Source of the DNA: Girardia tigrina
Lineage: Eukaryota
Direction of reading: 5' to 3'
NCBI GenBank assembly: GCA_001938485.1
Contig: MQRK01195906.1
Location: 29,223-78,761 of the forward strand
Length of the DNA stretch: 49,539 nucleotides
Shown here piece by piece: positions 1 to 49,539 of this stretch. Each line of letters opens with the position of its first letter. Position 1 is the stretch's first letter. The position numbers were made by a program, and so were the translations under genes. A model generated the notes under the pieces. It did no database searches. It was not told the origin of the DNA and saw only the letters and a program-made list of their open reading frames with translations.

Positions 1-7
1 ATATATA

Positions 8-640
8 CAGGGGCGTAGCATGGGGGGGGGACGGCGGCACTACTGTTGGGGGCACCATTTATGAATAGGAAAAATATTATAAAAAATAAAACAAAGAAAA
101 ATCTGACCAGAAATGCTGGTCATAACAGAATGTTAAAATGATGATGCTAGCCGCTAGAAGATTTGTCTGTTTCCACTTTTGCACAAATTCTTACCTTGTG
201 AAATTAGCGGGTGCAACAGTAATGAAGAGAGTTAAAGAGACCGGGATGTCATTCAGTAAGAAGAAAAAGAAGAATTTTCTGAAGTTTGACAATCGAAAAG
301 CAAAAAGAATTTGCTTGAATTCATGTCGTTTAATTTCAAAAAAAAAATTATTTTGAATAATGTCGGTTGTATAGTATGCAAAAATACAATGGAAGATATC
401 TGACATAACGTATACCATTTGATTTACTCCTGTGAAACACAGAATATTAATTATTCGTGTATCTTAGGATACATCATCATCGAAAAGAGCTATTTACTGC
501 ACAAACTCATCGAGAAGAAATTTATGAAAATTTCTTCACATATGATCTGCCTCTAATTTGACACTAGGATAATCGGGATACACAGTGAGAAGATCAAATT
601 GTAGATCTGGAACACCACGAAACAAGAGCTTTTCCAGGCC
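8..640 (-). mobile_element. Degenerate hAT-superfamily remnant (one terminus plus decayed transposase C-terminal fragments)
   Basis: CAGGGGCGTAGC at 8 is a hAT-type terminus. Minus-strand fragments FLLDEFVQ*IALF and LLNDIPVSLTLFITVAPA resemble the hATC dimerisation region (consensus like FPNIxxALRLFLTIPVTxA). No second TIR or TSD seen. Confidence 0.35.
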
Positions 641-1004
641 TTGACTCGTATGTACGATGTGTTACTCAAATCAATTTTCAACCCCATTCACAACTGGATG
701 ATTGACGCACATTGACCTAACAAGCCTCAACATTGTGATTCTCATGATCGGAAACAAGAGCAATATGCACGAATTAGATTACAATTAAAACATAGGGTAC
801 CCCAGAATATTTTCTGGGAAATACATCTTAATTTTGGATACAAGCGTGCTACAAAAATAAATTTTTTTTAAAATTAAGAACTGCAGTCAAAAACGACATA
901 TTAAAACAAAAAGTATTCAACGACGTAGCAAAAATATAAATATCTCAATAAAAAATTGAACAAAATCTTGAATTTTTTGTTATTTATTTAGTTATTAATT
1001 AATA

Positions 1005-2931
1005 CTCCCTCTGTTCCGAAATAATGTTTACATATAACCATGACTTTTTGTTCCAAAATAATGTTTACATTTCCAAACTTTTGCAGCCAAAAAGTAAATC
1101 TTACTGAAAAGCATTTATTATAATTATTGAAAAGCATTTATAATCATTATTGAATCGAATTTTAATACTCCATTATTTACAATATTTTATTTAAGATGAG
1201 GGGTCAGTATTTATATTTACAGGGTCTGCTCATCAATATTTTGCCGTGCCATGAGAATCGTTTCTGGTCTGCACGTTAGAGATGCTGGCTAGAGTACCAT
1301 TGTTGCGAAGCTTTGTTTTGCCGATATGCGGCAACTTAAAATTATTTCCCCCCTTCGCAAGCATCGTCTTTTCCATGCATTGCTGAAGTGTTAAAAATAC
1401 ATTATCAAGCTTATCTGGGTGTAGCTCATCGAAAGCATTACTCACGCAGCTAATCAGTTCGTCAAAAGTCTTCGGAGAATACTGATGTTGAATGGATTGA
1501 ATGGCATTGAAGAACCAGAGATACAATACGTTCATGTCGGGACTATTAGGTGGTTGGTTTTTAAACATAATGTAAAACCCATCTCTTGATCCCTATTCCA
1601 ATATATCTGGATCATCTTTGTTGAAATATGCTTTCGCATTGTCTTGTTGAACGTAAATGACATCATTTGATTGGGGAAGCTTTGCCCTGATCGCCGGAAG
1701 CACATTTTGCACAATCATTTTTTTTACATTCCTGTGCATTGATCGATTCAATACTTTTTGTGACGTAAGTACCCTTTGTTCGGTTCTTGCTACTTTTTTT
1801 TGGTTGCCTCTTTATACACAAACGGCCAGATGCCAATCTTACCATTAAAATAATCATCAGAACCAACATCACCTCTGGGCCTCGCAACAGCTGTTATAAA
1901 CATCACCTTCGTGATGAATCTTTTGCTTTGGCATGTTCTGTGGGGAACCTCTTCATCCATGGTAAAGCAGTAGTTACGCTTGACCTTCCAAAGGTAGAAT
2001 CATCTCTCATCAATATGAACATGATTGCAAAAAGTCTCGAAGCACCCATCTGGTTTTACATACGACAGGCAAAACTTCAGACGGTCGATTTTATTTCTAT
2101 CCGTTAGTAATGGCTTTACTGTGGATGAAACCCGTTTTAATAACTTACGCTCCTTCAAATTCCTGAATAATATTGTTTTTGGAATAGCGCTGGCACACGA
2201 TAGACTTCCAAGGGTTCATCGCCGATTTAGAGGAATGTTCTTGATGTCTTTTAATTTATCAGCATAGTTTTTCTTTTTTCGTCCACAATTTATTTTCATT
2301 GATGATGAGTCAACAACAATTTCACCTCTTCGAATTTGATCAGAAGCATTTCTTCAGAGTTTCGAAATCGAAACTCTCGACACGTTGTACTTAGCGGAAA
2401 TTTCATTTATGGCTCCATGCTTCAGCTTGGGATGATTTCTGATGGACATATTCATTAGAAAATCTTGAAAAATCGCACTCCTTTCTTCATTAGACAATTG
2501 ATAAGTTGGACGTAAATTTTATGTAGTCATTTTCGATTTGTTAGCATAACTGTCGCCAAACAGGCAATAAAATTACTCATAGTTTAATTAATAGATGATG
2601 ATTAATCACTGATGATTAAGTGTACCATAAAAGTGTAAAACGTTGTTTATTTTGTGATTGATGTCGATTTAACGTGGTAAATACCGCAAGTTCATAATTT
2701 TTCTAATTTGTGTTAAATGATGCAATTTTCTTTACTAGAAATGTCTAACTTGATAAAATTCTTTTATGAAGTGCCGAAAACGAGAAAAGGAAAGCATGAT
2801 ATAAATGTTGTTAAAAAATGCGACCTGTAGCCATGGAAATTTTTGTTGGCCCTGACGTGCTGGATCGTTATCTATCCTGATAATCGAAAAGATTTATCCC
2901 AAATGTAAACATTATTTCGGAATAGAGGGAG
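1005..2931 (-). mobile_element. Full-length but inactive DD39D (plant-mariner/Guest-type) Tc1/mariner transposon
   Basis: 29-bp TIRs CTCCCTCT(G/A)TTCCGAAATAATGTTTACAT with 1 mismatch, TA on both sides (1003-4 and 2932-3), and a subterminal repeat of the TIR core near 1051-1070. The transposase pseudogene lies inside. Confidence 0.92.
1233..2530 (-). pseudogene. DD39D transposase pseudogene
   Basis: Motifs VHIDER*FY, KVMFITAVARPR, VQQDNAK, QPPNSPDMNVL(Y)LWFFNAIQS and GGNNFKLPH. As read, 39 codons separate the QQD Asp from the third catalytic position, which is TAT (Tyr) instead of Asp. Multiple stops and frameshifts. Confidence 0.9.
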
Positions 2932-3637
2932 TATTATTTTTAATACATCTTTGAGACAACATTGAGACAATTTTCATTTGAAAATTTATTATTATCACAT
3001 TTAGAGTCATCACAAATCTTGGAAAATCTTTCACTGTTTGACATCGCTCTAATTCGTTTTTTAATTTCTATTTTTAATAATGATTATTCGAGCAATTTTT
3101 CTAAATCTTTTTAAAATATTTAATTTCTAAAAATATTAATTAAAAATACTAATTTTAATCAGTTCTTTATAAAAATTCTAAATTATAAAAATTTTATGTG
3201 ATTGTTAAAAATGAATTTACTTTAAATTTTATTAGTTTTATTTATATCTAATTAAATACCCTTCTTTTTTTTTAAAAAAAATATTAAACTTAATTTTAAT
3301 AATTAATTTTAAAAATATAAGCTTATCAAATTATTAACTTAAATATGTTCGAATAGTCAATCAATGTAAATACAACAAACACCAATTTCCATCTGGATTG
3401 GAGAATCACCATTCTATGTTAAACTTCTCGAATCAACATACCTCATTAATACATTCACACATTCATACAATTACAAATATTCCTCATAAAAACTTTAAAA
3501 AAGAAAAAAGTTTATTTTGAAAGGCAAAATGAGACTAGCTTATCATTTTACTCTTAATATTCCTACCCATCAATGTACTAAAACTTGACGGATAATATCT
3601 TTTAACAGAAAATAAGAAATAAACATGTTTTAACTTA

Positions 3638-4625
3638 CATAGTGAGGCCTAAAAGTCCATAGATTAGTAGATTAGTTATTAATGTATAAGCCTTAATTAG
3701 GAGATGTATATAATGATTTACAACTTACAATTTGATTAAATTTTGTAAGAGCAGCAGGACGTACCATGAGAAGAGGAACGGGAGACTAGTGGGAAATTAT
3801 TGGAAAAAAATAAAGAAATTTAAGAATATTGGGAAAAATGATTGGAAAACGACAATGAAACAAATTTAAACATCAGCTATTTAAAAATGCATAATGTGCT
3901 TTATTTCTTTGGAGTAAGGAAGTTATGCTCGCGATTCGTGCTTTAGTTTTGCAACCTGGACATGTGTGAGAAGCACCTTCAGTGCTTTAAATGGAACGTC
4001 AACATCCTCACCGAAATTATTGCTCAATATCTAAATAATATTGTGTCATAGGACAAAATATCGTTCTCCCTCAACATCTCAGATGAACAAAGATCGTCCA
4101 AAAATTGACATTCTCAGGTGAAAAGAATTCTCAAAATTATGAAGGTGAATTCTCTCAACAACTAGAGATGATAATGGTGATTTTTCAGGATTTGCATGTT
4201 GCTCACACTGATTACTCTGACAAAACCACTAAACTTAATAGCGAATACTACGCGCGTGTTGTAGAAGAAGCTTGTTAGAAAAAGCGAAATCCATACAGCC
4301 AAACACTGCTCTTACTCTATGACAACGCGACTGTGCATAAATTCGCTTTGGCCGGACTGTTGTTAAGAAATATTGAGATAAATAAATACCCCATCCTTCC
4401 TACAACGATTTTTTCAAGCGATTTCTAAATGTTCTATCACCTGAAGAAGCATTAAAAAGAGAAACGCATTGCAGACAAAGAGGAATCAATGCAAGCAGTT
4501 ACCTCATTTCGTAGTAAAAAGCCTTCTGATTGGTAAAAAATGCTTCCTCTGACCTAGTCCGATGATCAAATGTGTGAGTTGAGATGATAGAGATTACGTG
4601 GAAATGTAGATTGTTCTTATAACTT
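3638..4625 (+). mobile_element. Highly degenerate mariner (DD34D-type) remnant
   Basis: Fragments LNSEYYARVVEEAC*KKRNP, LLLLYDNATVHK, PHPSY and FYHLKK. Similar to the copy at 30799-31710. Confidence 0.7.
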
Positions 4626-5509
4626 CTATAATTAATCTATCAAAAAATCAAATCTGATGTTTATTTGATGAGCTGGGATCGGAATTTGGTGGTGATTTGG
4701 GAGTGTAAAAATCATTTGGAGTCGAGAGAGTTTACTGTAAAATTTTCCCCGCAAACCGGGATCCCTCTCCGACATCACAATGCCGCGGTTACACAGCTGC
4801 GCGACCAACTCTTAGACCAATATTCCATAAGTAAAGAATTACTATAAGCAAGTTTTAACAAAATGCTGTAGTGTACCAATTGTGGCTCACTAGACTAATC
4901 TTTATTTTCTGCAAAACTATTTTTATGTAAATTTTTGATTATATACTCTACATTTATTTAAAAACTGTTGCGATCAAAACCGTACCTTGAATAAAGTCGC
5001 TCACATATAAACCTCAAACAGTACATGCAAATATTACAATCCTGCAAACACTCACAATGGTTGAGACAACAACCACAAACAAACACTAAGAACAAAACAA
5101 ACCAGTTCTTTAATACATATATTGGAGAAGGAGGACATGAAAGAATACCCGAGTCCTTGTGAGGCCGTCGTCAGTCCCTATAAATAATTGTACAATAAAT
5201 ACCACCCAAAATAACGAAATTAACACCAAAATGTCACGTTGCCGATAACCGGTGTTCGACATCGTTCCCTTCGGCTCTCACCATAAGATACCCGAATTTG
5301 AAAGAATTTCATCCAAAATATCCCCATTACCCTTATACGGACCTCTGAAACAATCAACAAATAATGGAATTCCAAAACCTAAATTAATTAAGAACTCACG
5401 ATTTTCCAAAAATCCGAAATAGACACGATCATGTTTGGTCGCATATGTTTTGAAAATAGGAGTTTTCGTTAATCTCTAAAAGCGACTGGGACTCTGAGTC
5501 TGCAAAAAT

Positions 5510-5830
5510 GTTGTTATGCTCACTAACATATGCTCACAAACATAAATGCTCACTAACATATCTGTTAAAACAGTTAAACGCTTAAAATTGTCATTTTAAT
5601 TGAATTTTAAAATTAAATCGTGAAATAAAGGGCCAAAAAATAAAATGAAAGAGCCGTAAAGAACGAAGTAAGAAATATTCGATGGTGCACTATGTTTAAA
5701 AATGTATTCAAAAGCTCAAGTAATTGCTAAAAGGTGTAAACCATTTAATAATGGGGAGTTTATAAAAGAATGCATAATTAATGTAAACATTATTTTGCAC
5801 CTAAATAAATCTGCATGTTGATATCAAAAC
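5510..5830 (+). mobile_element. hAT (Charlie/Buster/SPIN-like) transposase fragment with short subterminal-type repeats
   Basis: AQVIAKRCKPFNNGEFIKECII matches the IAKxxKPFxxGEFIKEC motif of Buster/GTF2IRD2-like transposases. Three ATGCTCAC(T/A)AACAT repeats at about 5516-5560. Confidence 0.55.
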
Positions 5831-7444
5831 TAAAATAAATTTTAAGAAACAGAAAAAAATGAAGAAACAATGAAAGGAAAAAAATGCATACCTAATAATA
5901 TATCTAATTATATATATATTGTATTTTATAAAATAATTTATTAAAAGTAATATATTTAATAAAAATAATAATAATTTTTATTTCAATTAATAATAATAAT
6001 TAGTTTCGTTAGTTCAAATATTTTTAAATTTTATGATATTTTCATTTTTATTGTATTTATTAATTTTGAAATTTTATTTTAATTTGCTTTTAAAATTCAA
6101 TTTAATCTTGGGTTGATTGTGACAATGAACCTCTTCGAACTGCTCATTATGGGATTGACTTTTTAACTTTTCTCCTTAAAATTAATGGGTATATTTTAAA
6201 AGCTGACATTGTTATATATTATATTTATCAAAGTGCATACCTTGAGACATTTTATTGTAAAAATGTCCCCCTTAAATATGTTTTTGTTTTCTGTAATATT
6301 TTTTATAATTAAGCTAAAAATTAAAACGTTTTATAATTGCTTTTTTAAACATTTTTTAATGTGTGGCATGATACAAATAAACGTAAAAAATATAAGTAAA
6401 CATTGTTTGAATCCATCAAATATTAGTTATATCTACAAGCACAAGATTGAATTATTGTCTTAACCTGTAAATATAAACGTGTTCCAATGAAGGTGATTTT
6501 TGTGTTAACTGAATTTCATTTGAATTTCGCATGTGACTTATTAGTATTTCAACTTAGATTACATTTTAGGATGCCTAGAATAAGCTACGAGATAGCTGGA
6601 AAACCTGAAAATATCTAAGCCGGGACATAAATCCCGTCTGCATGTAGTAATCTCATGTAGAATGTCATATTTTGGCACTATACCCAAGTATAGTTGTACA
6701 AAAATCAAGCCCCGTGTTCCATCCTCCGATTCTAATGAATCTTTATCAACTTTTTCTTTTGAAATTTTTAATACTTAATTACTAATAATTTCATCATTTA
6801 GCACTTTTTTATGAAAATAGAATAATTCATAATTTGCAATTTTTTTTAATTTTGACCATATTTGAACCATTTAATTTTTCTTTCTTTTATAATGATTACT
6901 TTAATAAACCATTTATTATTTTTATACCTATTCCTAAACTAGAAAAGGAACTTGATAAATGTAATACTAACTAACTACTTATACTTTAAAACTAACATGT
7001 TAGGAAGAATGTCTTCTTGAGTGTTATGCATTAAAAATTGTGTAATCAAATACAACTTTAATACAAATCTTTTCTTTACACAAGAGAAGATTGATATAAA
7101 TTTTTTTTCCAGAAATAAATCATTCTTCCCTTTATTATTGGACGCATATAGAACTGGTTCCATGTAAATTACACCCACAAAAATTCCACCTTTTTAATGG
7201 AATGGAATGGAATACTATTTTTGGTGGTATTTTCGAGGGTGGTATCTTGATGGGGAATTTTCGGATCACCATAATTTCGACTGTGTTATTGGATTTGTTT
7301 GAAAAGATGAAGTATCGTCTCTTTAATATTCAGGTGTTTGTACATATTACATAAATATTGATAAACTTAATCCAAATACAAAGCAAATGAAGTGTCAAAT
7401 TTTTTGCTAAACAGACTTTAAATTTTAAGTGTTTGTAAAACAAT

Positions 7445-7685
7445 CTTTCTTCTTTTTTCGGACCTTAGCCCTGTGGCAGTTGGTGCACAAAATTATGCAT
7501 AAGCTTTCTCCAATGCACGAAATTTTTAGTCAGTATTTTTAAAACGTCTATGTTACATCCACTTCATTCTTTTAAATCATCTTCCGATTGTCTCTTTGAT
7601 ATTCATCTTTTTACTCTTCATTTTATCATAAGATTTGATAATATGTGTTTTTTCTTACGATGTCCATGCAATGTAATTTTAAATC
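7445..7685 (-). mobile_element. 3' remnant of an RTE-like non-LTR retrotransposon
   Basis: Minus strand reads SKRQSEDDLKE*SGCNIDVLKILTKNFVHWRKLM (compare GRPKRxWxDDIKEWxGxxxxxxxxLAxDRxxWRxL), followed by an AAG-rich tail AAAAAGAAGAAAGA. Confidence 0.55.
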
Positions 7686-8292
7686 TACTTTCTTTTGAAA
7701 AACTTACACATCAGTTATGCCAAAAATAATATTAAAATAATAGCTAAAAATAATAATACTTCAAAAATAACCAACGAAAGCGAAACTATTGAAAGACTCT
7801 TTCATAAGATCGGTACTTTGAATGATGAAATAAATTAACAGAAAAATAAAGTAAACTATCAGGCAAACATCCATAAAGACTCTGAAACACAAACTCTGTA
7901 TAATAATAGTACTAACAATATTCATTATAGAGGTTCTCGAAAATATAATAAATATAATAATTATATCCCCGTATATTTCTCTGTGGTTCACAGTGAAGAT
8001 GTCAGGATCTAATGTTCAATTTTTGTAACAATTAGATAATTGAAATCCGATTTTTGGGGCACTTGTTAGGGATAAAGGGTCGTTTGCGATATGCGATGAT
8101 CTCTTTTAATTAGTACTTCTTAAATTAACTTCATTCAAACTTGTTAAACCTCCTCGAATGAAAACAAAAATATCAGTAACAAATTAATAATTATAAATGC
8201 AAAATTTTGTCAAAATTTTGCATTCTTAAAAGTTTGTTATCTAATACGTTCAAAACTATTATCAAACTCTCTAAAGAGAGACATTAGATTTA

Positions 8293-8866
8293 CGAGGGGC
8301 GTTCCGAAAGTAAGTGGAAATGCTTATATGCGGGTGTGCGCGTGTGTGTGCATCTTACAGAGGGACATATGGCGTGGTAGCGTGATGTACTTACCAGCCA
8401 ATAGAAATCGAGCAAAAGTGGCATTGGTCCATGCAATATGTGAGCATCATAGAGGAAACTGTCATAGGCAGTGTTTTCATTTTTGTTTAACACATGGAAG
8501 ACGCAGTACGTTCTCAGCGTGCCATCATCTTTTTCCTTTGGAAAGAGGATACTCCAGTGTCTGACATTGTGCACCGCTTATCAAATGTGTTTCATGGAAG
8601 AGATCTGCAAAAGTCTGCCGTCTACAATTGGGTGCATCAATTCGAAAATGGACGTGAATCCTTGGACGACGAGGACAGAAGTGGACGTCCAGCAACGACG
8701 AGCACGGTAGAAAATGTGGAAAAATTGTAGGAGACCATCAATGCAAATCGCTGCCTTACCAAGTTTGACAGTGATGAGGATGATGAATGACATTGTATTC
8801 TTTCAATAAATGCTTTCTTGTGGTGTCGTCTCCCTTTTTTTCCACTTACTTTCGGAACGCCCCTCG
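8293..8866 (+). mobile_element. Internally deleted non-autonomous mariner (574 bp) retaining only the N-terminal HTH region
   Basis: Perfect 28-bp TIRs CGAGGGGCGTTCCGAAAGTAAGTGGAAA with TA TSD. ORF 8494-8730 (QRAIIFFLWKE...VYNWVHQFENGRESLDDEDRSGRP) is a mariner DNA-binding region. Confidence 0.93.
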
Positions 8867-9115
8867 TACTAGAAAAAAATATCATTTAAGTACGTAAATA
8901 AATGAACTATATTTTGATCATGGTAGAAGTTGTAAAAGTTAAGGAATCCTACGAAAACCAAACTAGGACATCACGTACTCTCTATATGATCTACACAGGA
9001 AAATATCTAAAAGAAATAAAACAATGAATAAATTAAATTATATTAATTCTTTTATTTGTTCTGAATTCGATAACTATGATTAAATAAATCAAAAAAATAT
9101 TAAGACAATAATAAT

Positions 9116-9121
9116 TTTATT
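9116..9121 (-). terminator. Candidate polyadenylation signal of the peptide gene
   Basis: AATAAA 8 nt after the spliced stop codon. AT-rich background makes this weak on its own. Confidence 0.4.
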
Positions 9122-9128
9122 TTCTTAT

Positions 9129-9331
9129 TCATACTGATTCTAAAAATGATTAAAAAAAGGTGGAATAATTTGTTCATTACTTTTTCCGCTAAGACCTCCT
9201 ATATGTACCCCTACTCCATATCGCGGGTAAAAATAATTCTGTCTTTTTGCCACCCATATTTCCCTCGATTCAATTTCATAACCCTGAAAGATTATAAAAC
9301 AGACACTGAAAGCTAAAATTAAAAATTTCAT
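9129..9331 (-). CDS. Two-exon small secreted peptide prohormone, 53 aa: MKFLILAFSVCFIIFQGYEIESREIWVAKR-QNYFYPRYGVGVHIGGLS-GKK-SV. Exons 9331-9181 and 9139-9129; intron 9180-9140.
   Basis: Hydrophobic signal peptide, KR dibasic site followed by Gln, and a 41-nt GTAATG...TTTTTAG intron whose removal creates Gly-Lys-Lys and a TGA stop. TATATAAA upstream and AATAAA just downstream. Confidence 0.72.
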
Positions 9332-9364
9332 ATGTTAAGATATAATGTGGCATTTCTATTCTCC

Positions 9365-9372
9365 TTTATATA
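9365..9372 (-). promoter_or_regulatory. TATA box of the small peptide gene
   Basis: TATATAAA (followed by GG) on the minus strand, ending 34 nt upstream of the ATG at 9331. Confidence 0.55.
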
Positions 9373-9625
9373 CGTTTCATTGAAGTTAATGTGTCAAAAA
9401 AGAGTGCGACCAAATATAAAGAATGAATAAAATAAATTACGGGTCCTAAGCAAATTTAAATAATATTTACTTTTATAAATAAATCAATATGTTCAGTAAA
9501 GAATAAAGGAAACCGAAGTTTTAATTTCAGTGGAAATAAAAGGATCTAAAAAAGAATTTTATAATTATTTGTAATATTATATATTGTGAAAAAATAGTTT
9601 TGTTAAAGTGTTTTAATAAATCGAT

Positions 9626-9664
9626 TACAGTACTTGTTTCGGAATATTCTCCACCATCAGCTAT
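9626..9664 (-). ncRNA. Minimal type I hammerhead ribozyme-like motif (core variant CUGAUGG)
   Basis: Minus strand: auag CUGAUGG u gga-gaauau-ucc GAAA caag UA cugu. Stems I and II can pair. Lies about 95 nt downstream of the PLE stop. Confidence 0.6.
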
Positions 9665-10962
9665 TTTAGGTACTATTATTTAAAATTGTACAAATATTTT
9701 ATTTATTTTGTATATTTAAGATATTATTGGATAATAATGGCAAAATGCTAAAAAAAATTATTTAAAAATTTTAAGATTTGAAATGGCTTTACTTTGTTCA
9801 TTTCGAATATTTATTAATGGGTTGTAGTGTCTTATTTTTAAGGATTCACAAAACTTTTTCTCATTGTGTGAATCAAAGCCCTTTTGTAAAACATGTAACT
9901 CCTCCTTTGAAATAGAAGAGATTCTATTTTTACAATGTAACAATGATCAAGAACCTTACTCGATCGTCTTGATTGTGAATGCTCACTAATTCGGGTTTTG
10001 AGATGACGATTTGTCTCTCCGATGTACGAGTTTTGACACTTATGACAAATTTATAAACCAGATTACCTTGCAATCTCCAAATCGTTTTATTATTCAAATT
10101 ATTCAAAATGAAGCTTTAAACTTTGAATGTAACTAAAACTACTTTGAAACTAATTAAATTCTTGCAAATACTTTTCCTAAATCCTTCAGAATATGGTATT
10201 TTGATATTTTTTATATTTAATTCTTTCCTAACCCGTGTTTGTGTATATAATTTGTCCAAGGTAACCTTAATGTTGTGATATATCATTTTGTTTGTGTACA
10301 TGTTATCCCTCAAGCGTCTCCTAAGAATATTTAAACTATGATGTGGGGTTTCAAAATTTGAAGACAAACTCAAAACTTTGTGAATATGATAGCCCTTTAT
10401 CATACCCTCTATTTATATGGTCTTACAGAAGCTATGTGGTGTTGTATAGAGACATGTATCTGTTGTCTTTTTGAATAATTCAGTTTGATATTTCCCATTC
10501 CTCTTAGTGACAAGAATGTCAAGAAAAGGAAGTTTTCTTACTAACTTCCAATTCTGTAGTGAATTTAAGAATAGTAGTGAATCAAGAATATTAAGAATGA
10601 TTCTTTAAGGAATTGGTTTTTGAAAACAAGAAAGATATTATCTACATATTTCTTGTGGAGCACAGGTTTTTCCGTAGGGTATGCATCAATGTTATCCTCA
10701 AGAGACGTAATAAAAACTAATGTCAATGTTGGTGCTAATGTGGAACCCATCGCGACTCAATCTTTCTGAATGTACTATTTATCATTAAAAAGAAATGGTA
10801 CATTTTTAGCCAAAAATTTAAGAAATTCTTTTATTTCATTTTTGTTTATTACTTCATTTACACCCATAATTTTTCAACGATGGGTGCATTCGTAAATAAA
10901 CTAGACATATTAAATGAGACCATACATTCAGAATCGCTTTTAGGTGTATGATCAAAATTGAA

Positions 10963-11131
10963 ATCTTTGAATTCAAAGTTATATTTGATCTTAAATTCAT
11001 TAGAAATCAAGGGATTCAATAAGGAATTAAGAACCATTGCCAAGTACAACGTTGCAAAGGTACTTGATTTCTTATTGTGTCCCTTGATTTCTAATGAATT
11101 TGAGATCAAACATAACTTTGAATTCAAAGAT
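10963..11131. repeat. Imperfect 169-bp palindrome (inverted duplication of PLE RT sequence)
   Basis: Arms ATCTTTGAATTCAAAGTTAT(A/G)TTTGATCT(T/C)AAATTCATTAGAAATCAAGGGA are reverse complements. Both strands encode LL(N/C)PLISNEFxIKxNFEFK. Confidence 0.9.
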
Positions 11132-11229
11132 AAGGAATCAAGAACCTTTTTGGTACTCTTAATTATTTGAAACTTTTCCCACAGTCTACATATATTTGCT
11201 TGGATGTCACGAACTTTAATATCCACTTT

Positions 11230-13530
11230 CTCCGAATAGTGTGCACTATCGTCTGCTCCTCCTGTCGTTTTATCGTCGTTAGAAGGATATATTTACTTCA
11301 ATGATCTATCATAGCCATTATATACCTTTTTCCTCATTGTCATTTTCCAAGGGCCACAGATATTTAATACACTTTCTCAAATGGTTTTGATGTTATTATC
11401 TTGTAGTTAACATCTTACAATAATTAAGATAACAACATTAGAACATGATCATTGGTATTTTTCAACCAATGTACATATATTTCATTTCTGATGCTGAGAT
11501 ACATGATGTACCTTCCATTTGACTACTCAACATAGTTTATATTTCTGCCCAAATTTCCGTCCAATCTATCTTGGCGTCATCTTTTATCCTTATATTTATA
11601 GTGTCTCTAATTGTTCTAAATTTTTTGTGATGATAAGAGCTTGAGTAAAATTCTTCTTCTTTGAAGAGTGTCGTTTCGAATGATTTACCTCTATCGATAA
11701 GAATCTCTTTTTGGGATCGGAATTTCCATATACGTCTGTCAAGTAATACCATCCGTTCAGCTTTCTCATCTTGATGAGCTACTGCACTCCGACTAAAATA
11801 CCTACTAAATTGATTGATTATAGCCAATATGTACTGATACCCATTAAAACTCATTTTAAATGGTCCACAGAAATTCATATAAAGCTTTTGAAAAGGTTCA
11901 TCTGCGAATTGATTAGTATTACTGTCTTGTTTTCGTTGTTAAAGTCTTTCCTTTTGACTGTTTAGGCAACATTTTACTATTCCCTTTATTATCTCTCATA
12001 TTGACATCTCGAAATTATCTTAAAAACCTTGATACAGTCAGCATAGCACAGCATCTTGTGAACGTCTTCCACGAATTCTATCCTTGTGGTTCTAATATTA
12101 GTTATTGATTGTTGTCTCAAAATCGTCTTTCAGTATCCATTTCTATGTTCTTCCTATTCTAATATCTTTTTTGATCTGATTTATTTCGTCATTTTCTTTC
12201 TGAAATATGAACTCTTTTCATTCTTCATCTTAAGTCAGGATTCTTGTTTTAATTTTACCTTTTTTAGCTTCCTCGTGTATTGTTTGACACTGCCTACATA
12301 ATTCACAAAAATTTCTCGGCATTGCATCTGCATTTGAGAGTTTTTCGTCTTTTCAATATTCCATATTCATATCCAGAGTACTAAGAAAATTTATCCACGT
12401 TTGGAATTGTGGTGTTATTGGGGTGTTATGGTTTTGAATTTATTTTAATGGTATCAATTTTTGTTTGATCCGTTTCTATATTATTCTTGCTGACAATATA
12501 TCTTAAAAATTTTGTTTTTCTGTTAAGAATTGGCACTTTTCTGACTTTATTTTTAACCATGCTTTCTGTATTTTTTCCAGTACATGTTTTATTTGTTGCA
12601 TATACTATAATTTATTTTTCACTAAAATAAAAATATCGTCTAAATATGCAACTGCTTCTTTCGAATTCAATTGTCTTAGAATTTTGACTATTAGCTCTTG
12701 GAATGTGACTGGGGCTGATGCTATTCCGCAAGGCATTTTTAAAACAATACTGCCAGTTCTTTGTTAAGAATGCTGTTTTAATCTTTGATTATTCTTCCAA
12801 CTCGACTTTGTAGTACGTATTTCCATGATTAATTGTACTAAAATATTGTGCATCATTCAGTGTATACAGCATATCACCCACATGTGACATACGAAACACT
12901 CGTAGGATGGTACTTCTATGCAACTGGTAAAAAACTACGTACACTTTAATGTCTTGCTTTTTTTCTTCCACATTCTAATGGAAAATTAAATGGGGAACTA
13001 CATTTTTCAATTATGTCATTTTCTTCGAAATTTCTAATAACATCATCCAATCTCTCACCAAAGTGTTTTGGTTGCCGATTAGCTTCACTAGTATTGGATC
13101 CCCGTGTGTTTCTTTTCTGTTTTTTTTCAATGATTTTTCCCGATATCCAACTTATCGGCCATGAATACTGATTTATACTCTGTTAAAATCTTCATTAATT
13201 GCCTGTCAATTTATTTGTTATATATTACTTTTGGATTTTATATTATTTCTTTAATTTTATTAATTTTTTGTACTATGAGTGTTCCCATTTGACCCAACAT
13301 ATTATTTGGATATGTCTCTCCACTAAGTGTCCCTAACTTACACTTATCAGAGATCTATATCGTACACAATCAATCCCATCTGGCCCTTTGATCTCGCCAG
13401 TGAAATTGATGAAGTACCTATTGGATTCTACATAATATTATAGTTAAATATATTAAGTATATGAAAGTTTGCTCAAGCTACTTCTATTTAATTAATGAAA
13501 ATTATTTCTATTGTCAATACGCTTTTTTAT
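11230..13530 (-). mobile_element. Degenerate Ty3/gypsy pol (protease, RT, RNase H region, integrase)
   Basis: RT: LNDAQYFSTI, KMPCGIASAPVTFQ, VAYLDDIFIFS. Integrase: FCGPFKMSFNGYQYILAIINQFSRY, ILIDRGKSFE, SSYHH, and a GPW variant of the GPY/F motif near 11350. Protease-like remnant at 13290-13500. Order PR-RT-IN. Confidence 0.85.
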
Positions 13531-13682
13531 TTGATTATTATATTTCTTATCATGATTTTATCATTTTCATTACAGAGATTAAAGATAAAAGAACATGAAC
13601 AAATTATATGTAGACATTGTTTATTAAAATATAACAAGAAAACGAAAGAAAATGTTAATCAAAAGCAAACCACCCATCGACC

Positions 13683-14491
13683 TTAGCCATCCAAATCTGA
13701 TAGATTGACAAACTCTTCACCTTTATCCGTTGTGATAAAGCGGAAGTGGAGGTGATCACGATTTTCCTTCTGAATTTCAGGTTTTGACTTGAGGTCCAGC
13801 CATTCTTGTTCTTCCATAGTCTCTTTGGAATTATTTATTGGGAAAAACAACGAAATTTGATTAGAGGAATCAAAATCAGGGGACTCTCCTTTACTGGTGT
13901 TATTTCTGATTACAGTCTTTCCATCTTGGACGTAAATCTCAATACGCCTGGTGTTAAAAACAGCTTGCAGCTCGCTCTTGGCCTGTTGAAGCATTTGAGC
14001 TTTTCGCTTGTTCTGCTTACGCCGCTTCTGGGATCTGCAGAGCACCCCAGAGGAAGATGATGCCATATCCTCTTTCATAATTGACCCATAAATGTTTGGG
14101 TTCGTCACCAGAGGTTTCTTTTCCGCACTCGACCCAATCTTGTTTACTGTGTCTAGAATTAACTCTGGTTGCTCTTCTAAGTCTTTTTCGATCATTTTCT
14201 GGCAGTAACTGGACATATTTTGCCATATTCTCATCTCGGTGGCCTCGTTTTGTAAAGACTTTATTTTTTGATGTCATAGCAAATATTTATCCACAACCGG
14301 TTTATGAACCGATAGATGGACTGAATGTTTTCTAAAGTTCTCAAATTCGGTTGTCCTCCTTATCAATTCGTCATTCAGCTTGACACATTCTCCTTTCCAT
14401 TTCTGCAACTCCAGCAGCAGTTTTCTTTGTTTCTCTTTTCCTTCATTAATTTTTCTATTCACACTGAATAATGACAATGAGTGGATTACAA
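13683..14491 (-). pseudogene. Unknown coiled-coil/basic protein ORF (about 270 codons, one in-frame TGA at 14276-14274)
   Basis: ORFs 14525-14274 and 14234-13683 are in the same frame. Heptad-rich KQRKLLLELQKWKGECVKLNDELIRR and basic RSQKRRKQNKRK. Pyrimidine tract plus CAG acceptor at about 14492; AATAAA at 13625-13620. Confidence 0.55.
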
Positions 14492-14999
14492 CTGATAGAA
14501 AAAAATAAAATAAACAACAACACAAAAAATAATTGATGGATGCTGAGAGAAACGAAATCTCTTCCAGAAATGAAACTTGGCAAGGACTTCCTCAAACTTC
14601 CAGATAGTCAATAGTCTCGACAGGTACTATAATCACCTGACGTTATCTATCGACAGATCGGCAGCCATGAGAATGTTCCCCAACTTCCATCAAATCTGCG
14701 TCTTTGATGATTTGATTCATTACCATCTCATCAATATCGCCATTGCTCCTGCTGTCGGTTTGATCTGGTGGCTTGATCATTGTGGCTTGCTCTTGGGCCG
14801 ACCTATTGGTCCATTTCGCTCCAAAGTTCTCCTCCGTCGAAACCGATGTGAACTTCACCAAACATGGATATTACTTCCTTTCTTAAGAGCATCGCTACAT
14901 ATGTCTTGCTCAAACTCTGAAAGAGCAAGACTCAATACCGTACCTGGTACCCGGTTATCTCATAGTCTACCAGGAATCATGTTCAACTACCGTTCATGA

Positions 15000-15909
15000 A
15001 CTTTCAGCAATCTCTTTGGTACATACTCTACGTGTCTGATCTACCATTCAATCATCGTTGTTGAGCACCCAGTCTCCAAAAGGGGTATCACGATTCGCCC
15101 CCGATTTTTATTTCTATTACTGGTAGATGAACTTTAAGCCTCGCGCCCTGAAAGCGACAAGGGCATCAACCGCAAAAATTATTTCCGGTGCCAGAAATGA
15201 AACGCAATGCAGACCTAGAAATGATAGAGAGGTTTTCACTGATGCTTTGTTCGCCTTGTTGTGCTGCCGAATGTGACCAACTCATTTGAATTTGAAACAG
15301 TACACTCGATTGTCAGCGGCTTTTATTGTTATCACTGATATTCTTCTCAATTCATCAATTAACGATGAGTTAACGTTGCCACCGCAGCAGCGTTTTTCAC
15401 CGACCCGTTTACGCGAATTAGTTACCGTGCAAACGGTATCAGATTCTGAATTGAACATATTTTCTTTACCTCTTTGATGCCAAGAGCCTTGAAACATCTG
15501 CTGGAAGGCCGGATAGCAACACTTCCAACAGGGGATATTCCTGGGATTCTTCCCCGTGACACACGATTGTCGCTAGCTACTGCAAAGCTCACGCTAATTC
15601 TTCAATTGATTATTCTAATCTAAAGTTTCTAGAGCGGAATTCTTCATTATCCTCTCGTGGATCAGCACCATAAGCGTCTAGAAGCGCTTATTTTATTGAG
15701 TCATAATCTTTTTTATTCCTGATTGGCATACCTACAAAAAAATCAAACGCGCTTCCCTCCAGGTGCATTTGGAGGGTCAGAACCTTGTCAATGTAGCAAA
15801 TTGCTGCATCTGCCTCGAATTTGAGGTACCAAACCCCGATGTCTCTAGTTTCATCAAACAGGTGGACCAAATCTGCGACTTTAATTATATCCGCTATAGC
15901 TTGTCGCAC
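15000..15909 (-). mobile_element. Degenerate LTR-retrotransposon gag + protease
   Basis: Capsid-like LEGSAFDFF...DYDSIK*ALLDAYG...FRSRNFRLE*SIEELA*AL...LLSGLPADV, decayed zinc knuckle YCFKFK*VGHIRQH, and protease-like LLETGCSTTMI (D-T-G with D>E). Confidence 0.75.
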
Positions 15910-17253
15910 AATAGTTCAAAATATCGAGACTAATATTTATTTTCTAATGTAACTTTACAACAAACTCACATGAATCTATAAGCAATTGTGATGTATTGTT
16001 ATTACTCCACAATTAATAAAATCATTTAAAATTTACAATAATAATAAATTAAAAATAAATTTGAATATTAAATCTAAATTTGAATAAATTAGTTTTAGAT
16101 TATTAAAAATGAATTAAAATATTAATCATCCATCTGGGTAGGAGAGACACAATCCCAAATCAACACACAACATTCAAACACAACATCAACATTCCAAATA
16201 TTACTCACATTCCTGAAATTCATTTTATCTAACTCAGAATGTTTGACAATTCTGTTTACATTACAATTTTGACATCTGTCTACAAAAGTCTTTACGTATT
16301 GAGACATTAAAGGTCTGACTGTAAAAGACAAAGACATATATACGAAGGTTAAAATTCTCAACAATTTGATCATCAAGACATAACTAGATCCTCCACAATC
16401 TGTAGAGGGGTATATTGTAGTGAAATTAGAAAAATACATATTTAATTTCTTTATTTTATTAATAGTATTTAATTATTTTTTTAAAATGTGTAAATAAAAA
16501 TGGATTGAAAAATAACTGAATGAATTCTTGAACATGTGTGAATGGATGTGATCGAGTTTGTTTTTAAAAATGAAGTGCCCCTTGGAACATGTGATACAAA
16601 TGCATATAAATTATATAAATAGTGAGTTATTTTATTAATTCTTAAATCTCGTAAGTGAAACAATGAGCAGAAAACAAATACTGTTTTGTTTGGTAATTTT
16701 GGTGTTCTACATATCTTTTGGAAATGTAGCCGGCCAGACACAAGATAAAGCTATCAGTAAGATTCAATTGATCATTAATACATTAAAATGACCGTGTACA
16801 TTTAGAGGAGAGAAATCTGAGATTATCGAAGTTGGGGTTGCAAAATGTACTTAACCAAAGACGAAAAAATATGGGGTTGAGTGAATTGAAGGAATCTCCT
16901 GGACACATATTGAAAATGATTTAGGAACATCCATATTAATATAATCAATAAAACTTTTAATGATTTATTTGATTTATTATTATCTTAAAAATGTATTCAA
17001 ACATTATTAAAATAACATTTATACTATCGAGTTTGTCAAAGATTCTTGTCCTCATTGTAAATTAATAATATTTGAGAGTCGACAATGGTGACTTTGAGAA
17101 CATTAATAAATTATTAAAGTCTTTTGTGTTGCTCGACATTATTTATCATTTAATTCAAAGATTATAATCTTTTTTGTGTAATTGTAAATTCTCTGAAACC
17201 ATTCTACAATATTCGCCATAGAAATTCATTTATTTTTGTTGGGTTCGTATTAA

Positions 17254-17724
17254 CGGATAACATCAAATAGTAGGTGGACATGAAATAGTAGGTGTAATGA
17301 AGTTTTCAAAAAATTTTCCACCTACTATTAAAATAGTAGGTGGAATCAAATAGTAGGTGTATCGTTTTTAAAGCAATTTATAAAAAAATATATTTCGATT
17401 AATGCAGCAGGCTTTTCTGCCAATTGTTTAGAATGGCATATTTCGAAACATGATGTGTATGGTGAACGTTTTGTAAAAAAGTATTTGTCGGAATCCCAAA
17501 AAGAAACTGATCNNNNNNNNNNNNNNNNNNNNNNNNNNNNNNNNNNNNNNNNNNNNNNNNNNNNNNNNNNNNNNNNNNNNNNNNNNNNNNNNNNNNNNNN
17601 NNNNNNNNNNNNNNNNNAAAACAAAAGCACCAAATAGTAGGTGTAAACCAATATTGGGCGCCTTTTCAATTTTTTTTCCACCTACTATTAAAATAGTAGG
17701 TGTCCTACTATTTCATGTTATCCG
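17254..17724. mobile_element. MITE with TIRs and multiple subterminal AAATAGTAGGTG repeats (contains N gap 17513-17617)
   Basis: TIR CGGATAACAT(C/G)AAATAGTAGG at both ends, flanked by TTAA. Internal palindromes CCACCTACTATTAAAATAGTAGGTG. Confidence 0.85.
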
Positions 17725-18689
17725 TTAATAATTGAAGTCATGAAAATGCAAAACTTTATTTCTATAACAATTATTTAAACAATATTTTTGTTGAGGAACT
17801 GTTTTTTGTTTTCTTTTCGACCAGATTGATTATACATAAAAATATTGAATTATAAGTACTGATATGTTATATATTAAAATTGTTATTTTTACGAATTTAA
17901 TTTATTATTTTTTTTAAAATTACAATAATTTTACAGAATTACATTTAAATATATTATCTGATTTAGTTTAAAACAATTTTTAACATCTAATTTAACTACA
18001 AATAATTACTTTACAATATTATTTTATTACAAATTTATAATTCTCAAAGTTATTCAAATTTTAAAATATCAAAAAATAAATTGTATTAAAAGTCTTTCGG
18101 TTCAGAATTTAAATATCTATTTTTATTCCATTTAAAGTTATTTTAACAAAATTTACATTTATGTTTATTTAAAAATTATTTAAATTTTACTTAGTTTAAT
18201 TCATTGTAAAAACATATTTTAATTAAATTAACAAAGGATTTATATAACTTTAAAATTCTTTTAATATTTTTATTTTATTTGTAAAATCTTTTATTTTATG
18301 TTGAGATTTGTTATTTCCTTTTCAGTTATTTAAATCTAATTTTAAAGTCCTACAATGTTCAATATTTAATTTTAAATATTTGGAAACTTTCATTATCTAA
18401 TTTCAAAATATAAACGAGTTCACCATAATCTTAACATATATGATTATTATTTATGTGATTAAATCTGAATTTTAATTATTGATAACTTCCTGAACTGTAA
18501 AATATATTATAAAATTTTTATGCATCATGTTTAAATATTATACAGATTTAAATTTTAAAAATTCTAAAAATTTATGAGTTTGTCCGAAAAATCTTCACAA
18601 TTATAATTTCATATTCCTCATATGGATTCTCTTTTACGAGTTATATCATCTTTCTATGTAAATTCTCTTAAGAATGTCATATAGAAAAC

Positions 18690-19075
18690 ACGTTTACTAT
18701 TTAAGTAAACAAGATGAAACAACTATTAAAAATACAATCATGAAAAAATGGATTTCGCGGTTTAGAGCTCGGAAAAAGATCATACGGATTGTGGTAAAAC
18801 ATTCGAATCGTAGATAATAAAAGATATGACTGAAACTATGAACATTAAAATGTGGTACTTAAGTTCTTACCATTATAACTCAAATATAGGAGAAAGACAA
18901 TTCCGGACATTAAGAGAATATTTTAACGCATCCTTGCATCAAAGGCAGGATCAGACTAGGAGGAACTACTACCAGAGACGGAATTAAAATTAAATTCAAC
19001 TTTTCAGAGTCTAGCTGAAATTATATTTGTAAAGAAAGTATACAGGGAAGGATGATGATGCCAGGATATAAAGAA
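18690..19075 (+). pseudogene. Isolated gypsy integrase core fragment
   Basis: SKQDETTIKNTIMKKWISRF..HTDCGKTFES..SSYHYNSN..ERQFRTLREY. Related in motif to the integrase at 11537-11878. Confidence 0.75.
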
Positions 19076-19218
19076 TTCCAAAGTTTAAACATTTCAAATA
19101 TTTTATAAAAAATAAATTATAAAATATTAGAAATGTTTTCACATTATTTGACTAATTTTAATATTTTTATAGAAGTAATTGAAATAGAGAATAAGTTATC
19201 AATTTTATCTAATTGTTA

Positions 19219-19300
19219 CTCCCTTCGTCCGGAAATATGGTATACATTTGTATACCAAAATGTATACTAAAATGTATACCATATTTCCGGATGGAGGGAG
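19219..19300. mobile_element. 82-bp Stowaway-like MITE
   Basis: TA-CTCCCTTCGTCCGGAAATATGGTATACATT ... AATGTATACCATATTTCCGGATGGAGGGAG-TA. The CTCCCTCC terminus with TA TSD is the Stowaway/DD39D signature. Confidence 0.9.
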
Positions 19301-19625
19301 TATAATTTTTTATTTTTCTAAAAGTATTTCCTTAAAAACAAATTATTAAATAAGAAAAAATATTTTAATATTTTTAATTCTTTAATTTTGCTACCAAAAA
19401 TTTTTTTCAGAAGAATTTTTATACACATTAATTCATAAATCATTTTCTATTTCTTTCTGAATATTTTTATATATTTTTAAAAATTTTGTAGACATAATTT
19501 TTTTGTAGAAATAAATACAATTTTAAAATAATTTGAAGACATCAAATAAAAAAGTTAACTAATAAAAAATTTATTCTCATTTAAAAATTTGTTCTCAAAT
19601 TCAAAAGATTTCGGACACCTACTAT

Positions 19626-20296
19626 TTAAAATCTTGTAACATCGCCCTTTGCTTTTATGACATCTTCCATTCTTCTATTCATTGAATTGTATAAATCTTG
19701 ACATTTATCAATGGGAAAACTATTCCATATTACTAAAATTTTATCCTTCAAATCAATTTTATTTTTAGGATATTTTTTTCGTAATTCTTTTTTCATAATT
19801 GCCCAAACATTCTCTAAGAGACTTAAATCTGGGCTTCCTGAAGGCCAAGACCAGAAGGACATATTATTTTTCATCATCCAAGTTTTTGTAAATTTAGAAG
19901 TATTACAAAATGCCTCATCTTGTTGAAAAATGAAATCTCAATTGTCAAAATATTGCGTAATAGATGAGATGAGACTTTCCCTTAATATCTCGGTATACTT
20001 TGTGGAGTTCATTGTGACCTCTATAAAGGGAAACTGCCAAGTCCTTTGCTTGTCATACAACCCCAAATCATTACACTTTCTGGAAATTTTAGAGTTCGGT
20101 TTAAACAGTCCGATAATAATGACTCCGTACTAAGTCTTAAGACCGATTTTCCATTTTCGCCTATAGACAATTCAAAACGAGATTTGTTTGAAAAAATAAC
20201 TTTATTCCAATCATTTTGACTCCGTTTACTATGATTAAGAGCCCATTCAAGTCTCTTTTTCTTTTGAATAGGTGACAGAAATGGTTTGTTTTTAGC
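19626..20296 (-). pseudogene. Tc1 transposase exon 2 (catalytic domain, degenerate)
   Basis: AKNKPFLSPIQKKKRLEWA, DWNKVIFSNKSRF, FIFQQDEAFCNTS and WPSGSPDLSLLENVWAIMK. Preceded by a TTCTTTAAG acceptor. Confidence 0.85.
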
Positions 20297-20323
20297 CTTA
20301 AAGAAGTATTACGCTATGCTTAT

Positions 20324-23300
20324 TGTATAAAATTATTTATTTATATAAAATTATTTATTATTTATATTCTATTATATTAAATTATTATTTATATTATATG
20401 CTTGATTACATTAAGTAGTCAAGTGAAATTAAAAATTAAATTTTGAATAAAAGTAAATCGATATACAATATATCGATCACATTTATTTAAAATTTAATTT
20501 TTGATAGACAATTATTAAATTGTCCAACACTCGTCTTTATTATTTATTTGAGAAGATATTTCGTTTATTTTATCTATCGAACGACCGAAGATTTTCACGA
20601 ACTTTTCAGAAAGAAATCAATTTCTATCGAAAAACTTCATCAACAATTTAGTTTGTGTATTTTGTGGATATTGCGTTTATGCGATTGTGATTGACCTGTT
20701 TATTTTTCTCTTTAACTGTGGTTAAAAGTAATTTGATTATTTTTTTTATTTATTTTACTATTTTTATTGTGTGTGAATTAATTCATCTTTAATTGTATAT
20801 TTTTGATGTTTGGTTAGTTAATTATAAAAATATAAAAAAACTTATATTTTCGGATTATAGAAGCTTGATCATGCTTCTCGTGACCAGGAAACCAAAAAGG
20901 AGAACAAGCCCACTACAAAATTTATTAAAATAAAAATATTCCTTTACAATTGAAATCCCTTGTTGATCTTCAGTTTTTGTATTCGACATTTTTCGTAATT
21001 CTGATTATTAAAACAAAAAAATGTTTTTGTTTTTTTTAATTAAATATTGATTTAATTTTTCTGAAAGAATTTTTTTTGTCCAACTAATTTAGGCATTTCT
21101 GCTTGATTTTTTTATAGGAAATCGGGCTTCGAATAAATTAGTTGATTAATAATTTTTTTAGTAAAATAGTAAAAAATTGAATGTTATTTACATTAGTGAA
21201 ATTTGTAAAAATTTAAATGATTTGATTATTCAAGGAAAATCAAAGCGCCACAAAAGTCCCCCCTTAAGAAGTCAGAGACGGTAAGATTATTGTTATGGTT
21301 TTGTTGGACTGAGACGGGTGGTATTGGATGATTGTTCCCATGGAGATAACCAAACTGTTTTGTGTTTTTGGGTAAGAACGTGGGCTGTGTGTGTCTCGAC
21401 TGGGTCGTCCTCAATGTGAATGCATGACTTCAGTTTGCATATATTAACTACGCTGCGTGTGCCTTTGTAGTTTATGGTCGCTGTGTTGTTCTGCACGTAA
21501 AGGTGAAGCATGCGGTAGGGACCGGTGTGTCGGGTTTGCAGAGAGCTGGGGTGTTCTCAAATCCGCCAGACGAATTTCGCGTTAATCAGGTCTTTGGAAA
21601 CGTAAACCTTGTAGGCGTCTTGCGATGATGAGGAATTATCTAAATTTTTGAAATAACTTTGTGTCTGTTCCAGGTGTTCATCGTTACTGGGGCTGTCACT
21701 GAAGAATAATTCGTTCACAAGTGAAGTGTTTGAACAAAATAGCATTTGAACCGGTGAGGAGCCATGGCGGCTGGGAATGGATGCTTCGTGGACTGGTATT
21801 TGGTGATAAGCCTTGGCCAAATCGAGTGACGAGAAAATTTTGCACCACTCAAAACGTTGCAAAGTATCGATGATTAATGGCATCGGGTATGAATCAGGCG
21901 TTGTAACCTGATTCAACCTTCTGTATTCCCCGCATCGGATGGAACCATCCTTCTTGTGCACGATCTGAAGCGGTGCTGCCCAGGGTGAACTGGAGCGTCG
22001 TACAATGCCCGAAGTTTCGAGTTCCGAGAATTTTTTCTCGGCAAGAATTCGCTGTTCTTGAGAAAGTTCCCGGCGGCGTTGTCGTATGGGTGCGCATGGC
22101 CTGGTGATGATCAAGTGGTTTGATATGCAACTACCCGAGAATGAACTCACGGTGGGAAAAAAAGCTCACAACGATGTTGGGAAAGTTTAGTTCAATGAAT
22201 TGATTTGGGTTAGACAACAACGTACACACTGGAGTGTTGGATGGGGTGTGACGCGCCGTTGTTGATTGTTGAAGTGGAAGAAGTCTCCTGTTCCTGCAGT
22301 CTATGAGCAAACCGAAGTGGGCGAAGAAATATGCCCCGAGAATTGGCTGAGTGACATCGGCAACCGTGAACGTCCATTGGAAAAGTTTATCCAATGGGGC
22401 AAGGTGAAATGATATACTGACTGAACCATAGGTATAAACGATTGAATCGTTGGCGGCCGTGAGACGTGAGACTGTGCGTCGAGTCTTTGGTTGCATGCTT
22501 TTGGGCAAGACCGAAATGGCGGAGCCCGTATCGATTAAAAATGTCAATCTGGTGGTGTGTGGAGCGGTGACGGTGGCATCGGACAAGAAAATTCCGCAGC
22601 ATATGTCATCGTCTTCTGTGTCGGCTGCGAAGACCGAAGACGAACCTAGTTTTTTGACGGCTTATAAGTACAGTCAGGCTCGCATCGTTTCATCTAATCC
22701 CCTAGGCGGGAGTGATAAACACAGACTGTGTCCATTTCCAATTCGTTTGTTTGGTCCTTCCAGGTGCATTCTGGCAGGCATTTCCTTGCCTCTCGACCGA
22801 ACTTCGAATGACACCAACACACATTTGCACTGGGTGATCGATTTTGGCTTGTTGCTAAACGTCTCTAATGGAATTTTAGTAACCTCATGGTACTGAGTGC
22901 CGTTATTTGTGTCGTGATTGTTTGCATTTGTGTCTGTAATGCCTCAATATGTGTAGAGAGTGTATCTGGTGCTGTGGTTGAGGTTAATTGTATCTGTTGT
23001 GTGTTCACAACAAAAAATGTGTTTGTTTCGGTCGGTTGTGTGGCCATGATGTTGTCTGCAATTTTGGCAAGTTCAGTAAGATCGATGACATTAGTGCCAG
23101 GAAGAACGGCTTGAGCCAGTGGTGTAAGTGACCGCAGAAAAAAATGCTTAAGTAGATCGGAATGAGATCCATTAGTGACTCTTCGGTGTATAGTTTCTAA
23201 GTCTGTCACGATCTTGTTTAAAAAGGAAAAGGGTTTCTGGTGACCAATGTATTTGTGATTTGAAGTATGTGGCGAAAATGTCGTCGATTGAAAGTTGAGA

Positions 23301-23476
23301 ATATCGGAGAATGTGTTTTTGTAATTCTTCAAAAGGTTTCTCGTGTGTGCCGATCGATTTTAAACTTTTTACCCTAATCCCAGGATTTGATAAATCATAA
23401 TCTTATCATTAAGTTAAAAACATATTTTGGAGGTTGATCGTATCCAATACAGCACAGACAAAATATATTTTTAACA
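20324..23476 (-). mobile_element. TG..CA-bounded LTR-type insertion with 5-bp TSD (CTTAT), probably composite or deleted
   Basis: CTTAT at 20319-23 and 23477-81 directly flank TG...CA ends. It contains gypsy internal sequence. A matching LTR pair could not be recognised. Confidence 0.65.
21253..23345 (-). mobile_element. Internally deleted Ty3/gypsy element (gag, protease, partial RT, integrase tail, PPT)
   Basis: gag DLTELAKIADNIM; CHCC knuckle CVYHSRLGD*MKRCEPDC; protease FLIDTGSAISVLP and QPILGA; RT SSSPWAAPL, YRRLN and IFSSLDLAKAYHQIP; TGPYR; PPT AAGGGGGG at about 21265-21258 followed by TGTGGCGC at 21252. Confidence 0.9.
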
Positions 23477-23502
23477 CTTATATTTCATTAAGAAAATCTT
23501 AC

Positions 23503-23841
23503 CTTGTAGAATGAATAATTTAATTCTTGTATTCGACGTAGACAAGTGGACGGAGAAGAAGAAATGTCTGTTTGCATACTCCATTTCTCGTTGATTTCCT
23601 GAACAGTAGCACGACGATATTGAGGAATTAACCTCTTCAAACACCGGTTATAAGTAGCGGAAGTCAACTTTGGTCGTCCAGATTTCTTTGGCGATTTCTG
23701 ACGGTATTTAGCTTTTTTAATTTTATCGAACACCATCGATTTACTTATCTCTAAAATTTTTGAAATTTTCCTTACTGGTTTTCCTTTAACATGCAATGGC
23801 AAATATTTTCTCACGCATTTCCATATGCATCTTTTTTCCAC
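23503..23841 (-). pseudogene. Tc1 transposase exon 1 (paired-like DNA-binding region)
   Basis: LHVKGKPVRKISKILEISKSMV, KSGRPKLTS and STCLRRIQELNYSFYK, followed by a phase-0 GTAAGA donor at 23502. Confidence 0.8.
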
Positions 23842-24299
23842 GAACCATATTTTAAAAATAACGAAAATTTAATCGACTGAAATATTTAAACAATAATAAC
23901 TGAATGTTTTTTTACTAATAATCCATATTGAATTTAAAATAATTCATTGCCTACACTTATATTATAATTGGTATTAAGTGTCCGAATTCTTTTGAATTTG
24001 AGAACAAATTTTTAAATGCGAATAAAATTTTTATTAGTTAACTTTTTTATTTGATTTCTTCAAATTATTTTAGAATTGTATTTAGATTATCGTAAAATAT
24101 CAAATTAATTCATCTATAATACAAATAAGTACATATTATTTATAATTTAAAATTTTTAATAAGAATTATTTTACGTGTCCGAATACATATGGATTTGGGT
24201 AGTACTTGATTGCGTTCTTCGTGATGTAGTATGTGTTGGGTGTGATATTATTAGTGCTGGATTTTATATTATTATTTTAATTTTATTAATTCAAATTTA

Positions 24300-24560
24300 T
24301 GTGTTTCATGTTATGCTTTAGCATCTTAGTTTATTTTGACCCAACATATCATTTAGATATGTCTCTCCGCTAAGTGTCTCTAACTCACACTTATTAAAGA
24401 TCCATATTGTACCCCATCAACCTCATCTGGCCCTTTTATCTCGCCAGTGAAGTCGATGAAGTACCTATTGGGTTCTTCATTATATTTAAATTTCTTAAGT
24501 CTATGAAAGTTGGCTTATGCTACTTCTATTTAGTTAATGATTATCTTATTTCTTCCTCAA
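24300..24560 (-). repeat. Second copy of the gypsy protease-region sequence found at 13289-13497
   Basis: About 200 bp clearly alignable direct repeat (TTGACCCAACATAT...ATCTCGCCAGTGAA...GATGAAGTACCTATTGG...GCTACTTCTATTTA). Confidence 0.8.
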
Positions 24561-24608
24561 TATGTTTTTTTATTGTGAAACTTACTCGATTGTTTGGACT
24601 TTGTTGTC

Positions 24609-25053
24609 GATAGGAAACGGCAGGGACTCATAGTGCCAGCCGAAACTGTTGACACAAAGTCCAGCGATCTCGAAATTTATGTGAAAATTTCGGATAAACG
24701 AATTATTATAAATTCGTTTGAATTTGTTATTTGTAAAATAAAAAGAAAGTTTTTTGTCTAGTTGTTGATTACAAATTAATAAATTTTTCAATCTTCAGTT
24801 TTTGTGAGTTTTTTAATTTTAATTTTTTAGAGGTTGATGGAGTATAGATATAAATTGGACATATGCTAAAATATAATGCTGGGAGACGATCAGTTGATAG
24901 TTACTGGCAGGTGCTCATAGTGCCTGCCGTGATTGTTAACGATCTGGCAGGGAATAAGAAAAAGGTCTTGAAAGAGAATTGAAGACAGATGATCAGTTGA
25001 TAGTTACCGGTGGGTGTTCATAGTGCCTGCTGAGTATATTGATGATCTGGTAG
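24609..25053. repeat. Three diverged copies of a ~60-bp GC-richer unit
   Basis: GATCAGTTGATAGTTAC..GG..GGTG.TCATAGTGCCTGC...GATCTGG at 24888 and 24991; partial copy (CTCATAGTGCCAGC) at 24609. Confidence 0.75.
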
Positions 25054-25881
25054 TCGAAAGAAATTGTTCTCTATAGAAAATCTTAAATGTCACCGATGAG
25101 TCTAATAATCAAACCTCCATCAACCTCAACCTTTTTTTTGTTGTCATCTTTAAACCTTTAATATGTTGGATACTTGATGAACATTTATTTTTTTAAGTTT
25201 ATTTATATTCTTTTAAAATATTTAAATATTATTCAGTAGAAATATAAGAAATCATCAAAATATAAAGCAACATGATGTCAACAGAGATTTGTTCCTCTAG
25301 ACAGAAGATGGATGAATATTTACATAAAAAAGTTTACGAGGAACGCGGAAGGTATTTGATTTTGTTCACTGGTAAATCATTGAGCCAGATGAACCTAATC
25401 GGGTACGATACGAACCATTTGCATGTATTAGAAGAGGAAAGGTAGATAATGTTCGTATTAAAATAATGTGTTGGGTTTATAATAAAAAATAAATAATGCA
25501 TGAAAAGATAATAAAAGCACAACATATGGAAGTTAGAATAATTTGACCCAAATGCTCACCGTGTATCATTTCTATAAAGCTTTGGGAATATTTTTATAGA
25601 TAATATGCATCATTACATCATCACCATGTGACACAAATGACATTTGTGTGGAGACATGGTTGAGACAGTCGTCGGAGTAAATGTGCGTTCAGTAATTTTG
25701 TAGATTTTTTACAAAAAAAGTGATTTTTGTTTGAAATTTTGATCTTACTCGATATCAATTGAACTGATTTTGAAACTGCATCACAAAATACCATAAGAAA
25801 TAAAGCGTTTTTATGTATAAACTCGTTTCACTCCTTTCGGAACTTTTACAGTCTTTTAGTCACTAAGTATCATGTATGATA

Positions 25882-27467
25882 CTGTGAAAAGTGGTTGTAA
25901 CCTCAATATTAGGATTCATTTTTTTAACACCAAAATTTATTACTATAACAAATATTCACACATTTAAACAAATTTTTCTGTTAATTTAATTTTCTTGCCA
26001 CGAATTAATCTATTAAATTTTTCGATTCAATTTCTAAAATCATGCAAATTTATTAAATAACTTTCCCATTAAAACTAAAAATTTATTTTCAAATTTATTT
26101 AAAATTGTTTCATAATTTCTATTAAAATATATAAATTGTTATGACTGTAAAATTATTTTTTATTTATAAAATAAATATTTAATATTTAATGGTTTTCTTA
26201 ACATTTTTAATTTTAAGATATTTAATAGACACATTCAAAAGATATTTTTTTATTTTTAAATAGATATTTAATTTTTTAAGATTTTCTTTTATTATATCAT
26301 TTTTAATTTTTGAAATATTTTTTTAAAAAAACACATTAAAAACATATTTTATTTTTAAGTACGTATTTGATTTTTTAATAGTTGTTTTATTATATCCTTT
26401 TTTAATTTTTTAAAATATTTAATACACATATTAACATTAAAATATTTTACCTTTAAATTAAAAAAAATAATAAATTATTCTGGCGAGATGGAAATTTAAA
26501 TTAACCCCTCATAGATACATCTTATACTTTTTATTGACGACTGGATACAAAAACTTGTGAAACTATGTTATCAAAAAACCCCTTACAAACTAAAAAAACA
26601 TATTTCTTATAGTAAATATTCATAAGGAAAATAATTCATGGTTCAAAGGATAGGAAGATTTATTACAATTCTAAACTCTCGTGTTCGGACTTATAATCTA
26701 GTTTATTGGAATTTGTTATTATTTATATTTTTTTAAAATTCCTAAATCACATTGTCCCGAGGACAATCTCGGATCAAATATCAGAAAAACTTTGAATATT
26801 TATAATTTGAAATATTTTATGAATGGCAATTGCTGAATTGATCGTTTTGCTTGATTATATATTATGAGGGGTTAATTTAAATTTTTATCTCGCCAGAATA
26901 ATTTATTATTTTTTAAAAGGTAAAATATTTTAATGTTAATATGCTTATTCAATATTTTAAAATTAAAAATGATATAATAAAATAAATATTAAAAAATCAA
27001 ATACGTATTTAAAAATAAAATGTTTTTAATGTGTTTTTTAAATATTTAGAAAAAAATTAAAAATTATATAATAAAAGAAAATCATAAAAAAATAAATGTC
27101 TATTTAAAAATAAAAAAATATCTTTTTAATGTATCTATTAAATATCTTAAAAATAAAAATGATAAGAAAACCATTAAATATTAAATATTTATTTATAAAT
27201 AAAAATATTTTTATTGTCAAAACAATTAATATATTTTAATAGAAGTATTAAGCAATTTAAATAAATTTTAGGTTTTAATGTGAAATGTATTTAATAAATT
27301 TGCAAGATTTTAAAAATTGAATCGAAAAGAATTTAATAGATTAATTTGTGGCGGGATAATTAAATTATCAGAAAAATTTGTTTTAAATATGTGAATTGTT
27401 GTTATATAAATAAAGTTTTGTGTTAAAAAATGAATTCGGATATTGATGTTGCAACCACCTCTCACAT
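25882..27467. mobile_element. Foldback-type element with ~600-630-bp inverted arms and a 350-bp spacer
   Basis: Arm 25882-26513 is the diverged reverse complement of 26863-27467. Anchors: TGTGA.A.GTGGTTG.AAC, TTAATCTATTAAATT, AATGGTTTTCTTA and CTGGCGAGAT..AAATTTAAATTAACCCCTCATA. Confidence 0.88.
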
Positions 27468-28790
27468 ATATAAAGATATTAAAAATAAAAATATGAAAAA
27501 GTAAATTAAAGAATTAAAGAAATGAAAATTAAAAGAAAAATAATTAGATAAAATGGTGTCGACTTGACATGGCTGAATGTCGAGTTGGTCATTTTGATTT
27601 AAATCCAGAAAAAGAGTTCTTTGTCTGGATTCAACAAATCAGAGCGAATCTCGAGAGAGAGAGAGAGATTATTTTGGAAATCATTATTTAAAATTGACTT
27701 TTTAATTTGGGAATTTATGTTTACGATTCGGTCTCAATTTTTGTGAATTGCAAGTGAACGATTTGTCGAACTTTTTCAATTATCATTTACGAATTTTAAT
27801 CCTTGAGTATCAAATTGACGATTTGATATCTTAAAGATATATCAAATATTTTAATTTGTTTTATTATATTTTGCTTGTCTTGAATTATTGTAGCGACCAA
27901 AAATCATATTAAAATTTATAAATAAAATCAAATATTCTTATTTATACACAAAACAGTTTAAGTTTATGATAAAAAATTTGCTTTAATTAATTTTTGAGAG
28001 GAAATAAATGTTACAAATTCGAAAAATTTAACTTTGTCTTAAATCAAAAAATGTCTTTTTTCAAAATCGATTCCATCGTTTGATAATATGGTAGAGTGTT
28101 TGGGCATGCTTCTTCCATCATCATTCACAATCAATCGTCATAATAATAACACTTATTGGGATTTGAAATCAACGATCGTGTTGCTCGTATTGAAAGACAT
28201 TGTCAATTATGATAACTCAATTGATCCTTTTCAAGTCTTTGCGCTTAAACTGCTCCGATAAGCCGACTGCAAGGGCCGCGTCTCTTTATTCAACAGACGC
28301 GTTAAATTATTCGATCACTCAATTCAATTCAATCGGCGCCCAAATCGATAATCATTTCAGTCATATCGAGTCATCGATCTCGATCGACAATTATATTTTT
28401 GTGGAATGATACTTCTTATTGATATACTGACAACAATAAAAAATAATGAACCAAGCAAAAACAAAACTTAATAATAATCCTGCAACAAATTTTAAATTTG
28501 GTCAGTACGAAATTCATGAGCTTCCCCATATTTCAGCTATCACTGTCCAGTCTTCGAGCAACCTGGAGATCGGATGGAACATCTCGGCTTCTCTCATATA
28601 GCAAAAGCATTTTCAAAAGCAACTCTGGATAATTTGAAAGATATTTGTAAAAGAGCTAACTGAAACGGATGTTTCATTGTGCTCTTTTAACGAATGATAT
28701 AAATAAATAAAAATATAAAAAAATAATTTTGTTAAAATAAACATTCTTAAAAGCATTCATAGGGCTTTAAAATAGTAATTTTATTAAGTA

Positions 28791-30073
28791 TTACGTGTAT
28801 AACTTAGTTTTTTGGATTTTATAAGAGATGGTGTAACCTTTGTAATAAGCATTATTTTACAGTCGTACGTACAGATTTTTAAAGTGCTGAAATCGAGGCA
28901 TAAAATTAAGTAGATCATTGACCTTAAATGCGTCATAAACATATTTTTAATCACGTTTTAGCATGACAACTTTCATACCAACAAACATCATTTGCGGGAA
29001 GCACTACTGTTTTGCTTTAATCAAAAGAAAAAAGCTGCAGACAGTTTTCGGCTTCTTGATGAAACTTATGGTCAACATGCACCAACTCAACAGACTTGCG
29101 AGAAGCGGTATAAACGTTTCAAAAGTGGAGATTTCGACGTAAGTGACAAAGAGCGTTCCGATCAACCAAAAAGATTCGAAGATGAAGATTTGGAATCATT
29201 ACTGAAGGAAGATTCTATTCAAACAGAGTAACAGCTTGCAAAACAGTTAAATGTTACTCAAGCAGCCATAAGTAAACGTCTACATGCTATGAAAATGATT
29301 CAAAAAGAAGGAAAGTGGATACCACATGAATTGAATCAAGCCAACATTGAAAGTCGATTACTGATATTCAATTCATTGCTCACAAGACAAAGAAGATGGT
29401 CGTTTTTGCCTAATATTGTGACTGGAGATGAAAAATGGATTTATTATGTTAACTCTAAACGCAAGAAATCGTGGGTCCATCCCGGCGAACCGTCCACGTC
29501 AACAGCAAAAAGAAACATTCATGGAAGCAAGGTTATGTTGTGCATTTCGTGGGATCAGAAAGGTGTACTGTACTATGAGCTGCTGAATTCGAATGAAACT
29601 GTTAATGCAGAACGTTACCAACAACAGTTAATGAAATTGAACGATGCATTGAAGAAAAAACGTCCTATTCCAGCCAACAAACAGCGCACAGTGATTTTGC
29701 TCCATGACAATGCTCGGTCCCATGTCGAAAAACAAGTAAAAAAACACGTTGGAAGCACTTAAATGGGACATTCTACCGCATGCTGCCTATTCACCAGATT
29801 GTGCCCCATCAGATTATCATCTGTTCCGATTAATGCAAAGCGCTCTTCGGGACCAGCACTTCAGAAACCAGGAACATATAAAAATGGCTGGAACAATGGA
29901 TCGCAACAAAAGACAAAAACTTTTTTTCGATGGAATTTATAATTTGCCTGAAAGATGGTCGAAAGTCATAATTAACGATGGAAAATATTTTGATTAGAAT
30001 AAAACTTATTATGTCATATAAATAAACTTGTCTGTTCTGCAAAACAATCCAAAAAACTAAGTTATACACCTAA
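28791..30073 (+). mobile_element. Full-length mariner (mauritiana/Mos1-like, DD34D), inactive
   Basis: 28-bp TIRs TTA(C/G)GTGTATAACTTAGTTTTTTGGATT, TA TSD, 1283 bp. Confidence 0.95.
28963..29997 (+). pseudogene. Mariner transposase pseudogene
   Basis: RFKSGDFDV, WIPHEL, IVTGDEKWIYY, LLHDNARSH, HAAYSPDCAPSDYHLF and DGKYFD. Interrupted by a stop at 29229-31 and frameshifts. Confidence 0.95.
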
Positions 30074-30798
30074 TATATTAAAACAACTTTGCCTAACATT
30101 TTTAAAAAAAGTTAATATATTTTCCAATTTTAAAAAACAATAAATAATGAATAATTGATCCATGACAACATGTGTCCTGAAATAATATTGTTTTTGTATA
30201 AAGTTTTTTTTAAATAATGATAAAATAATTTTGATTTTACTAAATATATAATTTATGTTTTAAAATAATATAATAATATATTTAATTCACGTAAATTTTT
30301 ATTACTTAAAAATAATTATATTTTTATTCAATCATTTATTTATTTCTTTATATATGTCTTCCAATAAATGTATCATTAATTAAAAAAACATTTCTTGGCA
30401 TTTAGCATTTTTATTGATATGCAGTTAGAAAATATGGGATAACTTTCGTACGGAGTCCATTAAAAACAGATAAAAACAAGAAAATCTTTCACATGATAAA
30501 TGAATAATATAATTATTTTTCGAATATTCTTAAGATTCATGACATAAATAAATTATAAATAAATTATTTTAATTACGTTTCAAACTAATTAAGAAAAATA
30601 AAGAAAAAAAAATAAATTATTGATTAATTAATATTGTCGATTAAACTTTCCAATAATATATATAAATATATTATTATATAAATTATTATTAATAATATGT
30701 GACAGCACTAAGTATATTTAATTGTTAATGAAAGACTAAAAATTGTATTAATTTTCCTAACAAGATTAAAGGAAAAACTTTTCTATTCAAATTAAGTA

Positions 30799-31710
30799 TG
30801 TGGTGACATGAAAAGGTCCGTAGACTGGTAGATTCATTAATAATGTAAGCGCCTAAATTTTTGTGCTAAAAAATAACATACATAGGAAAAGATTAGTGCA
30901 TTTATTTTAATGTTTGACTATTTTGTTAGACATATTTCGTGATTATTCAATTTAATATAATATCTGACGTTGAAAAACATTTTAATTAAGGTTTTGCTTC
31001 AAAGGAAAATTGAACCAGCTATAATAATGCAGTTTAAAGACTTCTTGGTCTACAACTTACAAGTGCATTAAAGAATTTAATTGCGACAGAATGAATGTTC
31101 CCAATGATGAAAAGAACGGGAGACCACGAGGAATTGGAGAGGAAAATTGAAAAAAAACTCATGAATATAATGCGAAATGAACGGAAAACAACAAAGTAAC
31201 AACTTTAAAATGCCTTAAATATGCTCCATTTTCTTATAGTAAAGAATTTTTACGTGGTGTACTTTATCAACTCGGATATCAGTGAGAAGCGACTTCAGCA
31301 CTGTAACAAGAACCATAACATCCTTGATTAAATTGGTGCTCGATTCCTGGATAATATCGTAACCGAGAACGAAGCACTGTTTTCTCTCTACATCTCAGAA
31401 GACAGAATATCGTTAAAAGAATGGAAACTATCAGAAGGTGATGGCAGCGATTATTTGGGATTTGCATGATGTTGTTCACACAGATTTCTTTGACAAACCC
31501 TACAGAATCAATTGCGAATACTATGCTCGTGTGGTATAAGAAGTATGTAAAAAAGGAGAAAGCCCTAAGGCCAGACGCTGATCTTACTTCATGACAATGT
31601 GCCCGTGGACAATCCCACTGTGCACTGGACTGATGTTCAGTGAAGTGACTTCGTGAAGCTTTCACATCCTTCCTACAGCCCGGATCTTACTCCAAGGGAT
31701 TCTTTTTAAA
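30799..31710 (+). mobile_element. Degenerate mariner remnant, same lineage as 3638-4625
   Basis: TTYKCIKEFNCDRMNVPNDEKNGRP, KVMAAIIWD, INCEYYARVV, LILLHDNVP and HPSYSPDLTPRD. Confidence 0.8.
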
Positions 31711-34107
31711 TTTGTTAACGCTGTGTGTTATAAATTTGCCTTATCTGACTTAGACAATGGAATTTTCCATTGAGAATGATGACGGCTACGTAAAAAATTA
31801 ACTTATTATACCTAAAAAAATACACGCATTATATATTTCATTCATCGCTTTTTACTAGAATAGTCTAAGGACGTGCTGAGGTCACCAATTAGGAAAAATG
31901 TTTGAAAATCCATTTATGCCTTGAATCATCATTATCAAAACAATCCATATTTCCTGATGGCACTTTTCAAGTAAAATGAAAAGCAAATAATTCTAAATTT
32001 TTCTTAATTTATTGATAAAAAATATAAGTTCATGATTTGAATACAGTGACGTGATAAATGTTTCTGAATGCTTATCTCAAGGTGAAATAAAAACCTAAGT
32101 AGTATTTTCAGTGATTGAAAGGTCACATAAGTGGAGCATCTTTTGTAGTACCTTTATTGATTCTCACTTTTCTTGCGATGCTATTGCAGTTCCGAAAATG
32201 CTTTATTTCAACTTTTCAATTATGCATTTTAAGTCCTTGGATCTACCACTAATTTCCTTTTGGAATACTTCTTTAAATATCGAAATAGATTCAGAAATAT
32301 ATGTGCTAATGAATGTTTCATCCTCAGCCAGCATATTCCACAAAAACGTATAACACAACTGCTTGTAGATTTTTAAGTTTTTTGTAGGTGATGTGACAAT
32401 TTAACATCATTTCCTCAGAGAGAAAACAATACCAGATTTTTGATCATGATTCCTACATACACAAATCTTTAGTCCAAAGTGAATACTTCGAACCAGATCT
32501 TGAAGGACGTGAATATTGTGTAAAAGAAGATTACATTTACAGAGATCTTTGAGGAAGATTTCAAGAACTCTTGGGTTTTTTAAAAAAAGTATACTAATGT
32601 TTTAATTCTTTATAATGAAATATATTTATTTAACACAATCGAAGGTATATGATCTCTAGCTCTAAAATTTTGTATAATTTAGTTTACTTTGAGAAGATTA
32701 ATAAAAATCATTTTATGGTAATATACCTTTTTACCAGGTGTTAATAAATGTCAACAATCTACACTTCAGATGTTCAATTTTAGGATCCTCACAAGTGTCT
32801 CTACAACTTATTTGAGAGCAATCGATTATTTTTCAGCTGCTAAGTTTTCCAAAGATTTTTGTGAAAGTATTTCGAATATTTTATTAAAAATTAATAAAAT
32901 CTTTCAACAACATAACGAAACACATTTGGAACAGATCAAATTGTCTAAAATTTTACATGCTAAACGAATTTAAAGATTTTCAAAAAAAGGAAGCTTGATA
33001 ATAATTATCATCACTATTATAATCAATTATTACATGTTTCGTTCTTAATAGAACTTCTTCATGTGTTTGGTCAATTAAAAGAACAAAAGTCTGAAACAAA
33101 GATTACTTATGATTAGTTTGTATTAAAATACATAAAGTTTCAAAATTATCATTCGCAATAACTATAAATTTTAAAAGATTAAATTCTATTGCTTTTTAAA
33201 ATAAAAAAATAAGAAAAATATGTACTCAGATAAAATATTTAGAGATCTGGTAAAACGAACAGGGGGTAAAGATTGTGACGAGACTAAAATAATCCAACAT
33301 GATGTGTGGAGGATGAGTGTCAAAAATTATGAAAGTGCCGTATCTTGATATTTTATAAAATTAAGATATCAGTTGATTAACTGATTTGGTGATAATTTTA
33401 AATTTAAAACTGATTTTTGAGTGCGAACACAGATTGTACACAGATTTTTATGCCATTAATGTCAAAGACGTACTGTTAGGATTTTGGTGATCTTGTAAAT
33501 TTTTGAATTTTACAAACGTAACACTTAAAACGTTTTAAAGATATTACATAAAAAAATTTTTAATTGTAACGATTTAAAAATACTTCCTTAAACTAGATTG
33601 TAAAAACTATTGCTGAAAAACATTTTTAAATATAACTACTTAAAAAATTTTAAATTTATCTACAAAAGTTTAACTCATAAAATTTAGGATTAACATAAAT
33701 TAAGTGAAGAAACTATATTGTATTTTAATTTGATATGAATATAAAAAAATGTAAGGATTAATAAATTAAAATCATTTTATCATTTCATTTCATTTGAATA
33801 TGCAACAACGAATAACAAATCTATAAAATTTATTTTTCAACAAAAAATACTTTTTAAATAGATATTATTTAAACAAATAATTATCCATATTTTTTCATGT
33901 TAAATATTTAATAAATAAATTAACATGTAACAGAATATTAAAATGTTTAGGATTAACGTAACTTAAAATCAGATTGTAATTTAATATTATTAAATGAAGC
34001 AACAAAAATCAAATATCACTATTTAATATTTAAATTTAGGATTAACGTTATGAAATTAAAATCAAATACAAAATTAAATTTAATATTTAATTATGAGAAA
34101 CAATTAA

Positions 34108-34178
34108 CCCTGTGAACGCGTAAATCGACTATAGTCGTCCGGATTTAATGTTAAATAATGTTTAACGCGTTCAAAGGG
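34108..34178. mobile_element. 71-bp piggyBac-type MITE
   Basis: TTAA-CCCTGTGAACGCGT...ACGCGTTCAAAGGG-TTAA, with an internal CGACTATAGTCG palindrome. Confidence 0.85.
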
Positions 34179-35477
34179 TTAAAGGAAATTTTAAGTTGAT
34201 GAAAAATTATAATATATTGAAAATGAGACGTAAAAATATTTTAACAAAAGGATGGGACAAGTAATAAAATTAATTTTAAATGTATACATTAATTTTTAAA
34301 AGTAAAATTTATCTCGATAGTTACATTTATTATTTTCATTTATAACGGGTTGGTGCAAAATAAGAAAAAAATACTCTTCAGAAATTTGTTTAAAAATAGT
34401 TATGTGTTATAGAAATAAAATTTTAGTGATATGAACTCTAATTTTGATCACGAAACTGACACGTGATAAATCCATATGTAATGGTCAGTTACATTTATTT
34501 TAAAAAAATAATAGAGAAACCAAGGGTAAATATTATGTTATTTTTGTAAATGGAGAGTTTAATAGGTACTTCTTTATTGTGATTTTGTTCAGTGAATGAA
34601 ATTTGTTGGGTTTTGTTTGTAATCATGATTTTGTGTATTTGTTAATATTATTATTTTTTATTATTTTATATTTTCTATTTTTATGGTCTTTAAAGAAAAA
34701 GGATATTTTATGTTGTCAAGATTTATTTTACTTTAGTTGTATAAAAAAGAAGTTGAAAGACAAAAAATGGAAAGAAAGAAAATAAAAACAGATTATTATT
34801 AAAAAACGAAACAGATTATAAAAATTTGAAATTCAAAAAAATCAATGAAATTATTATTATCCCTATGGGATATACACAAATTAGTTATAATTGAATGAGA
34901 ATATATTCCCATAAACAAATTAATTGATAACGCTTTATTGCCATTTATTAAAGTAAAAAGTGAACGAAATTTTATTGTGTTCCTTGGCAAAGTTATTTAA
35001 CGAACTATTTATGTCAAGGAAAACATTCTCGAATACGAAATTCCTACTTTAAAAAAATTAATTGATTTGATCAGTTGGAAGATCCTTATAAGTACTTATA
35101 TTTGGTTGTTATTTTTATTATTGTTAATTAAAACGTAAATAAATAAAGTGGTTGCATTATCAAAAATTCTTATATATTTGTTGTGGTGACAGTATTTACT
35201 CTTCGGGGTTTAATAATCGGAATAACAATTAAAAGAGGATTCTTTGATTAGTCTTTAATTTATTAGATTCATCAAAGAATCGTCTTTTTCTAAAAAAATA
35301 ATTTAATAATATTAATCAATATTAATAAGAATTAAGTCATCAACCAAATTTTGGAGTTCGTTTTTTTTAATCGTATTTCTTAAAAGTAAAACACTATTCA
35401 ATAATTATACTTCTCTTTAATTGGTATGCTAGTAACGAAGAGCATTACTAAGCAGTCCACTCTCCTTTACACCTTAT

Positions 35478-35705
35478 TTTCGCACTCATATTAGTGAGCA
35501 CATGCAATTAAATCAAAAGAGTAAAGTCTGTGAACATTTGATATTATGTCAGAATAGAATCAGTCAAATTAAAAAATAAGCTCTCGATTATGATTTTGAA
35601 TTTCGAAACATATTCTGAACAACAAGTTTACAAGTAAATTTTGATCAGGCACAATCACTCTTTAATGAATATTCAAAGTTTTCACAATATTAAATATTTT
35701 TAATT
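35478..35705 (+). pseudogene. Penelope-like GIY-YIG C-terminal remnant
   Basis: FRTHISEHMQLNQKSKVCEHLILCQNRIS and ILIRHNHSLMNIQ align by eye with the PLE ends at 9758-10000 and 45306-45560. Confidence 0.6.
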
Positions 35706-36549
35706 AGCATTGTTTGCTTATATGATAGTCGAATTTTCGTGTATTTATTTATTGATTAAAGTTAAAACATTTTAATGTTTATTTTGCTAGCAAATATTTC
35801 TGTTTGAAAAGTAAGTTTTTAAGTAGTTTTAAAATAAAAAAAATAGTTTTTACCTTTTTTTAATCTCTTAAAATATGTTTTATTAGCATGAAATAAAAAT
35901 ATCTTAATTTGTACGTTAATTTTTAATTTTTTTGATGTTACTTAATATTTTATGAATAAAAATAAACAAAAAACCATTTAGTTCTAACTTCTATTCAAAA
36001 ATATCGGTTTTGTCTGCAATGGCATCCTCGCTATTAAACATAATATGTAAACATAAAATTATTTTAAAACTCATGTCAATAGAAATGTAAGTTTTAATTT
36101 ACCTTTCTACTCATGAGCCACACTTAATATCCTAAAGAATTGATTTTAGCGCAATTGAGCCGCAGATGGGTTATGCGGGTCCTTTTTATCATATAATACG
36201 TTAATATTATCTCTGTTGGCATAATTAAAAATGTAAACTTTAAAAAATAAGAAAACGAAATCGAATCTTTAAAATATTAAATATTAATTTTTAAATGAAA
36301 TTTAAAAAAACTTAAAATGTAAGTCTTAAAAAGTAAAGAATATAAAATAAAATTTTGTAAGCTTTAGTATAAAACATAAATTATTCAATGTATTTGGTAA
36401 ATTTAAATTACGAATTTTAAAATATAAATATTACAATATATTTATTTACAATGGTTTGTGTAAAGAAAAAATGTTCCTCTATAATTTGTCTAAAGTAAAC
36501 AGAGTTAGTGATTGAAATATTTTTTGGAGTTATGACAAATTTTAATTTG

Positions 36550-37587
36550 AGTTAAAATTTAAATATGGTCTCGAGTGAAACGTCGAACCTAACAATGTCG
36601 ATATTGTTAGGATACGGCGAACTCATAAATTTTTGAATACATTCTTCATTCTCTATCTTGTCATAATAGTACTGATTCTTTTTTATGAGGTAAATATGTT
36701 CCGCAAGAACACCATAAAAACCGCATAAAAAGGGTACTAATTCTATTGAAAAACAATAAATACGTTCCAAAATATATAAGAACCGCATGAATCCGAAATA
36801 ATGTAATAAAACCACATGTAGTTTAAAATTTGTGGTTTTATAGCTTTAACAGTCAAATTCGCATGATTAAAATCGAAATTTTTTCCAGGCATCCATAACT
36901 GTCATCTCTTCATTCTCTATCTTGTCAAAAATGTACTGAAATGTCAACTTTACACAATGTTTTTTAAAATTGCAGATAATGCTCTGATGCAATGGTTGCA
37001 AAATGCTGGTTGTGATTGGTAGAAGAAAGACTATCGCGACATTGTGATGTTCAATATGCGGATGACCTGGCCCGTTATCGATAAGCAAAATCACTTTGAA
37101 CTCGAGACTTTTATGTAGCAAATATTTCTTAACTTCTGGAATAAAATACCGATTAAACCATTCTGTGAAAATTGCAGTAGTTACCCACTCTTTCTTATTG
37201 GCCATTTAATGAACTGAAAGCTTTTTCCTTTCTTTACCCTTCAGCGATTGAGGGTTTAGTGATCAATTTATAACAAGAGGTTTTAATATCCGAACTCCGG
37301 AAGCAATGCTGCAAAATAAAATAATGATTCTATCTTTTACTGCTTTAAAATCGCTTGCAGTATTTTCGGCTTTAGCAAAATAGATACGACTTTTCATCTT
37401 TTCCCAAAATTATCCAGTCTCTTCTGTATTAAAGACTTGATCTGGACTATATCCCCATCTTCAATTACTTTGATCAATTTTTTTGGAAAACTTTTATCTC
37501 CCTCTTCATCTGTTGATGTAATCTCTCCGGTTATCTTTACGTTATGAAATGCATTATTTCAAAACCGCATAAAAACGGAATCTATTG
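36550..37587 (-). mobile_element. pogo/Tigger (CENP-B-like DDE_1) remnant, rearranged
   Basis: TA-CAATAGATTCCGTTTTTATGCGG terminus at 37587. Motifs QVFNTEETG*FWEKM, AVKDRI, ANKKEWVTTAIFTEWF, KVILLIDNGPGHP and FLLPITTSILQPLHQSII. The DKIENEE segment is duplicated near 36640-36675. Confidence 0.85.
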
Positions 37588-37759
37588 TATTTAAAATAAA
37601 CAAATATCTAAAATCAAAAGTTCTTGAAAAGAATTATAATTAAAAATATCTCTAATTAATTTAAAAAAAAGTAATTCTCAAAAATAATTTAGTGAAATTT
37701 TATTTGCTAAAAAGTAATTTTTAAAACAGATAATTTTTTAAACATTAAAGCTATTTGAA

Positions 37760-38682
37760 AATATATATAATATTTGTCTAAAAAGTTTGTTGGTTTGTTT
37801 GTTTGTTTGTCGGTCACGCTTTTTAATGTAAAATTGCGGACGAACCGGAGTGAATCCATTTAAGGACATGGTCAATCTGGATAGCCCGCATCAATACAAT
37901 TTTGTCGGAGTAGCGACTTTACCCGGAAGCCGATGAAATCGATCGAAAACCGTACAAGTCGGTAAATGGTTAAATTAACACTGATTTCGAATAATAATGA
38001 TTTTGACAATTCTTACATGGAATTTCGTGAAAATTTTTTTATAAAAATATCAATAAAATACTAATTTATTTGATAAATGACCATTTTTATCACTTATTTA
38101 CTTATTATATTTCTAAAAATCAATTTATTTTAAATTTGCAAAATTTCGTTATCATCTGATTCCCGGTTTGTCGGCTAAGCTCAAATTTTACTATGATCAT
38201 ATATATGTTGATAAAGGGGCCGTCCATAAAAGACATAACGTAATAGGGGGGAAGGGGACAGAATTTAGTGACGAAGTGTTATTTGGGGAGGGGGGGCTTC
38301 GGAAATGTGACGTCAAATCAAAATGCTGAAGTATTTAGAGAAATAATTCTGTGACGAAATTTGACGAGGGAAAGAAGGGGTTGGAAATCTGCTAAAATTA
38401 CATGACGTCATTTACGAGCAGCCCCAAAATGCAAAATAGTGGAGTGATTGAATCCGCATAAAACTGAGATAACTCTGTAAAGTCCGCATCGAAATGGTTC
38501 TGTCTGTACAACTCCTTTAGCGAAAGACTCCGGGAGCCGATTTAACTGACTGACTGTTAAATCAAAACAGAAGTCGAAACAATAAATAATAAATTATAAT
38601 AATTACGATTTAAAAATTAAAACAGAAACTTTCAAAGTCGGAAATTCAGCTCACCCGTCATATATGACGGGTATTTTTCTAG
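37760..38682 (+). mobile_element. Non-autonomous Helitron-like element
   Basis: 3' hairpin ACCCGTCATATATGACGGGT (38653-72) followed 6 nt later by CTAG then T. The 5' region has TATATATAAT and (GTTT)n, typical of animal non-autonomous Helitrons. The 5' TC is not preserved, so the start is approximate. Confidence 0.7.
38216..38425. mobile_element. PIF/Harbinger (Tourist-like) MITE nested in the Helitron
   Basis: GGGGCCGTCCATAAAAGAC ... GTCATTTACGAGCAGCCCC degenerate TIRs, 210 bp, G-rich internal runs. Confidence 0.7.
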
Positions 38683-40225
38683 TTTAAAATTATTTGTCAA
38701 ATAATTAATTTTTTAAACAGTTAATTTTTTTTTAAATAAAACAGCCATTAAAATATTTCTAATTAATTTTTTAAAAAAAGTAGATCTTTAAAAAAATTAA
38801 AACATTCATTAAAAAGTTTTTAATTAACGTTTAAATATTTAAAATTAAAACTAAAATTTATATATGGATATTTATAATAAAATTTTGATATTTGGTTTTT
38901 GTGCAACATAAGAAAATATTGTTCTTCGTAAATTTGTTTGGAAAAAGTTAATTTTCATGGAAATAAATATTTGGAATTATGAATTATATTCTTGACCTCG
39001 AACCCAACAGATTCGTATCAATATTTGTATTTGGAAATAAAGAATAAAAAGCATATTTCCAAAATCAACCCAAAAGAGAAATGTTACATTAGATATGTAT
39101 AAATAATATATTTTTAGAAAATATAGAATTATATTTATAATTGGTCATTTATTCATTGATTTCTACACATAAACTAATATGTGATTTTGGGTTAATAAAA
39201 AAATTAAGAAACGATATTGATATAATTGATGAAAAAAAAACGATTCTGATAAAAGCCAAATGTAGCATGACGGGAGAATTCCTGGATTCCAGTATAGCAT
39301 CATTAGAATCTCATTTATAGAAACTAATTAGTGTGTCGTAATCTTTAATATTTGATATATCCTAATCCAATTTACATACATCATCATACTGAAATGAATA
39401 ATCTGATAGAGAAGGCAGACGAAAGCCCAATGAAAAACTGATTCAAAAGGGATAATGGGCAAATATTCTATTACCGAATTTAGTATCTCAAATGCTCATT
39501 ACTAGGGGGGCCAGTGGACTGATGATTCGGAGATGCCGTCCGTGTCAGTTGGCATATAGGTTGATTGAATTAGCCGTAGGCTGAGAGTAATTTTGTAAAC
39601 AAAATTATGCCTCTGAGCACTCGGATAATTTTTCTACTCATATCAATTAACAAAAATAGTATTTTGTGAAATTTTCCTTTATTGATGATAATCGTTTCAA
39701 ACAGCATTTAAATAAATTTCTGTTGATATTATACTCACTTCTTTTCAAATTTAAATTATAGTCTTTTTTCAGTCTGAAATAATTTAATCTCTTTTTCATG
39801 AGGTAATAATATCAAATTTTAGTTTTAAATTATGGGTTTAGGTGTATAATTTACGTAAATTGAATTTTATAATTGAATGATAAATTTAATATTTTTTTAA
39901 AAAAAAAATAATTCGAATATTATTTATCTGGTTTAAAGAATGGAAAATTATTATGAGAAATAAATGATAAAATATAACGGTCTGTTTTTATTACATCGAA
40001 TTCATAAAATTGACATAAATTCTGTTTATTATTCTTTCTATCTTTCTGATATAATTTTCTCTTTTATCATTTATTCTGTTTCATAAATGATTTTTGTTAT
40101 GTAAATATAAATAAGCATTTACTAAAATATTAATAATAACTTCTAAAGCCTTCAATAATATATATATATATATATACATGTATAATGTAAACAAAGCACT
40201 TTTTATTATTAAATTTATTTCCAAA

Positions 40226-40260
40226 ACCAACGCGTTTCACCATTACGGCATCTTCACTGC
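40226..40260 (-). ncRNA. Degenerate minimal hammerhead motif (C3>G)
   Basis: GUGAAGA u gcc-guaau-ggu GAAA cgcg UU. Shares 19 identical nt with the 45193-45226 motif. Followed on the minus strand by AATAAA and (TA)n. Confidence 0.5.
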
Positions 40261-40599
40261 AATTTACAACTACACCTGCTTAGTCCCGACTACTGAGGAG
40301 AATGAAAAATCGCAATCGTCGGCCTCTCTTTGTACTGACGTGAATCCCGATGAAACGTGAATCCCCACTCAATTTCTAAAACATTAAGACGTAACGAAAT
40401 GCACTAAACATATTTCAAGAAGAACTTTGTTTTAACAATAAAATTTAGTTTATATAAAGTGATTAATTACTATTTATCTAGTTGAAAAAATATTACATCA
40501 TGCGTCTCAAAAACATGCTTTTTAGAAAAAAATTGTCTGCCAATCCTTTTAAAAGATGAACAGAAATTAAGCAAAATGATTAATAGACTAGTTAAAAGT

Positions 40600-40715
40600 A
40601 AATAATTTTGACACCAATTATGAAAAGATTATTGCCAAAGCATTGTTAAAAAAAGCATCACAACCATGCTTACAAGGGCAAGGTGATTAATCTAATCATA
40701 TTAAAGTGTTTTATA
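40600..40715 (+). pseudogene. Penelope-like GIY-YIG extreme C-terminal remnant
   Basis: NFDTNYEKIIAKALL..HHNPCL..SNHIKVF (across frameshifts) matches FDTYHEKIVSEALLIKHLKPCLNFQIELSNHNKIF of the PLE ending at 45306. Confidence 0.55.
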
Positions 40716-41425
40716 TAACAATATTTCAAATATCATTACAATCCCTTTTTTAAAAAGACTATTACACAACGCCACTCAATTTTTAGATTTTTTATTACCA
40801 ATTATCGAAATTAAAAAAATTAAAACATCAGAATATTTTAATATGATTATTTGAATCACTTTGAACATTTAGGCGTGCTTTGAAATGATTAATTAACTAT
40901 ACTTCAGAGATTCTCCACACAATATAATTATTGAAATTTTTGCGCAAAATATCAAATTTTAAATTGCGGAAATATTTCTGCGTTGTTCACAACGCATTAA
41001 AGCAATCTAAAGCAATTGTGAGTTTTACTAGCGATAACAAAGAGGTATGACATATGTTTATCATTTATTTACAATCAGAAAATGTGTAATGATTAAATTT
41101 ATTTCTAATTTGAAATAATTGTAAAATTTTAAATAAGTCTATTAATTTTATTTACAATTTTTAAATAAATTAATTAAATTAATATTTCTTTTAAATAATT
41201 AATAATTATTTTAATTTTTAACCAATAATATTTGGAATAAGTATTTTAACAATTTATGTAAATCTCCATATACTCAGATTATAAGATTAAAGTCAAGAAT
41301 TAATTAGATGATGTAAACTTACGAAAGCTTTGACAAAGATTGTCCTGAGGACATTCAAACTTGTAATAATAAAAATATTAAAAGACATATTTGTGTTCTT
41401 AATAATTCTAAAAGCATTATATATA

Positions 41426-42580
41426 TTAGGTTGGTCGAAAAATAATGGCGGTTTTTGAGCTTTATACTTTTTTATCTACTTTGATATGTATATAAGTTTA
41501 AATGCATTAGTGTTAGATATTATTTGAAATCTTATGCCTAGCTGTATATTCCTATAGCCATTATTAACAAATTGCTGTTATTTTTAGAATATTTACGGTG
41601 CCAAATTAATAATGGAAAAAATTAAAATTCGAGCAATTTTCTTGTACTAATTTAAACTGGGTCGTAAAGCAGCAGAAACGGCTCGCAATATCAATAAAGC
41701 ATTTCGCAAGGGAACAGCTTCTGAGCGCACAGTGCAACGATGGTTCCGAAAATTTTCTGATGGAGATNNNNNNNNNNNNNNNNNNNNNNNNNNNNNNNNN
41801 NNNNNNNNNNNNNNNNNNNNNNNNNNNNNNNNNNNNNNNNNNNNNNNNNNNNNNNNNNNNNNNNNNNNNNNNNNNNNNNNNNNNNNNNNNNNNNNNNNNN
41901 NNNNNNNNNNNNNNNNNNNNNNNNNNNNNNNNNNNNNNNNNNNNNNNNNNNNNNNNNNNNNNNNNNNNNNNNNNNNNNNNNNNNNNNNNNNNNNNNNNNN
42001 NNNNNNNNNNNNNNNNNNNNNNNNNNNNNNNNNNNNNNNNNNNNNNNNNNNNNNNNNNNNNNNNNNNNNNNNNNNNNNNNNNNNNNNNNNNNNNNNNNNN
42101 NNNCAGGTGAAACAATCACAGCGGAGAGGTACTGTCATGAATTTGATGAAATGCATAAAAAATTGAAAACCCTTTGTCCGGGATTGGTCAATCGAAAAAG
42201 TCCCATCCTTCTTCATGATAACCTCATATTTCAAAAGTGACTCTTCAAAGGCTTAATGAGTTGAGCTACGAAACCCTGCTTCATCCACCATATTCACCAG
42301 ACCTCTCGCCAACGGACTTCTACTTTTTCAGGCATTTGTACAACTTCCTACGTGAAAAAATTTTCAAAAACCAAAATGATGCTCAAAATGCCTTNNAAGA
42401 ATTCGTCGCTTCGAGAACCGATGCATTTTATGCTGATGGAATAAAACAACTTGTTTCTCGTTGGCAAAAATGTATTGATGCCAACGGTTCATACTCTGAT
42501 TAATAAACTTTTGTTTCTGTGAATTTGCACGTCTTTGAAGTTTGTGTCCCAAAACCGCCATTATTTTTCGACCAACCTAA
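41426..42580 (+). mobile_element. Mariner (cecropia/Hsmar1-like) with N gap 41768-42103
   Basis: Perfect 30-bp TIRs TTAGGTTGGTCGAAAAATAATGGCGGTTTT in a (TA)n context. MEKIKIRAIFLY*FKLGRKAAETARNIN from 41612; HPPYSPDLSPTDFYFF and RWQKCIDANGSY to 42503. Confidence 0.93.
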
Positions 42581-43470
42581 TATATATATATATATATACG
42601 TTACAAATATTTTTTATTAAATTATTATTCGAAACCTTTTTTTGGATTTTACTTTTTGTTTCAAACTTTATTGAATAAATAAAAAGAATCACTTTAACAG
42701 CTCCATAAATTTTATAACTATTGAATATAAGTGAATAGAAATGGAAATATTATTTATCTGTTGACGAAAATAAAATCATTGAAAATTCAAGCAACAACCA
42801 CAACAAATAAAATAAAAATTTAAATATATTTGATGTTCTTGTTAATATTAATAAACATAAAATCATTGGAAAAAACGATGTTTTAGTCCATTACAACTAA
42901 ATATTATGTTCCTTCTTTCGGATTCCCCTGTTCCAAATATTTATTTCTTGATTCTCTAGGGAATATTATTTGTCAGATTTTAGAGTGTTTCTGACAAATT
43001 TGAATGTTTACATTTTTCATCTATTGTTTCGCTGCAAGAGATGTTTCAGACGCTTCACTTCAGTTATTTTATATTTTCCTTATTAATTGTGCAATATTCT
43101 GAAATAGTAAATTATACTCTTTTCTTTTCCAGTCTCAAACGACTTACTAGAAGTATTTCTATAATATTCTTTTCTACAGTGGTTTATACATTATCACTAT
43201 AAATTTTATTTTAATAACATGAAAAGTAAAAAAACAGGTAGAAAATAAAAAATAGTTAACTGTATATTATAAAAACAAAATTAATCCATTTTGAAATATA
43301 TATAAAGACGATACATGTCGATGGATCATCATCTTGTTGGGACCCTTGGATTCTCTCCATCTTCTGCTATAATCCAGGTGCATTCACAATGCAGGTATTG
43401 GAGAGATTGAAGATTTCCTCGGGTCTTAAAAATATAAAAATATATTATTAATAATAATACAATTCTAATA

Positions 43471-44040
43471 TTGGGTTGGTCGAAAAATAATGGCGGNNNN
43501 NNNNNNNNNNNNNNNNNNNNNNNNNNNNNNNNNNNNNNNNNNNNNNNNNNNNNNNNNNNNNNNNNNNNNNNNNNNNNNNNNNNNNNNNNNNNNNNNNNNN
43601 NNNNNNNNNNNNNNNNNNNNNNNNNNNNNNNNNNNNNNNNNNNNNNNNNNNNNNNNNNNNNNNNNNNNNNNNNNNNNNNNNNNNNNNNNNNNNNNNNNNN
43701 NNNNNNNNNNNATGCCTGAAAAAGTAGAAGTCCGTTGGCGAGAGGTCTGGTGAATATGGTGGATGAAGCAGGGTTTCATAGCCCAACTCATTAATCTTTT
43801 GAAGAGTCACTTTTGAAATATGAGGTCTAGTGTTATCATGAAGGATGGGACTTTTTCGATTGACCAATCCCGGACAAAGGGTTTTCAATTTTTTATGCAT
43901 TTCATCAATTTCATAACAGTACCTCTCCACTGTGATTGTTTCGCCTGGATTCAAGAAACTATAGTGGATGATTCAAGCATCACACCACCAAACTGTCACC
44001 ATAACCTTACGGGGTGTTAGTTTCGGTTTTGGAAAGTTTT
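43471..44040 (-). mobile_element. 5'-truncated second copy of the same cecropia-like mariner (N gap 43497-43711)
   Basis: TIR TTGGGTTGGTCGAAAAATAATGGCGG after TA. FPKPKLTPRKVMVTVWW, PGETITVERYC and HPPYSPDLSPTD are nearly identical to 42104-42335. Confidence 0.9.
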
Positions 44041-45020
44041 TCTGAAAGTCTGTGATTGATTGGTTGACTAATCAGAGTGAGTAATTTGACTCGTTTTTAT
44101 TTAAATTTTGCCTCAGGAAACTAACTCAGCAACTGATCCGATGAGTCATCAAGTCTTCAAATTGTTTATTTTGAAATGAACAATGTTTAATTATTTTTAA
44201 ATGATTATTTTTTTAATATTATTTTTATTTAATATTTGTAATATAATTCTTTAATTTATTTGTTTTTTAATTTTCGTATTACTTATATATTAAAAAAATT
44301 CAATTAAAGCAAAGTTAATAAAATAAGCGAATTGTATTTCAAATATTCAAATATTTTTTGAGGTTGAATATTTTTATAATAATTCCATTGAAACGGTTTT
44401 GGGAAGAAGAGGAGATATTTCCATTATAAATAGGGATAAAAATTATTTTAAATAAAGATTTTTTGAAACAGCTGCTATCATTGTTTTTTAAAAAAAATTT
44501 TCTAGCACTCATAGATTTTTCAAAAAATTATTGTAAATATTTTACGTTACTTTTTCAGCACTCTGTGCAAAATAACGAAAAAGAAACAACGAAAGTTCTT
44601 AAATAGGTTGAGGCTCTTCTTTGAAAATACAAATATACAAATCTTTGAATATATATACACATCTGCCTTTTCTAAATTTTACGTTCGTTAGTTTCTCAAA
44701 AATCTTTCTATGGATTACATTTACTCTTGCACCTGTGTCTAATCAAATCAAAAAAAGAAAAAAAATATTTGAAAATTATTTTTTAAAAGCATTTTTTAAG
44801 AGATTGAAAATGTTTCGGAAATGCTTTTTCCATCATCAGCAACTATATTTGTTACTTAATATATTTGTTAGTTACTTTTTTGATGTTACTTTTTTATAAA
44901 GTTATTAAAAGGGAATTATTTAATTAAATATTTATTTCATTTAAAATATTATTTGATAATAATGGCCCTATGTTTTTAAAATTTAGTAAAGATTTTAAGA
45001 TTTGAAAATGCTTTTCTTTG

Positions 45021-45083
45021 TCAATTTTGAATGTTTTGTAAGGGGTTGTAGTGTCTTAATAATAATGATTCACAAAACTGCAG

Positions 45084-45086
<3 letters not shown>
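45021..45086 (-). pseudogene. Short Penelope-like GIY-YIG tail fragment abutting a (TA)n tract
   Basis: ELQFCESLLLRHYNPLQNIQN matches FCESLKIRHYNPLIN of the PLE at about 9810-9855. Confidence 0.6.

Positions 45087-45127
<41 letters not shown>
45087..45127. repeat. (TA)n microsatellite
   Basis: About 20 perfect AT units. Other (TA)n tracts near 40158, 42581 and 45905. Confidence 0.95.
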
Positions 45128-45129
<2 letters not shown>

Positions 45130-45179
45130 TTTAATGGCAATTTATTTGTAAAGAAAATGAAGAAACGCCATTTAAAAAG

Positions 45180-45760
45180 TTTTTTATTTGTCAAAACGTG
45201 TTTCACCATTACGGCATCATCAGTTGTGAAGTAAATTTCAAATTAAAAGTCATTTATATGGCACATTGACTATTACGCAATAAATCTTCTTTTTTTTAAT
45301 TAATATTAAAAGATTTTATTATGATTGGATAATTCAATTTGAAAATTCAAGCATGGTTTTAAATGCTTTATTAATAATGCCTCACTGACTATTTTCTCAT
45401 GATATGTGTCAAACTTTTTCTTAAAAACTGTAAATTCAGTTTCATAGTTAACTTTATCTCTATTTCTACCTTTTTAATGTGATGTAGAATCGAGCTATTC
45501 CTACTCAATTGGGTGTGTTCAGCTATTCTAGTGCGGAGATGACGATTTGTTTCTCCAATGTACAAGGATTCACACTTGTGACATTTGAATTGATATACTC
45601 AATTAGCTTGGACACCCGATGGAGTTTTTGATTTATTTGAGAAATATCTCGATAGTTTATTAGTTATGAAGATCACCCTCAAATTAAAACCCGAAGGAAC
45701 CTTTTTCATTAGGCCTTTCCTCAAATCAGACGCGCCTTCAGAAAATGGTAATATTAAATT
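45180..45760 (-). mobile_element. Penelope-like element 3' portion (GIY-YIG, 3' UTR with hammerhead and AATAAA)
   Basis: LPFSEG...N*VYQFKCHKCESLYIGETNRHLRTRIAEH...SEALLIKHLKPCLN, with stop at 45308-45306. Confidence 0.85.
45193..45226 (-). ncRNA. Minimal type I hammerhead ribozyme with intact core
   Basis: caa CUGAUGA u gcc-guaau-ggu GAAA cacg UU uug, with AATAAA a few nt downstream. Confidence 0.7.
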
Positions 45761-46901
45761 TATTGTTTTTATTATATTACTACTATCATTATTTATAGTG
45801 TTTTCATTTTTATTATTAGATTTTTCACGAATTGAGTCAATTGTATTTTTATATAATTATTTGGATGAAGTTGATTCATAAATTGTAAAAAATTATCTAA
45901 AAATTATATATATATATATATATATAATTTTGAAATAAAATTTTCAATAAAACAACAACAACAACCTAAGACAATTAAAAGTAAATTTCAACAGTTACAG
46001 CCGTAAAATATGTATGAAATGTTTGCCCGTAAAATGAATATACAAACAATATAAACATTGATTTTAATTAAAAAGCTTTTATGGACTCGTCTACAATTGT
46101 CTACAGAGTCTTTAATCAGTCTTAAATTTCATTTAATAAAATAAACTTTAAAGGAAAAGTATGAGAAATTGTTTTTCCCATTCTTTGAGTAGTACCTTTG
46201 AAGTAGCAGAGAGGTCTTGCGTTGATAGAGATACAGAGAAACAGAAAACCTAAATAGAATAGAGTTTCAATAAGAAAATAAAATTTACTTAATCATTAAA
46301 AAAGAGTATTTTTTCTGTAAATATTTCATTAAGTTGAGAAAAATTTTAGCAGATTTAATTACAAAAATTATTCCGACAAAAAATAATAAAAAAGTCATAA
46401 AATGATTGTAAAAAAATTATATTAATAAATAAATTATAAAATATTTTGGATTATTTGAAAAAAATATTTTGTTATTCCAATTCAAAATTAATTACAATTT
46501 TAAATTTAAAAAAATACAAGAAAAGATTTTAAAAATTGAATATTATTTGATGAAGATGGATAAAGAGCAAAATATCCGTAGATATTTAGACGACCCACGA
46601 ACATTAAATGACATTAACTACTGTAACATTGCTCGGTGCAGTGTTCAGGTCGTCCCAGCGATTTACCCGTGGTAGCAGAGTCAAAGTCAATTCTCGGCCA
46701 ATTTGTCAAATAATTGCTAATTCCTTGATAAGTTTGTTTTTAATATTCAAATTGGTTAGTAATCAAAAGAACTTCATTTCATTCAATAAATTAAATTCGT
46801 ACAAAAATCAAACTACAATTCCTTACAAAATTTGTATCCAAAATTTTTAAAATTCGTTTCTTAAATATCAGACTATTAAAATCAGCAATATGGTTTACCA
46901 C

Positions 46902-47721
46902 CAGTGGCAGATTTAGATTTTGGTGCGTGGGTGGCGATAAAACTTTCAGGGGGCGCCAAAAGGATAAAGGTAGTACTTGCCATACTAATTTTAATATTGA
47001 GTAAACACTATAATATACACAATTTTTACGCTCCCCGCTATCTTGTTCTAGACGTAGGCAGCACCAAAAAATAAATAACTATTAAAAATAATGAAGTTTT
47101 GTTGACCCATCATTATTACCGACATTTAATAATATTTGGGTTTACACCGGCCGTAAAATCTGGCGTGAAAGATGTGTATTGTTACTAACAATCATGTACA
47201 ATCACTTATGTACAAGCACTGATACTACAAGCTACAGCATACAACGAAAAGTGCCGTTATGCCCTGGATATATTTAATATTAATAAATTGCTGTGTAGAG
47301 TGGTAACTGGAGTGTATTAACCCCCGTTGGACTTTATAGTCAGACAAAACTTGTACAAGCAGTAAGTTGAAAGTGAAATCTTAAGTCTCAGTAGTATTCT
47401 TCACTGCCCAAAAATATTATGCCTGCTAGCCTACTGCATCATCTATGTCTAACAACACGACATGGTAATATCACAAATAGCAAAGCATCAGCAGCAATAT
47501 GTTGCAGTGTACACGTTAATAAGACATACCAAACCAATCTATTTAGTTCTTCTGCATCACAGACCTTGTGTCAGTGTTAAGGATGAAACTTAATCATAAT
47601 GCAGCTAATTTTTGTACACAAAACTACATATTTATAAAAGTCATCTTGGGGGCGTCATTTAGAATCCAACAGGGACGTGGGGAGCGGTCTGCTCCCAATC
47701 CTATAGCTAAATCCGCCACTG
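46902..47721. mobile_element. Non-autonomous hAT element (820 bp)
   Basis: 15-bp TIRs CAGTGGC(A/G)GATTTAG and a perfect 8-bp TSD TTTACCAC (46894-901 and 47722-29). Confidence 0.93.
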
Positions 47722-48401
47722 TTTACCACACCTTTTATCAGAGTTAGAATTGTCTTTGGGACAATTCTCAGTAAAACTGTCGTAGTTTGATATCTAGCTA
47801 AAATGATAAAATTTTGTTAGCAAAACAATTATTCGAACAAATTTTTATTTTAAATTATCTTCAGATTTTATTTTCAAAATTATACTTTTACAATTTCGTT
47901 AATAATTTTATCTAAAAATTAATTTAATTTTAAAATGATTTTATTTTAAGAAAAATATTTATTTAATCAATTTTAAAATAATTTTAAAATTATTAATTTT
48001 TAATATTCAAATTTTAAAAATTTAATATTTTAAAAGTTTTTGTTGTAATTTAAAATACAAACTTAAAATGCAAACTATACTCGAATAACTATTCATCATG
48101 AACATCCAAAATACCAATTTTATATCTAAGAGAAGCACAATTTAAAATACTAAACTCAACATACCGATTTTAACATACTAAAATAAAATATTCCTCACTG
48201 AGAAAATTCGTGAGTCATTTCAAAAAATTTAGTTAATTTGTTAAATTCAGACTCAAACATAAAAGTGATTAAAATTACCTGTGAAACGACGAAACTCACC
48301 CTGATTGATTAACCAATCAATAATTAGTAATCAATAAATCTAGATAAAGAGGTTTTTGTCTGAATTTGAATTCAAATAAACATGAATTAATTATTATTTT
48401 T

Positions 48402-49539
48402 TAGGACTGAAACGAATGGTGAATTTTAGGCTTCGAAGCTTCGCAGAAAACATTCGCTGAAGCTTCGAAGCTTCGCTAATATTCACACTTCAAAATAGTT
48501 AACAATCCTAAAAGTCAAAATTCAAACCATGGTAAAAAGTTTATTATAAAAAAGTATAAAATTTCACCATCCATTTTGAAGGTGTAATTGTTAATGGAAG
48601 ATTAATGTAAATTAATCTATACTAGACAACAAACCAGCATTCATTATTAAAAATATCAAACTTTCCACGGTATTACCAGAGGGAATTTCGCACCTGCGTG
48701 ATAATATTATCCGTAGTCGAGAATAGCAGGCAGCTCATATCCTGTCGGGGTTAGTGTTATTGTCATTCACACTAAAACATCATACACGCCGGATAAAGAT
48801 ACATGATGCTCTACGCAGAAGAGAGTTGTTGCCACTTTCAGTGGCTTGAGAACCTACAATAGTTCTCCCATCAACTCCCATTGATCAAGGGTGAGATCCA
48901 GAATGCTCTCAGCTCTATTTGGTGTAGTTTCTTGTTTCCTAGAACCATGCCAATACCAAACCGCTGTTTTAAAGTTCGCTAGCACATCAGGATAACACTA
49001 TTCCAACGGCTGATAAAAGTCTTGCTGCAAGTGATGCTGAGGTATGCTCGAATCCAATTGCTATTTTTTCAACGTGAATGTTAAACTGGAACTATGCTTG
49101 AAATGTCCCACTAATTTTCAGCATGAAGAAATGAGATTTTGGATTTCAAGAACGGCAAGACCTGCTTGAACAACAAGTTGTAGGGTATGAGTGGTACATG
49201 GGACACTCAGCCATGTTTCACAAGCCATTTCTTTTAGGAGTATCTCGTTCAATTTTGTGACATTTCTTGCCTTATCATTGATTACGGCGCAAATATTTTC
49301 TTGTTCGAGTCCATACTCTTCTGTTACAATGGAGAACATATGGTTAGTAAGGTTTCCTGCGGAATGCTTGTCGTCAGTGCTCTTGATTTGTAGAATACAG
49401 GATCTCATTTTCCTGTCAATGAAGTGGGTAATAATGGTAATAAACGCTTCTATGCTACAGCTTGTCCAGTAGTCTGTCGTTAGTGTTATGGACTCACAAG
49501 CTTTTAGTTAGTAGGGGAAAAATGGGCATTCGTTACCAC
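48402..49539 (-). mobile_element. hAT (Ac/ZBED-like) transposon, degenerate, running off the window end
   Basis: TAGGACTG terminus with GCTTCGAAGCTTCG subterminal repeats. Transposase motifs ITLTTDYWTS, ITHFID, HSAGNL, VINDKARN, PCTTHTLQLVV, LVGHFKHS and VLKPLKVAT. Confidence 0.88.

Follow-up and report, generated by a model that had tools for sequence, protein, structure and literature searches.

The window analysed here is the whole stretch of DNA presented above, 49,539 nucleotides long and 28% GC. Within it, the minus strand from 9372 to 9116 carries the elements of what could be a very small gene. The first of these is a TATA box, TATATAAA, at 9372-9365 (minus strand), whose position suggests a promoter role. 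It lies about 26-30 nt 5' of CACATT (9348-9343), which resembles an initiator (Inr), and 34-41 nt 5' of an ATG at 9331-9329. That ATG is the first in the proposed mRNA of about 240 nt, and it starts a continuous open reading frame (ORF) of 63 codons plus stop (9331-9140, minus strand). Another ATG, at 9353 (minus strand), opens an ORF of 25 codons only and is probably upstream of the transcription start. Beyond the stop comes a poly(A) signal, AATAAA, at 9121-9116 (minus strand). The TATA box, the ATG, the ORF and AATAAA stand in the order and at the spacing that are right for a gene, and the ORF makes up about 80% of the unit. Direct reading of the letters bears out every motif position that a sequence-only reading of this DNA had claimed for the minus strand.

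The same reading had proposed that the ORF is laid out as a secretory pre-pro-peptide. This also stands; leader, spacer, Lys-Arg and N-terminal Gln are all there. Codons 1-17 (9331-9281, minus strand) specify a signal-peptide-like leader built of Met-Lys, 13 uncharged hydrophobic residues and Gln-Gly, a likeness that comes from a heuristic test only; the Phe at -3 is unfavourable for cleavage after Gly17. Codons 18-30 (9280-9242) specify an acidic spacer of 13 residues that ends in Lys-Arg (9247-9242). Next is the predicted core peptide, QNYFYPRYGVGVHIGGLS (codons 31-48, 9241-9188), whose 18 residues start with Gln, are rich in Gly and Tyr, and are identical in all four of the runs described below. 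With one Arg and one His, it is neither clearly cationic nor clearly amphipathic. Gly49-Lys50 (9187-9182) offers a candidate amidation donor and a single basic residue, with Ser next in the RNA, and the frame closes with an AT-rich tail of 13 residues (codons 51-63, to 9140).

Several mature products could be drawn from such a precursor. Amidated after trimming at Gly49-Lys50, the peptide pGlu...Ser-NH2 would have a predicted monoisotopic mass of 2007.995 Da, and its Gly-extended form one of 2066.001 Da. Longer products would have predicted monoisotopic masses of 2524.213 Da (pGlu 31-53) and 3764.853 Da (pGlu 31-63). That the amidated 18-mer in particular is the mature product, as the sequence-only reading had it, is distinctly doubtful.

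How readily might such a layout appear by chance? Taken singly, several of its features are weak; their combination is stronger than chance. An ORF of at least 63 codons read from the first ATG appears in 0.35% of composition-matched simulations of 247 nt, and for an ORF of this length the simulations give 0.2-0.35% overall. Complete ORFs of at least 63 codons are found in 1.1% of the real 247-nt segments of the 49.5-kb window, across which ORFs of at least 60 codons are not rare. Signal-peptide-like starts, scored by the heuristic, are seen in 5 of the 125 ORFs of at least 40 amino acids in the window (4%). The TATA motif occurs 18 times on both strands of the window against 13 expected, and therefore is not special by itself. 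The GC content of the core (9181-9331) is 34%, that of the tail and of both flanks is 22%, and the rise is limited to codons 1-50 of the minus-strand ORF.

These numbers bear on an alternative that we consider somewhat unlikely, and that deserves to be weighed at each step. Here, polymerase II would produce, at a low level, a short transcript between transposon remnants that is non-coding or "junk", and both the ORF and its prohormone grammar would be accidents of composition. A 4% frequency of leader-like starts suits this view, as does DNA in which TATATAAA and AATAAA are common. Against it, the ORF length (about 0.3%) and the leader (about 4%) are jointly rare inside an island of cover that was defined independently of them, and the rise in GC keeps to the first 50 codons. 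Codon usage is uninformative, which leaves the non-coding view some room: with actin and HSP70 loci as the training set, which itself ranges from 37 to 62% GC, random ORFs score higher on average than this one. Some of the HSP70-like loci (L020, L022, L025 and L027 of assembly G000) have a GC content of 50-62%, versus 37-41% in the actins and the other HSP70s; these could be contaminant or foreign contigs, or could reflect strong GC heterogeneity.

The concern that the sequence might be part of a high-copy repeat is excluded. Searches with DNA, protein and a degenerate pattern find the locus as a single copy in the 1.43-Gb assembly, where it has one full match. The search for paralogues in the same genome returned only noise at E 2.6-7, and the degenerate pattern found less than its reversed control.

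Evidence for expression comes from public contig sets compared with positions 7000-11500 (n=4). Three of these, X1-X3, derive from one sample carrying organism label A, and the fourth, X5, from a different study carrying label B. Their labelling as "RNA" is a guess, and they may be DNA; the contigs carry no strand. Five runs each contain 29-39% of the sampled words from 9000-9500, and the four used here are among these five. In each of the four runs, one whole short contig matches the locus at 99-100% (9113-9314, 9114-9326, 9133-9323 and 9107-9324), and the union of these contigs is a transcribed island at 9107-9326, its strand not given by the contigs. Depth across the island is 3-9 in the four runs, and cover is zero in all four over the unique flanks at 8963-9113 and 9416-9566. 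On the 3' side of the minus-strand unit, the furthest contig ends (9107-9114) lie 3-9 nt past AATAAA. On the 5' side, the furthest contig stops at 9326, which is 5 nt short of the ATG, and 0 of the 4 contigs reaches it. With contigs in four of four runs and silent unique flanks, the locus looks like a discrete small transcription unit, and the earlier claim of a small, stand-alone and unannotated expressed unit holds.

Could the island be something other than RNA? The four runs might be DNA, for example from libraries that were enriched or of low coverage, in which case the island would reflect a low-copy repeat or an artefact of capture. This fits with a guessed run type and with nearby cover that is mostly from multi-copy elements; the other covered stretches, 8291-8868 and 9718-10623, are such elements, represented by many variant contigs. 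It does not fit with the single-copy nature of the locus, nor with the way in which one and the same span of some 200 nt, ragged at its ends and flanked by silent unique sequence, recurs in four of four runs. Further, island depth does not track the depth of neighbouring repeats. The ratio between the two varies by run, with X5 having the highest repeat cover and the lowest island cover. Contig sets of 30-41 Mb, set against a genome of 1.43 Gb, also have the size of transcriptomes. An origin of the island in DNA is hence the least credible of the explanations discussed here.

Strandless contigs leave a question of direction. On the plus strand, and in the same register as the minus-strand ORF, an antisense ORF of 56 codons runs from 9146 to 9316. 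The RNA might accordingly be a plus-strand transcript whose coding part, if it has one, is this ORF, which fits within the island. By eye, its stop is closely followed by ATTAAA at 9318-9323 (plus strand), and 9081-9090 (plus strand) is AT-rich and TATA-like. The antisense ORF is, however, one without a leader, a Pfam match or any other recognisable feature, and in X5 it is frameshifted at codon 3. The exact TATATAAA and exact AATAAA, at proper distances, are on the minus strand. These facts make a plus-strand RNA very improbable. That both strands are open in one register does point to local composition, and counts to this extent in favour of a non-coding transcript.

The sequence-only reading had gone further in two respects, and in both the contigs speak against it. 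It had proposed two exons, separated by an intron of 41 nt at 9180-9140 (minus strand; GT at 9180-9179, AG at 9141-9140), which covers part of codon 51, the codons through 63, and the stop. Removal of these 41 nt would give the ending Gly-Lys-Lys-Ser-Val-stop, with exon 2 coding for part of a Lys, Ser and Val only. In the contigs the segment is retained: four of four follow the genome without a break across 9140-9180, extending more than 31 nt to each side of the proposed donor, and none of the four runs lists a 9181/9139 joint. In every run, then, the unspliced form is at the least the predominant one, and the Gly-Lys-Lys-Ser-Val ending does not describe the main RNA. The Gly-dibasic amidation signal that had been claimed falls with the intron. 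The RNA reads Gly-Lys-Ser-Asn-Glu, a monobasic site in which Gly-Lys is followed by Ser, and Gly-Lys-Lys exists in the unsupported spliced form only.

An intron of 41 nt would not be absurd for this genome, where introns are very short. Those in actin and HSP70 loci, a small sample, measure 46, 47, 51, 57 and 72 nt, and have GTAA-type donors and TAG, CAG or AAG acceptors. The genome holds many actin genes; the 46-nt actin intron was read directly, and the remaining actin and HSP70 introns were reconstructed. Thus, splicing of 9180-9140 in some cells might still produce a minor or conditional isoform, encoding a canonically amidated 18-mer. The donor AAA/GTAATG and acceptor TTTTTAG/AA do resemble those of a true intron, CAA/GTAATT...CATCTAG/GG (a slash marks the splice point), introns of 46-72 nt are normal here, and the segment has the GC content of the flanks (22%). 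Rare variants are also dropped from contigs, and the two differences seen in X5, described below, both lie inside the segment, where splicing would make them silent. Against this, the segment is kept in all four contigs, and its 41 nt are below the shortest measured intron (46 nt, in that small sample). The pair is also one chosen from 13 possible GT..AG pairs in the tail, the choice having been the one that gives the neatest ending. Such an isoform is quite improbable. Enumeration also turned up a different GT..AG pair that would give Pro-Arg-Tyr-Gly-Lys; it was rejected, no alternative pair being backed by contigs. In DNA of this kind, a GT-AG pair and a prohormone ending that looks "neat" are easily assembled by eye, which calls for caution; at this locus, the neat version found no backing in the RNA evidence.

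Some information about constraint comes from X5, which carries the other organism label. Compared with the window, its contig (depth 3.2) has two differences only, both within 9140-9180. The first, G>A at 9172, changes codon 54 from CAA to TAA, ending the ORF at ...Gly-Lys-Ser-Asn-Glu-stop and leaving 53 residues. The second is an extra A behind 9151, which has no effect on the shortened minus-strand ORF and shifts the frame of the antisense ORF at its codon 3. Because both differences lie after codon 53, everything from the leader to Gly-Lys is unchanged under both labels. The tail thus varies as non-coding sequence would, and the frame of the antisense ORF is not preserved, with two differences being, of course, few. 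The chance that both would fall within 41 of 219 nt is (41/219)^2, or about 3.5%. For a non-coding transcript this cuts both ways: an ORF of polymorphic length and a depth of 3-9 are what it might be expected to show, but identity of the first 53 codons under both labels, with both differences confined to the tail, is not.

Searches for relatives gave little. In line with the earlier remark that the peptide was not recognised as one of a named family, none could be assigned, and neither a homologue nor a Pfam family was found for the ORF. Word searches returned no homologue; Pfam returned no family at E 0.01 and none up to E 10. No match came from exact look-ups of the ORF in its full, truncated and contig-start forms or of the antisense ORF, nor from a full-text literature search for the core peptide. 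The ORF used in the searches contains exon 1 of the two-exon model. Blank searches for homologues and paralogues are, of course, equally what a non-coding transcript would give. A structured RNA is not indicated, as no Rfam family matches the locus and its fold is no better than that of shuffled sequences (z -0.31). Look-alikes in the ESM Atlas score at best 0.86, which is in the chance range; they include small prohormone clusters, with a Neuropeptide F cluster at 0.80.

An exhaustive HMMER search against 1.84 billion representatives produced a single match (P0001), with E 6e-9. The matching protein is a 344-residue tandem-repeat ORF on a bacterial metagenome contig (L007, 3001-4035), located between efflux and secretion genes. 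It was rejected as a homologue and regarded as a chance look-alike, because five weak repeats add up to its score; with a short query, such repeat arrays can push up the whole-sequence score in HMMER. The repeats contain YSFPRSGVGTHIGTL, in which 10 of 15 residues are as in the core peptide.

Even without relatives, the ORF can be compared in kind with known peptide precursors. Planarian prohormone genes have been recognised by a signal sequence, by flanking basic sites, and by a length of less than 200 amino acids (Collins et al., 2010, PMC2953531). The ORF here has 63 codons, and with no Pfam family and no true homologue it is unlike other kinds of gene. Its leader is signal-like by the heuristic test, as in the planarian spp and npp genes (secreted peptide prohormone and neuropeptide precursor), and its flanking sites are Lys-Arg on the N-terminal side and Gly-Lys followed by Ser on the C-terminal side. 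Mass spectrometry of planarian peptides, in the part of Table S3 considered here (PMC2953531), includes cleavage after Lys-Arg to give pyroglutamate, as in 1020HH-2 and NPP-2, and amidation from GKR, GR or a terminal G. For 1020HH-2, the peptide seen is KR.pQSYLTGGIRY.KK, and the ORF here likewise has Gln directly after Lys-Arg. The proposed KR-Gln step therefore has precedent in planarians, whereas the Gly-Lys-Ser site has none within that part of Table S3 (PMC2953531).

The spp and npp peptides resemble the predicted core in being short and in containing Tyr and Gly, and many of their genes resemble the present locus in being lineage-restricted and missed by annotation. There are differences too. 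The ORF here has one predicted peptide copy; its C-terminal flank is a single Lys and not KR, KK or GKR; and the planarian peptides are supported by mass spectrometry, whereas the present one is known from sequence and contigs. No similarity to the listed Schmidtea prohormones was found, and in the supplements of PMC2953531 the only matches to motifs of the ORF are NPY-5 and NPY-7.

The last of these results raises the possibility of membership in the NPY/NPF superfamily (planarian npy-1 to npy-11; PF00159, Hormone_3), where, as here, a leader precedes a short peptide. Planarian NPY-5 and NPY-7 end in RPRY-Gly, and the core peptide shares Pro-Arg-Tyr-Gly with them. Membership was rejected on several grounds. 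Here, the sequence is Tyr-Pro-Arg-Tyr-Gly-Val, so that the first Arg of RxR[FY] is replaced by Tyr and the Gly is followed by neither a basic site nor a stop. The family has an intron inside the Arg codon just before the aromatic residue, but the contigs here are co-linear across 9220-9200. Hormone_3 (PF00159) is unmatched even at E 10. The lengths also differ, with NPY-type peptides having about 36-40 residues and the ORF here having 21 residues only between leader and Tyr.

Two other families invite comparison. RYamides are found in arthropods and other protostomes, pQGFYSQRY-NH2 being an example. We take the first eight residues of the core to be RYamide-like, with their Gln start, aromatic residues in the middle, and Arg-Tyr followed by Gly. 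In the core, however, no basic residue follows that Gly, so no RYamide would be released, and the genome does not look like that of an arthropod. The second family is that of secreted Gly/Tyr-rich antimicrobial peptides, whose layout is presumably that of this ORF, with a leader followed by an acidic pro-piece and then by a C-terminal peptide rich in Gly and Tyr. The ORF differs from them in having no homology, and in a core that is not clearly cationic or amphipathic.

With these comparisons in hand, the reading that we prefer, to which we assign a probability of roughly 0.5, is that the locus is a tiny, TATA-driven, single-exon gene for a secreted pre-pro-peptide without known relatives. We infer the minus strand, translation, secretion and every processing step. 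The gene would be transcribed from about 9345 to about 9100 on the minus strand to give an mRNA of about 240 nt with a single exon. This would encode a secretory pre-pro-peptide of 63 residues, or of 53 in the second strain or label. The leader (residues 1-17) would route the protein into the secretory pathway, where a prohormone convertase may cleave after Lys29-Arg30, and the newly N-terminal Gln31 might then cyclise to pyroglutamate. At the C-terminus, trimming at Gly49-Lys50 could lead to the amidated 18-mer, or a longer form could be kept. What results would be a signalling or defence peptide, restricted to its lineage, in a flatworm of planarian type. The 28% GC, the many actin genes and the introns of 46-72 nt are flatworm-like. 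An arthropod origin was rejected: Chitin_bind_4, hemocyanin and spidroin gave no matches, though blanks of this sort carry little weight, and the intron lengths pointed to a flatworm.

This peptide-gene reading is favoured by the rarity of the ORF length, the leader-like start (4%), the GC rise in the core and the pattern of differences in X5. Whole short contigs that recur between silent flanks, over motifs in the right order, favour it as well, as does the planarian precedent for KR-pGlu and amidation found in the part of that study considered here (PMC2953531). It is weakened by an ATG that lies outside strandless contigs of depth 3-9, by the monobasic C-terminal flank, and by the weak -3/-1 context of the leader, given that leaders rich in Phe, Ile and Leu arise easily at 28% GC. 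The lack of a paralogue and of a homologue, a codon usage that gives no support, and look-alikes at chance level weaken it further.

A bolder version can be stated, which we hold tentatively and think unlikely. In it, the locus is an orphan, possibly recently born, intronless planarian gene of about 240 nt for a hormone or defence peptide, with a multi-copy retroelement-like remnant on one side and a mariner-type MITE on the other. The 18-mer, started by pyroglutamate and amidated at its C-terminus, would be the product, and the stop gained at codon 54 would mark a functional boundary.

Gene finders overlook an intronless gene of 240 nt, and most size-selection steps in RNA-seq lose it. If real, the locus would add one signalling or defence peptide, and would be an example of a gene hiding in transposon-rich, AT-rich DNA. 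The kind is a familiar one: in their nervous system, glands and germline, planarians use small peptide precursors by the dozen that are restricted to the lineage. It is plausible that the locus is an orphan member of this known kind, the lineage-restricted secreted peptide precursors of planarians. For many of the small planarian peptide precursors, discovery took peptidomics and genome searches together (PMC2953531).

For the most part, the window has the look of non-coding DNA rich in transposons. Pfam identifies transposon debris at 29289-29762 (plus strand), 43448-43954 (minus strand) and 21557-22150 (minus strand), comprising a fragment of a mariner-type transposase (PF01359, E 1e-27), another that matches more weakly, and a piece of reverse transcriptase that stays below the Pfam cut-off. 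Nearer the small unit, a MITE-like element of 578 nt occupies 8291-8868, with perfect 30-nt terminal inverted repeats at 8291-8320 and 8839-8868; mariner-type transposase fragments are found elsewhere in the window. In four of four runs the element is represented by several variant contigs at depths of 13-190, and hence is multi-copy and either transcribed or carried within transcripts.

On the other side, directly upstream of the small unit, multi-copy sequence extends over 9718-11226, with many diverged contigs at 9718-10623. To the eye, minus-strand ORF pieces here suggest a Penelope-like remnant, with a YVDN box like that of reverse transcriptases at 10565-10750 and a stretch resembling GIY-YIG at 9930-10106; Pfam gave no confirmation of it. 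Within the same region, 10963-11131 forms a long hairpin, with zero cover in the four runs, made of two 83-nt arms that are 88% complementary around a loop of 3 nt. Farther away, a second candidate bears on the earlier claim that the small unit is the only convincing intact gene in the window: an ORF of 42 codons that matches no Pfam family, at 16663-16788 (plus strand), has a second TATATAAA 44 nt 5' of it (16612-16619, plus strand), and begins with a textbook leader that ends in Val-Ala-Gly and is followed by Gln.
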